Part shown: positions 1 to 42,867 of the stretch, in pieces
How the letters are laid out: every line of letters begins with the position of its first letter
Numbering within the stretch: position 1 is the first letter of the stretch
Assembly: GCA_038045005.1 (NCBI GenBank)
Contig: JBBSYZ010000013.1
Location: forward strand, 1-42,867
Source: Nanobdellota archaeon
GTDB taxonomy: Archaea > Nanobdellota > Nanobdellia > Woesearchaeales > GW2011-AR9
Direction of reading: 5' to 3'
Length of the DNA: 42,867 nt
Made by a program: the position numbers and the translations under genes
Notes under the pieces: generated by a model
Seen by the model: the letters and a program-made list of their open reading frames with translations, nothing else
The model's database searches: none
Told to the model about the DNA's origin: nothing

Positions 1-1
1 A

Positions 2-52
2 TAAAATGAAACGAATTTTTCTACCGAAGGGAAATAGTTTCAGGATACGACA
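2..52. repeat. Left copy of a perfect 51-bp terminal inverted repeat (partner 42817..42867)
   Basis: Bases 2-52 are the exact reverse complement of 42817-42867. The match breaks at 53/42816. The repeat has an internal imperfect palindrome (TGAAAC 7-12 / GTTTCA 37-42, with TTTC/GAAA and CC-GAA-GG inside). Confidence 0.9.
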
Positions 53-162
53 GCTGATTTTGATATTTTTACTGCTGCTCATGCTTAAGAAAAATGCCCC
101 CGCAGGAAGAATGAATAAATTTAGTGCCAACAACGAAAACAATTATAAACTAACTTCTATTT

Positions 163-732
163 TTGAGCACTATGATTAATTTTGCAAAACTCAGAAAAGA
201 CATTCAGGATTACGACAGCGAACGCGAGAACCTGATAAAGAAAAGCAGGGACGTTCTCAAGCTGAGCAAGCAGATTATCTATGCTGTGCACCGGGACGAT
301 CTTGCTGAAGCGGCCAAATTGATCAAAGAGATAGAAGCTGAGAAAAAGAAACTCGACGCTATCGCCAAACACAGCAGGAAGATGGGCAGTGAAGGGAGTT
401 ATAAAGTTGCCATCCAGGAATACGCGGAAGCATTGCTGTACTATCACTTCGTCAAGACTGGTGTATTGATAGATTTAGCTGTCGATACTGAACATTTCAT
501 CTTGGGATTGGCCGATCTTCCCGGGGAACTGGTGCGCAAGGCAGTATTTTTGGCCGGTAAAGGCGAAGTTGAAAAAGTTATCAAGATTCGGGATGAAGTA
601 GATATGATGTACGGGGAATTATTGAAATTTGATTTTCGGGATAACGAAGTGCGGCGCAAATTCGATGCGGTCAAATATGACCTGAGAAAATTAGAAGATT
701 TAGTATTAGACCTGAAATTGAAAGGAAGGTAA
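163..732 (+). CDS. Translin-family nucleic-acid-binding protein
   Basis: 189 aa, all-helical. It has the GLADLPGELVRKAV motif typical of translin/TRAX (COG2178-like archaeal translin). Confidence 0.7.
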   Translation: MSTMINFAKLRKDIQDYDSERENLIKKSRDVLKLSKQIIYAVHRDDLAEAAKLIKEIEAEKKKLDAIAKHSRKMGSEGSYKVAIQEYAEALLYYHFVKTGVLIDLAVDTEHFILGLADLPGELVRKAVFLAGKGEVEKVIKIRDEVDMMYGELLKFDFRDNEVRRKFDAVKYDLRKLEDLVLDLKLKGR

Positions 733-842
733 AATTAAACGTTTACAACATTTCATGCAGATAATTTTTAGGTAGAGAATAATTCTTGATGGTATCGCGT
801 GATTAGATCTGAAAGTATTTTATATTGCGGAGATGCCTGCAA

Positions 843-1031
843 CTATTGTAATCTCTGGGCATCAAAATATCTGCCCGCCATCAGCGGAGTAAAGGCCAGG
901 TTTACAATTTTAAAATAATCTTCTGATTCAGATATCAATTCCTCTATCCTGCTGATGTGCTCTTGTTCTCCAAGGGATAAATCTGAAAGATCAATTACTT
1001 CTCCGGATAATAATTCATATTGTTTTGCCAT
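843..1031 (-). CDS. Hypothetical acidic 62-aa protein
   Basis: ORF only; no recognisable motif. Confidence 0.3.
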   Translation of the reverse strand: MAKQYELLSGEVIDLSDLSLGEQEHISRIEELISESEDYFKIVNLAFTPLMAGRYFDAQRLQ

Positions 1032-1073
1032 TTCAGGAGAATCTTATGAATTTTATAAATTAACTAAAATGGC

Positions 1074-1268
1074 TTATCTTCTCTTCTTCTTGCTCATCAC
1101 TTTTCGGGCTTTGCCTTTTCTTGCCCGCATCTTCGCCAGCTTGATCAATTTCGCCACTTTAGAATGCTTCGGCTTGCCGCTGGGGCCGCGGCCTTTATAG
1201 CCGCGTTTTTTACTTGACTTAGAAACCAGCTTACCTGATTTCTTTACTGCCCTTTTTTTTACCATCAT
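1074..1268 (-). CDS. Extremely basic (Lys/Arg-rich) 64-aa protein, possibly nucleic-acid-binding
   Basis: MMVKKRAVKKSGK...KVMSKKKRR. K/R dominates throughout and there is no hydrophobic core. Confidence 0.45.
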   Translation of the reverse strand: MMVKKRAVKKSGKLVSKSSKKRGYKGRGPSGKPKHSKVAKLIKLAKMRARKGKARKVMSKKKRR

Positions 1269-1273
1269 TTATA

Positions 1274-1490
1274 CTGGACTCGGTGAAAAAGTGGCCTGAA
1301 ACAACGACCAAATCGAAACGGACCTATTGGCTTGTTTTACAGGTGATCTTCTTCGCCCCATACACAAGCATAACTGGTACAGGTTACCTGCGGTGAGTTA
1401 TAGTCCAGACACCGTGGCATTTGTTGAGCACCAGACAGAGGCTGCTATGGTTGCATCCTTTTCAGGACAACCGAACTGCCCACAAAGATA
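1274..1490. ncRNA. Candidate structured RNA or long leader of unknown class in a 313-bp divergent intergenic region
   Basis: Visibly GC-richer than other intergenic DNA. Nested stem-loops are present: CAGGTTACCTG at 1380-1390, enclosed by CATAACT 1369-1375 / AGTTATG(rc) 1396-1402, and a 9-bp GNRA-capped hairpin at 1449-1472 on the minus strand. A TATATATA box lies at about 1510-1520. Confidence 0.25.
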
Positions 1491-1581
1491 AGTTAGCAAT
1501 AAATAGACATATATATAATTTCGCCACCACTGTGAAATTACTAACATAATGTTTATAAATGGGCTTTGCGGGAGAATTATC

Positions 1582-2178
1582 ATGAAGATACTGGCTATTA
1601 GCGACGTACACGGAGACCGGCATTTCATTAAAGAGATGGCCGAAAGAGGAGCTAAAGAAAAAGTAGATCTAGTCATACTTGCCGGAGATTTAGCAGACCA
1701 CGACGGCAATGTAAGCGGCCTGATAGGCCCTTTCAAGGAAAAAGGACTGGAAGTAGCAGTAATCCCTGGCAATCATGAGGGATTAGCTGAAGTGGCTTTT
1801 CTTAAAGAAAAATACGGCATTGAAAATCTGCATGGATATGTTCTAAAAATTGGCGATGTGGGCATTTTTGGCTGCGGGTATGCCGATGTAGGAATCCATC
1901 AATTATCAGAAAAAGAATTTTTTCAGACGCTAAAGAACGCACATGATTCATTGAAAGGCGTGAAGAAGAAACTCATGGTGACCCACGTACAGCCCAGCGA
2001 CAGCATTCTCGGCTTGGGGATATTTCCGGGAAGTACTGGCGTCAGGAAAGCCATTGAGGAATTGAAACCGGATCTGCATATCTGCGGCCATGTCCACGAA
2101 ACGCACGGCATCGAAGAGGTTATAGGCTCTACCAGAGTGATTAACGTGGGAAAAGTAGGGAGGATAATTGAACTGTAA
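1582..2178 (+). CDS. Calcineurin-like metallophosphoesterase
   Basis: Motifs MKILAISDVHGD, LAGDL, PGNHE and CGHVHETHG. The start was moved to the internal ATG at 1582; the track ORF starts at 1549. Confidence 0.8.
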   Translation: MKILAISDVHGDRHFIKEMAERGAKEKVDLVILAGDLADHDGNVSGLIGPFKEKGLEVAVIPGNHEGLAEVAFLKEKYGIENLHGYVLKIGDVGIFGCGYADVGIHQLSEKEFFQTLKNAHDSLKGVKKKLMVTHVQPSDSILGLGIFPGSTGVRKAIEELKPDLHICGHVHETHGIEEVIGSTRVINVGKVGRIIEL

Positions 2179-2180
2179 AA

Positions 2181-2600
2181 ATGCCTTTGGAAATTTCAGT
2201 TAGGGACTTTGCAAAAAGTAAAGGGATTGAACTTAAAGAAATGGAAACTGGTTTTGGCCGCGGAACAAATGGCAGAGTGCAGATTAATTATATGCAGGAA
2301 CAAGGCAATTACACTTCTCTTTGCGAAAAATTTTTTGCTTTAAGAGAGATTTATGAAAGTTCGGTCTGTATTTTTAATTCGGCAAATATACTTGAAGTGA
2401 CAGTAAATGTGCGTTTTGGCTGTTTGAGAGATTACCTTCATCAACTTCACGACTCTAAAAAATTTAGTTTGATGAAACTGCGCCAAAAATTAGAGTTGCA
2501 CTTAGGCGATAATAAGGCCCCGGAATCCATAGTGAGCGAAAGGTTTAATGATTTTAATTCTTCTGATATTTATCAGCTTCTTAACAGTTTTTATCCTTGA
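2181..2600 (+). CDS. Hypothetical protein (139 aa)
   Basis: ORF starts 2 nt after the upstream stop, suggesting an operon with the phosphoesterase. No recognised motif. Confidence 0.45.
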   Translation: MPLEISVRDFAKSKGIELKEMETGFGRGTNGRVQINYMQEQGNYTSLCEKFFALREIYESSVCIFNSANILEVTVNVRFGCLRDYLHQLHDSKKFSLMKLRQKLELHLGDNKAPESIVSERFNDFNSSDIYQLLNSFYP

Positions 2601-2675
2601 GGCCGCTTTAATTTTGCGCCCCTTCTTGAACCAAAGACCACAATAAATATAAATGGCCGCGGCGGCCGTTTCCTC

Positions 2676-3926
2676 GTGAAAATTCTTTTTGTGACAGAGT
2701 ATTATCCGCCGAAAGTCATGGGCGGCGGAGAGATCAATGTGCAGCTTTTAGCATCCATGCTGGCCAAGAAAAAAATTGAGGTCCTGATCCTGACATCTTA
2801 TCATCAGGGACTGCTGCAAATGGAAAAAAAAGACGGCATAACCATCTATCGCCGGCTTAAAACTGGAAAAGACGCTTCCACCTTTTCCGGAAATGTTAAA
2901 CGAGCATCTATTTTTCCGAAGTCGACAGCAAAAGAAGTTAAGCGGATCCTGAAAGAAGAAAAAATCGATGCAATTCATTTTATTGGCACCAGCATAATCG
3001 CCGCCCCCCAGCTTCACCGCAGTAATGTACCGCTTTTTGCCACCATTGAAAGTTATCCTGCGCTTTGCCCGAAAGGAGACCGTATTTTCCACGGCAAAAA
3101 AGAATGCACTGTTAAATGCTCATTCTTGAAATTCTTGTCCTGCCAGTCCGATTCTGGAGAAATAGGAAAGATGAAGAACCGGTGGTGCATCAAGTATAAT
3201 GCGCCGCTGCTGTCATATATCTACAGATACTACCAAGAATTAAATGATTCTTTGAAATATTGCCACCTCATCGCTATCAGCGGATACGTGCAGGGATTAT
3301 TGCGGCAGCAGGGGCATGAGAGCACGACCGTCCCTAATGCAATTAAAATAAACGATTTTAAAGTTGTTGGAAAAAAGAAAAACAAAAAAGAAAAGATAAT
3401 ATTTCTCGGAGCGTTCATAAAATCTAAAGGCGCACAGGTTTTATTGGAAGCTATCGAAGGCCTGGATGCAGAATGTGAACTTTACGGCGAGGGAGTGTTG
3501 AAAGAAGAATTGCGGGCGATCATCGCCGAGAAAAAGCTTAATGCTAAAATATGCTTGCCGGTTTCTTACGATAAAATTCCCAGCGTTTATGCGGATGCCG
3601 ACATCATCGTTTTTCCTTCGTTATGGCCGGAACCGTTCGGCCGGATTGCCATAGAAGCCATGGCCGCAGGAAAGCCAGTAATCGGGTCAGCAATTGGCGG
3701 CATAAAAGAGACCGTCAAAGAAGGAACCGGTATATTAGTCGATCCAGGTAATGTGCAGCAGCTAAGGGAAGCGATCGAACTGCTGCTGCATGAACCGGCC
3801 CTGCGGAAAAATATGGGACTGAAGGGAAGAAGAATTGCTAAAGAGCTTTACGCCGAAGAAAGAGTGGCGGATCAACTTCTTTTGATGTACAAATCTAAAG
3901 CATCTTTATATCAAAACAGACCCTGA
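2676..3926 (+). CDS. Glycosyltransferase, GT4 / Glycos_transf_1 family
   Basis: GTG start. The N-terminus is MKILFVTEYYPPKVMGGGE and the C-terminal region has EPFGRIAIEAMAAGKPVIGSAIGGIKETV, the E-x7-E region. Confidence 0.85.
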   Translation: MKILFVTEYYPPKVMGGGEINVQLLASMLAKKKIEVLILTSYHQGLLQMEKKDGITIYRRLKTGKDASTFSGNVKRASIFPKSTAKEVKRILKEEKIDAIHFIGTSIIAAPQLHRSNVPLFATIESYPALCPKGDRIFHGKKECTVKCSFLKFLSCQSDSGEIGKMKNRWCIKYNAPLLSYIYRYYQELNDSLKYCHLIAISGYVQGLLRQQGHESTTVPNAIKINDFKVVGKKKNKKEKIIFLGAFIKSKGAQVLLEAIEGLDAECELYGEGVLKEELRAIIAEKKLNAKICLPVSYDKIPSVYADADIIVFPSLWPEPFGRIAIEAMAAGKPVIGSAIGGIKETVKEGTGILVDPGNVQQLREAIELLLHEPALRKNMGLKGRRIAKELYAEERVADQLLLMYKSKASLYQNRP

Positions 3927-4914
3927 AGGTGCCGGGAGAAAATTGCCCGCATTTAATTTTACGCAGAATTTTAATCTTATATCCCAACTTATCGCATATT
4001 CCCCTTACTTTTTGCGCATAAGCGTTAAAATCTTTCTCTTCCAAAAATGCATAAAGATGAATCGTGCCTTTTTTCTGGATCTTGAGCAAGGCCAAATCTA
4101 AAAACTGTTCTCCGGTTTTAGGCAGGGGCATGACGATACGTTCAAATTTTCTTTTGATTGACGGGATCTTATGGCGGACATCTCCATGCAAAATAGTGAC
4201 ACGATCCTGTAAGCCGTTCAGCTGCACGTTTTCCAAAGCGAAATTATGGGCAAGAGGATTCAGCTCTATGCCATAGACATGTTTTGCCTTAGAATTTCTG
4301 GCGATGACCAAAGGATAAGGTGCGGCTCCGGAAAACATTACCATAACTTCTTCTCCCGGCTTGACCATTTTGGCGATACGCAGCCGTTCGCTTCCGCTGC
4401 GCGCAGAAAAATAAGTCCTTTCCAGATGCAGCTTTATCTCGATGCCGTTCTCGTGATGGACGGTCTCTTTCGTTTTTTTTCCTGCCAGTATAGTAACTTT
4501 GCGGGTGCGGAAGGTCCCGGCATGGATATCACTTTTCTTCACTATGGTAGAAAGATGTTTGTTTGCCTGAAGGTAAGCTTCGGCGATGAGTTTTTCTTTT
4601 TTCTTCAGTTCATCAGGTATTTCTAAAATCAGGATGCTGCCTACGATTTCCTGGCTTCGTGGAAGAACCTCTAATTCCTCAACGGCCAATTTATCTTTTA
4701 AGATCTCTTCGGCGATGAGGTTCTTATGCCGACTAGGAAAGGAAAATTTAGTGTTTACTATTTTCGCATTCGACAGGTTCGTTTTCTTAGTGACGGGGAA
4801 ATAGATATGATCCAGTTCCCTGACCGGAAGGTAATCCAGATGCAGAAGATTCTTTTTCGCGAGAGATTCCTTCACTTCCTGGGCATTCTTAAGTTCAGTA
4901 TAGGCGGCGAGCAT
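3895..4914 (-). CDS. trm5: Met-10+/Trm5-type tRNA (m1G37) methyltransferase (Trm5/Taw22-like)
   Basis: SAM-binding VMVMFSGAAPYPL, GIELNP...ENVQLNG, and the MPLPK catalytic-loop-like motif. The 3' end overlaps the convergent GT gene by 32 nt. Confidence 0.7.
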   Translation of the reverse strand: MLAAYTELKNAQEVKESLAKKNLLHLDYLPVRELDHIYFPVTKKTNLSNAKIVNTKFSFPSRHKNLIAEEILKDKLAVEELEVLPRSQEIVGSILILEIPDELKKKEKLIAEAYLQANKHLSTIVKKSDIHAGTFRTRKVTILAGKKTKETVHHENGIEIKLHLERTYFSARSGSERLRIAKMVKPGEEVMVMFSGAAPYPLVIARNSKAKHVYGIELNPLAHNFALENVQLNGLQDRVTILHGDVRHKIPSIKRKFERIVMPLPKTGEQFLDLALLKIQKKGTIHLYAFLEEKDFNAYAQKVRGICDKLGYKIKILRKIKCGQFSPGTFRVCFDIKML

Positions 4915-4977
4915 GTATTTAGGTAGGAAGTTTAGATTTATAAAAGTAATTGTTGTTTAGAGGTTTTAAGCTCGGAA

Positions 4978-6864
4978 TCAATATATCTTCTTGTATTTTG
5001 GGATGTATTCACATTCAATTTTTTTTGCACTATGGTAGGAGTATAAATCTCCAATTGTTTCATCGTCGAGCCCATTTAAAGACCTCCAACCTTCTGATTT
5101 TAGCTTTCCTGAATCCAAAATTACCCGATCTATTTTAAAACTTCCTGCTTCTTTAATCCTCTGGGCTTCTGCCCCTAATTTTTTCTGTCTTTCGGCTTCT
5201 TCTTCCTTCTTTTTCTGTTCTGCTTTCTTTTCGGATTTTTTTCTTTCTTTTTCTGCCTTAGAGATGTAACTTTGACATAGTTCTTCAACTTCATCCGAAA
5301 CACAGCTTAACTGAGATGCAAATCTTCCGGCAGCAGCCAGACCATGAGATTCTTCAAAATATCTCAGGGCAAACCCGTAGTCTTCAACATCATCAAATCT
5401 CTCAAATCCTTTTACAAGCACTTCTTTAAGACGTTTTGGGGATGGTTTCTCCAAATAGTAGTAATATATTTCAAGATGTTCTTCAAGATTCTTGGCTTTT
5501 TCAGCGGCATGGTCGGCAAACCTCATATAAAGGTCTTCATGGCCTTGTTCGAGGCAATATTCTGCGATAGCCAGACATTTATCTGGAGATCTCCTTTCGC
5601 CAAGACACTTTTCATAGAACTCTCCGGCAAGATTTTTAAGACCTTTATCGAGAAGGAAATCTCCTGTATCTTCGTAATCTGACAGACGTGCTCTTTTCTG
5701 CAGGGCTTGTTTGAAATAATCTCCTGCATCTTGTTTGTTTCTTTTAAGTACCTCTTCTCCAACTTGGACCAAATGCTTATAATCAGCATCAACAGCCAAA
5801 GCGTGGTCGAACAATGCTTCTGCTTGCGGGTATAATCCTTTTCCAGAAAGTAATTTGCCATAGGCAAAGATTTCATCAAAGGTATTTTTTTCGTACGCTG
5901 TCTCTTCAATAAAACCAGCAGCCAGTTCTGAAAGACCATCCTCTTTTATGGAGAACAATCTTTCAACAAGTTCCATCTTCTCTTCTTCATCCTTGTCTTC
6001 AAACAAATCCTTGGCAGTCTTTTCAACTAAACCGGCTATTTTGAGATCACGGTTCTTTTTATACATATCAAGAGCTAATTCAAATATTCCTTCTCTTTGC
6101 CCAATATCTGATAACTCGTAAGCGCGGTTTAGTTTATCAATCCCTTGGTTAAATATCTCTGCATTGCATGAACCAGCCATAAAGCCAGCCATCCTGACCA
6201 ATCTGGTGTAGTCGTCTTGTTCCCCATTAAACCTTTCGATCAGATTGATGGTTCTTTTGACGTCAAAAGACCTAAAATCGTATGCTTCTACTCCTCTCTC
6301 AAATAAACCATCATCCTTAAGCAGGCCACGAACAAGCAATGAGTTCGCATATTCTTCCCCTTGTTTTTTTCCTTTCTCAAAGTTGGTTATGGCCGCGTCA
6401 AATTCTTCTACCTTGTCTTCATCGAGAGCGAAAGTGTAATATGCTTTCCCCAGATTATGGTGGTCTGTTTTTTTTAGAGACCTCGCATCCCTTCCTTCTA
6501 TCTTTTCCGTAATAGATACTGCTACCTTCATTAATTGAAAGTCATCATTGTTAAATGAATAAGAGAATACGTTACGGGCAACATTAAGCAAAACATCGTC
6601 AGAAATCTGCCCTGCTAATTCCTGGGCGTATGACAACCCTTCTCTGGCATAATTATCTCCCATGCTTACCAGTGATTCTAACAAGATCATCTTTTGATTA
6701 TCATCTCCCCCGTTATGGACTATCCTTTTCAGACGTTCAAAACAGCCGTTTGAACCTGATTCTAATGTCTGGCAGATGAGACGTTGATCCAGCTGGGTCG
6801 CTCCCATGGAAAGTAATATTTCCAGATTATCTTCCAAATCTCCGATGATGTCTGCTGTTTTCAT
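4978..6864 (-). CDS. Helical-repeat (TPR-like) protein with a K/E-rich coiled coil and a small C-terminal domain; last gene of the MoxR/VWA operon
   Basis: 628 aa of repeated amphipathic helix pairs, then KAEKERKKSEKKAEQKKKEEEAERQKK. Its ATG overlaps the stop of the upstream 33-aa ORF (ATGA). Confidence 0.6.
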   Translation of the reverse strand: MKTADIIGDLEDNLEILLSMGATQLDQRLICQTLESGSNGCFERLKRIVHNGGDDNQKMILLESLVSMGDNYAREGLSYAQELAGQISDDVLLNVARNVFSYSFNNDDFQLMKVAVSITEKIEGRDARSLKKTDHHNLGKAYYTFALDEDKVEEFDAAITNFEKGKKQGEEYANSLLVRGLLKDDGLFERGVEAYDFRSFDVKRTINLIERFNGEQDDYTRLVRMAGFMAGSCNAEIFNQGIDKLNRAYELSDIGQREGIFELALDMYKKNRDLKIAGLVEKTAKDLFEDKDEEEKMELVERLFSIKEDGLSELAAGFIEETAYEKNTFDEIFAYGKLLSGKGLYPQAEALFDHALAVDADYKHLVQVGEEVLKRNKQDAGDYFKQALQKRARLSDYEDTGDFLLDKGLKNLAGEFYEKCLGERRSPDKCLAIAEYCLEQGHEDLYMRFADHAAEKAKNLEEHLEIYYYYLEKPSPKRLKEVLVKGFERFDDVEDYGFALRYFEESHGLAAAGRFASQLSCVSDEVEELCQSYISKAEKERKKSEKKAEQKKKEEEAERQKKLGAEAQRIKEAGSFKIDRVILDSGKLKSEGWRSLNGLDDETIGDLYSYHSAKKIECEYIPKYKKIY

Positions 6865-6962
6865 GCTGCAATCTTTGAAGCCGTTCTTTCTCTCTGCCGC
6901 TTCACAGCTGTAAGTTCTTCGATGACAGAGTCCAAATCTCCGATTATTGATTTCACTTCCAT
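6861..6962 (-). CDS. 33-aa ORF (MEVKSIIGDLDSVIEELTAVKRQRERTASKIAA) that duplicates the N-terminal motif of the next gene
   Basis: Hand-translated and below the track cutoff. It starts 3 nt after the VWA gene stop and its stop overlaps the next ATG. It shares a 14-nt identity (ATCGGAGATTTGGA) with codons 6-10 of the 628-aa gene. Confidence 0.4.
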   Translation of the reverse strand: MEVKSIIGDLDSVIEELTAVKRQRERTASKIAA

Positions 6963-6964
6963 TT

Positions 6965-9304
6965 TTATGATAGTCCCAAGTCCAGATCTATTTCAAACAA
7001 GTTCTTGTAAGTTTTTATCTGAAATACCTGTTGCCCTCTTTCCAACAATCCCTGAGCAAAAGATCTCATCTTGTTTTGCGCTTCTGAATCATTGTATCCA
7101 ACATCAGAATAATCCGCCCCATTATATTGGATGTATACAAATTCATGTCCTCTTTCTATCAGGTGATCAGCAGCGGCAAGCGCCCGGTCATGATTCCTGA
7201 TATAACCGTCGCTAAGCATTACGGTTAGTATCCTTTTATCTGGGTTTTCCCGTCCATGCTGTTTAAATAACCCTAAAAATTTTTTGATTTCCAGATTCTC
7301 GATACAGGCATCTCCGTATCCGTTATAGATGTAATTAAGTATCTTTTTCTCGTCTTCACTCCAGCCGGAAAACCTCGAATGATTACCGAACAAGAACGCG
7401 CCATAATTAACTCCAACAACGCCTAGCTCTTTGACCGTGTCTACGAAAGAACGCGCCAAGATACAAAAACAATCATATCCCTGTATTCCTGAATCTTTTT
7501 TTCTGAACCTTTCCCGGTCCCCGACTAAAGAGTAACCCATGCTTGCGCTGACATCGCCGATGAAAAGAACGTCTCTATCGAATGTTAACGGCTGCGGCGT
7601 GACCTCTTCCTTGACGGTTATCGGCGCCTGATGCTGATAAAATTGAAATTCTCCGGTTGGGAGAGCGATCGTACTCCCCCAGGCGATACCATCTAAGCTG
7701 GCGCCGATGCCGAATTCATTCAGCTCTGTTTTTGAAGCGTGCCCGATAACAAATTCAGATACGGTGGGCTCGTCTGAAGGTCTTACAGGAACCTTAAGTT
7801 TGCCGGCCAGTTTCTTATACAGCTGATCAATCTGAGAAAACTGAAGTTCTACTTTAGCTTCACCCATCGTTCCTGGAAGACCATGATCGCAGACATGAGG
7901 CTGCAAAAAAGGGGGTATTCCCTTGAACCCATCCCTGTTTACCTTGTACTTATTGATATAATCTTCTGGTCCGGGTCCGAATGCCCCCGACGGATTTCCT
8001 CTCCCCTTACCTGGATTGTCTTTAGAGAGATCTTCTAACGGATCGATCCTATTATCTTGTAGAGTTTCCGGAAGTTCGATTTCATTCCCTTCCCCAAAAT
8101 TATCTTCTCCATAATCAGAGGTGTCATCGCCAAAACTATCACTCTTTGAGCGATGGTCCACTTCCCCATTTATCTTATTCCTGAACTTTTTGTCTTTCTC
8201 ATATTTTTGGGTAAAATATTCTCCAGATGGTTTAAATGCGCCCCCGGAAATTCCTCCCGTTGCTGATCCTTGTTGCCCTTGCCCTTGTTGTCCATCGCCC
8301 TGTTGTCCTTGTGGTTGGCATTGCTGTTGCCCTTGCCCTTGTTGTCCGTCGCCCTGTTGTCCTTGTGATTGTCCTTGCTGTTGCCCTTGCCCTTGTTGTC
8401 CATCGCCCTGTTGTCCTTGTGATTGTCCTTGCTGTTGCCCTTGCCCTTGTCCCTGCCCTTGATCATACTGGTTAGGATCCGGCTGTTGCTGGTTGTCCAG
8501 CAAGTCATAGATTCTCTTTGTAAATTCATAAGCTTTGAGGTTCCACTTCTCCTTATCGTTCAGTTCTCCATAATAATCAAGCTCTTCATCACGGGAAAGA
8601 TCATTGTTCATGAGCTTGTCAGCTAATTCTTCACTATCACTAAAAATGTGAAAAAGATCTCTTGCCAGTTCTCCAGAATAATCTCTAGTGATGCCGCTTG
8701 CATATTCTCTAATCTCCCCTTCTCTCCAGAATGTCTTTAACTGCAGATCAACAAATTGGCCGAATAGTTGTTGGAATCCCTGTTGTTCACATTGGCCGTT
8801 TTCAGATCGGTGTAGGGAATTAAGAAAATAAAACGAGCTCATGCCGTTCCTGAACGATCCGCGTTCCTTATCTTTTAATGCATAACTGCAGTTGACAATA
8901 TAATCTTCAAATAGGTTGGCAACTTCAGGCACTAATTGGTCTTTCCTTCCATCAGCAACATCAAGCTCTTCCAAGGCGTCCCTGATACCTTCAACAATCT
9001 TCTTAAAATATTCTTCATCTCCCGGGCAGCCGAAGAAACCTTCGGGATTTTGGTTATGACCTAACTCGTGAAAAGATACGGCATACAACAAATCGTCGAG
9101 CAGATTCTTGCCGGGAATCAGACCTTGCGGAATCTGTTGCAGACTTTCTTCGATATTGCTGTCAACAGTAACATTGATTTTCCAATTCTGGATGTTGATG
9201 CAAGCATCTACATAGTAGGAAACGTCATCTACATTAGCCTCTACCTTGAACTTTCTGGCATTGATCTTCTTTACAATTCCCTTAAGTTTTTGTTCTAATG
9301 TCAT
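6965..9304 (-). CDS. Putative zincin (HExxH) N-domain, Q/G-rich linker and C-terminal von Willebrand A domain (DUF2201/COG3864-like MoxR partner)
   Basis: SFHELGH occupies aa 77-83 (its HELGH core is nt 9056-9070). It also has a Q/G tandem repeat, the MIDAS-like motif GDVSASMG (DxSxS) and MLSDGY. Confidence 0.75.
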   Translation of the reverse strand: MTLEQKLKGIVKKINARKFKVEANVDDVSYYVDACINIQNWKINVTVDSNIEESLQQIPQGLIPGKNLLDDLLYAVSFHELGHNQNPEGFFGCPGDEEYFKKIVEGIRDALEELDVADGRKDQLVPEVANLFEDYIVNCSYALKDKERGSFRNGMSSFYFLNSLHRSENGQCEQQGFQQLFGQFVDLQLKTFWREGEIREYASGITRDYSGELARDLFHIFSDSEELADKLMNNDLSRDEELDYYGELNDKEKWNLKAYEFTKRIYDLLDNQQQPDPNQYDQGQGQGQGQQQGQSQGQQGDGQQGQGQQQGQSQGQQGDGQQGQGQQQCQPQGQQGDGQQGQGQQGSATGGISGGAFKPSGEYFTQKYEKDKKFRNKINGEVDHRSKSDSFGDDTSDYGEDNFGEGNEIELPETLQDNRIDPLEDLSKDNPGKGRGNPSGAFGPGPEDYINKYKVNRDGFKGIPPFLQPHVCDHGLPGTMGEAKVELQFSQIDQLYKKLAGKLKVPVRPSDEPTVSEFVIGHASKTELNEFGIGASLDGIAWGSTIALPTGEFQFYQHQAPITVKEEVTPQPLTFDRDVLFIGDVSASMGYSLVGDRERFRKKDSGIQGYDCFCILARSFVDTVKELGVVGVNYGAFLFGNHSRFSGWSEDEKKILNYIYNGYGDACIENLEIKKFLGLFKQHGRENPDKRILTVMLSDGYIRNHDRALAAADHLIERGHEFVYIQYNGADYSDVGYNDSEAQNKMRSFAQGLLERGQQVFQIKTYKNLFEIDLDLGLS
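8277..8461. repeat. 54-nt tandem repeat, about 3.4 copies, encoding (GQGQQQGQSQGQQGDGQQ)n
   Basis: Copies lie at 8277-8330, 8331-8384 and 8385-8438, with a partial fourth. Copies 2 and 3 differ at one base. Confidence 0.9.
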
Positions 9305-9340
9305 GGTTACCAGTTTTCATCATATCCATCAAAATTGTCA

Positions 9341-10024
9341 TCAAACAGAATACCCTTTGTTTGCTCTCGCTTCATGATATCCATTGGCAGATCTGATTAA
9401 AGCATCAACCGTTCCTGATTTGTGATATTCTTCACGCATACTTTTCTCAGTAAGATATTCTTCATCGTCAAGAATGACATCTGAACTGACACATTCGTCG
9501 ATAAAATCTTGTATTGAATCGTAAGGTATAGGTCTGAACCTATGTCTGCCTTTCTGCTGCACGAAACGCTGCACGTCAGTCCTGATAAACCTAGCTTCTT
9601 CTTCGTAGCCTTCTGCAACAGACTGTTTATAGGAATTCATCAATATTCCGAGAGCAAAGCCCCATAAGTTATCTTTTAATAACTGCCCAAGCTGAACTGA
9701 AGACGATCCATTTTGCGGTTGGTTTATAGGGGGAAATCCAGATACGTTAGGTGAAGTGAATTGTGGGGCTGGTTGATTCACGGGAGTATATGCCGGCTGC
9801 GGCATCCCGGCCGGCTGGGGATCCAGAGGATCGGAAGAATACGCTTCTTCCGGTCCATTATCATAATCACCACCATAGTCGCTCCCATCATCTCTTTTTG
9901 GCGTGACTCTAACCGGTTCTTCTTTTATCATCCTTGGCTGTTTTATCGGGGTTTGAGAACTGGCTGCTTCATCTAATATCTTTTTCAGATCGTCAATGTT
10001 TCCTAATATGTCCTTCGGATTCAT
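9341..10024 (-). CDS. Hypothetical protein with an N-terminal DILGNIDDL helix, a P/Q-rich linker and an unknown C-domain
   Basis: 227 aa. Its start overlaps the AAA gene stop (ATGA). It has the low-complexity stretch PLDPQPAGMPQPAYTPVNQPAPQF. Confidence 0.55.
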   Translation of the reverse strand: MNPKDILGNIDDLKKILDEAASSQTPIKQPRMIKEEPVRVTPKRDDGSDYGGDYDNGPEEAYSSDPLDPQPAGMPQPAYTPVNQPAPQFTSPNVSGFPPINQPQNGSSSVQLGQLLKDNLWGFALGILMNSYKQSVAEGYEEEARFIRTDVQRFVQQKGRHRFRPIPYDSIQDFIDECVSSDVILDDEEYLTEKSMREEYHKSGTVDALIRSANGYHEARANKGYSV

Positions 10025-11157
10025 TTTTCATAACCTCTTATCACATCCGCAACTTCAACATCATAATCCTGCGACCGGTTTTCAAAGTCCTTGATGTTGG
10101 CCATCCAGACATCTTTCTCTTTGGCATATTTCTGCAGAAAATCAAGCATTCCCTGCTGATTCCCAGAGACTATGCATTTTACCAGATCCTTCTGGTGATC
10201 AGTATAAAATTTGGCAAACCGCCCATATGCTGAATTAATCACTCCTTGCACGGCGGCAAACTTATTGCCCTGATAAATTTTTTTTACCCATTGGCTGTTT
10301 ACCTCAATCTTACTATACAGGATGAATGGAGCCAGAGCAAGAATGTCTTCAGGTTTGACTTCAAGATTTTTAAGATAATCAGATTCCATAAATCTTTTTG
10401 TTGTTATCCTTTTCTTGCTGTCTGAACCGGCTGATTGTATTATCTGGACCAAAGACTTATAGGCGCGAACAGCAGCTACTGCTTTTCCTACGCTTTGCAG
10501 GTTGATCAGGCTTCGGTTTGTAGGAGCGTAAACACTGCCACAAATATTATTTTCTTCAGCCGCATGATGGCATCCTTTACAAAGGTCTAATGTGAACGCG
10601 ATCCCTTCTTTTGATCCGGTAGAACTTTTGATGCAGTTGCTTAGTCCGGAGAGGTATACTAAAAATTCGCGGGTCATCGCCGATAATGGTATCGAGCCAA
10701 TGCTTTGATATAATTGGATGACAGTATCCGTCATCGATCCGTCAACCTTTTCAACGGTTATAGCGCTGCTTTTCCTTCTCTTTATCATGTCCCTGATGTC
10801 CTGCTTTAAAGACTTGAACTGGTCAATAGGAATCTCGATGACCATCCTGTCACGGACAGCCTTGTCCATCTCTGCAATGCCTTTATATTCAGCCCCTTCG
10901 TTGATGGTCAGTATCCTGTATTGATATCGCTGACCTTTTGGAAGCTCTACCCCGACAGCAAAGTCAAGCCCTTTAATGTTGAACTCGTATTCTAGGTAAG
11001 GGATGAGAATGTTCTGGATAAGCGCTGGAGCCCTGTTGGCTTCGTTCAAGATAACTCCTGGATATGTGAGGATTGGAGTTGTACCGATGGATTCTTTCAG
11101 TGTCGCTCCGCCCTTTATCTTTCCAAAGTCAATATCTATGAATGCTTCTTCGTTCAT
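10021..11157 (-). CDS. MoxR-like AAA+ ATPase, C-terminal fragment (Walker B, sensor and lid regions)
   Basis: GVILNEANRAPALIQNILIPYLE matches the MoxR hhhhDEhNRAxxxxQxxLL region but has Asn at the Walker B Asp position. It is in the same frame as 11194..11439. Confidence 0.7.
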   Translation of the reverse strand: MNEEAFIDIDFGKIKGGATLKESIGTTPILTYPGVILNEANRAPALIQNILIPYLEYEFNIKGLDFAVGVELPKGQRYQYRILTINEGAEYKGIAEMDKAVRDRMVIEIPIDQFKSLKQDIRDMIKRRKSSAITVEKVDGSMTDTVIQLYQSIGSIPLSAMTREFLVYLSGLSNCIKSSTGSKEGIAFTLDLCKGCHHAAEENNICGSVYAPTNRSLINLQSVGKAVAAVRAYKSLVQIIQSAGSDSKKRITTKRFMESDYLKNLEVKPEDILALAPFILYSKIEVNSQWVKKIYQGNKFAAVQGVINSAYGRFAKFYTDHQKDLVKCIVSGNQQGMLDFLQKYAKEKDVWMANIKDFENRSQDYDVEVADVIRGYEK

Positions 11158-11193
11158 ACCTGGAGTTATCGTCCTGTTGACATATTGTCCTGT

Positions 11194-11439
11194 TCAAAAG
11201 AAGGCGTTCATGGCCATCTTGGCCAGATGAGTCTTACCTCCTCCGCTTTTTCCGGTCTCAAGAATGTCAGCATTTGCTATGGCTCCGATGGTAAGAAAAT
11301 CCTTGATATCTAAAGATACGGTTTCTCCCTCGTTCATCCCCTGCAATCGTACAAATTCTCTGGACTGCCTGAAATCAGTAGTTAAACTCCTTAACCTGTC
11401 TTCGAGCGTTGCAATATCTTTAATATCAGTTGGTTTCAT
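11194..11439 (-). CDS. MoxR-like AAA+ ATPase, N-terminal fragment (Walker A), ending at an in-frame TGA
   Basis: Walker A is ETGKSGGGKTHLAKMA. A TGA at 11194-11196 is followed by 12 open codons (TGQYVNRTITPG) in frame with the next ORF. Confidence 0.65.
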   Translation of the reverse strand: MKPTDIKDIATLEDRLRSLTTDFRQSREFVRLQGMNEGETVSLDIKDFLTIGAIANADILETGKSGGGKTHLAKMAMNAFF

Positions 11440-11617
11440 CTTCTTGAACTTCCTCCGGAACTTTTATCTTCACTTCAACAAGTGTTTTAGGCTTTAATTT
11501 AGTGTTAAGAATTTTAGGGATGACAATAATACTTTGACTTCCTTGTTTTGAGATCTGTTTTGTTAGTGTGAATTCAGCCATTTTCATATGTCTCTGATAT
11601 GCAAGACACCATACCAA
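11426..11617 (-). CDS. Small AbrB/SpoVT-like DNA-binding protein heading the operon
   Basis: KQISKQGSQSIIVIPKILNTKLKPKTLVEVKI resembles the swapped-hairpin AbrB motif. It overlaps the ATPase start by 14 nt, and a TTTATAAATA box lies upstream at about 11660-11675. Confidence 0.5.
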   Translation of the reverse strand: MVWCLAYQRHMKMAEFTLTKQISKQGSQSIIVIPKILNTKLKPKTLVEVKIKVPEEVQEDETN

Positions 11618-11806
11618 ATGTTATCCACCCCTTGGAAATTATTATTCAAGAACGTAGTTTATTTATAAATATTTCGGCGGTTTACTGTTATCCAGTAACA
11701 ACATATTTTAATCAAAAGAATGGGTAGTGCGAAGATTTGACTGATGCAATTTTAAACAATCAGTTCAAGATGCGGAAAGTTATCAATCAAATATTGACAC
11801 AACCAA

Positions 11807-12343
11807 TTATTCTAACACCAACTTCTGCCAATTCTCCCGGTAATACCTGTATTTCGCATCAAATTCTTCTTTAGGTGTCAACGAGATACCCAGCTTCTGC
11901 AATTTATCTTTCAACAGCCGCAGCGTTTCTTCCTGATCTTCCGGGGAAGACATCTTCTCCAATTCAAGGATATGCCCATATCCTCTGGTGCAGTCCAGCA
12001 TTACGCTGATACCTTCCCAATCAAACACCATCCTTTTCCGGAACCATTTGATATTAACTCCATATCCCAAACTTAAAAACAGTTTCTCCAGTATCTCAAA
12101 ATCTTCTTTATTAAATTTAATCTCTATCTCCTCGCGCTGCTCATCATGCAGTTTTCCTTTCTTAAGCCAGATTTTTGAATAAGTGTTATTGCGCTGGATG
12201 CGTAAATCCTGTTCGGCATCAAAGTAATAGGTTTCCTGATCGTCGTCGCTGATGAATTCAGCATTCTCTTTGAAAAATTCTAATAATTCTTCATACTTTT
12301 CCTGAGAAATAAAACTGCGGATCTCTATCTCAATGTTGTTCAT
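11807..12343 (-). CDS. CYTH-domain protein (CyaB/ThTPase-like triphosphate tunnel metalloenzyme)
   Basis: The N-terminal IEIEIRSF matches the ExExK/R signature, and the later REEIEIKF and ILELE are consistent with the tunnel fold. Confidence 0.65.
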   Translation of the reverse strand: MNNIEIEIRSFISQEKYEELLEFFKENAEFISDDDQETYYFDAEQDLRIQRNNTYSKIWLKKGKLHDEQREEIEIKFNKEDFEILEKLFLSLGYGVNIKWFRKRMVFDWEGISVMLDCTRGYGHILELEKMSSPEDQEETLRLLKDKLQKLGISLTPKEEFDAKYRYYRENWQKLVLE

Positions 12344-12360
12344 AAATTCTTCAGCTCCTA

Positions 12361-12690
12361 TCAGACTAAGGTAATCTCTATTTTATTCTTTCCGGTAGGC
12401 TCGATTATTACTTCCCGCCCTTTCCTAAGCTTCAAGATTTCAGCGATCGCTTTAGGGACTTTAACGTCAAGAGATGAGCCTGAAGTGCCTATATGTGTCT
12501 TTCGCGCCAAACCCCAGATTCCAGCTTCTTTTGCTTTTTCTTCAATCTGCTTGCTTACTGCTCCTTCAAATATAGTCTCTTCGCAGACCGGGCACACTAG
12601 AGCTTCAAATTTGCCCAGCGAGATTCCTAATTGAATAAAATCAACTTTTTTCTTGACAAAACTTGCTTTTTCACATTTATAACATTCCAT
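12361..12690 (-). CDS. Antitoxin-like protein: YgiT/MqsA-type zinc ribbon fused to an AbrB/SpoVT-like domain
   Basis: CYKC...CPVC zinc ribbon. The C-terminal LDVKVPKAIAEILKLRKGREVIIEP is AbrB-like. Confidence 0.6.
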   Translation of the reverse strand: MECYKCEKASFVKKKVDFIQLGISLGKFEALVCPVCEETIFEGAVSKQIEEKAKEAGIWGLARKTHIGTSGSSLDVKVPKAIAEILKLRKGREVIIEPTGKNKIEITLV

Positions 12691-12694
12691 GATT

Positions 12695-12907
12695 TCACCC
12701 GTTGATAAATACTGTTTTTATTAAAAACTTTGAACTTATTTTTTTATACGCAACCGAATAATAACTATAAACCGCAAGGAAACCACCGGTCTGTTGGTAT
12801 TTTGAGCCGCGCTCTAATGCTTCAAGGATCTGTTGAACCGATACCCCTTCAATATGCATCTTCTCTTGTGCGTGTTTTGTAACCACCAAATCTTCTTCAG
12901 TTAGCAT
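12695..12907 (-). CDS. DUF4258-like toxin candidate
   Basis: 70 aa with VTKHAQEKMHIEGVSVQQILEAL, the pattern typical of DUF4258. It lies 4 nt upstream of the Zn-ribbon/AbrB gene. Confidence 0.55.
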   Translation of the reverse strand: MLTEEDLVVTKHAQEKMHIEGVSVQQILEALERGSKYQQTGGFLAVYSYYSVAYKKISSKFLIKTVFING

Positions 12908-12959
12908 TTATACGCACCAATACGTACCAATACGTACTAATATATTTAAATCTTTCCTC

Positions 12960-13997
12960 TCAAAAGAAATTATTCAGCCCCTTCTGCGCCATCTCTTTCT
13001 GGATCTCTTTTAATTTTTCCAATTTTGCCCTTACTCTTTCTTCCCCGAAATCGTGCTCTTCCACCAATAATTTCAACAGTTTCTGCTCATCTATCTTTTT
13101 CCATTCCAGCGAATAATTATCGGTTACTGGGATATTTTTTATGGTGTCGAAAACTTTTTCCCACGATAATTCAGAATAATGCCGTTCCCATCCCGCCAGC
13201 CGGAAGATCTCCTCAAAATTCTTCCCATGCTCTTTCAGCAATTTCAATCCGGTTTTCGGGCCGATGCCCTTCACGCCGCCAGGGTTATAATCGGTGCCGA
13301 CTAAAATAGCCAGCACTATCAGCTGGTCTAAATCCAACCGAAGATTGTCCAGCACTTCCTGAAGCGAGATCATCTCCGGATTTACTTTCTGATAGGCGAA
13401 AGTTCCTGCTTTTTTACGTCTTCCTTCCACGGACAAGTTCCTCACCAGCAGCGGGCAGCCGAAGATCAAGTTGTCGTAATCCTGACTCACAGAAGCATAA
13501 GCGTCGCCATTTTTTACCATCCTGGCGGTCTGCGCTTCTCCTTCCGACGGCGCCTGCACGATAGGCAGACCCAAAGCCATTATTATTTCCTTAGCGTCTT
13601 CAATCATCTCTTTATTCAGTACCGCCGTCCTCGCGGCATATTTGCGCATCGCACCGACATCTCCCTTCACTTCCGCTCCCTTAAATTTCAATAACGCTTC
13701 TTTCTTTACCTGCGCCCTTTTTTCCCAGGTCTTCTGCTTGATCTCAGGAGCTTTTCCGTCAAAGACAAATACTAATTTCAATCCCTTCTCCATCAGGACT
13801 GTGGTCCTGCTGAAAAGCCCAATCAGATGCGAAGTTACCCGGCCCTTGCTGTCGGTGAGCACCGAACCGTCAGGTGAACGGATGGTAGTAAGAAACTGAT
13901 ATAACAGATTCATGGAATCTACCGCTAAGACTTTGCCTTTAAGGTCGCTGATGGAAATCTCTTTCTTTACCATCAATTCTTTAAAATTCAAGCCCAT
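12960..13997 (-). CDS. fen: Flap endonuclease 1 (FEN1)
   Basis: MGLNFKEL...LAVDSMNLLYQFL...VFVFDGKAPEIK. It has an H3TH region (GTDYNPGGVKGIGPKT) and a C-terminal PIP box (QKGLNNFF). Confidence 0.95.
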   Translation of the reverse strand: MGLNFKELMVKKEISISDLKGKVLAVDSMNLLYQFLTTIRSPDGSVLTDSKGRVTSHLIGLFSRTTVLMEKGLKLVFVFDGKAPEIKQKTWEKRAQVKKEALLKFKGAEVKGDVGAMRKYAARTAVLNKEMIEDAKEIIMALGLPIVQAPSEGEAQTARMVKNGDAYASVSQDYDNLIFGCPLLVRNLSVEGRRKKAGTFAYQKVNPEMISLQEVLDNLRLDLDQLIVLAILVGTDYNPGGVKGIGPKTGLKLLKEHGKNFEEIFRLAGWERHYSELSWEKVFDTIKNIPVTDNYSLEWKKIDEQKLLKLLVEEHDFGEERVRAKLEKLKEIQKEMAQKGLNNFF

Positions 13998-14042
13998 CGA
14001 AAATCACCCGTGCAATAGTTTAGCGCCATCATTTTAACACCC

Positions 14043-14669
14043 TCATTTTACCAGATCCAGCAATTTTTTATAATTTTTGCTGGATTTATTAGCCCACCGG
14101 TATGCCTGAAGCATAGCTAATGAAATTGCCGCTCCGCCGGGGACTAAAAAGACCCCCCCGGCAACTGTGTACATCGCTCTTTTTTTCCAGCGTTCGGTAT
14201 TTAAGGTCTGCCTGATCTCATCTACTTCTTCTTTCTTGTACACCGCTGCTGCCACCATCATAAGGTCTCTTTCTTCTCCCAGGGAATGAATCAGGCGCTT
14301 TTTGTTAAACCAAAATACGATTCCGGACTTTCCTTCCGGCAATGGAGAGACTAAAGAGGCTTGTTTCTGACGTTCTATGAACAAGCCCTGCAGCAGTTCT
14401 TCCATGAAACGCACCCTTTTAAGCAGGCTCTTGAAAACTATGCTGCGGTGCCCTTCCGATTTTATCAGCAGCACATAACCAAGAATCTTATGAAAATCCT
14501 TCATCAGGTTCTGCAGAAGTACATTGGAAGAAGCGGTCAGCTCTTTGAATTGCGATAAGTTCTTTGCGTCCGCTCTCCGGGAATCAATCTCGTTCAGCTG
14601 TAAGAACACTTTTTCGATCTCTTTTTGAAGCAGTATTATCTCCGCTTCCATCTTCTGCTTATCAATCAT
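14043..14669 (-). CDS. Hypothetical coiled-coil protein with a C-terminal membrane segment
   Basis: 208 aa with a hydrophobic segment VAGGVFLVPGGAAISLAMLQAY. It overlaps the upstream gene by 8 nt. Confidence 0.45.
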   Translation of the reverse strand: MIDKQKMEAEIILLQKEIEKVFLQLNEIDSRRADAKNLSQFKELTASSNVLLQNLMKDFHKILGYVLLIKSEGHRSIVFKSLLKRVRFMEELLQGLFIERQKQASLVSPLPEGKSGIVFWFNKKRLIHSLGEERDLMMVAAAVYKKEEVDEIRQTLNTERWKKRAMYTVAGGVFLVPGGAAISLAMLQAYRWANKSSKNYKKLLDLVK

Positions 14670-15744
14670 CGGCTACCAGCTTTTTTACGATGGCGTTCCG
14701 GAATGCATCGGTCGCCAGCATTTCCTGCGCTTTTTTGTTAAGCTCCCGGGTATACAGGAATAACAGCGGGAGTTTCTTTATCTGCGCTTCCATATAAGCG
14801 GAAGAGAGATCTCCTTCATCGCATCTGGCTTTTTTCTTGGCTTTGCAGAAATAGGTTAACGCCCCGACTACCGAAGGCACGGAAAGGAGAAAATTGATTT
14901 CAGCATTCCTGCGGATGATCTCCTGCTCTTGAACCACTATGCCGCATTCCCGGAAGTATTGTTCCACCAAAGGGATCAATTGACTGGATGCAGAAATATT
15001 TTTTTGGTAGGGGCGTTTCTTTTTCACTGCCAGTATCTTTTCATGGGGATGGTGAACTGACGGCTGCGAAAATGACAGTTGGGAAAATGGAAGGACAGTT
15101 GTGGCCGGAGCCGGTTCTTCCGCAATTTTAGGTCCTGTTTTTTCCAATTTTGTTTCCGGTTTAGTTTCCAGTTTTGTTTCTGATTTTGTTTCTGGTTCCT
15201 TATGTTCTTCAAATACTGGCGTCAAAGATTGCGGTGATCTCCCTTGCTTATCCCGCTCAGTATCTTGGACTGCCGATTTTTGTTCCGGTGCAGGATGTTC
15301 GCCAAATAACGCTGATTTTATCACTGCAGTGGTTTCCGGATCGGAAAGCAAGTGCCATTTCCAGAACAATTCCCGATTTCCTGCAACAGTGACATGGAGA
15401 GGAACAGCAAAATCCTGCAACGAACGCAGCGCTACTTTTGATAACAGATCAATAGAATTCTCCCGCAGCACTTTTTCCAGTTTCAGCCGCTCTAATACTT
15501 GAAAATCTTTAGGGTTGAGATTCCCCGCAGCAAAATGATACAGCTGTTCCTCTTGGCCGGGCAGATAGTACAATGGGGATCCGCCAATCTTAAGATGAGA
15601 AATTTTCACTTTTCCCTGTGCGGACAAGTCAGAGAGATACGCTGAAGCGAACAGAATTTCTGAATTGATATTCTTGGCAACCTTGGAAGGAATAGTCGGG
15701 CCTACCACGCGCAAAAAATACAGAATTTTATCCTGATCTTGCAT
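14662..15744 (-). CDS. Tandem winged-helix-like protein with an ETK repeat linker and an unknown C-domain
   Basis: 360 aa. The N-terminus reads ILYFLRVVGPTIPSKVAKNI...GKVKISHLKIGGSPLYYL, the linker is EPETKSETKLETKPETKLEK, and the C-domain has EINFLLS...YFCKAKKK. Confidence 0.5.
   Translation of the reverse strand: MQDQDKILYFLRVVGPTIPSKVAKNINSEILFASAYLSDLSAQGKVKISHLKIGGSPLYYLPGQEEQLYHFAAGNLNPKDFQVLERLKLEKVLRENSIDLLSKVALRSLQDFAVPLHVTVAGNRELFWKWHLLSDPETTAVIKSALFGEHPAPEQKSAVQDTERDKQGRSPQSLTPVFEEHKEPETKSETKLETKPETKLEKTGPKIAEEPAPATTVLPFSQLSFSQPSVHHPHEKILAVKKKRPYQKNISASSQLIPLVEQYFRECGIVVQEQEIIRRNAEINFLLSVPSVVGALTYFCKAKKKARCDEGDLSSAYMEAQIKKLPLLFLYTRELNKKAQEMLATDAFRNAIVKKLVADD
15145..15197. repeat. 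12-nt tandem repeat, about 4.5 copies, encoding (x-E-T-K)n
   Basis: caattttgtttc / cggtttagtttc / cagttttgtttc / tgattttgtttc / tggttcc. Confidence 0.8.
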
Positions 15745-15806
15745 AATCGTTATGAAGAAACGCGGTTTATATAGTTTTCTTTACTGGGAAGATTACTAAT
15801 AGATTA

Positions 15807-16415
15807 CTAAGGCCTGGTCCAGTTAACCTGATAATAAGTAACGTCATTCTCGTCGTCAATGATAGCAAGCAATAAGCGTTTCTTAGTGCTGTGCGCAACC
15901 CTATTCTTAGCGCTGAATTCGTGCCAGGTGAAGACGCTGGCTTCATGCACCGGAAAAACTATCCATTTAGCGTGATCTTCTCCCGGCTTTACGCCCCGGT
16001 CATAAACACGGAAATCCGCACCGAACTTTAATGCGGTTTTAATGATGTATCCCCGGTTGCGCATATCCCTGAAGACCGCGTACCGTATCCAGAAATTCGG
16101 CTCTACCTTGCGTGCTTTTTTTAGATATGATTCAAATGCTAAAATTTTCCCGCCTTCGCTGCGCACCTCCAACCTTTCCCGTTCCATAAGGTAGAGTGCT
16201 TCCAGCAGAGACAATTCCACTTTGCCGCTTTCGTTCAGAGTGCCGAAACGCGACTGATTATAAAATTCTCTAGCATCGTCAGAAGATTCAGTGATAACCC
16301 GCTCTCCGGTAAGTATTCCTAAGACTGGCTTCTTCTTGATCTTTTTTATTTCCGGTTCTTTGTTCTCTGCAGAAGTTTCAGCAGCTGCTGCTTCTGAGGC
16401 CTTTTTTTTAGCCAT
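15807..16415 (-). CDS. endA: tRNA-splicing endonuclease catalytic subunit (EndA) with a Lys-rich N-terminal extension
   Basis: YLMERERLEV, GYIIKTALKFGADFRVYDRG and AHSTKKRLLLAIIDD fit the conserved EndA Y/H/K catalytic-region pattern. Confidence 0.85.
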   Translation of the reverse strand: MAKKKASEAAAAETSAENKEPEIKKIKKKPVLGILTGERVITESSDDAREFYNQSRFGTLNESGKVELSLLEALYLMERERLEVRSEGGKILAFESYLKKARKVEPNFWIRYAVFRDMRNRGYIIKTALKFGADFRVYDRGVKPGEDHAKWIVFPVHEASVFTWHEFSAKNRVAHSTKKRLLLAIIDDENDVTYYQVNWTRP

Positions 16416-16497
16416 CAGAGTAAAATGGGGCGGTTTCTTTTTAAAGGTTTCTTGAAGATTCCCCCAAGCCCGGCGAGAATTATTTTCAGGACTATTT

Positions 16498-16890
16498 TTA
16501 GGTTAAAATATCATTTTCAGACCAGGAGGTATATTCGCAGCCGGAGATATCAGCAAACTCTTCCGGGGTAAGGGCCCCGTATTCCCTTCCGGTCGGAAAA
16601 TCCCATGCCGGTAAAGCTACAATCTCGGCAGCGACGCATTTTTCTATCGGATATAATCCGTCAACACCATAGCATTCAGTGTAATTATTCCGGGATAGAT
16701 ATTCCCAATCTTCCGGCTCAAACAAAGTCTTTTGATATTTGCAGGGCTCGCACCACCAAGCGCCGTAGCCCTGGACATCTTTACGGACCAGGCATTCGAC
16801 CAAAGATTCCGGCGCATCCCCTTCGCAGGAAAGAGCTAAAGAAACGGCCGCTGCCGCCAAAAGATTAGTCAAAGATTTTTTTATCGCCAT
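16498..16890 (-). CDS. Secreted/lipoprotein thioredoxin-like protein (CxxC), related to the Trx domain fused to VKOR
   Basis: The start was moved to MAIKKSLTNLLAAAAVSLALSC (lipobox-like). YGAWWCEPCKYQKTLF resembles YGAYWCPHCQDQKELF of VKOR-Trx proteins. Confidence 0.6.
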   Translation of the reverse strand: MAIKKSLTNLLAAAAVSLALSCEGDAPESLVECLVRKDVQGYGAWWCEPCKYQKTLFEPEDWEYLSRNNYTECYGVDGLYPIEKCVAAEIVALPAWDFPTGREYGALTPEEFADISGCEYTSWSENDILT

Positions 16891-17000
16891 CAGGGTTAAA
16901 CTTCCATACCGCAGAGCGGTAAGTTTTTTCAGGTATAATCCGATCTGGTAGGTTATAGAAGATATAAATCTTTTGCCCGCATCCTGCTTTCGACCCGGCG

Positions 17001-17660
17001 TCATGCCTGTTCTGCCCAGCTCCACCAGGATTCTTTTCCGAGAATGAGGTGGTCTAACAGAGTGATGCCTAACATCTTCCCGGATTTAGAAAGGATTTTG
17101 GTTATTTCCAGATCTTCCGGGGAAGGAGCAGGATCGCCGGAAGGGTGATTGTGGATGACGATGACAGAATTGGCGAGATGCCTGATCGCGCCATGGAACA
17201 CTTCCCGGGGATGCACTAAAGAGGAATTTAAAGTTCCTACGGAGATGGTCTCTTCCGCGAGGATGTTGTTTTTGGTGTCCAAGTAGATGGCCATGAATTT
17301 TTCTTTCTGGAGATGCCGGGTTTTCGGAAGGTAATAATCAGCGACATCTTTGGCGCAGCTTATTTTTTTTGTTTCCGCGGGAAGGGGAATCCTCCGGCAC
17401 AGTTCAAATAACGCGATTATCTGCGAGGCTCTGGCAGTTCCGATCCCGTATTGCTGCTGCAACTGCTGCAGGGAGCATCGGGAGAGGTTTTGCAATCCGT
17501 AAGTAGAGAGCAGGCGGTGGGAGATTTCCAAGACGTTTTCTTTTTTAGTCCCTGATTTCAGGACGACTGCCAGCAGCTCTGCCGGCGAGAGTACTGAAGC
17601 ACCGTCTTTCTGCAGCCGTTCTCTGGGGCGGTTCTCCGGAGCGAGGTCGGTCATTTTCAT
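17001..17660 (-). CDS. radC: RadC-like JAB/MPN domain protein
   Basis: An N-terminal HhH-like region, then VIVIHNHPSGDPAPSPEDLEITK, the JAMM-type motif of the RadC family. Confidence 0.85.
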   Translation of the reverse strand: MKMTDLAPENRPRERLQKDGASVLSPAELLAVVLKSGTKKENVLEISHRLLSTYGLQNLSRCSLQQLQQQYGIGTARASQIIALFELCRRIPLPAETKKISCAKDVADYYLPKTRHLQKEKFMAIYLDTKNNILAEETISVGTLNSSLVHPREVFHGAIRHLANSVIVIHNHPSGDPAPSPEDLEITKILSKSGKMLGITLLDHLILGKESWWSWAEQA

Positions 17661-17693
17661 GGGGAAGATTTATTAAGTTTTCAGGGTTTAAAA

Positions 17694-17809
17694 CGCTCCT
17701 GGTGGGATTTGAACCCACAAGTCTGGCAAGACAAAGGTTATCTTACCTCTCCCCAGTTTATTCGGGGAGACTTAAGACCTTCGCAATAACCAAATTATGC
17801 GACAGGAGC
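17694..17809 (-). tRNA. tRNA-Leu(UAA), class II, with a 31-nt canonical (37/38) intron
   Basis: Hand-folded. Acceptor GCUCCUG/CAGGAGC; 3-bp D stem; anticodon stem AAGGU/ACCUU with loop CUUAAG^...^A. The intron hairpin is UCUCCCC/GGGGAGA, and intron UAAG pairs with loop CUUA. Long variable arm GUCU-UGCC-AGAC; T arm GUGGG-UUCAAAU-CCCAC. A TATA box lies at about 17834-17845. Confidence 0.85.
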
Positions 17810-17852
17810 TTGTTCTTGATTATTTTAGAAGCGGTTTATATATTCTAGCCGA

Positions 17853-17950
17853 GGTTGTCCAGTGCATGAAATGTGAAAGTCCGAGCTTCTAAAACTAGAA
17901 AATTTTCAAGAATTACGCCTTTTAGCTTTTGTCCAGTGGTTGTCCAGTGC
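17853..17950. promoter_or_regulatory. Three copies of (GG)TTGTCCAGTG(C) upstream of the peptide/ThiF operon; candidate operator
   Basis: GGTTGTCCAGTGC occurs at 17853-17865 and 17938-17950, and TTGTCCAGTG at 17929-17938. The last two are tandem with 11-nt phasing. A TATA-like ATATATATAAA sits at about 18003-18013. Confidence 0.4.
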
Positions 17951-18056
17951 TGGCCACCAGTTTTCTTGCATCAAAATCTCAGTTTATTAAATTTACATGC
18001 CAATATATATAAACTAAACTCAAATTTCAATAAAAACTACTAATGGAGGGTAAAAC

Positions 18057-18212
18057 ATGGAGACCTTAGAACAAATTGCAAACGAGAAGACACCACAAGT
18101 TAAAGCAATAAATACGTATGAGTTACCTAAAAAAGCCCCGGAATATAAGGGGTTAGCCTTGCTGGAAGAAAAATCTTTTGATGGCCCAACAAGCATAAAA
18201 TACTGGATGTAA
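18057..18212 (+). CDS. 51-aa small protein, candidate precursor peptide (METLEQIANEKTPQVKAINTYELPKKAPEYKGLALLEEKSFDGPTSIKYWM)
   Basis: Hand-found and below the track cutoff. GGAGGG lies 7 nt upstream of the ATG, and the stop is 2 nt before the next gene start. Confidence 0.5.
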   Translation: METLEQIANEKTPQVKAINTYELPKKAPEYKGLALLEEKSFDGPTSIKYWM

Positions 18213-18214
18213 GT

Positions 18215-18823
18215 ATGATAAACCTTTCTTCTTTTTCTTTTATTTTTATTGGAGAAACTCACGGTTTTATTAATGATTTTGAAAAAGAGCGGGAGATAAT
18301 CAATAAAGTAAACCCGGAATTTGTGCTATCGGAACAAATGCAGGAAATAATTCTTGATACCAAAGAAAAATATTCTTATCTGATTCAAAAGCAAAAAATC
18401 TCAGAGTTAGTGTATTTTGAAGAAGTTAAAGATTTGATATTGCTTTGCCAAAAAAAGGGGATCAAACTAATCGGCATGGACTTGATTAATTTTGGATTCG
18501 GCGAAGAACTAATTTCTATTATAAAAGAAAAGAAATCACCGACTAAACTACAATCAAAACGAATAGAAGATACCTTGAAAAAAAGGGAATTAAAGCATTT
18601 AGAGATGATTAATTATCATAAGGGACAAGCCAAAGCCAAGAAACCAATCGTAGTGTTGTTAGGGTCGTGGCATTTAAGGGAAGATTCATTGCTAATGACT
18701 TCGCTAAATAATTATATTGCTTATTTTCCAAATGATTCTGAAGGGAACCAACTAATAGAACCACGCGGTAATATTAAGGATGTAAAATATGGTTATAGGA
18801 TTAAAAATGAACCAAAAAATTAA
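18215..18823 (+). CDS. Hypothetical protein with GExHG and GxxHL motifs (possible ChaN/EreA/TraB/Tiki-superfamily member)
   Basis: FIFIGETHGF is near the N-terminus and VVLLGSWHLRED near the C-terminus. The family assignment is tentative. Confidence 0.4.
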   Translation: MINLSSFSFIFIGETHGFINDFEKEREIINKVNPEFVLSEQMQEIILDTKEKYSYLIQKQKISELVYFEEVKDLILLCQKKGIKLIGMDLINFGFGEELISIIKEKKSPTKLQSKRIEDTLKKRELKHLEMINYHKGQAKAKKPIVVLLGSWHLREDSLLMTSLNNYIAYFPNDSEGNQLIEPRGNIKDVKYGYRIKNEPKN

Positions 18824-19859
18824 GCTTAAGGAATCTGTATATATCCTAAAGGAATCTGAGGAGATTTATCAAGTAGTATTCACTTCTACGAGAAGAATTA
18901 AGAGATTTAGCGTGGACCATTTGGTAAAAGAATTAATCTTTTCTGCAAAGTCAGAAACAAATATGCAAGAAGTTATTTCAAAGTTAGGGACGAAATATCC
19001 AGAAGAAGATATCGTTACGTGCTTATATTCCCTGGAAGCGGCCGGAATTGTTAACTTTTATGGTGATGATAAGATAAATCCAAGACATAAGAGACAGATT
19101 TCGTTTATCAATGAATTAACTGAAAATTGGGAAGAAACCATGAAATTACAAAAAAGGCTGGAGGAATCCAGAATTGCGGTATTTGGCATTGGTGGAATTG
19201 GAACCTGGATGGTTAACGGACTCAATCAGATCGGTATTGGGGAGATAAGGATAATCGATCCAGATATTGTAAGCATCAGCAATCTTAACCGCCAATTATT
19301 CTTTAATGAATCTGACCTCGGCCAGTACAAGGTTGACGTAATCTCTCAAAAACTTAGCGATGCAAACATTAAAAAATATTATGATACCGTTTCGAGAGAT
19401 CAACCATTGGATAAGATTGTGGAAAATTGCAATTTCTTAGTTAACTGTGCAGATTTTCCATCTGTTGCTGATACAACCAAAATAATAGATGAATATGCAA
19501 CAAGATATAATATCCCTTATAGTGTTGCGGGCGGTTATAATATGCATTTGGGGATGGTTGGCCCAATAATAGTTCCTGGAAAAACTGCTTGTTTTGATTG
19601 TTTCTTGGCTTATCAAAAAGAGAATGATCCATTAAGCAATTTGGAAAAAATTAAGGATGTCGAACAGACGGGAAGCTTAGGCCCGATCGCTGGAGCCATA
19701 GCGAATTTTCAAGTTATGGAAATTTTTAAATATATAACTGGAAAAGGTTCAGTGAACATTAACCGTTTTGTAGAAATAGATTTTATGGATTTTAACATAG
19801 AGTGGAGAGAATATTCTAAAAAACCAGATTGTATTACTTGTAATTTGCAGGCAAAGTGA
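18789..19859 (+). CDS. ThiF/MoeB/HesA-family E1-like adenylyltransferase with an N-terminal ~100-aa winged-helix (RRE/peptide-clamp-like) extension (MccB/PaaA-like architecture)
   Basis: VFGIGGIGTW (GxGxxG), DPDIVSISNLNRQ, CFDC...CITC zinc site. The N-extension is YILKESEEIYQVVFTSTRRIKRFSVDHLVKELI...CLYSLEAAGIV. An alternative start at 18807 (MNQKIK) is possible. It overlaps the upstream gene. Confidence 0.8.
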   Translation: MVIGLKMNQKIKLKESVYILKESEEIYQVVFTSTRRIKRFSVDHLVKELIFSAKSETNMQEVISKLGTKYPEEDIVTCLYSLEAAGIVNFYGDDKINPRHKRQISFINELTENWEETMKLQKRLEESRIAVFGIGGIGTWMVNGLNQIGIGEIRIIDPDIVSISNLNRQLFFNESDLGQYKVDVISQKLSDANIKKYYDTVSRDQPLDKIVENCNFLVNCADFPSVADTTKIIDEYATRYNIPYSVAGGYNMHLGMVGPIIVPGKTACFDCFLAYQKENDPLSNLEKIKDVEQTGSLGPIAGAIANFQVMEIFKYITGKGSVNINRFVEIDFMDFNIEWREYSKKPDCITCNLQAK

Positions 19860-19957
19860 TAAGTATTATTTATAATAATAGGAATATAATATTAGAGCAG
19901 GAATAATGTAATAATAGTCGCAAAAAGGTTTAATAATCCCGCCATCTTACTTCTACC

Positions 19958-20557
19958 ATGAACCGCGTTATCAAGCTACTGATGCTTTCAGATGTTTTTG
20001 TATTGACCGGCTTTGGATTGGTGCAGCCCATCCTGGCTATCTTCATCAAAGATAACATCGTCGGAGGAACCATCTTTGCGGCAGGATTAGCCAGCACTAT
20101 GTTTCTGATCACCAAATCAGCGATACAGCTTCCGTTTTCCCGCTATGTCGACCTGCATGATGATAAGATAAAATGGCTTATCGTCGGGACATTCTTTATC
20201 TCCTGCGTCCCATTCATCTATATTTTATCTGACCATATCTATTACATCTACGCCGCAGAGATAGTGCGCGGCATCGGCAGTGGATTGGCATTTCCGACCT
20301 GGCTGGGGTTGTGGAGCACTAATCTGGACAAACGAAAAGAAAGTTTTGAATGGAGTTTATACTCCACGCTGGTCAGCGTCGGAACCGCGGTCACCGCAGC
20401 TATAGGAGCATTGGTCGCTGAATATGTCGGATTTACGGCAACTTTTATCTTGGTGGGAGTCCTGTCATTGATCGGATGCATGGTGCTCTTGAAACTGCAG
20501 CACGAAAAAGTCAAACAGAAAGACGGGACTATCAAAAGATATAAGATTAAAACTTAA
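19958..20557 (+). CDS. Half-size (about 6-TM) MFS-like transporter
   Basis: 199 aa with six hydrophobic segments and the MFS-like loop FSRYVDLHDDK. The convergent rpe gene leaves no room for a second half. Confidence 0.55.
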   Translation: MNRVIKLLMLSDVFVLTGFGLVQPILAIFIKDNIVGGTIFAAGLASTMFLITKSAIQLPFSRYVDLHDDKIKWLIVGTFFISCVPFIYILSDHIYYIYAAEIVRGIGSGLAFPTWLGLWSTNLDKRKESFEWSLYSTLVSVGTAVTAAIGALVAEYVGFTATFILVGVLSLIGCMVLLKLQHEKVKQKDGTIKRYKIKT

Positions 20558-20567
20558 AGAAAATGCC

Positions 20568-21179
20568 TTAGAATGCGGCATCCAACAATTTCATCCTTTC
20601 TTTCGGCTGCTCTGCTTTGGTTATGAAAGATCCGGATACGATGAAATCTGCTCCGGCTTTGACCGCTTCCTTCGCGGTCGCCGGATTCATGCCCCCGTCA
20701 ACGATTATCTTTATTTTGGGGTTTATTTTCTGGACTTCTTTTATTTTCTTAAGTGGATAGCGCAGATATTTTCCGCCGTAAAAACCCGGGTGGACCGTCA
20801 GGATAAGAACATAATCTATTTTCCCCAGATAGGGTTTGATCTTATTTACAGAAGTTTCCGGATTTAGGGCGAAGGCGATCTTCCTACCCCCCATATTTTT
20901 TATGTGATCGGCTATACTTACGGTCTCTGCCTGGACAATGCAAAATTCAACTTTTTTACCATGTTTCCTGATCCAGGACCCCGGTTCTTTTACCATTAGA
21001 TGGGCGATGTACCGGAATTTAGGACTTAACTTAAACGGAAACCATAACGATCTGTTCGGAACAAATTTTCCGTCAGCGACATCCAGATGCAGATATTTCA
21101 CCGTCCCACGAAGATTATCAAAGATTGCATCTAATTCCAGCTGATCTTTAGCCATGATTGAAGGAAAGATATGTTTCAT
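20568..21179 (-). CDS. rpe: Ribulose-phosphate 3-epimerase
   Basis: HLDVADGKFVPN and VDGGMNPATAKEAVKAGADFIVSGS. Confidence 0.85.
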   Translation of the reverse strand: MKHIFPSIMAKDQLELDAIFDNLRGTVKYLHLDVADGKFVPNRSLWFPFKLSPKFRYIAHLMVKEPGSWIRKHGKKVEFCIVQAETVSIADHIKNMGGRKIAFALNPETSVNKIKPYLGKIDYVLILTVHPGFYGGKYLRYPLKKIKEVQKINPKIKIIVDGGMNPATAKEAVKAGADFIVSGSFITKAEQPKERMKLLDAAF

Positions 21180-21628
21180 CGTTCCAATCGTTTGATTTTT
21201 GCCACTCTCCGCGCATGCCGCGGTTCTTTGGAAAAAGGGACTGTCAGAAATATCTCGATCATCCTCTTGGCTTTATGAAGATGCATGAACCAGCCGGACA
21301 GACAGATGATATTCGCATTGTTATGCTCTTTAGATAATCGCGCTTCCTTAAGCGATCCAGGCACTACCGCCCGCGCCCCTTTGATCTTGTTGGCGGCTAT
21401 GCACATGCCTTGCGCGGAACCGCATATCAGTATACCTAAGCTTCTTTCGGCGACAACTTTTCGCGCTAAAACAGCTGCAAAGTCGGGATAATCATCTTTA
21501 GGATTGAGAATTTTATTTCCCACGTCGACAACCGAGATTCCTTTATGGTTTAACCAGGCCTTGATTTTCTCTTTAAGCTTAAAACCAGCATGATCCGCGC
21601 CGATATAGATCTGTTTCATCTGATACAC
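21176..21628 (-). CDS. rpiB: Ribose-5-phosphate isomerase B (RpiB/LacAB family)
   Basis: IYIGADHAGFKLKE and GILICGSAQGMCIAANK. Its stop overlaps the rpe start (ATGA). Confidence 0.85.
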   Translation of the reverse strand: MYQMKQIYIGADHAGFKLKEKIKAWLNHKGISVVDVGNKILNPKDDYPDFAAVLARKVVAERSLGILICGSAQGMCIAANKIKGARAVVPGSLKEARLSKEHNNANIICLSGWFMHLHKAKRMIEIFLTVPFSKEPRHARRVAKIKRLER

Positions 21629-21670
21629 CTCTTTTAACCTGCTAATGGATTGATGCTTTAATACTTTCCC

Positions 21671-22585
21671 TCATGCTTTTCCAGCCGAACCGAATGATCT
21701 TATCCTCTTTTCCGCTACCGTCTGAATCAGATCGCGGGCTGGTGCAAGAATATGCCGCGGATCAAAATTTTTTGGCTCGCTGTAGAGGGCCTGCCGCACC
21801 GCGGCATCAAAAGCTATCCTTATGTCAGTATCGATGTTAATTTTTGCGATGCCGTTTCTGATGGCCGTTTTTATCTGCAGGTCGGGAACTCCCCGGACTC
21901 CGGACAGATCAGCGCCATATTTTTCTGCGATCTTGACTACGGATGAAGAAACACCCGAAGCGCCATGCAGCACCAAAGGCACGGAAACTTTTTTCCTTAT
22001 TTGCTTAAGCAAATCTTGCCGCAATGCCGCTTTCCCTGCGAATTTATAAGCGCCGTGCGAGGTACCGATAGCTACCGCCAGAAAATCACAGCCAGTCTTC
22101 TCCACAAATTCCCGCGCTTTTGCCGGATCGGTGTAAATTATCTTTCTTGCCGAAACTGAATCCTCCGCGCCTCCAATAGTGCCCAGCTCTGCTTCCACCG
22201 CAACCCCTTTTCTATGCGCAAGGGTAACTGCCCATCTAGTCAAACGGACATTAGTTTCAAATTTTTCGCGGGAAGCGTCGATCATGATGGAAGAATAACC
22301 TAATCTTATTGCCTGCCGGATGATTTTCAAATCTTTTCCATGGTCAAGATGCAGTGCGATCGGAATTTTTTTCTCTTCAGCAGCAGTTTCAGCCAAGGCA
22401 TAGAGATAATCCATCCCCGCATAGGCCAAAGCCCCTTCCGACGTCGCTAGGATGACGGGAGCTCTTGATCTTGCTGCGGCAGCGACTACTCCCTGCGCTA
22501 TTTCCATATTATTGATATTGAAATGCGCTATCGCATACTTCCCTTTCTGCGCCCTCAGCAGCATTTTTTTTGTATCCGCAAACAT
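21671..22585 (-). CDS. fba: Class II fructose/tagatose-bisphosphate aldolase
   Basis: YAIAHFNINNME, IALHLDHG, VLHGASG, KINIDTD. Confidence 0.85.
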   Translation of the reverse strand: MFADTKKMLLRAQKGKYAIAHFNINNMEIAQGVVAAAARSRAPVILATSEGALAYAGMDYLYALAETAAEEKKIPIALHLDHGKDLKIIRQAIRLGYSSIMIDASREKFETNVRLTRWAVTLAHRKGVAVEAELGTIGGAEDSVSARKIIYTDPAKAREFVEKTGCDFLAVAIGTSHGAYKFAGKAALRQDLLKQIRKKVSVPLVLHGASGVSSSVVKIAEKYGADLSGVRGVPDLQIKTAIRNGIAKINIDTDIRIAFDAAVRQALYSEPKNFDPRHILAPARDLIQTVAEKRIRSFGSAGKA

Positions 22586-22587
22586 GT

Positions 22588-23553
22588 TTATACCCTCGTC
22601 TTGGTTATAATTATTCTGTATTTCTTCATCATGGCTTTCGCTTCTTTTTCGGTGAGCAGCTTATTTTTAGCGCCCAGATGCTGAAGAACTGAAGAAGCAT
22701 TCACCTGCCCTAAACGCAGAGCGTCTTCAAACGGGTAGCGCTTTATGATCCCGAACAATAAGCCGGAAGTGAAAGCGTCGCCCGCGCCGGTCGTATCGAT
22801 AATCTTCACATCCGGCGTGGCCTCGGTGTGATAGATCATATTGTTTTGCAGCGCTGCAAATCCCTTCCTTCCGTCGGTGATGACTACTGCTTTAGGACCC
22901 CACCCCTGCAATTCCTTCAATAACCAAAAAATATCTTTCGAGGAAGTCCCTGCTAAAGCTTGGGCTTCCGCTTTGTTAAGGACTAAGACGGCCGTATTTT
23001 TTAAAATAGGCCTGAGAATTTTTTTTCCTTTCCGCGCCAGATACAAAGAAGGATTGAACAGCAACGGAAGATTTTTTTTTCTGGCGATCTCAACTATGCG
23101 GGGAATGGCCCGGAATGACTTTCCCGTCAATGAAGCCAGATAGATCCAGCGGCACTTGAACTGTGATTCTTTGAAATCTTTCCGCGACAGATCTGTGGAT
23201 GCGCCCTTGTGGACAAAAATTACCCGGTCTTTCTCTTTGATGGAATAAACTACCGTGGCAGAATCGGTCATCTCCCTGCTGGCGCTTAAGCAGATATTTT
23301 CAACCTGATATTTTCCCAGATCCTTCTTGATGAAATCCGCATCGTGGTCGCGGCTTAGCTTGGTAAGTGTTTTTACTTTCAGTCCCAGCCTTGATAAAGC
23401 AGCTGCGGAATTGGCAGCTCCCCCGCCGGAATATTTTCCGGATGATTTCACCAGGACTTTGTCCCCAGATTTCAGGGAAGAAAATGGCTGCTCTATGCTG
23501 AGGAAAGTATCTATGGTAGCCGAACCTATGCAAAGAACATCGTAGTTTGACAT
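22588..23553 (-). CDS. PfkB-family sugar/sugar-phosphate kinase
   Basis: YDVLCIGSATIDTF, GGGAANSA, DTTGAGDAFTSG. It heads the kinase-aldolase-rpiB-rpe operon. Confidence 0.8.
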   Translation of the reverse strand: MSNYDVLCIGSATIDTFLSIEQPFSSLKSGDKVLVKSSGKYSGGGAANSAAALSRLGLKVKTLTKLSRDHDADFIKKDLGKYQVENICLSASREMTDSATVVYSIKEKDRVIFVHKGASTDLSRKDFKESQFKCRWIYLASLTGKSFRAIPRIVEIARKKNLPLLFNPSLYLARKGKKILRPILKNTAVLVLNKAEAQALAGTSSKDIFWLLKELQGWGPKAVVITDGRKGFAALQNNMIYHTEATPDVKIIDTTGAGDAFTSGLLFGIIKRYPFEDALRLGQVNASSVLQHLGAKNKLLTEKEAKAMMKKYRIIITKTRV

Positions 23554-23639
23554 CTATTCACCAAAAAGAGAGAATATTTAGTGGTTTAAAAAGATTCTTC
23601 TAATAAAATTTATAAACAGCGCATTTTCTTAGCATAACC

Positions 23640-23870
23640 ATGACTGCTACAGAAATGCCTAAAGACGAAAAGATCGGCTTCCATAAAGGCTCTTTAGCTA
23701 CTTTAAGCAAGGAACGGGAAGAATTGATGCGGATCCTGCATATAGTAGAACAGCTGATGCAGATGCACCTTAAAGAATTGAAAGATTTAGGCGTGGATCT
23801 GGCTGCCCAAGCTAAAGACGAACCTAAGAAGCTGAAAGGAAAGAAAGCGATCGAAGACGTCTTGGGCTGA
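23640..23870 (+). CDS. Hypothetical helical 76-aa protein
   Basis: ORF only. Confidence 0.35.
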   Translation: MTATEMPKDEKIGFHKGSLATLSKEREELMRILHIVEQLMQMHLKELKDLGVDLAAQAKDEPKKLKGKKAIEDVLG

Positions 23871-23886
23871 TCGAATATATTTTTAA

Positions 23887-24690
23887 CTAAAGATTAAATA
23901 CTTTTTTGGCATTTTCATAAAAAACCAAGCGGTGATGTTCCCTGGGCACCGCATGTTTGATCACTTGGATGTAATCATGCATGTTTACCAACGGCCAATC
24001 GCTGCCGTAGAGAAATTTATCTGGGCGGTCGCTGGCTTCAAAAGCATAACGGATATCTTCTACGACATATTTCGGCGCCTTGGGAACCCGGCCGACGCAC
24101 AAAGCTGACAGGTCAGCATACACGTTTTCGTTCTTATACACCAGTTCCGTCGCTTCCCGCACCCAGGGGAAACCCAAGTGGGCTAGGATGAAGGTGGTTT
24201 GGGGAAACTTTACTGCAATTTCATCCACCGCCAAAGGATGGGAATATTTCACCAGATATTGGCTGCCGAAAGTGTCGCCGGTATGGATGATCACCGGAAC
24301 GCCGTATCTGCCCGCCAAACGATAAAAGGGAAAATAACGCTTGTCGCTCGGATAAACGGGGTGATATCCGGGAAATATCTTTAAGCCGTAAATTCTCTGC
24401 TCTTTCAACAATTTCTCCGTAGCATTGATGCAGCTCCTGCCGACATGCTTAGGATCGATGCTGCAGACTATCTTCAAACGCGGATCCCGCTCGGCCTGGC
24501 TTAACAGCATACTGCTGCCTCCCGGAGTAGGCGCATCATGATCGATGGGTATGGCGATCGCGGCCTGAACCCCATTTTTCTTCAGTGCTTCCTGTAACCC
24601 TCTCCAGGAAAATTCGATGCCGTGCTCTAAAGCAGAATCATCCTTTTTATGGGAAAAATCAGTATGTATGTGCGCATCGATTATTTTCAT
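23887..24690 (-). CDS. Amidohydrolase-2 family metal-dependent TIM-barrel hydrolase
   Basis: MKIIDAHIHTDF (HxH), IIHTGD, AHLGFPW, GSDWP. Confidence 0.75.
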   Translation of the reverse strand: MKIIDAHIHTDFSHKKDDSALEHGIEFSWRGLQEALKKNGVQAAIAIPIDHDAPTPGGSSMLLSQAERDPRLKIVCSIDPKHVGRSCINATEKLLKEQRIYGLKIFPGYHPVYPSDKRYFPFYRLAGRYGVPVIIHTGDTFGSQYLVKYSHPLAVDEIAVKFPQTTFILAHLGFPWVREATELVYKNENVYADLSALCVGRVPKAPKYVVEDIRYAFEASDRPDKFLYGSDWPLVNMHDYIQVIKHAVPREHHRLVFYENAKKVFNL

Positions 24691-24739
24691 GCTAAAATTA
24701 AAGCGGAAAGCTTATTTATAAAAATTATGCTACCTCCTT

Positions 24740-25213
24740 TCAGACAATAACTTCCCCGCGGTTGATCTTCGGCAGATAATTAAGTATTACCCCTTCCTTA
24801 TATTTTGAACAGCCGATGATGTCATTTTCGTATTTGATTAAGATGTAACGTGATTTGCCGCCTAAATCTTTTTTTAAATCTGCGCCGTTAAAATACTGTT
24901 TTATCTCTTCCCTGTCCAGCGCAACGACATGTTTCAAGCCATCTGGATTTTCTTTCGCCAACAATTGCGCGCCTTCTTTGCTCAATCGGACATGACTATC
25001 TTTCACTTCTACAACGTATAAACCTACTTTATCTACACGCAATTTTTCCAGATCTACCTTAACTATATCTTTATTGATCAAAAATAATTTGCCATTGGCA
25101 TTTTGCAGATAGGCATAAACGCCAGTAAAGAACGCACCATACTGTTCCAGCATGAGCTCCCTTATCTTCTTTATATCTCTGGTATTAAGAATGGTCAGCT
25201 TTTGCATTGCCAA
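24740..25213 (-). CDS. PUA-like RNA-binding protein (Nip7/UPF0113-like), tentative
   Basis: 157 aa, a two-domain beta-rich protein immediately downstream of infB and overlapping it. Called from size, context and the C-terminal pattern only. Confidence 0.4.
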   Translation of the reverse strand: MAMQKLTILNTRDIKKIRELMLEQYGAFFTGVYAYLQNANGKLFLINKDIVKVDLEKLRVDKVGLYVVEVKDSHVRLSKEGAQLLAKENPDGLKHVVALDREEIKQYFNGADLKKDLGGKSRYILIKYENDIIGCSKYKEGVILNYLPKINRGEVIV

Positions 25214-26993
25214 TCCCCCACACCGGATTATCTTTCCGCTTGATTTCTGCGATTTCCTTCAGAACTTCTAATTCCCTTTTAGAAAGATGCTTTTTCAGTT
25301 CTTTCAATTTTTTGAAATGATCCTCTGGAATATCTGTATATAGATGATCTCCTTCCCTAACCTGCCGCCCGATAGTGACGTTGTCCATAGCCATGGCGAC
25401 CTGTTTTCCCTGTTCGGCAATGTTTAATGATTCCTGCTCCTGCCCCAGACTTTTCACCGCAGAGATTCTAACTCCGTCAGCGCGAAGAATCGGATCTCCC
25501 GCCCGAATTCTTCCGGCCTCAATTTCTACGCCGACAATGGCCGGATTGCTCTGCCGGAACACATATCCTTTCAGAATAAAGAATTTACAGGGGCGCACCA
25601 GATTGGAAAGTTCGCGGATCTCAATTTCTTTTTTCAGGTTACTGACATATTTTTCGTAATCTTCGATTATTTTGTAGATTACTTCGTTGGTAATAAGCCG
25701 CAACCCTTTTGCTTTGGCGTAATCCGCCAGATCAGCAGAAACCGCGATGTTAAATCCCAGCAGGACTCCGGTAAATTCGTCTTTTTCTTTCAATGATTCC
25801 AGCGTGGACAGGTCTTTCTTTGCCACATCACCCAACGATACTGAAGCGATAGGAATATTCTTTTCTTCGAGCATATGCCGCAATGCTTCCAGGCCGCCGA
25901 TGGTGTCCGCTTTGACCATGACGCCGTTCTCGCTTTCTAAGAAGCTCATCACTTCAGTCAATTCCTGCTGGACTTCCGCCTTTACGTGCTCAATCTCTTC
26001 AGAATTATTTGGGCAGCTGCGCAGAGGCATTCCGGCAACCGCAGTTTCTAATCCGGGAGCAGCTATCTTTACGCCGGTGGCAGCAGTGACCTCTTTAACA
26101 TTCCTGAACTTGTTTTTTTTCTCCCGCATCTCTGCTAAGTCCTGCGGTTCGAGCAAAGCGCGGACTTTAGTGACGATGGGATTTTCCAGGGAACCGACGA
26201 CGATGATATCGTTTACGCGCAATTTTCCGTTATAGATTATGCAATCGATAGTCAGGCCCAGCCCTTTTTCCTCTTTAAGCTCCAATATCGTTCCGCGGCA
26301 GTTCCCTTGTTCGTCAATTTCCAACTTTTTTTCAAGATATCTCTGCGCCAATCCGGTGAGAATCATCAACAATTCAGGGATTCCCTGGCCGGTGAATGCG
26401 GAAACGGGAATTATAGCTACCTGTTTGGTGTAATCACTGACCCGGTCGAACCGTTCCGCCTGCATCCCGTGCTCAGCTGCCTGAGCGACCAATTCATACA
26501 TCTTTTTTTCAAAATTTCCCTGTATTTCATAACTGAGAGAATTGATGTTGTCTAAAGAAAATTTATGCAGGTCATATTTCCAGCCGTTAAGGAGATCTAT
26601 CTTATTGGCAGCGATGACGAAAGGCACTTTATTTGCTTTGAGAATTTCTATTGATTCTACAGTCTGAGGCCGGAACCCTTCATTTATATCCACCACCAAG
26701 ACGGCAAGATCCGCTAAAGATCCTCCGCGTTTCCGCAACGATATAAATGCGGCATGTCCGGGAGAATCTATGAACAGCAATCCTGGAATGGTAGGGGTCG
26801 ATTTAAAGGTATCTAATAATGAACCACAGACAGTTTGGATGGTTTTTATGGGCACGATGCTGCAGCCGATAGCCTGAGTTATGCCGCCGGCTTCTCTGGA
26901 TACCACGGCAGTGCCTCTGATGCGGTCTAAGATGCTGGACTTGCCGTGGTCTACGTGTCCAAGTACGGTTACGATCGGTCGTCTGATGGCCAT
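25185..26993 (-). CDS. infB: Translation initiation factor aIF5B (IF-2)
   Basis: RPIVTVLGHVDHGKSSILD, DSPGHAAF, LRKRGGSLADLAVLVVD, AANKID. 602 aa. Confidence 0.95.
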   Translation of the reverse strand: MAIRRPIVTVLGHVDHGKSSILDRIRGTAVVSREAGGITQAIGCSIVPIKTIQTVCGSLLDTFKSTPTIPGLLFIDSPGHAAFISLRKRGGSLADLAVLVVDINEGFRPQTVESIEILKANKVPFVIAANKIDLLNGWKYDLHKFSLDNINSLSYEIQGNFEKKMYELVAQAAEHGMQAERFDRVSDYTKQVAIIPVSAFTGQGIPELLMILTGLAQRYLEKKLEIDEQGNCRGTILELKEEKGLGLTIDCIIYNGKLRVNDIIVVGSLENPIVTKVRALLEPQDLAEMREKKNKFRNVKEVTAATGVKIAAPGLETAVAGMPLRSCPNNSEEIEHVKAEVQQELTEVMSFLESENGVMVKADTIGGLEALRHMLEEKNIPIASVSLGDVAKKDLSTLESLKEKDEFTGVLLGFNIAVSADLADYAKAKGLRLITNEVIYKIIEDYEKYVSNLKKEIEIRELSNLVRPCKFFILKGYVFRQSNPAIVGVEIEAGRIRAGDPILRADGVRISAVKSLGQEQESLNIAEQGKQVAMAMDNVTIGRQVREGDHLYTDIPEDHFKKLKELKKHLSKRELEVLKEIAEIKRKDNPVWGIGNAKADHS

Positions 26994-27099
26994 AGAGTAT
27001 AAAGCTGAAGGGTTCTTTTTAAATTTACTCTCTTTGTTGCAGATAATTTATAAATCGGAGTTTGCGGCATGAAAACATTTAATTTCAGAAGGTGAAAAA

Positions 27100-27975
27100 A
27101 TGACAAAAAAACTAGAAGCGGTAATTCTTGATTGGGCCGGGACTACTATGGATTATGGGTGCATGGCTCCGGCAGTAGTTTTCCAGAAAGTATTTGCGGA
27201 AATGGGAGTTCCGATAACTATGGAAGAAGCGCGCAAACCTATGGGTGCGCATAAAAAAGTGCATATACAAAAAATCACTGAAAATCCTGCCGTGCAGGAA
27301 CGATGGAAAGAGCAGTATGGAAGAAAGCCTGCTGAAGACGACGTGCAGAAGATGTTTGAATCATTTGTTCCGGCGCAGATAGAAGTCTTGGCTGATTACG
27401 CTGCCTTGATCCCCGGAACTTTGGAAGTGATAGCTGAATTAAGAAAGATGGGATTGAAGATAGGCTCTACCACCGGTTATACCGGAGACATGATGAAAGT
27501 CCTTATGGCCGAAGCTGCAAAGCAGGGCTACGTCCCTGATACAACCGTATGCGCGACTGGAGAATTTGCAGTATGCAGAGGAAACTTTTACCGCTGGGGA
27601 AGCATTTTTGGCGCAGAGGATAATTGGAACATCAGCAGGGATGCTCCGCATATGTGCAATCTTAATGCGGCCTTGCTTGGCGTAAACAATCCTTATCTGT
27701 GCGTTAAAGTAGGAGACACTATCCCTGATATTCTGGAAGGAAAAAACGCTGGCATGTGGAGCGTCGGCCTGACTAAAACCGGAAACGAGATGGGATTGAC
27801 TGAAGCAGAAATCAATGCCCTGCCGGCGGAAGAGTTAAGGATAAGATTACAGCATACGCATGACCGGATGCTGGGCCTGGGAGCGGATTACGCTGCCGAA
27901 AGCATCGCGGAAGTTCCGGCGATCGTCAGAAAGATAAATTCTCTTCTGTACCAGGGCATTAAACCAAGAAAATGA
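27100..27975 (+). CDS. phnX: Phosphonoacetaldehyde hydrolase (phosphonatase, HAD family) with an ~21-aa insertion
   Basis: ILDWAGTTMDYGCMAP, EEARKPMG, IGSTTGY, VKVGDT..D..EG.NAGMW. These match PhnX closely. Confidence 0.8.
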   Translation: MTKKLEAVILDWAGTTMDYGCMAPAVVFQKVFAEMGVPITMEEARKPMGAHKKVHIQKITENPAVQERWKEQYGRKPAEDDVQKMFESFVPAQIEVLADYAALIPGTLEVIAELRKMGLKIGSTTGYTGDMMKVLMAEAAKQGYVPDTTVCATGEFAVCRGNFYRWGSIFGAEDNWNISRDAPHMCNLNAALLGVNNPYLCVKVGDTIPDILEGKNAGMWSVGLTKTGNEMGLTEAEINALPAEELRIRLQHTHDRMLGLGADYAAESIAEVPAIVRKINSLLYQGIKPRK

Positions 27976-28033
27976 GGGACATAATCCATAATCGGCACGA
28001 TATTTTTTAAATTCTCATTACTTTTTCATTTTC

Positions 28034-29158
28034 ATGCCGCAATTCGTGACCGAACAATCATGCAAGATCAAGATTGATCTTCCCGCAAAAATCCATTCCG
28101 GCATGGAAGTATTTTACAATCCGGTGATGGCTTCCAATAGAAACATTGCCATTCTGCTGCTTAATTCAGTTGAGAATGAGAATATGAATATCGCTTCTCC
28201 TCTTGCCGGCTCGGGCATAAGAGAACTGCGCTTCTTAAAAGAATTGAAGCCGGGAAAGGCAAAATATATTTTCGTGAATGACATAAAAGAAAATTTTCCG
28301 AAGGTATTTGCAGGGAACCTGAAATTGAATAATCTGAAAAAAGATAAACTTATCATCCATAATGATGATGCTAATCTTTTTTTACTGAATCAAGTCAAGC
28401 ACGGCATCGATGATCAGTTCTGCGGTTATTTTGATTACATCGACATAGACCCCTTCGGCAGCCCCAATCCTTTCTTAGCCGCTGCCGCGGCACGGATAAC
28501 GCGCAACGGGATCCTCGCCGTGACCGCTACGGATACTGCGGCCTTGACCGGGACTTATCCAGCAGTCACCAGAAGGAAATACTGGGCCAGGATGGTGCGG
28601 AACCACATGATGCACGAGCTGGGATTGCGGATATTGATCCGAAAAATTCAGCTGCAGGGGGCGCAGTTTGACAAAGCGCTGAACCCCCTGCTTGCGTATC
28701 ACAAAGACCATTATTTCAGGATTTATTTCCGGTGCATCAAGGGAAAAGAGAACTGCGATGAAGTGCTTAAGCAGCACCGATATTTATTGTTAAATCATCG
28801 GACTTTGGAATATCATGTTTCTGAATTTAATGCCGAGAAAGGATTTGATTATTTCGGCCCGCTGTGGACGGGAAAATTATTTGACCGAAAATTGCTGGTG
28901 ACAATGGCCGGGAATAATCCTTTCCCGGAAGAACAGAAATTTCTGGAACTGCTGAAAGAAGAATCGAAGCTGGATACAGTCGGATTTTATGACCTGCATG
29001 TGATCGCCAAAAAATACGGATTGGAAACGACCAAGCTGGAACCGGTCTTGAAGAAAGTAAAAGGGGCGCGGACGCATTTCTCTCCCACCGGGATAAAGAC
29101 GGATAAAGGGATTAAAGAGGTAGTGAAGGCGATGAAGAAAATTTCCGGCAGGGATTGA
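28034..29158 (+). CDS. trm1: tRNA (guanine26-N2)-dimethyltransferase Trm1
   Basis: VFYNPVMASNRNIAILLL, IDIDPFGSPNPFL, LAVTATD. Confidence 0.9.
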   Translation: MPQFVTEQSCKIKIDLPAKIHSGMEVFYNPVMASNRNIAILLLNSVENENMNIASPLAGSGIRELRFLKELKPGKAKYIFVNDIKENFPKVFAGNLKLNNLKKDKLIIHNDDANLFLLNQVKHGIDDQFCGYFDYIDIDPFGSPNPFLAAAAARITRNGILAVTATDTAALTGTYPAVTRRKYWARMVRNHMMHELGLRILIRKIQLQGAQFDKALNPLLAYHKDHYFRIYFRCIKGKENCDEVLKQHRYLLLNHRTLEYHVSEFNAEKGFDYFGPLWTGKLFDRKLLVTMAGNNPFPEEQKFLELLKEESKLDTVGFYDLHVIAKKYGLETTKLEPVLKKVKGARTHFSPTGIKTDKGIKEVVKAMKKISGRD

Positions 29159-29402
29159 TTTTTTTGGGTGGATACTTCGGAAAAGTGCTGAGACAAAAAC
29201 AGAAAAAATAATAGATTTAATAGTATTATTGTCCTCGAGTAGTTAGATAGCTTGAAAGAAGCTTAGAAATCCCTGCGGCAGTTGGATCATCCATTGCTTT
29301 TACTGCTCCTTCCGGGTCAGCTAATAGTGCATCGTAATGAACTTTGAATCCATTCGGTGCTGGTGTCCGGTAAGGGCTGCTATTTTTCGCGTTACGGACA
29401 CT

Positions 29403-30155
29403 TCACTCCTCACGACGTACCCCACGAACGCAGACAACTTCATCGTAGTCACGGGGATGTCTACAGTAGCTAGGGTTATTATGGACACTACCACTAAACT
29501 CGCTAACAAAATCAGCGAGGTGGATATGGTTAAAATTGTCGCGGGAAACCCGGGAAGCCCGCGCAAACGCACCTTTTTCTGTAAGATTCCAAACGACAAT
29601 TGGATTAACAACCCATATGCGGGTTTCACGCTGGTAGGAGTTCTGGTCATATATTCTCTCCATATTTTTGACAAAATCATTTCCCTGGCCGAAGAAATGT
29701 TCTGCAAACTTACGGTCTTTAGCGTTCATTTTTTCATAACCCCCAGGAGTTGTTTTAACAAGAAAATAGCACATCCCATCTTTAAATAAATACAAGGACA
29801 GTTCAGGCAGAGCAATCTGCATTGTATCGGGAGCGGCAAGAGCCCGTTCAAGATCAGCCTGCGGGACATAATACGGGCGCTGATTAACAAACTCCTCAAA
29901 GGCGGCATCAATATTTTGTAAAATAGGATTCTGCGCTTCTCTGGTTACTGCTAAAGTAGGAATATTTCTGTTATTGCCATCTAAAAAATATATTGCTCCG
30001 TCAGCAGCATTGGGTGACATCGAGCATAGTTCTTCATTGCTGCGACGTTCGTTCATCAATTCATCAGCGTGCAGCATAGTGCCGGGCTGAAGCTGTCGGT
30101 AAGCATCGCGTAAGTTTCCAGTTATGGTTTCTAAAGTCATGGTAAGTTCCTCCAA
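29403..30155 (-). CDS. Hypothetical 250-aa protein, no recognisable family
   Basis: The longest and most protein-like of three mutually overlapping ORFs in a locally GC-richer patch. Confidence 0.45.
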   Translation of the reverse strand: MEELTMTLETITGNLRDAYRQLQPGTMLHADELMNERRSNEELCSMSPNAADGAIYFLDGNNRNIPTLAVTREAQNPILQNIDAAFEEFVNQRPYYVPQADLERALAAPDTMQIALPELSLYLFKDGMCYFLVKTTPGGYEKMNAKDRKFAEHFFGQGNDFVKNMERIYDQNSYQRETRIWVVNPIVVWNLTEKGAFARASRVSRDNFNHIHLADFVSEFSGSVHNNPSYCRHPRDYDEVVCVRGVRREE

Positions 30156-30213
30156 ATAGATGATTATCTGCTATTTTGACTCTACTTTTTAAAACTTACT
30201 TTCAAATACAGCC

Positions 30214-31353
30214 TCATTTAATATCCGTCAGCTTATAATTTACTATGAACGGATAAACCAGCGCGATGAGCGCGAATAAGATGAATACGGCAAGGTATAA
30301 CTGCAGGAAAAAGATGAGCGCGGCGATGCCTAAAGTGATGGTCCTGCCGATATTCAGTAAAAATTCCCGGGTCCTCCAGAATTCCAGATCTGTTTTTTTG
30401 GCGTCTAAGGATATGGCCAGCCGCAAAGGCGAAGAGATGCTGTAGATCACCGTGAAAATGCCTACAGCAACATACCAGGCCGCCGCATTTCTGGCCGAAG
30501 GCAATACTACGATAGATACTGCCATCAGCAGGAATAATATCTGGATGAATTTTTTTCTTTTCTGGCTGTGGTCAGAACGCATCGATAAAAATATGGCGAT
30601 GGCGAAGCCTATCAATCCGGTATATCCCAAGAACAGCCCCACATCAAGAGTGGTTTTCAGGAACAGCAAAGCGTATATCGGGACGATAGCGCCGCTGAAA
30701 TGCTGCAATGAACCTTCTAAGATCGTGATGGTTTTCAATCCCTTGAAATTGCGCAGCCCGCGGACAAAATCCAACACATATTTCTCTTCCGGAACATATT
30801 TCCACACCAGCCATATGGGAATCAGAAACAAGATGGCAGAAAGCCCAAAAAGCCAGCGGTAGCCGAAAGCATGGGCAAAAACTGCGCTTAAAGGCGGGAT
30901 GACGGCTGCGATCAATCCGGGAGTGAGCATATAAAAAGAAGAATCGACCGCGTTGGTATTTTTTTCTGAGTTGCGGAAAAAAATATAATTTAAGGTTATC
31001 CAAAAGATACATATATTGGCGGCGATGAAAAAAGCGTAGAGGAAAAATGAGATCGATGCTGGCAATAGGGAAAATGAAGCTACCGCAAACGCAAAAAAAA
31101 GAAAACCGAGCATCAGAAAGCGGCGCGTCGAGAATCGCCTGACCAACGGAATTATGGCCGCGCTTAAACCCGTATATAACGCATACAAGAGGATTATATG
31201 ATAAAGGCCGTATCCTTGTTCCTTCAGGAATAACGGCAGGAGGGAGAGAGAGAAAGTTACGCAGATGGTGTTCAAGACCAAGAGCAAAAAACCGATCTTA
31301 AACCGTGAAAAATAAGAACTTACTGAAACAGGGATAGTTTGAAGAGCGGACAT
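30214..31353 (-). CDS. Polytopic membrane transporter, MFS-like
   Basis: 379 aa with about 10-12 hydrophobic segments and the loop RRFSTRRF after TM2. Confidence 0.55.
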   Translation of the reverse strand: MSALQTIPVSVSSYFSRFKIGFLLLVLNTICVTFSLSLLPLFLKEQGYGLYHIILLYALYTGLSAAIIPLVRRFSTRRFLMLGFLFFAFAVASFSLLPASISFFLYAFFIAANICIFWITLNYIFFRNSEKNTNAVDSSFYMLTPGLIAAVIPPLSAVFAHAFGYRWLFGLSAILFLIPIWLVWKYVPEEKYVLDFVRGLRNFKGLKTITILEGSLQHFSGAIVPIYALLFLKTTLDVGLFLGYTGLIGFAIAIFLSMRSDHSQKRKKFIQILFLLMAVSIVVLPSARNAAAWYVAVGIFTVIYSISSPLRLAISLDAKKTDLEFWRTREFLLNIGRTITLGIAALIFFLQLYLAVFILFALIALVYPFIVNYKLTDIK

Positions 31354-31366
31354 GGCTGATCGACCC

Positions 31367-31831
31367 TTACTTCTGTTTCTCGTATCTTCCCATCAGTTCT
31401 GCGCGGGCAAGAATGTGTTTTTTCATAGCCGCTTCAACTTCTTCCTTTGATGATCCTTCCGGCAAACCTAATCCCGTATCCAAAGCATACAGTTTGAAAA
31501 AGTAGCGATGCACCCGGTCGGGAGGACAAGGCCCTTTGTAATCGAGATTTCCACTCGTTCCTTTTCCCCGGATTCCTTTGGGCGCTTCCCCTTCGGGGAT
31601 CTCTTTGGTGTAAGGCGGGATGTTAAACACTACCCAATGATCCCATACTTTTCCTGCCGGTATGACCGCATCAGGATCGTCCATGATCAAGACTAAACTT
31701 TTAGTGCCTTCCGGAACATTGGAAATCAACAGCGGAGGACTGATGTTTGCTCCGTCACAGGTATATCTTGGGGAAATCCTCCCTTTTACGATAAGCGCGG
31801 AACTGGTTAGATCCATGTTGAATACCTCCAT
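31367..31831 (-). CDS. PEBP / YbhB-YbcL family protein
   Basis: MDDPDA, WDHWVVFNIP, GPCPPDRVHRYFFKLYALD. Confidence 0.85.
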   Translation of the reverse strand: MEVFNMDLTSSALIVKGRISPRYTCDGANISPPLLISNVPEGTKSLVLIMDDPDAVIPAGKVWDHWVVFNIPPYTKEIPEGEAPKGIRGKGTSGNLDYKGPCPPDRVHRYFFKLYALDTGLGLPEGSSKEEVEAAMKKHILARAELMGRYEKQK

Positions 31832-31940
31832 TTTTTACGGATGAACAATCGATGAACTATAAAAGTAATCAAGATATAAATAAGTTATGGAAAATAATAA
31901 AAGCAGAATCTATTACCTGGAAAAGCAAATCCTAAAGATT

Positions 31941-32219
31941 CTATCCTAAGGCCAGATCCATCTTGGCGATCTCTGCGCTCTGCACGCCTGCAATCTTGCC
32001 CATCTCTTCTGCAATGGCATCAAAATCAGAACCTTCAACTTCGTACATCGCTAAAATCAGGACCGCTTTCAGGCCGAAAGCTATCGGCTCAACTTTAACC
32101 TGCATCTGCCCGATAGCTCCTTCATCACGAGCTATCCCTTCTGCTTCCAGCTTGATTGCTTCTAAATCCGTATCCGGTGATTCAGGCATTAACTTAAAGG
32201 TAATAATTGCCTTGGCCAT
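31941..32219 (-). CDS. ef1b: Elongation factor 1-beta (aEF-1beta)
   Basis: 92 aa: MAKAIITFKLMPESPDTDLE...VEPIAFGLKA...VQSAEI. Confidence 0.85.
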   Translation of the reverse strand: MAKAIITFKLMPESPDTDLEAIKLEAEGIARDEGAIGQMQVKVEPIAFGLKAVLILAMYEVEGSDFDAIAEEMGKIAGVQSAEIAKMDLALG

Positions 32220-32221
32220 GT

Positions 32222-32389
32222 TTAGTTAGGCCCTTCAAAACCGCAAGGGCAGGTATACTTTAATCCATTTACTCTGGCATAAGAACTGCGCACAATTTCA
32301 TGGTCGCCGCATTTAGGGCAAGGAAAAACTACTGCGCCTTCATCGTTATCGATTCTTTTCTTTGTTGCTGAACAGATTTTTGCTTCCAT
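32222..32389 (-). CDS. Zn-ribbon protein (COG2888-like) that typically precedes aEF-1beta in archaea
   Basis: Hand-translated, 55 aa: MEAKICSATKKRIDNDEGAVVFPCPKCGDHEIVRSSYARVNGLKYTCPCGFEGPN. It has CPKC...CPC, and its stop is 2 nt before the ef1b start. Confidence 0.7.
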   Translation of the reverse strand: MEAKICSATKKRIDNDEGAVVFPCPKCGDHEIVRSSYARVNGLKYTCPCGFEGPN

Positions 32390-32425
32390 AGATGGTTACG
32401 GATAGGGGGTTATTTATAAAGTTTT

Positions 32426-33571
32426 TTATTCTTTCTCTTCCACACTTACTATATTCTTCTCAATTTTAAATCCGACCGGAAGAAATTTTTCGACGACATA
32501 CATGTTGGTCTGCGCATGCTTGCTGACTTCCCCCGCTTTCATCTGAGAACCAGGCAGCAGCCCCATGAACTGAATCAATTGGTCTGCTAAATGATACTCC
32601 ACCGCTGCACCGGCATCGATCTGCTTCTTCAATTCTCCGGCTGCTTCTTTGCCGATCTCTTCTGAACTTTTTTGCGGCTCTATCAACGCATCCCCCGCCA
32701 GGATAACTGGATTATCATAGTCAACTTTTCCTCCGGCGCTGAATATGCCCCAGACCAAAACTTCCCCGCCGATGCTTTCTGCTTTCGCATATTCCACCCT
32801 GATGTTGGCTGGAACGTTATACTGTTTAAGGCCGCCCAGCGCAGCATTTTTTATCCTGTCGCCGACATCTTTCTCCTGCAATTCCGAAGATACGTTGACG
32901 ATGCCGCGGATCTGTTCAAGTTTTCCCTGTTCCAGCAATAAGATTTTCTGGATTTTGAAAGGCAGCTCATCGCGGAGCGCAGAAAAAGATTCGTACTTGT
33001 GGAGATTAAACCGCGGGCTTATCTCCAAGCGGATCGATCCCAGGCCTTTAGGATAATATCCGCGCCTCAGGATCTTGATCTCTATTTTTTCCACAAAACG
33101 GTGAAGGTAGGGAAGAAGGATATTCTGCAGGTAATCTACGGAAGCCTGCCATTTGCCGCAAGTGCCGCCAGTGATATTGAAGGTGACTTTTCCCGGCGCA
33201 AAAAGGCTGGGGAGGATCAGCGCTTGCAATAATAAAGTGATGCTTCCCGCCGTGCCGATGTCAACATCATAAATCCCTTTCTTGATTTTTCCCGGTTTGA
33301 ACCAGAGTTCAGTAGAACCCATCTGCACTTCATTAGTCTCGGCATGGCATAATTCTTTCAGGGTTTTTATCGCTGTCAGATGCTGCGCTTTCAGCCCTGA
33401 ATCTTTTCTGCCTGAACGAATCTTAGTGACTTTAAATTCCTGGCCGGTCAAAGCTGAGAGCGCTAATGCAACACGTACGAGCGCCCCACCAGCCTCTCCG
33501 TAATTCCCATCAAGCTCGATTATTTTATTTAAATGTGTATTCTCCGCGCTTTGTTTTTTTGATAATGCCAT
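32426..33571 (-). CDS. rtcA: RNA 3'-terminal phosphate cyclase
   Basis: IELDGNYGEAGGALVRVALALSALTGQEFKVTKIR...GLKAQHL. Confidence 0.9.
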   Translation of the reverse strand: MALSKKQSAENTHLNKIIELDGNYGEAGGALVRVALALSALTGQEFKVTKIRSGRKDSGLKAQHLTAIKTLKELCHAETNEVQMGSTELWFKPGKIKKGIYDVDIGTAGSITLLLQALILPSLFAPGKVTFNITGGTCGKWQASVDYLQNILLPYLHRFVEKIEIKILRRGYYPKGLGSIRLEISPRFNLHKYESFSALRDELPFKIQKILLLEQGKLEQIRGIVNVSSELQEKDVGDRIKNAALGGLKQYNVPANIRVEYAKAESIGGEVLVWGIFSAGGKVDYDNPVILAGDALIEPQKSSEEIGKEAAGELKKQIDAGAAVEYHLADQLIQFMGLLPGSQMKAGEVSKHAQTNMYVVEKFLPVGFKIEKNIVSVEEKE

Positions 33572-34796
33572 TTTCGCAAAAATACTTCAAATATCTTCCT
33601 GCTAAGTCAAAACTTCTTCCAGTTTTAACTATTTCTCTTCCAACCTCGCCGAAAGCAAAGTGCCCTTTCTCTTTATAAAATCTCTGCATCACTTTCAGGG
33701 CGTGTTTTTTCCCCTCCCCATTAGGAAGCTTTTTATGTTGATAAGAGGTAAGGGCTTTACTTAATTTTTCCTTTTTATCATTTACTGTAAAGTTAATATG
33801 TTTGTGAAAATTTTGTAAGCTATCTTGGTTGCCAAGCTCTATTTTCCATTTAGCAGTAATGTTATTTTTCTTGGATAGGTAAATCCCATCTGGATAAGTT
33901 TTTGTTTTAATCCCAAAATTAGAAAGTAAAAGAGCTTCACCTTCTAACAAATTATGTTTTATCATTTTGGGCATATCTATAGTCCTTATCCATTGTTCAC
34001 GAATGTTTGGATTTCTTAGTTTACCCGTAACATCTGTGCTTCTTACTAATCGAATCGTTCTCTTGTTGTGCTTTAAATCGAAACGCATATAGGCTTCGTC
34101 ATCAAACGCTCTCCTGAGATAAGCAGCTTGCATTTTTCTCCCTCCAAGAAGGATATCTCTCGGTAGATAAGGATTAATTTTTCCTTTATCGCCTCTTGGA
34201 ACGCCACTTAGCACTAAAGCAGTCCCTATTGCTGCGGGAAATCTAGTCACATGGGTTTTATGACCAAAGAAAGTTTTTGTTTCAAGTTCTCCAAACGTTT
34301 CTTTACATATTTCAATAAGTCTTTGGTGAAGCTCAATTTCGTAGGCACAATACTGTAGAGGCTTAGTCGAATTTTTATCTATATGGCCATCGGATAAGAA
34401 AGCAGCCCTAATCTCTGCCCCATTACTATTGTGCAAATTGAATGGTAATTTTGGTCTAAAATTACTAGATTTTCCTAGTGTTACTATTTTCTCGTTTATT
34501 TCTTCAAATGGATATTCCAAATAAGTAGCAACTTTCTTTAAGGTTTTTAGGGTAGGATCCATAGCAAGATTACTACAACCAGAAATAGTCTTCCTACTTA
34601 TGTTTATTTTTCTTCCAAGCCCAGAATAATTGCCAGCTTTTTCTATTGCTTTTTCGAAAAATTTCTTTTGGAATTCTTTTTCTAAAACAACAAAATGGCC
34701 AGCATAAAGATCGTACCAGTGGATTAGAGTTTTATTTTTAGGACAAGAAACAAGGTATTCTTCTAAAGCTTGGCTTGATCTCATTTTAATCGTCAC
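33525..34796 (-). CDS. Free-standing double-motif LAGLIDADG-family protein with an N-terminal HTH and a C-terminal winged-helix-like extension
   Basis: Two motifs lie about 95 aa apart: IRAAFLSDGHI and LRRAFDDEAYM. The N-terminus has GRKINISRKTISG and the C-terminus ends GIIKKTKRGEYTF. It overlaps the rtcA start by 47 nt. Confidence 0.65.
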   Translation of the reverse strand: MTIKMRSSQALEEYLVSCPKNKTLIHWYDLYAGHFVVLEKEFQKKFFEKAIEKAGNYSGLGRKINISRKTISGCSNLAMDPTLKTLKKVATYLEYPFEEINEKIVTLGKSSNFRPKLPFNLHNSNGAEIRAAFLSDGHIDKNSTKPLQYCAYEIELHQRLIEICKETFGELETKTFFGHKTHVTRFPAAIGTALVLSGVPRGDKGKINPYLPRDILLGGRKMQAAYLRRAFDDEAYMRFDLKHNKRTIRLVRSTDVTGKLRNPNIREQWIRTIDMPKMIKHNLLEGEALLLSNFGIKTKTYPDGIYLSKKNNITAKWKIELGNQDSLQNFHKHINFTVNDKKEKLSKALTSYQHKKLPNGEGKKHALKVMQRFYKEKGHFAFGEVGREIVKTGRSFDLAGRYLKYFCENGIIKKTKRGEYTFK

Positions 34797-35069
34797 CCTA
34801 CTTATTCGAAACTATGTAAGTGATTTATATTCTTTGCCTGCACTTGACCAGTGCGGGAGTGGATAGAAGAAAACCACAATTTAGTAATTAAGATTGTCCA
34901 AGCATTAAAATGAAGAATTTGAGCCATAGCTTGGGACATTGTTTTTCCTAAAGAAAAACTTCGCCGTAGTTGCCGTCTAGGATTATCATCAACGAAAGAT
35001 ATTCACTGCCTGTTTTTATTATTTGCCATTCCAAAACCAAAAAATTTAATAAAATCAGTTCTATTTCCA

Positions 35070-35282
35070 GTGTTATCGATGGCTAAACCAATCAAACGTT
35101 TATATCGCAGCAGGAATGACCGAGTATTCGGCGGCGTCTGCGGCGGTATTGCACAATATTTAGATGTAGACCCGGTAGTGGTAAGGTTGATATGGGCAGT
35201 GTTCAGCTTAGTTTCTATGGGCATGGGGGTTCTTGCTTACCTTATCGCTTGGGTGATTATCCCGGAAGAACCACGGAGATAA
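35070..35282 (+). CDS. PspC-domain membrane protein
   Basis: KRLYRSRNDRVFGGVCGGIAQYLDVDPVVVRLIW followed by a TM segment. The ATG at 35079 is the more likely start. Confidence 0.8.
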   Translation: MLSMAKPIKRLYRSRNDRVFGGVCGGIAQYLDVDPVVVRLIWAVFSLVSMGMGVLAYLIAWVIIPEEPRR

Positions 35283-35335
35283 TCATTCCCATAACGAAAA
35301 TATTAATAAAAGAAAGGGCTTTTTATGAGTTTTGT

Positions 35336-35471
35336 GGGAACGTGGTGCAATCCGGCTAACATTGGGGCCTCCAGTAATGGAAGGTAGGCTTAACTTTCCC
35401 TGAAGTAAGCCTTAGATCTGGGAAATCACAACGAGATTTGTGGTTCAGAAATTCAAATCCCAGCGTTCCCA
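35336..35471 (+). tRNA. tRNA-Trp(CCA) with two putative introns: 33 nt at 37/38 and 29 nt in the T arm (about 53/54)
   Basis: Hand-folded. Acceptor GGGAACG/CGUUCCC plus A73; D arm GUGC..ACAU; anticodon stem GGGGC/GCCUU with loop CUCCAG^[33 nt]^A. The T stem CUGGG is separated from UUCAAAU-CCCAG by 29 nt containing the helix AUCACAA/UUGUGGU. The spliced length is 74 nt. Confidence 0.65.
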
Positions 35472-35494
35472 CCTTTTATTAAAAATCTATTGAA

Positions 35495-35728
35495 ATGAAA
35501 ATGACCTTAAAAGATATAATTAATCAATTTAAACTGGGAAGAGTGAGAGCTGAACAAGAAAATAAAGCATTCGAAGAGACCGGTAATTTTGAATATAGAT
35601 TCCATCAAGACATTTTTGATTTATGGAATAAACCTGTGAGCCATAATATTGCTTATTTTGCAGGCCTATTAAGCAATCCAAAAACCACCTATTACGAAAT
35701 ACTGCACAGCTTGCGTAACAAAGAATAA
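35495..35728 (+). CDS. Hypothetical 77-aa protein
   Basis: ORF only. Confidence 0.35.
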   Translation: MKMTLKDIINQFKLGRVRAEQENKAFEETGNFEYRFHQDIFDLWNKPVSHNIAYFAGLLSNPKTTYYEILHSLRNKE

Positions 35729-35772
35729 ATTTCTTTCTCGAAACGTATATAAACGCAAATAGTATAATCTAG

Positions 35773-36960
35773 TTGATGTTCAAAAAAAGAGGTTCCCCGG
35801 AAACTGGTTTCTTTGCCGAGCATAAGGCGCTTATAGCCATAACTACGTTGATCGGCACGATTGTCGGCGCGGGAATTCTAGCCATTCCCTACGTTGTTGC
35901 GCAAAGCGGATTCTTGTTCGGCCTGATTATCACCATCGCATTGGGCCTAGCTCTTCTGCTGGTCAACCTCATGGCGGGAGAAATAGTGCTGCGAACGAAA
36001 AAACAACACCAGTTGACAGGCTATGCCGAAAAATACTTGGGCAAATGGGGGAAACGATTAATGATGTTTTCCATGGCTTTTTCTATATACGGAGCGCTGA
36101 CGGCTTATCTGATCGGTGAAGGAGAAGTATTGAGAGCGATTTTTCGCTGGGGAGATCCTTTGTGGTACAGCATAATTTTTTTTATAGCGGTCTTCCTGAT
36201 TATTTACCGCGGGATTAAGGCGGCCGGAAAAGTTGAATTCCTGCTGATAGGAGCATTATTTATTATCGTAATCTTTATCGGTATTTTTTCATACGATGGC
36301 ATAAATACGAGCCGCCTCACTACGATAAATTTAGCAAAATTCTTTGTTCCATATGGAGTTATTCTATTTGCATTGATGGGATTTCCAGCAGTTCCGGAAA
36401 TGCAGGAAGTTTTGGAAGCGGAAAAGCGGAAAATGAAAAAGGCGATCATCATCGGCTCGATAATACCAATCATCCTGTACCTCTTTTTTGCTTTCGTGGT
36501 CATAGGAATTATCGGCCTGGAAAATTTTGAGCTGCTGGAACCAAATCAAAGAATAGCTACGGTAGCCTTAAGCATTTATTCTTCTCCGATACTAGGGATA
36601 TTCACCAATCTCATTGCCGTATTGGCCATGTTTACTTCCTTCCTCACGTTAGGAATCGCCATGATTGAAATGTATGAGTACGATTATTTATTACCGCGGC
36701 CTTTTGCTTTAGCATTGACGTTTTTGATACCTTTAGCTATCACTTTGTTTAAATTATCCACTTTTATAACTGTAATAGCTATTACCGGCGCCATCGCCGG
36801 AGGATTGCAGGGAATTATTATCATCGCTACTTTCTGGAAGGCCCGGATTTATGGCGAAAGAGAGCCAGAATATCGTCTAAGCGCGTATAAAATTCTTGGT
36901 TCTATGCTGATACTAATCTTCGCAGCAGGCGTGATAATGGAATTGATCCATATGTTCTAA
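35773..36960 (+). CDS. Amino-acid permease (Trp/Tyr-permease / Aa_trans-like)
   Basis: About 11 TM segments. The N-terminus LIGTIVGAGILAIPYVVAQSG is typical of this family. Confidence 0.7.
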   Translation: MMFKKRGSPETGFFAEHKALIAITTLIGTIVGAGILAIPYVVAQSGFLFGLIITIALGLALLLVNLMAGEIVLRTKKQHQLTGYAEKYLGKWGKRLMMFSMAFSIYGALTAYLIGEGEVLRAIFRWGDPLWYSIIFFIAVFLIIYRGIKAAGKVEFLLIGALFIIVIFIGIFSYDGINTSRLTTINLAKFFVPYGVILFALMGFPAVPEMQEVLEAEKRKMKKAIIIGSIIPIILYLFFAFVVIGIIGLENFELLEPNQRIATVALSIYSSPILGIFTNLIAVLAMFTSFLTLGIAMIEMYEYDYLLPRPFALALTFLIPLAITLFKLSTFITVIAITGAIAGGLQGIIIIATFWKARIYGEREPEYRLSAYKILGSMLILIFAAGVIMELIHMF

Positions 36961-37053
36961 ACTGATAACGACAGATTTTTTGGCTTTTCTTATCATCGAT
37001 TGTCACTATAAAATATATCTGCAACTTTTATATACCATAATGGTTATTTTGTA

Positions 37054-37326
37054 ATGGTGGTTAAAGAGAGGAGTGAGTATCAAATCGGGATTCTGGTAGG
37101 AACTATCTTTACTGGCATCAGCAGTCTGGCGCTGATGGGTTTCTTAGGGGCTTGGGGCGGCACTTATTACATCGAACAAAAAAACCTTATCAAGGAACAG
37201 GAGGAAGAAATCAGTGAATTGGAAAAAAGATTAGAAGAAAAAAATTGTCTGCCTTGCAATCAACCGCCTTGGCTTATTCCTTTTATTGAGCAATACCGGC
37301 AAACGCCGCCATACCAACCAAAATGA
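37054..37326 (+). CDS. Small membrane-anchored coiled-coil protein with a CxxC
   Basis: TM segment, then EQEEEISELEKRLEEKNCLPC. Confidence 0.4.
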   Translation: MVVKERSEYQIGILVGTIFTGISSLALMGFLGAWGGTYYIEQKNLIKEQEEEISELEKRLEEKNCLPCNQPPWLIPFIEQYRQTPPYQPK

Positions 37327-37456
37327 TTTGTAAAGTGTTTTTTTCATTTCGGACAGCGCTGAAAAGCCCCCTCTAGCCATATTCTGCAATATATATTTTA
37401 AGAAATATTTATATAGTGCTACTCTTCTGTGACAAAAGTAACATACTAATAAAAAT

Positions 37457-37900
37457 ATGGCTGATACCAACGATACTAATAAAGAACATATTGACGGGAC
37501 AAGATACATCCCCATAGGAGAATATGATAATTTACTGAAAAGTTACCATAAATTAGATGGGGAATTGCAGAGAGAAGTAAGCAATAAAAAATGGTTTGGA
37601 GCGGGAGCGGCCATACTTACTTTGTGGGGCAGTGCGGCATTATTTCTATCTGAATGTGATTGCCGCGGAAATTCTGATCCTGTTTCTGTTGACGCCGGAA
37701 TCTACGAAAGCGAAGACGGCTGTTACGGGCCAAAAACCGTCGAAAAACTAAAAGAACATATCGGCGAATTAGAAAAAAAAATGGAAGACTGCCAGACGAT
37801 AAACGAAGAATTGTCTAATCTGCTGAAAAATCTCCCTAAAAAAGATAAGCTGGTAACGTGCCCGCCGGTGAAAGAGTGCCCGTATATCAAACAATATTAA
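37457..37900 (+). CDS. Membrane-anchored coiled-coil, Cys-containing protein; similar layout to 37054..37326
   Basis: TM segment WFGAGAAILTLWGSAALFL, then KLKEHIGELEKKMEDC and a CPPVKECP tail. Confidence 0.4.
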   Translation: MADTNDTNKEHIDGTRYIPIGEYDNLLKSYHKLDGELQREVSNKKWFGAGAAILTLWGSAALFLSECDCRGNSDPVSVDAGIYESEDGCYGPKTVEKLKEHIGELEKKMEDCQTINEELSNLLKNLPKKDKLVTCPPVKECPYIKQY

Positions 37901-37928
37901 GATAAAACATTAAGAGATATAAAAAAAA

Positions 37929-39053
37929 ATGTTAGAAAAAATCACTGAGAAATTAATTTTCATCGCACCTCTTGCTGCCGCTCTTTACAGCAGCCCGGCC
38001 GGCGCTCAAACCAGCGCTCAAACTGAAGAAGATCTGGCGAAAGCGATGATCGAAACCAATACGGCTTATTTCATCAGCCACCCCCAGGATCAGCGGAAAA
38101 AAGACTGGGAAAAATATCTGGAACTGATCGGCCATGACGAAGAAATCGTAATCAAGCAGACCGAAGGAAAAACATATTTCGGGCTGGATGGATGGGGACA
38201 GGTCCTTGATCCGAAGTACCAGCAGATCTCCACTGAAAACGGTGTCCTGGACTTATCGGAAAGAATCCCAAATTATACCATTCCTAAATTTTCTATAGAA
38301 AAACCAGAAGACCGACATTATGCTTTTATGGGATTGCCTGAACTGCAGCAAGAGCCAAAGCAGGCAGATCCATTTGAAGAAACTTATACTGTTCCGGTAG
38401 CTATCGTTCCTGTTCCCGGCCCGGTTATCGAGAAAGAAGTGTCTGCCGGCGAAGTCAGCATCGGCGCAGGATATCTTCAGATCTATGCTGCAAGCGATGA
38501 AAAGTATGGATTCAACGGCCAGCTGTACGGCGGAAAAGCCTGGCTGACCTTTCAGCCCAGGGAGACAAGATGGTATTTCGGCCCGGAAATAGTGGCTTAT
38601 GGAAACAGCGCTTCTGCCGTGCAGAATGTTGAAATCCCGGCTAAGGACGGCCCTCTGACAGGAGAACTGACTTTGAAAGGAACTAATGAATACTCACTAT
38701 CTATTTTTGGTCTGGGAACCGGTTTTATCAGCGGCTATATGTTTGCTGCAAATGAAGAAAATATTTTTGGAGCAGGATTGGAACTGCATTCAGGAATCAT
38801 GCTGGATTTTATGGCTAAAGAATTGACGGAAAAATCTGCCTATTACATCAACGGAAATCTGGTGGAAGGCACATCTATATCTAACACCAGCGCCGATGAC
38901 GAAACCGCAGTAAATATGTACACCGAATTGGGAGCTAAAATCAAGCTGAGCGCTGTGTGCTTTGGCCCGGCAGTTGGCATGAGAACCAACTTCGGCAGGG
39001 TAGATCCCTTGTACAGCATGAGCATCGGATACTGCCCAAACAGGCAGAAGTAG
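37929..39053 (+). CDS. Secreted beta-rich protein of unknown function
   Basis: Signal-like N-terminus LIFIAPLAAALYSSPAGAQT. The C-terminal ~200 aa is Gly/aromatic-rich with alternating hydrophobic residues. Confidence 0.5.
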   Translation: MLEKITEKLIFIAPLAAALYSSPAGAQTSAQTEEDLAKAMIETNTAYFISHPQDQRKKDWEKYLELIGHDEEIVIKQTEGKTYFGLDGWGQVLDPKYQQISTENGVLDLSERIPNYTIPKFSIEKPEDRHYAFMGLPELQQEPKQADPFEETYTVPVAIVPVPGPVIEKEVSAGEVSIGAGYLQIYAASDEKYGFNGQLYGGKAWLTFQPRETRWYFGPEIVAYGNSASAVQNVEIPAKDGPLTGELTLKGTNEYSLSIFGLGTGFISGYMFAANEENIFGAGLELHSGIMLDFMAKELTEKSAYYINGNLVEGTSISNTSADDETAVNMYTELGAKIKLSAVCFGPAVGMRTNFGRVDPLYSMSIGYCPNRQK

Positions 39054-39069
39054 GGCGGACTGACAAAAC

Positions 39070-41283
39070 ATGAAATCGATCTACAAAGGAATAATCGCAC
39101 TTATGGTAATTTTGCTGTTAGTGGGAACTGTCGCTACCGGCGCATTTGCTAAAGTCAACGATACTTTATTTGACCCCGTGTGGGTGAAAAAAGAAGGCAA
39201 TGATTATGTCCCGATTGGAAAATACCAAGAGATATTCAATAAAGATTCAGCTACTTTTGAGACGGGATATTTTGGTTCGCTGGTAAGTTCAAATATCCAT
39301 CTGACCGTCCAAGTCAATAACAAGGATGGGCAGTTTGTCAGCACAGTCATCTCCAAGAATGTGAATATAAGTGATGGAATGAAATTAGAAAGGATCACCA
39401 TCGATCCTTCGCACTATAAGAAACCCGGAGAATATATTATCGTGACCAAACTGGATGACGGCACGGCAAATGGTGAAAGTGTGGATGCCAGTTTGGTATT
39501 AAAGGTTAAGAATAATCTGGTCGTGGATTCCGACGGCCCCGGTGTAATCATCCCGCCGAACCACAACCACGCTCCGGAAATGTGGGAAATAGAAGAAGAT
39601 AAAGCAATAGATGAAGGCGAATTCATCACCTTTACTGTTTCTGCGAATGATGAAGATAACGATAATTTGACTTATGAAGCGATTGGAGTGTACGAAGAAT
39701 TAGGTATGTATTTTCAACAGACGACTACCTCTTATGGCCGAGAGATAGGCGTATTTTCCTGGAAACCGGGATATGATTTCGTGGATCATCCCCACCTTAT
39801 AAAAAAGATTCAGCTGCGCTTCCGGGCTTATGACGGAGAGGATTACTCTGAATGGAAGGATGTAACCATTACCGTAAATGACGTAAATAGGCGCCCTATA
39901 TTCAGGCCGGTAGCTGACCAGACCATCAACGAAAATCAGCAGTTAAAAATTTCCTTATGGGGCCATGATGAAGATGAAGATGAACTGACCTATTCCTTCA
40001 ACAGAAGTGCTCTTCCCGGCGCTGAAATCGTAAAGAAAGGCAGAGATGACGCAGAATTGCGCTGGAAGCCGGATTATAACGCTGCTGCCAGAAGCCCTTA
40101 CCGGGTTTCGGTCATGGTCGAAGACGGATTCGGCGGGCAGTATTCCCAATACTTCACCATCACGGTGAATGATGTGGTTGTAGATGATGATTACGATGAA
40201 CTTGTCGCCAGCGACATCCTTACCGAAACTGATGAAGATGAAGAAATAACTATCGTGATGTCCTGCTCCGGCAGCCGAAATGAATTGACTTATGTTATAA
40301 ACGAAAATCCGGCGCAGGGAAGCATCTCACGTGTTTACGGCAACAAGGCAGTTTATGCGCCTAATGCGGATTATAATGGAGAGGATTATTTCACTTACTA
40401 TTGCGCTGACGATTCTGGAAGAAAGAGCAATACCGCTAAAGTATATGTCATCATCAACCCTGTGAATGATGCTCCCGTCGCTGTAAACGACGGCTCTGAA
40501 ACTTTGGAAAACGAATCGGTATTGATCCCCGTGCTTTCCAATGACTATGATGTAGACGGCGATGATTTAACGGTTACGGCAGTATCTGCAGCAGAAAATG
40601 GCGCAGCCGTGGTTGAGGGGAACGAGGTCAGATACACCCCTAATGAAGGGTTTGTCGGAATTGACCAGTTTAAATATATAGTCAGCGACGGCCAAAAAGG
40701 AACTACCGGCTTTGTCAGCGTCACGGTCAGCGAAAATACTGATGACGACGAAGAAGAAGAAGAAGAACCGACTTACCAATGTTCTGACGGCTTAGATAAT
40801 GATAATGACAATTATACTGATTACGGAGATGGTACGACAAATGATTCTGGCTGCGACAGCCTTGAAGATGACGATGAGCTAAATGAGGAAGATGAAGAGG
40901 ACGATGATGAAGATGACGGGGAAACCGATGAAGAGACTTCCCCGCCGCATTATAACCTAAAATTAAAATCAGTACTGCTGGCGCAGGAGCTGCTAAGCCC
41001 CGGCGAAGTATTGTTCATCAAAGTAAGGGCGTTCAACAACGGCTCTGCCGATCTGGATGAATTGAAAGTACGGGCTAAGATCTATGATCTGGGCGCATGG
41101 GGAAGCACCGGTGAATTTACGTTAGTCGTAGGCCAGGGAACCAGCAAGAATGTATATGTCCTGATCCCGGAAGATGCGCTATCCGGCCTTTACCTGGTCA
41201 AAGTGACAATAAGGAATTCGCATTACCACACTTCCGCTTATAGGCTGATGATAATCAGCGATCTTTGGAACACTGCCGGGTAG
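39070..41283 (+). CDS. Large secreted cadherin-like/Ig-like repeat surface protein with a D/E-rich linker and a CARDB-like C-domain
   Basis: Signal peptide. Repeats carry NDEDNDNLTY, HDEDEDELTY, VNDAPVAVND...DVDGDDLTV and YTPNEGFVGIDQFKY. It also has CSDGLDNDNDNYTDYGDG. Confidence 0.7.
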   Translation: MKSIYKGIIALMVILLLVGTVATGAFAKVNDTLFDPVWVKKEGNDYVPIGKYQEIFNKDSATFETGYFGSLVSSNIHLTVQVNNKDGQFVSTVISKNVNISDGMKLERITIDPSHYKKPGEYIIVTKLDDGTANGESVDASLVLKVKNNLVVDSDGPGVIIPPNHNHAPEMWEIEEDKAIDEGEFITFTVSANDEDNDNLTYEAIGVYEELGMYFQQTTTSYGREIGVFSWKPGYDFVDHPHLIKKIQLRFRAYDGEDYSEWKDVTITVNDVNRRPIFRPVADQTINENQQLKISLWGHDEDEDELTYSFNRSALPGAEIVKKGRDDAELRWKPDYNAAARSPYRVSVMVEDGFGGQYSQYFTITVNDVVVDDDYDELVASDILTETDEDEEITIVMSCSGSRNELTYVINENPAQGSISRVYGNKAVYAPNADYNGEDYFTYYCADDSGRKSNTAKVYVIINPVNDAPVAVNDGSETLENESVLIPVLSNDYDVDGDDLTVTAVSAAENGAAVVEGNEVRYTPNEGFVGIDQFKYIVSDGQKGTTGFVSVTVSENTDDDEEEEEEPTYQCSDGLDNDNDNYTDYGDGTTNDSGCDSLEDDDELNEEDEEDDDEDDGETDEETSPPHYNLKLKSVLLAQELLSPGEVLFIKVRAFNNGSADLDELKVRAKIYDLGAWGSTGEFTLVVGQGTSKNVYVLIPEDALSGLYLVKVTIRNSHYHTSAYRLMIISDLWNTAG

Positions 41284-41447
41284 TGCATGGATGTTCCTAC
41301 TTGATGATACTAAAAACCGAAATGTTTAAATAAGGCGGACATTTTTAACCATAAAACGCGTAAAAATGCTATCCTTCGGGAGAGCAGAGCGCTTTTTGAA
41401 AACATAACGCTCAAAACCTTGAAAAAAGGATTTGGAGGAGACTAAAA

Positions 41448-42734
41448 ATGAAAAAATTGCTAAGTGTAATGGCATTGTTTGTCATTAGCTTGCTGACTGT
41501 TTCTATGGTTAGCGCAGATAACACCACTTTAGGTGGATTAGCTGACCCTACCAGTGAAATGAGTGTAGAAGTTAATGGCGAAGAAGTAGTATTAGACCAA
41601 AATGGCGACCAAGTTCAACTTCTTACCGTTGAAGAAGGAGAAGAACTAGAAGTAGAAGTTGAATTAGTAAACAACGGAAGTACTGACGCTGAAAACATCG
41701 AAGTTGAAGCTCGCTTATTGGGCTATGACGAAGAAGATGTTAAAGAATCAACAACCGTTAGTAAAGTAACGGCAGGAACTAAGAAAACTGTAAAATTAAA
41801 GTTGACTGTTCCAAACGATTTCCCTAATGGAAACGCTACTTTAAGAGTACTTGTTACTGGCGGAGTTGATGAGCTTTATACTATTTACCAACTACACGTT
41901 GAATCACCTAGCCACTCAGTTAAAATCGCTGACGTGTCTTTTTCCCCTAGCTTGACTGTTAAAGCAGGAAGATCCTTGCTGACCACAGTACTATTGGAAA
42001 ACGTTGGTGAAAACGCTGAAGAAGACGTTAAAGTTACTGTAGAAGTTCCTGAATTGGGCATAAGCGTATCTGAATACGTTGACGAAGTGGCTGTTGATGA
42101 CCACGAAGACGTTGACGAAATGTTCCTTCAGGTTCCAGCTGATGCTGAAGCAGGAGAATACACTGTAAAAGTAACTGCTGAATATGACGATTTAGACGAA
42201 TCCGTCACTGAAACCTACACCTTAAAAGTGTTGGAAAACGATTTGGTTAAGCCCCAAACTAAGGCTGGAAAACTAGTCTTGGCTGTTGGTCCGGAAAGAC
42301 AATCTGTAACTGCCGGCGATAGTAAAGCTGTAAGTTACGCTGTTGCTCTAACCAATGAAGGGACCGCTTCCAAAGCATACATGCTTGAAGTAGCAACTGG
42401 CGACTGGGCTACCGCAAAACTAAGCGAAAGCTTAGTAGTGCTTGAACCTGGCCAAAACAAAGTTGTCTACGTTGATTTAACCGCAAATGCTGATGCCGCA
42501 GTAGGCGAGCACTTAGCATCCTTGACTGTTAAATCAGGCAGCGATGTGCTTGAAAGTGTTGTCTTAAAAACCAACGTAGTGCAAGGAACTAGCGCTGATA
42601 AAGAAAGCGTAAGTCTGCGAAACGGATTGGAAATTGCCCTAGTTGTACTGGTTGTATTACTGGTACTGGTAGGCTTAGTAATCGGTTTCAGTAGATTACG
42701 AAAAGACAACGACGGAGAAGAAAAGTACTACTAA
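41448..42734 (+). CDS. S-layer/cell-surface protein candidate with CARDB-like repeats and a C-terminal TM anchor
   Basis: A strong SD (GGAGGAG) and a signal peptide MKKLLSVMALFVISLLTVSMVSA. It is acidic and beta-rich, and ends with the C-terminal TM LEIALVVLVVLLVLVGLVIGF followed by a basic tail. Confidence 0.6.
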   Translation: MKKLLSVMALFVISLLTVSMVSADNTTLGGLADPTSEMSVEVNGEEVVLDQNGDQVQLLTVEEGEELEVEVELVNNGSTDAENIEVEARLLGYDEEDVKESTTVSKVTAGTKKTVKLKLTVPNDFPNGNATLRVLVTGGVDELYTIYQLHVESPSHSVKIADVSFSPSLTVKAGRSLLTTVLLENVGENAEEDVKVTVEVPELGISVSEYVDEVAVDDHEDVDEMFLQVPADAEAGEYTVKVTAEYDDLDESVTETYTLKVLENDLVKPQTKAGKLVLAVGPERQSVTAGDSKAVSYAVALTNEGTASKAYMLEVATGDWATAKLSESLVVLEPGQNKVVYVDLTANADAAVGEHLASLTVKSGSDVLESVVLKTNVVQGTSADKESVSLRNGLEIALVVLVVLLVLVGLVIGFSRLRKDNDGEEKYY

Positions 42735-42758
42735 GGTAGTGCCGATCCTCCTCCAAAT

Positions 42759-42777
42759 CTTTTTTTCTTTTTTTTTA
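42759..42777 (+). terminator. Oligo-T archaeal-type terminator after the surface-protein gene
   Basis: CTTTTTTTCTTTTTTTTTATT, about 25 nt after the stop codon. Confidence 0.45.
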
Positions 42778-42816
42778 TTATCTTTCTTTAAATTTGTTTA
42801 ATTCTTCTCTTGTTTG

Positions 42817-42867
42817 TGTCGTATCCTGAAACTATTTCCCTTCGGTAGAAAAATTCGTTTCATTTTA
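42817..42867. repeat. Right copy of the perfect 51-bp terminal inverted repeat (partner 2..52)
   Basis: Exact reverse complement of 2-52, running to the last base of the window. Confidence 0.9.

Follow-up and report, generated by a model that had tools for sequence, protein, structure and literature searches.

The window, the whole stretch of 42,867 nt of archaeal DNA analyzed here, carries on its minus strand a gene cluster that we infer, at about even confidence, to be a rare accessory MoxR–VWA remodeling or processing module of uncultured archaea, one to which partner proteins would be recruited by a shared N-terminal tag and which appears to be inactivated in this strain. The cluster itself is real, beyond chance, because its gene order recurs in independent lineages and the palindrome upstream of it (TTACT-N7-AGTAA) occurs once in the 42.9 kb window where 0.02 occurrences are expected.

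MoxR–VWA pairs are widespread; a client is known for only a handful of them, and the choice of client is largely unexplained. The very rare branch described here leads to a simple testable hypothesis of client recruitment, in which one N-terminal helix is carried by unrelated proteins encoded next to the motor. It also supplies natural on and off alleles of that motor (GGA and TGA) in co-occurring groundwater populations, as well as a conserved candidate operator. If the tag is a docking signal, it offers a handle on substrate selection by MoxR proteins; if the system is conflict-related, it adds to the accessory biology of DPANN archaea; and if neither is true, what remains is an annotated example of a divergent MoxR–VWA operon.

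Layout and promoter region of the operon

The features discussed below are listed in window coordinates, with the source of each in brackets.

4978–13080, no strand: near-identical block of ~8 kb common to two populations (identity to L001, L005 and L009)
11682–11698, no strand: palindrome TTACT-N7-AGTAA, candidate operator upstream of the operon promoter (sequence, count versus expectation)
11658–11670, minus: TATA-like box ATTTATAAATAAA (read from sequence)
11426–11587, minus: small first gene, 53 aa from ATG 11587, alternative start TTG 11617 (orthologue comparison)
10021–11439, minus: MoxR-class AAA+ ATPase gene, 472 codons with an in-frame stop inside (translation, Pfam, AF2, Foldseek)
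11194–11196, minus: in-frame TGA, ATPase codon 82 (translation, relatives, read sets)
9341–10024, minus: 227-aa protein with tag, P/Q-rich linker and C-terminal domain (orthologues)
9968–10012, minus: tag of the 227-aa protein, DILGNIDDLKKILDE (read from sequence)
6965–9304, minus: 779-aa protein with HExxH domain, Q/G-rich linker and C-terminal VWA domain (family profile)
9056–9070, minus: HELGH motif of the 779-aa protein (read from sequence)
8271–8450, minus: 54-nt tandem repeat, 3.3 copies, 96% matches (Tandem Repeats Finder)
7541–7555, minus: DVSAS (MIDAS DxSxS) of the 779-aa protein (read from sequence)
6861–6962, minus: 33-codon ORF consisting of the tag only, SIIGDLDSVIEEL (predicted ORF, read from sequence)
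4978–6864, minus: 628-aa protein with tag, TPR-like solenoid, charged helix and small C-terminal domain (profiles)
6808–6852, minus: tag of the 628-aa protein, DIIGDLEDNLEILLS (read from sequence)

All ORFs of the cluster lie on the minus strand at the coordinates that a preliminary description of this DNA had given, and the overlaps reported there are present: 14 nt between the small ORF and the ATPase gene (11426–11439), and ATGA between the ATPase and 227-aa genes (10021–10024) and between the 33-codon ORF and the 628-aa gene (6861–6864). A spacing of 2 nt separates the 779-aa gene from the 33-codon ORF; the 36 nt between the 227-aa and 779-aa genes depart from that description. Its count of six genes is overstated: five recur in relatives, and the sixth, the 33-codon ORF, is found only in the species of the window. 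L002 and L003 lack it, their VWA and TPR genes being directly adjacent. The core order (small protein, ATPase, tagged protein, HExxH/VWA protein, TPR protein) is conserved in at least five archaeal lineages; the orthologues are co-localized in relatives and are not scattered, and scattering is what would have refuted the preliminary interpretation. Genes for the ATPase and its VWA partner are adjacent in 16 loci, bacterial ones included, and to this pair the archaeal branch adds a small gene upstream and between one and four partner proteins.

A TATA box had been claimed upstream, and the TATA-like sequence ATTTATAAATAAA is indeed found at 11658–11670, approximately 70–90 nt upstream of the candidate ATG starts with an SD-like GGGGTGG in between; it presumably represents a promoter element. 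The inverted repeat upstream of it likewise exists, as TTACTG-gataa-CAGTAA. The distant orthologous operon of L003/L004 has an identical palindrome, with identical spacing, immediately upstream of its own first gene, and none was found at the 21 other loci examined. For the small protein a start at ATG 11587 or 11581 is more likely than one at TTG 11617, to go by its orthologues, which are 48–66 aa long and precede the ATPase in L001–L006, L010, L031, L032 and L033. Its G-x-Q-x-I-x-V-I-P-K-x-L stretch recalls SpoVT/AbrB, by eye only. Pfam returned no match to the small protein, nor to five of its orthologues even at E 10. The AbrB label that it had received earlier lacks statistical support, the SpoVT/AbrB profile (PF04014) being unmatched and the best fold-relevant match in a PDB profile search (2glw) reaching only E 1.1. 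We propose that this first protein is a DNA-binding autoregulator with a putative AbrB-like fold, which would repress the operon at the palindrome.

The ATPase, its nonsense allele and the HExxH–VWA protein

Sequence motifs and a structural model both place the ATPase in the MoxR class (Pfam AAA_5/AAA_3, COG0714), and thus agree with the preliminary description of a MoxR-like ATPase beside a VWA protein. The Pfam AAA_5 match, computed on the sequence read through the stop, covers residues 62–199, spanning that stop, and is marginal (22.5 bits versus a cut-off of 22; E 1.3e-4). Walker A reads GKSGGGKT (residues 63–70), with conservation of at least 90% across the 24 family members at G63, G66, G68 and K69. 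Walker B reads GVILNEANRAP; its Glu and its NRAP signature line up with ILADEVNRSP of 2r44, but Asp is replaced by Asn throughout the family. The protein also possesses the R-finger AVRDRM, the sensor-2 residue R309, four cysteines that are invariant in the family (Cys269, Cys287, Cys290 and Cys300; a Cys4 cluster), and a long helical C-terminal extension. The AF2 model (pLDDT 86.6, pTM 0.88) retrieves 2r44 at rank 1 in Foldseek (E 6.5e-13; TM 0.71 on target), followed by RavA at ranks 2–5 and then MCM, BchI and NorQ (NorQ at rank 50), and a PDB profile search also returned 2r44 (E 1.4e-3). Comparison of models indicates a fold of the helix-2-insert clade, with MoxR/RavA as the nearest solved structures.

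The TGA at codon 82 splits the ATPase into pieces of 81 aa and 378 aa. In the relatives this residue is Gly, the column G82 being at least 90% conserved. The sister population (L001, L005, L009) has GGA at this codon, whereas TGA is found in three independent read sets (L021/L024, L025 and L026). TGA is an ordinary stop in this genome, where it terminates 17 of 40 long ORFs, the ATPase gene among them. The interrupted gene had been overlooked in the preliminary description, as had the shared tag, the recurrence of the palindrome, the 54-nt repeat and the exchanged block described below. The ATPase frame is intact in L001, L005 and P0007; further disruptions, by frameshifts and single-base indels, occur in L009, L026 and L002, where the single-base indels could be assembly errors. 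The module is probably switched off in the strain of the window, and it would seem to be dispensable because the TGA allele is present in three read sets and other disruptions occur in L009, L026 and L002. The nonsense codon and the frameshifts in these three also fit a decaying relic with no current function in the organism, a pseudogenized cluster that is being lost. We regard this as very improbable: every ORF in the window besides the ATPase is intact, the sister population has an intact ATPase, and conservation of the proteins and of the 18-residue tag extends to lineages as distant as 26–69% identity. The block is moreover >99% identical between the populations, which suggests recent spread and not neglect.

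The 779-aa protein contains the HELGH motif that had been reported (9056–9070), together with an invariant Cys93-Pro94, a NLFEDYIVN motif and SDG. Pfam found no match to the protein alone, and its C-terminal VWA domain is supported only at the family level: the family profile matches 4cn8 (E 3e-10) and other VWA structures, and the family consensus scores 32.8 bits against Pfam VWA (PF00092; cut-off 23.8). The MIDAS, described earlier as intact, does retain DxSxS (D584, S586, S588) and the distal Asp (D699, of SDG), but the Thr loop is not retained; the “GGT” of most family members is “DACIENL” in the subgroup of the window protein and L007, a region where the alignment is uncertain. Within the zincin-like HExxH domain conservation is at least 90% at H79 and E80 and complete at G82, and a third zinc ligand might be supplied by the invariant C93 or by the Asp that is conserved within NLFEDYIVN. 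Two members of the family, L017 and L008, have a degenerate HExxH motif, and no significant peptidase-family match was obtained with the family consensus, the best being Peptidase_M48 at E 0.15. The AF2 model of this protein reached a pLDDT of only 33.5.

A DUF2201-type metallopeptidase–VWA protein (COG3864) had been suggested, an assignment that the comparisons do not support. PF13203 and PF09967 are matched neither by the protein, nor by seven relatives, nor by the family consensus. Against three DUF2201 proteins hhalign aligned the VWA part alone (probability 84%, E 7e-6), the comparison of the two N-domains being non-significant (E 0.08, probability 0.7%). Matches to P0004–P0006, which are DUF2201_N plus DUF2201 proteins, span 3–9% of the 779-aa query and most likely fall in the shared Q/G-rich linker. 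In the linker of the window protein the 54-nt repeat unit encodes an 18-aa Q/G-rich stretch; copy number varies, giving lengths of 779, 761 or 743 aa, in steps of 18 aa, in assemblies that are otherwise >99.7% identical. Between the window and L002, identity is 87% for the ATPase, 77% for the HExxH domain, 54% for the TPR protein, 45% for the 227-aa protein and 34% for the VWA domain. By sequence, the 779-aa protein is a domain mosaic.

Tagged partners, surroundings and proposed function

The 227-aa and 628-aa proteins and the predicted 33-aa protein have in common an acidic N-terminal tag, M-[NK]-P-E-D-I-I-G-D-L-[DE]-D-x-L-E-x-I-L. At least 16 proteins carry it, and their bodies are of several different kinds. 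These bodies (a TPR solenoid, the 227-aa type and others) are unrelated. A motif scan recovered only the N-termini of 227-like, 33-aa and 628-like ORFs, with one exception, a weak match within a 39-aa shadow ORF of L030. In L032 the ATPase is followed by three full tagged proteins of two body types and a fourth tagged ORF cut by the contig end.

The 227-aa protein has a P/Q-rich middle, as described before, and a conserved C-terminal domain of ~110 aa with no assigned fold. Orthologues lie between the ATPase and VWA genes in L001–L004 and L006, with a shorter relative in L027–L029; nothing was found in Pfam, PADLOC, NCBIfam or PHROG. An identical 14-nt stretch, ATCGGAGATTTGGA, occurs both in the 33-codon ORF and at the 5′-end of the 628-aa gene, and the ORF looks like a partial duplication of that end. 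Profile matches suggest that the 628-aa protein, which has a charged helix near its C-terminus, is TPR-like: the window protein gives sub-threshold matches to Pfam TPR_12, TPR_8 and TPR_15, one relative matches TPR_12 at E 9.4e-7, and the family profile matches the TPR proteins BBS8 (E 2e-4) and YrrB (E 6.6e-3). Orthologues or paralogues occur in L002, L003, L027–L030 and L032. The partners had been called unusual, and the 628-aa family indeed counts 13 representatives among 1.84 billion.

Identity of the window to L001, L005 and L009 is 99.0–100% below ~13,080 versus 93–96% above; at its far end this ~8-kb block could be followed only as far as the three contigs extend. The block contains a DUF4258-like gene, a Zn-ribbon/MazE-like gene, CYTH and the operon. 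Exchange between the populations is suggested because the block is 99–100% identical inside flanks of ~95% and lies beside a toxin-antitoxin-like pair. Presence/absence variation was not seen, the operon being on every contig of the species that spans the site. The genes flanking it in the window are housekeeping ones (FEN1, a Trm5/TYW2-type methyltransferase and a glycosyltransferase), which would suit a dedicated maturation chaperone of the NorQ/NorD, CbbQ/CbbO or CoxD/E/F type, inserting metal into or activating one housekeeping enzyme, with the tagged proteins as assembly factors; such is the established role of the characterized MoxR–VWA pairs. We consider this quite improbable, as no client enzyme is conserved beside the operon, its neighbors differ in every lineage compared, the family is extremely rare, the nonsense allele persists in a widely sampled strain, and divergence of the substrate-binding VWA domain far outpaces that of the ATPase.

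In Acidianus two-tailed virus (ATV) a MoxR–VWA pair is reportedly needed for tail growth. A morphogenesis module that came from a virus or mobile element, and has since been domesticated or survives as a remnant, might similarly assemble the P/Q-rich and TPR/coiled-coil proteins into a filament or surface structure. Among the Foldseek matches of the ATPase to viral models are phage MoxR-like ATPases and ATV ORF618 (rank 5; 11% identity), the architecture is that of the jumbo-phage pair (PMC7824862), L003 and L032 have Bro-N genes in the vicinity of the operon, and distant bacterial relatives adjoin compact RNA-polymerase-like genes typical of selfish elements. This origin is nevertheless improbable, given that searches of IMG/VR contigs, GenBank phages and plasmids gave no relative of the ATPase, that no capsid, portal, terminase or integrase gene is among the window flanks listed, and that the GC content of the operon is in line with that of its surroundings.

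For the accessory remodeling or processing module, we envisage that the ATPase would assemble into a ring, as in MoxR proteins, with the VWA protein as its adaptor, and that the shared tag would dock each partner onto this machine. The docking site would most likely be the ATPase itself, because the tagged genes of L032 follow the ATPase with no VWA gene between; alternatively, it could be the VWA metal site, which binds carboxylates. ATP hydrolysis might then remodel the partners or expose them to the HExxH domain for cleavage, and a TPR-scaffolded complex would be assembled or released. We infer that the module acts as a dispensable, horizontally exchanged conflict or stress system and not as a housekeeping chaperone. 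Several results weigh against this reading: the HExxH domain gave no significant peptidase-family match and its motif is degenerate in L017 and L008, the window VWA domain has lost the MIDAS Thr loop, Walker B has Asn for Asp, the operon proteins gave neither a recognizable effector or toxin domain nor a PADLOC match, the operon stands on all contigs of the species that span the site, and the fold of the small protein is only putatively AbrB-like.

Comparison with known MoxR–VWA systems

A close architecture is that of the DUF2201-type pairs and of the group 2.2 jumbo phages, whose MoxR plus metallopeptidase–vWA pair has been proposed to be a chaperone and a processing protease (PMC7824862). 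There, too, a MoxR-class ATPase stands beside a protein with N-terminal HExxH and C-terminal VWA domains joined by a Q/G-rich low-complexity linker, and DUF2201-type proteins share N-x3-D-x3-N after HExxH in the same register. The window family differs in the missing PF13203/PF09967 match and non-significant N-domain similarity noted above, in the invariant Cys-Pro after HExxH, and in an extra helix of ~28 residues; its ATPase (472 aa) has the Cys4 cluster and long helical C-terminal extension, and the operon has the small upstream gene and tagged partners in addition.

In CbbQO it is a carboxylate of the substrate that the VWA MIDAS binds, and remodeling of the substrate is driven by ATP hydrolysis (PMC4660213); NorQ acts on the linker of NorD (PMC13036017). 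As in NorQ/NorD, CbbQ/CbbO and RavA/ViaA, the window operon pairs a MoxR ATPase with a gene for a VWA adaptor, in which the VWA domain is joined to the adaptor body through a linker. Unlike these, it has no linked client enzyme, its adaptor bears a HExxH domain, its Walker B has Asn for Asp, its MIDAS Thr is absent, and the cluster behaves as accessory and exchangeable. ATV p618 is likewise an archaeal MoxR-type ATPase that works with a VWA protein, but its resemblance is confined to structure, the window operon has no viral context and the VWA partner in ATV is described without a peptidase domain.

The ternary conflict systems, to which the operon had been likened, carry duplicated N-terminal adaptor domains (EADs) on neighboring genes (PMC7159879). 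The features of VMAP/iSTAND systems that were compared (gene order, the N-terminal motif of MoxR and C-terminal effectors on vWA) do not recur in the window operon, and PADLOC-DB 2.0 gave zero matches for all six proteins at E up to 0.1. The order is VMAP–MoxR–vWA there, whereas here it is small gene, MoxR, 227-aa gene, HExxH–vWA and TPR gene. The WxhapG motif is absent from the window MoxR, whose residues 1–58 contain no Trp-based motif; the vWA domain is C-terminal with no effector after it, the extra domain being N-terminal; and no effector or toxin domain, and no enzymatic effector, was recognizable among the operon proteins. The third component of those systems bears a VMAP-C or inactive STAND domain; for the 628-aa protein only TPR-like matches were obtained. 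VMAP/iSTAND systems are bacterial and enriched in multicellular forms, whereas the window operon belongs to tiny-celled archaea.

Common to both are a MoxR plus vWA core with further helical components, faster evolution of vWA and the third component than of MoxR, and one N-terminal adaptor repeated on neighboring genes with different bodies (Kaur et al. 2020, PMC7159879). What is shared between genes is a domain in VMAP/iSTAND, and an 18-residue helix in the window operon. It is conceivable, though in our view unlikely, that this acidic helix represents a new kind of recruitment tag bringing interchangeable payloads to a MoxR-class motor; the operon would then correspond, in minimal archaeal form, to the conflict systems of multicellular bacteria that are adaptor-driven and NTPase-gated, and in DPANN archaea it would serve as a switch, immune or self-limiting, which populations gain, swap and knock out.

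Layout and upstream region of the operon

The genes form a tightly packed array on the minus strand (4978-11617), with two candidate regulatory elements upstream.

Features of the operon and its upstream region (window coordinates)
11682-11698, inverted repeat TTACTG-gataa-CAGTAA
11658-11670, TATA-like element ATTTATAAATAAA, read from the sequence
11426-11587, minus strand, small first ORF, 53 aa from ATG; a longer ORF call starts at TTG 11617
10021-11439, minus strand, ATPase frame, 472 codons including an in-frame TGA
9341-10024, minus strand, 227-aa ORF
6965-9304, minus strand, 779-aa ORF (HExxH/VWA adaptor)
6861-6962, minus strand, 33-codon ORF
4978-6864, minus strand, 628-aa ORF

In the preliminary description all of these genes overlapped or nearly abutted. 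A 14-nt overlap, two ATGA overlaps and a 2-nt gap agree with this, but the 227-aa and 779-aa genes are separated by 36 nt. The TATA box and inverted repeat reported upstream of the operon were both located. The next gene downstream, for a Trm5/TYW2-type methyltransferase, has a separate TATA box some 30 nt ahead of its start codon (ATG), so that the transcription unit plausibly ends at the 628-aa gene.

Taken as the palindrome TTACT-N7-AGTAA, the inverted repeat occurs once in the window, where 0.02 occurrences are expected. It is also found once in a related operon (L003/L004), again immediately ahead of the small first gene; the ATPase of that operon shows only 69% identity to that of the window. 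The simplest reading is that it represents a conserved candidate operator for the small protein. Orthologues of the latter precede the ATPase in ten loci; its proposed identity as an AbrB protein was not upheld, there being no statistical link to SpoVT/AbrB. The operon of L006, another relative, leaves no gap for a separate promoter, since its small first gene is overlapped at the start by a gene for a Ser/Thr protein kinase of 548 aa (8207-9853; Pkinase E 5e-23).

The MoxR-class ATPase and its HExxH/VWA partner

The ATPase possesses a Walker A motif (GKSGGGKT), the MoxR signature ExNRAP after Walker B in the family alignment, an arginine-finger region reading AVRDRM, and a sensor-2 Arg which aligns to that of the MoxR-like structure 2r44. 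Family-wide, Walker B is hhhhNE, not hhhhDE. An AlphaFold2 model built from 24 sequences was confident (pLDDT 86.6, pTM 0.88), and Foldseek placed 2r44 first (E 6.5e-13), RavA at ranks 2-5, and MCM, BchI and NorQ thereafter, as would be expected of a member of the MoxR clade. Two features are specific to the family: a C-terminal extension that is long and helical, and a lid region with four invariant cysteines (269, 287, 290 and 300). The proposal of a MoxR-like ATPase beside a VWA protein is thus borne out by motifs, model and structural matches and, on the VWA side, at the level of the family.

The ATPase family comprises 24 clusters among 5.8 billion proteins. Contig scans anchored on the ATPase revealed the HExxH/VWA partner next to it in 16 loci, including those of bacterial MAGs such as a Desulfobacterales bacterium (for several relatives the taxonomy was taken from record titles); the two proteins constitute a conserved pair.

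The 779-aa adaptor by itself gave no Pfam match, and its AlphaFold2 model, which was based on an alignment of only four sequences, was set aside (pLDDT 33.5). In a 13-member family alignment the C-terminal VWA domain exhibits an invariant D-x-S-x-S, an FSGW strand and an invariant DG. The family profile matches solved VWA domains (4cn8 at E 3e-10), and the family consensus scores 32.8 bits against Pfam VWA, for which the cut-off is 23.8. The DxSxS motif of the MIDAS is intact, as originally described, but in the window subgroup the Thr loop "GGT" is replaced by "DACIENL", which leaves four-fifths of a canonical metal site.

The N-terminal domain spans about 270 residues and carries HELGH, an invariant Cys-Pro ten residues on, and a conserved N-x-F-x-D-x-I-V-N helix. 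DUF2201_N proteins resemble the adaptor in combining an HExxH domain, a Q/G-rich linker and a VWA domain, and they share an N-x3-D-x3-N motif in the same register. Membership of the DUF2201 type, as originally suggested, was nevertheless not established: the comparison of the N-terminal domain with DUF2201_N proteins was not significant (hhalign E 0.08), and the Pfam DUF2201 models matched neither the 779-aa protein, nor its relatives, nor the family consensus. Protein-search matches to DUF2201 proteins covered only 3-9% of the 779-aa query, most likely within the shared Q/G-rich linker, and were for this reason not counted as homology. Little was found in the literature on DUF2201. A wider search with a linker-trimmed family alignment returned three known relatives only, among the best 8000 candidates, i.e., those sharing the most words with the query; deeper family members were therefore drawn from the contig scans. 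The linker contains a 54-nt tandem repeat, and the adaptor is 779, 761 or 743 aa long in near-identical strains.

Other genes adjoin the pair in its distant, mostly bacterial relatives. Compact RNA-polymerase-like genes with Rpb2 and Rpb1 domains are found at L008:727-5265, L011:5634-7735 and L015:2-2095, with one fused protein of 1512 aa in a Desulfobacterales MAG. CYTH-domain genes occur at L014:7705-8418, L015:6173-7011 and L017:2978-4492. No paper was found tying MoxR-vWA to compact RNA polymerases or to CYTH neighbours. The window has a CYTH-domain gene (11807-12343, minus strand; Pfam E 1.6e-9) directly upstream of the operon. CYTH adjoins the pair in three distant loci and is absent beside the operon in five (L002, L003, L006, L007 and L010), so this link may be chance.

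Allelic disruption, exchange and divergence

Codon 82 of the ATPase is TGA (11194-11196), which splits the frame into pieces of 81 and 378 aa. The AAA_5 match in a Pfam search spans the TGA without a break, and relatives carry Gly at this position, in a column at least 90% conserved across the 24-member family. The DNA reads TTCTTTTGAACA in the window versus TTCTTTGGAACA in three contigs of the sister (H41/H52) population, where the codon is GGA. The TGA allele was found in assemblies from three independent read sets, which rules out a sequencing or assembly error; over the operon, with the variable linker repeat excluded, the contigs bearing it match the window at 99.97-100% identity. Recoding of the codon as Gly or Sec is likewise ruled out, because TGA is an ordinary stop here: 17 of the 40 long ORFs end in it, among them that of the ATPase (through its ATGA overlap), and the sister population simply has GGA. 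The 378-aa piece is devoid of the Walker A loop, and the motor is most likely dead in the window strain. Single-base disruptions are present elsewhere, namely 1-nt deletions in the ATPase gene of L009 (4x coverage; sister population) and the 227-aa gene of L026 (a TGA-allele contig), and, in L002, a frameshift close to the 5′-end of the adaptor gene. They may reflect either genuine decay or noise from assembly; where coverage of a contig is low, such indels may be errors.

The operon is flanked by archaeal housekeeping genes, i.e., those for FEN1, a CYTH protein, a tRNA-intron endonuclease, the Trm5/TYW2 methyltransferase and a glycosyltransferase, and its GC content does not set it apart from its surroundings. 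A virus or plasmid origin was set aside, no relatives having been found in IMG/VR, GenBank phages or PLSDB. Judging by their contig names (Hain_H52, Hain-H41), the closest relatives come from a series of groundwater metagenomes. Identity between the window and this second population is about 95% upstream of coordinate 13,080 and 99.0-100% from there through the whole operon, which indicates that a block of at least 8 kb, judged from these identities, was recently exchanged between the populations. It also holds the CYTH gene, a DUF4258-like gene and a Zn-ribbon/MazE-like gene. The DUF4258-like gene (12695-12907, minus strand) encodes 70 aa (E 1.2e-4, just short of the cut-off); the product of the next gene (12361-12690, minus strand) is 109 aa long and combines a Cys4 zinc ribbon at the N-terminus with a weakly MazE/AbrB-like C-terminus (E 0.012). 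Lying at the edge of the block, the two look like a toxin-antitoxin pair.

Variable presence between close strains, raised earlier as a possible mark of an accessory island, was not seen: exact look-ups of the flanking proteins returned no empty-site variants, and every contig of the species spanning the site has the operon. Elsewhere in the window, a ThiF/E1-like gene and two further genes, of 202 and 51 aa, occupy a low-GC stretch (0.32-0.35; approximately 17,860-20,590), beside which lies a RadC/JAB gene. The stretch occurs in the window strain (L024), is missing from the sister population (L001), and may represent a strain-variable ubiquitin-like conjugation set. It is bordered by a 116-nt tRNA (17694-17809, minus strand) detected by Rfam and missed by ARAGORN in bacterial mode, consistent with an intron-containing archaeal tRNA.

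Divergence among the operon components is very uneven. Relative to L002, the window shows 87% identity for the ATPase, 77% for the HExxH domain, 54% for the TPR protein, 45% for the 227-aa protein and 34% for the VWA domain. In its VWA domain the window is nearer to L007 (48%), yet the HExxH domains of these two share just 35% identity, which makes the adaptor a mosaic at the level of domains.

Tagged partner proteins and comparison with known systems

Four contigs or pairs of contigs show the order small gene, ATPase, 227-like gene, adaptor and TPR gene, namely those of the window species, L002, L003/L004, and L030 with L031 (two contigs of the same sample). Part of it is present in L006 and L028/L029 (the same MAG), while L033/L034 and L010 have the small gene, ATPase and adaptor. 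With the core order recurring across lineages, the alternative of scattered orthologues fails. The operon is six-gene in the window species only, to which the 33-codon ORF is confined. This ORF has a 14-nt identical stretch in common with the start of the 628-aa gene, of which it looks like a partial duplication. By its sequence the 628-aa protein is TPR-like, its family having 13 representatives among 1.84 billion proteins; the 227-aa protein matched nothing in any library searched, and the non-ATPase proteins gave only non-significant matches in NCBIfam and PHROGs.

The 227-aa, 33-aa and 628-aa proteins begin with the same acidic helix (MNPKDILGNIDDLKKILDE, MEVKSIIGDLDSVIEEL and MKTADIIGDLEDNLEILLS in the window). 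This tag also opens the relatives of the 227-aa and 628-aa proteins in every lineage carrying them, and is found on the unrelated bodies of the 262-aa and 295-aa proteins of L032. In that variant, the genes for three complete tagged proteins come after the ATPase, together with a fourth tagged ORF that runs off the contig; none of the genes in this series encodes a VWA protein. Neighbouring genes of one locus carry near-identical tags, e.g., MKPEDIVGELDDLEEI and MKPEDIVGDMDDNLEI in L027. A motif scan of all ORFs in all loci detected only these N-termini, bar one weak match in a 39-aa shadow ORF of L030. In the archaeal branch the pair is joined by these tagged partners and, upstream, by the small gene.

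The extra proteins of L033/L034 and L010 lack the DIIGDL tag and bear a different repeated acidic motif, T-x-E-E-L-x-x-[IL]-R-x-E-L (L010:5152-5763 and L034:3415-4086, beside the pair), which may be an analogous docking element. Beside paralogous TPR genes, L028/L029 (3453-5381 and 2-214) encode two to three proteins that have an N-terminal module in common, …GL.KFP.A.(S/N)YE.AF.(M/F)V…, followed by beta-rich bodies that differ; this is a further instance of neighbouring genes sharing such a module. Bro-N domain genes lie near the operon in two lineages (L003:16822-17667 and L032:4825-5691); these domains are common in viruses and mobile elements.

Beyond domain identity, what follows on function is what we infer. 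The acidic tag would dock each partner to the machine. Its receptor would presumably be the ATPase, which is favoured because the tagged genes of L032 follow the ATPase without a VWA gene among them, and because no other element is as well conserved as ATPase and tag; the alternative is the MIDAS face. In CbbQO the VWA MIDAS binds a client carboxylate and ATP hydrolysis remodels the client (PMC4660213), while NorQ pulls on the NorD linker (PMC13036017). After docking, the motor might remodel the partners or present them to the HExxH domain, and the small protein might autoregulate the operon at the palindrome. We lean slightly towards an accessory conflict or stress role, on account of the rare and patchy family, the fast-diverging binding module, the exchanged block and the knock-out alleles; the preference is weak as there is no recognisable effector domain.

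Membership of the ternary conflict systems (VMAP/iSTAND), suggested in the preliminary description, was not supported, since gene order, MoxR extensions and vWA effector tails all fail to match, and PADLOC found no defence model for any of the six proteins. Bacterial ternary systems do place one N-terminal adaptor, the "effector-associated domain," on adjacent genes with different bodies (PMC7159879); the operon resembles them in having an N-terminal element recurring on neighbours, which here is a single helix. The cluster would probably work in the manner of the MoxR-VWA chaperone/adaptor pairs. The nearest described architecture is the pairing of MoxR with a metallopeptidase-vWA protein; for such a pair in jumbo phages, a role that links chaperoning to processing by proteolysis has been put forward (PMC7824862).

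Follow-up and report, generated by a model that had tools for sequence, protein, structure and literature searches.

In the 42,867-nucleotide stretch of Nanobdellota archaeon DNA analysed here (the window), three adjoining genes encode a short peptide, a small protein of predicted Tiki/TraB type, and a ThiF-like adenylyltransferase fused to a domain that resembles a RiPP recognition element (RRE). On balance it seems probable that the trio is a self-contained peptide-maturation module in which the C-terminal Met of the precursor is activated and then cyclised. Judged by the domains of the enzyme and its linkage to a precursor, the trio would be an archaeal member of the RRE-ThiF RiPP systems, with modification predicted at a peptide carboxylate. 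It is confined to Woese-, Pace- and Nanoarchaeota, all of them DPANN archaea; no prior description of it was found in the literature, nor any report of a Tiki/TraB-type protein paired with a ThiF-like enzyme.

Layout and distribution of the trio

An ORF check of the sequence places the three genes on the + strand, together with a fourth that encodes half of an MFS protein (Table 1). The first-pass annotation had described a small ORF behind a GGAGGG Shine-Dalgarno sequence, followed 2 nt past its stop codon by the gene for a 202-aa protein, and both statements are borne out; it had also described the small ORF as missed by the gene track, but the ORF is known to gene callers (called gene P0139 on the record). 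The motifs it described were each recovered in the translations: IGETHG, LLGSWHL, SNLNRQ and LYSLEAAGIV, its GxGxxG as GIGGIG and its 2xCxxC site as CFDC...CITC. The ORF of the ThiF-family enzyme opens at an upstream ATG (18789-19859, 356 aa), and the start was placed at the second ATG by comparison with homologues; from there the gene still overlaps the 202-aa gene by 17 nt, and a 98-nt gap separates its stop from the MFS gene. The AT-rich element ATATATATAAA is a putative archaeal promoter of the module. A scan for sigma-70 promoters and intrinsic terminators was uninformative, its counts being equal to those of shuffled controls and the organism being an archaeon.

Table 1. Positions of genes, domains and candidate signals, counted along the window
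Feature	Coordinates	Strand	Basis or remark
TATA-box-like AT-rich element ATATATATAAA	18003..18013	+	Read from sequence; ~45 nt 5' of peptide start
GGAGGG, Shine-Dalgarno-like	18045..18050	+	Peptide ATG 6 nt further on
Precursor-peptide gene, 51 aa: METLEQIANEKTPQVKAINTYELPKKAPEYKGLALLEEKSFDGPTSIKYWM	18057..18212	+	ORF; conserved beside ThiF homologues
Conserved C-terminal 22 residues of peptide, Y30...M51	18144..18209	+	Position-by-position counts
Minimal hydrolase of the Tiki/TraB/ChaN/Ere superfamily (predicted), 202 aa	18215..18823	+	AF2 fold, Foldseek, Pfam, ThiF adjacency
MccB/PaaA-like ThiF-family adenylyltransferase, 350 aa	18807..19859	+	Pfam, PDB sequence search, Foldseek
RRE/peptide-clamp-like N-terminal domain of the enzyme, residues ~1-88	18807..19070	+	Predicted structure
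Adenylation (E1/ThiF) domain of the enzyme	19143..19832	+	Pfam residues 119-348
Half-MFS gene, 199 aa	19958..20557	+	ORF; Pfam MFS_1 partial

The trio recurs in about 45 species-level DPANN genomes (MAGs of Woese-, Pace- and Nanoarchaeota). The DPANN archaeal contigs that contain it number well over a hundred, and practically all loci of sufficient sequence length have the three genes. The 202-aa gene adjoins the ThiF gene in 44 of 47 loci, and a peptide gene is found at 40 of the 41 loci that have enough upstream sequence. As a protein-database query the 51-aa peptide returned only 3 clusters, owing to the word index, and the peptides were gathered instead by an ORF scan of the loci and a DNA-pattern scan with the back-translated C-terminal pattern. 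The pattern search gave 66 metagenome matches, 62 of them with the family signature, and in this way 62 metagenome contigs carrying the trio were found via the peptide alone. A ThiF gene lies within 2 kb downstream in all 29 of these contigs that are of sufficient length, and all 29 have a Tiki-like gene (27 by tblastn, the other 2 by eye). Conservation of the small ORF beside orthologous E1 genes, whose absence would have counted against the first-pass proposal, holds from E1 to peptide and also in reverse. Gene order and orientation fall into four arrangements, the partnership itself being constant, and at one locus (L017) decay has affected the hydrolase along with the peptide.

No other gene family occurs near the trio in more than 3 of the 47 loci, and across these loci there is no conserved MccD/E/F-like gene, no conserved ligase or E2-like partner, and no conserved linked transporter or immunity gene. 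An extra gene of ~300 aa accompanies the trio in a four-gene variant. Its reading as a ComQ/polyprenyl-synthase-like enzyme gained nothing significant and is a lead only: Pfam gave no match, PDB noise, NCBIfam IdsB scored E 0.15, and hhalign gave E 0.11-0.27 with E. coli IspA, the alignment being limited to the region of the second DDxxD motif.

The half-MFS protein had been counted as part of the system. It has 6 TM segments, and its match to MFS_1 stops halfway along the profile (positions 2-183 of 347). An MFS gene adjoins the trio in the window's own species only, as the 6-TM half only, and occurs near it in none of 46 other non-redundant loci; its GC3 of 0.555 is host-like, with values of 0.29-0.32 for the two enzyme genes and 0.39 for the peptide gene. 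The half-MFS is an unrelated host gene and a chance neighbour, and with it outside the system the proposed export step and the analogy to MccC fall. The module in the window looks laterally acquired, since its GC3 lies far below the host's. A mobile-element origin was considered and set aside: viral contigs yielded no relatives, att-like direct repeats are absent from the flanks of the low-GC block beside the tRNA, and no integrase was seen.

The adenylyltransferase and its predicted hydrolase partner

The ThiF domain of the enzyme (Pfam PF00899, E 3e-45, residues 119-348) is preceded by an N-terminal extension of ~115 aa. A PDB sequence search ranked MccB (1.5e-23) and PaaA (7e-18) ahead of MoeB (3e-14) and ThiF (8e-13), so that the enzyme groups with MccB and PaaA. 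Foldseek likewise matched the model to MccB (4.8e-22) and PaaA (1.1e-19), both at full length (357 columns, N-domain included; TMq 0.67-0.68, MccB 0.68), with the alignments to ThiF, MoeB and UBA5 spanning only ~265-295 columns. At least 120 clusters of homologues share 57-65% identity and equal length with the enzyme, and the N-domain is conserved among those aligned. Its AF2 model has a beta-beta-beta(-beta)-alpha-alpha-alpha topology (strands at 4-7, 11-15, 20-25 and 30-35, helices at 38-46, 53-60 and 66-78, and a strand at 82-85), with block-mean pLDDT of 83-95 at residues 1-80 and 77 at 81-90. A Pfam search found no match between the N-domain and a PqqD/RRE sequence HMM; the suggestion that the extension resembles an RRE or peptide clamp is upheld at the level of predicted structure, by the topology and the full-length MccB and PaaA alignments.

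In the adenylation domain the GxGGxG, D, NRQ, K and NCAD residues are all preserved. Invariant in 20 aligned homologues are G127/G129/G130/G132, D151, N161/R162/Q163, K175 and D216, that is, the glycine loop together with the catalytic Arg, Lys and Asp, and the ATP-site residues align with the NLTRQ, K and AD residues of MccB. The intact GxGxxG and SNLNRQ motifs and the overlap with the 202-aa gene stand as originally described; the twin CxxC zinc site is present here (CFDC, CITC), but in only 7 of the 20 homologues. No Cys occurs in the stretch EQTGSLGP, which we take, reading E. coli ThiF against the alignments, to be the position equivalent to ThiF Cys184; the sole invariant Cys among the 20 homologues lies in the NCAD strand, and a Pfam search found no rhodanese domain.

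The 202-aa protein (AF2 model, pLDDT 92) carries the motifs G-E-T-H16-G, E40, R124 and G-S-W-H153. Among 18 family members T15-H16-G17, E40, R124 and G150-x-W152 are invariant, H153 is kept in 16 and replaced by Tyr in 2, and the first motif reads G-[DE]-T-H-G. The invariant residues presumably correspond to the superfamily's GxxH...E...R...GxxH motifs known from Tiki and Ere proteins, and H16/E40 matches what we take from EreB to be the Ere-type catalytic pair. All top Foldseek matches in the PDB with meaningful overlap are superfamily members, namely RRSP (6a8j and 5w6l; prob 0.97 and 0.77, TMq 0.47), PMT (2ebf) and EreC (6xcq), with weak scores throughout (E 8e-3 to 0.1, TMq 0.40-0.47).

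Direct searches of Pfam, NCBIfam and PDB sequences with the protein gave no match above threshold, and a PDB search with the family profile returned noise only. Below threshold, PF04187 was hit by 8 of the 18 members (best 3.3e-4) and PF01963 by 6, and distant relatives reached by a family profile search exceed the gathering cut-offs of PF01963 (P0169, P0280) and PF04187 (P0223, P0230, P0280, P0287). The HMM comparison proposed at the outset fell short in its direct form and succeeded transitively. Taken together, the weak fold matches, the motif pattern and the Pfam matches bear out the initial guess of a TraB/Tiki/ChaN relationship and support the 202-aa protein as a minimal, divergent member of the Tiki/TraB-PrgY-GumN/ChaN/erythromycin esterase/RRSP superfamily; at ~190-200 aa the protein is much smaller than those other members.

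A role as peptide-processing enzyme is proposed by analogy. The substrates of TraB/PrgY and Tiki are peptides or the ends of proteins. The 202-aa protein need not be a peptidase, because the superfamily also includes esterases (Ere) and the haem-binding ChaN. In graspetide loci, a leader-peptidase role has been predicted for Tiki/TraB peptidases (PMC8939145).

The precursor peptide and a predicted maturation route

The peptide is conserved as a protein next to the ThiF homologues, with 39 distinct sequences of 44-58 aa that vary in the middle. Every copy ends in T-x-[IV]-[KR]-Y-W-M-stop, and an invariant Y-x-G lies 22 residues from the C-terminal end, giving the consensus Y-x-G-[LF]-x-x-[VIL]-E-[ED]-x-x-[YHF]-x-G-[GP]-T-S-[IV]-[KR]-Y-W-M. 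Counted by position, Y-22 and G-20 are present in 39/39 peptides, T-7 in 39/40 (the lone exception being the decayed 8-aa remnant at L017), and Y-3, W-2 and M-1 in 40/40 each; Lys(-4) is not invariant, and the family has no conserved Cys. The front of this 22-residue stretch is the probable RRE recognition sequence and its end the core.

The observation that the 51-aa peptide ends neither in Asn nor in Gly-Gly extends to the family, all 40 peptides ending in Met. As no copy ends in Asn, the chemistry would not be that of microcin C. An alternative MccA-like precursor was sought in the intergenic regions, where no Asn-ending ORF with a ribosome-binding site occurs; the only two candidates are tiny and both lack such a site. 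Exposure of a Gly-Gly end by C-terminal trimming, as in QbsE, is unlikely, since positions -9 and -8 (G in 32/40, G/P in 35/40) are not invariant.

To our knowledge, every RRE-ThiF RiPP enzyme so far characterised works by adenylating a carboxylate of its peptide, which a nucleophile then captures. In the route proposed for the trio, the N-terminal RRE/peptide-clamp domain of the enzyme would bind the Y-x-G-L-x-x-[VI]-E-[DE] stretch of the peptide, and the adenylation domain, with ATP/Mg, would turn the alpha-carboxylate of the C-terminal Met into an acyl-adenylate. The adenylate would then be attacked by one of the invariant core side chains, Thr(-7), Tyr(-3) or the indole N of Trp(-2), closing a macrocycle at the C-terminus with H2O lost overall, and the co-translated Tiki/TraB-like hydrolase may remove the leader or otherwise trim the product. 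The attacking nucleophile cannot be picked from sequence; a ring from Trp(-2) to the C-terminus would be a strained 9-membered one.

The extreme conservation of the core, with no transporter or immunity gene linked to it, argues for a fixed signal- or cofactor-like molecule and not a diversifying antibiotic; a core invariant across a phylum-level clade, atypical for antibiotic RiPPs, and the missing transporter also count against the proposed route. The fuller picture is more tentative, and we give it less than an even chance: a dedicated pathway of two enzymes, an archaeal RRE-ThiF enzyme and a Tiki-fold hydrolase, would let minimal-genome DPANN archaea cyclise an invariant peptide at its C-terminus. 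The new molecule, in which Met would be joined to Thr as a macrolactone, to Tyr as an aryl ester or to Trp as an indolylamide, would serve the symbiont lifestyle as a fixed signal or cofactor, not as an antibiotic.

Several characterised systems offer partial parallels. The IndF/IndA/IndP system, source of an indolylamide RiPP in Streptococcus pneumoniae (PMC12150305), is likewise a minimal cluster with an RRE-fused ThiF-like enzyme and a short precursor, and includes a metallo-type peptidase. The C-terminal carboxylate of IndA is adenylated and captured by a side chain within a Trp-containing hydrophobic core, EDTTNWYFI, whose DPANN counterpart is ...TSIKYWM (PMC12150305). IndA has its Trp at -4 and forms a 4-residue ring, whereas the DPANN Trp stands at -2; the Ind peptidase belongs to M16 and the DPANN partner to the Tiki/TraB type; and Ind is bacterial and transporter-linked, the DPANN trio archaeal and without a linked transporter. 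This parallel is drawn from the description of the Ind system. In the enterofaecin (EnfB/EnfA) and Glu-Cys thiolactone (GrcB) systems an RRE-ThiF enzyme adenylates and cyclises the C-terminal carboxylate with one ATP, and the EnfA core WWIVI is aromatic and hydrophobic, as is KYWM; these systems differ in belonging to Firmicutes, in having ABC transporters and quorum-sensing regulators, and in using other nucleophiles (backbone amide, Cys thiol). Hydrophobic C-termini containing Trp are common to IndA and EnfA (PMC12150305, PMC12250964).

MccB of microcin C7 is the closest solved structure by sequence and by fold, peptide clamp included, and its short precursor gene is also adjacent upstream. 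MccA, however, ends in Asn and gains an N-P-linked AMP at the cost of two ATP, whereas the DPANN terminus is an invariant Met and the trio has no equivalents of mccC/D/E/F. PaaA, which pairs an RRE with an E1 domain and acts on the ribosomal peptide PaaP (pantocin A), is the second-best structural match; its target is the side chain of a Glu inside the peptide, part of an EEN motif that has no conserved counterpart in the DPANN peptide.

Alternative explanations and significance

The public names of the enzyme's homologues ('SAMP-activating enzyme E1' or 'molybdopterin-synthase adenylyltransferase') and its matches to NCBIfam ThiF/MoeB models at E ~1e-29 would suit an ordinary sulfur-carrier- or SAMP-activating E1 (MoeB/ThiF/UbaA), with the small ORF and the 202-aa gene as unrelated neighbours. 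That is highly improbable: all NCBIfam ThiF/MoeB/UbaA scores lie far under the curated cut-offs (e.g. 102 vs 275 bits, 90 vs 450), MccB and PaaA outrank MoeB and ThiF, the extra N-domain is conserved, linkage to peptide and hydrolase is obligatory in both search directions, and no ThiS/MoaD/SAMP-like gene is among the called neighbours of the loci. We also give very little credence to a microcin C-type Trojan-horse peptidyl-nucleotide, in which the ThiF enzyme would add AMP via an N-P bond and the MFS protein would export the product (MccA/B/C). MccB is indeed the closest solved relative, and an MFS-type gene does lie 3' of the enzyme in the window, but the defining C-terminal Asn is absent from all 40 peptides, which end in Met, an Asn-ending ORF preceded by a ribosome-binding site is likewise missing from the intergenic regions, the MFS gene encodes a 6-TM half, has host-like GC3 and is absent from 46/46 other loci, and MccD/E/F-like genes are not conserved. 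On sequence evidence both readings are already contradicted.

Two other explanations are given a higher, though still small, probability. The chemistry could be intermolecular, the peptide being a small disordered tag or carrier; once adenylated, its Met carboxylate would be transferred to a nucleophile from outside, either a protein or metabolite amine (Pup- or ubiquitin-like tagging, EnfB-type amidation) or sulfide to give a thiocarboxylate, with the Tiki-like enzyme as de-conjugase or processing hydrolase. A 22-residue C-terminus conserved clade-wide with no linked transporter or immunity gene would fit such an intracellular housekeeping role, as would the high identity of the enzyme across lineages (~60%), and EnfB does amidate its activated C-terminus with free amines (PMC12250964). 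We nonetheless assign this explanation a small chance, as the enzyme lacks both a Cys where a thioester or acyl-disulfide would form and a rhodanese domain, the peptide lacks a Gly-Gly end and the length and complexity that a beta-grasp fold demands, the predicted RRE-type domain is typical of RiPP maturases, and no conserved ligase or E2-like partner lies nearby. Also unlikely is that the Tiki/Ere-like protein is not a leader peptidase but the second-step catalyst (e.g. transesterification or cyclisation on the acyl-adenylate) or an esterase that reopens a postulated lactone for regulation or immunity. Esterases of macrolactones belong to the superfamily, with EreC one of the fold matches, H16/E40 presumably resembles the Ere-type pair, and the overlap with the ThiF gene suggests a complex; against this, the peptidase RRSP gives the best fold matches, and Pfam, directly and transitively, points to TraB/PrgY and ChaN/Tiki and not to the Ere family.

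ThiF-like RiPP maturases are a young field, represented by MccB, PaaA, GrcB, EnfB and IndF. The cyclising module favoured here would carry this enzyme class into archaea and add a precursor family with an unprecedented invariant Met terminus and a Tiki/TraB-fold partner. The latest global mining of ThiF-like maturases covered bacterial RefSeq only (PMC12150305). Should the fuller, more tentative picture hold, DPANN would have their first RiPP class, and no earlier class would have employed an enzyme of the Tiki/TraB fold; a test calls for the expression of only three small genes. DPANN archaea have very small genomes, and their host interactions are poorly understood; a peptide conserved across Woese-, Pace- and Nanoarchaeota therefore offers a concrete handle on their biology. 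The finding also corrects the public annotation of the homologues as SAMP- or molybdopterin-activating E1s.

Conservation of the three-gene unit

The four co-directional open reading frames proposed in the first-pass annotation were recovered at identical coordinates on re-reading, and every motif quoted there for the 202-aa and ThiF-family proteins was found in the sequence. A GGAGGG motif lies 6 nt upstream of the peptide ATG, only 2 nt separate the peptide stop from the start of the 202-aa gene, and that gene in turn overlaps the ThiF gene. The Pfam ThiF domain covers residues 119-348 of its protein, so that about 115 residues precede it as an N-terminal extension.

Features of the module, its neighbours and the four-gene variant
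Feature	Location	Strand	Basis
Precursor peptide ORF, 51 aa	18057-18212	+	ORF reading
202-aa protein ORF	18215-18823	+	ORF reading
ThiF-family ORF	18789-19859; start by homologue alignment at second ATG, 18807 (350 aa)	+	ORF reading and alignment
199-aa half-MFS ORF	19958-20557	+	ORF reading
tRNA gene with 34-nt intron in anticodon loop	17694-17809	-	Rfam, 44.5 bits
Extra ~300-aa gene of related loci	L026 2420-3355; L037 2453-3388; L039 2435-3373; also L084, L088, L095, L110, L115		

The ThiF protein has at least 120 homologue clusters among the matches listed, equal in length and 57-65% identical, and where the sources name the organisms, the label is DPANN archaea. A survey with one genome per species yielded 45 loci, nearly all from MAGs of Woese-, Pace- or Nanoarchaeota. 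On long contigs the neighbouring genes vary freely, and an ORF of 44-58 aa and a protein of about 190 aa always adjoin the ThiF gene. Forty-one loci extend far enough upstream for ORF scanning, and in 40 of them the small peptide lies upstream in the same orientation. The ~190-aa protein is present at 44 of 47 non-redundant loci, a set in which no further gene family occurs at more than three loci. The order peptide-hydrolase-ThiF is the commonest and characterises most lineages; one locus (L004) has peptide-ThiF-hydrolase, three (L043, L074, L112) have an inverted hydrolase gene between the other two, and a fourth arrangement includes an additional protein of about 300 aa. A partnership kept through such rearrangement argues strongly that the genes are functionally coupled.

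The same association emerged in the reverse direction, when metagenome contigs were searched with a back-translated G-x-T-x-I-K-Y-W-M-stop pattern. The search matched 66 contigs, 62 of which carry the complete peptide signature. Wherever at least 2.3 kb of downstream sequence was available (29 contigs), the ThiF enzyme is encoded within 2 kb downstream, and all 29 also encode the hydrolase (27 by tblastn, the remaining two by inspection). The peptide, 202-aa and ThiF genes thus form one unit. Full modules also occur in three MAGs labelled Methanosarcinales, "bacterium" and Gammaproteobacteria (L006, L041 and L046). These contigs are probably mis-binned DPANN; if the labels are right, the range of the module reaches beyond DPANN.

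The half-MFS gene, which the first-pass annotation had included in the operon, does not belong to this unit. Among the 47 non-redundant loci, no MFS gene accompanies the trio outside the window's own species, and the GC3 of the gene (0.555) is host-like. Of the Pfam MFS_1 model, the encoded 199-aa protein covers just the N-terminal half, with six helices. It ends in a Lys-rich tail, only 10 nt short of the ribulose-phosphate 3-epimerase gene, which is convergent with it. The protein may be a true half-transporter, or its gene may have been truncated.

In the four-gene sub-clade, the extra gene lies between the peptide gene and a more divergent hydrolase gene. Its product has the conserved motifs (A/S)(V/I)S(L/I)YD...D.H...G.PT and T(I/L)(D/E)DLIDL and a faint resemblance to polyprenyl synthases and ComQ that falls short of significance (E 0.15 for IdsB; 0.11 for IspA by hhalign).

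The peptide and its two enzymes

The peptide family comprises 39 distinct sequences. Each opens with M-E-x-L-E, continues through a charged stretch of variable sequence and closes with a C-terminal block of 22 residues, Y-x-G-[LF]-x-x-[VIL]-E-[ED]-x-x-[YHF]-x-G-[GP]-T-S-[IV]-[KR]-Y-W-M-stop. Counting back from the C-terminus, Y-22, G-20, T-7, Y-3, W-2 and M-1 are invariant; K-4 (32 of 40) and S-6 (36 of 40) are not. No member of the family ends in Asn or Gly-Gly.

Public records label the ThiF-family enzymes "SAMP-activating enzyme E1" or "molybdopterin-synthase adenylyltransferase", and the evidence says that these labels are wrong. Ranked against PDB sequences, MccB (1.5e-23) and PaaA (7e-18) come ahead of MoeB and ThiF (about 1e-13 to 1e-14), the MccB alignment starts within the N-extension, and against the NCBIfam ThiF, MoeB and UbaA models every score falls far under the cut-off. 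In the AF2 model (pLDDT 88) the N-terminal domain has three or four strands and then three helices. With Foldseek, MccB (E 4.8e-22, TMq 0.68) and PaaA (1.1e-19) match the whole chain, each over 357 columns, and canonical E1s align over the catalytic domain only. The nucleotide-binding residues are invariant in 20 homologues. The Cys4 zinc site of two CxxC pairs (C268/C271/C349/C352) is found in 7 of the 20; the others have lost both pairs along with the C-terminal tail, which means that the family can do without the site. The sole invariant cysteine lies in the NCAD strand, not at the thioester or acyl-disulfide position known from ThiF.

The 202-aa protein has no direct match in Pfam, NCBIfam or PDB sequences, nor in a PDB family-profile search. 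The family is small: a profile search of 1.84 billion representatives brought up only 175 relatives. Its alignment shows T-H-G, E40, R124 and G-x-W to be invariant and His153 to be present in 16 of 18 members. The AF2 model (pLDDT 92) matches RRSP, Pasteurella toxin and the erythromycin esterase EreC with meaningful overlap, all of the Tiki/Ere/ChaN superfamily, with scores that are weak (best E 8e-3, probability 0.97, TMq 0.47). Sub-threshold Pfam matches are to ChaN/Tiki (8 of 18 members) and TraB/PrgY/GumN (6 of 18), and distant relatives exceed the cut-offs for both. Conserved residues, HMMs and the weakly scoring fold together place the protein in the Tiki/TraB/ChaN/Ere superfamily.

Proposed maturation chemistry

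In every characterised RRE-ThiF RiPP system, the enzyme activates a carboxylate of the peptide by adenylation and a nucleophile captures the adenylate (PMC12150305, PMC12250964). MccB forms an N-P bond and PaaA builds a bicyclic core by cyclising a Glu side chain that it has activated; GrcB yields a thiolactone and EnfB an imide or amide (PMC12250964), and IndF an indolylamide (PMC12150305). The EnfA and IndA cores are hydrophobic C-termini with Trp (PMC12250964, PMC12150305), and a Tiki/TraB peptidase is the predicted leader peptidase in graspetide loci (PMC8939145). By analogy with these enzymes, the RRE would bind the Y-x-G-L...E-[DE] stretch of the peptide, the Met51 carboxylate would be adenylated, Thr-7, Tyr-3 or Trp-2 would capture the adenylate, and the putative Tiki/TraB-type hydrolase, as peptidase or esterase, would process the peptide. 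We consider it reasonably probable that the trio serves as an RRE-ThiF module for maturing the peptide at its C-terminus; the specific macrocyclisation, argued from analogy, is a tentative and somewhat doubtful proposal. A core that does not vary, with neither transporter nor immunity genes alongside, suggests that the product is fixed and signal- or cofactor-like rather than a diversifying antibiotic.

Full-text literature searches found no account of this peptide, nor of a ThiF-type RiPP system in archaea, DPANN or otherwise, and the global survey of RRE-ThiF enzymes in the literature was confined to bacterial RefSeq (PMC12150305). We rate the trio as an archaeal branch of RRE-ThiF systems in which the precursor family and the type of partner enzyme are both new.

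Genomic setting and decay

The window is archaeal, encoding FEN-1, aIF5B and a tRNA-splicing endonuclease. Directly upstream of the module lies the intron-bearing tRNA gene, which Rfam finds and ARAGORN, reporting zero tRNAs across the whole window, misses. The trio block forms a compositional island (17800-19900) with a GC content of 0.34 against 0.43 in the remainder of the window; GC3 is 0.29-0.32 in the two enzyme genes, 0.39 in the peptide gene and 0.47-0.60 in neighbouring genes. The corresponding drop from flanks to module in other genomes is only about 0.04; the wide gap seen in the window therefore suggests that its lineage acquired the module laterally and fairly recently. No flanking (att) repeats, integrase or viral relatives were found for the block.

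Damaged modules occur at some related loci. At L017 (598-1251) the peptide gene can no longer be recognised and a frameshift splits the hydrolase gene, whose THG motif has Pro in place of His; only the ThiF gene is intact. There peptide and hydrolase may have decayed together, or alternatively the sequence may be in error. The closest relative of the window's module (L051 1290-3112, also L052; peptide 84% and ThiF 83% identical) has a ThiF gene that ends at about residue 234 and runs into a DDE transposase. In that population an insertion sequence has inactivated the module.

Between the tRNA gene and the putative peptide promoter, GGTTGTCCAGTGC occurs as an exact direct repeat (17853-17865 and 17938-17950; 0.02 expected by chance), with a partial copy at 17927-17939. 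The repeat is restricted to contigs of the same species (L055-L057), being absent from relatives, and may be a regulatory site.
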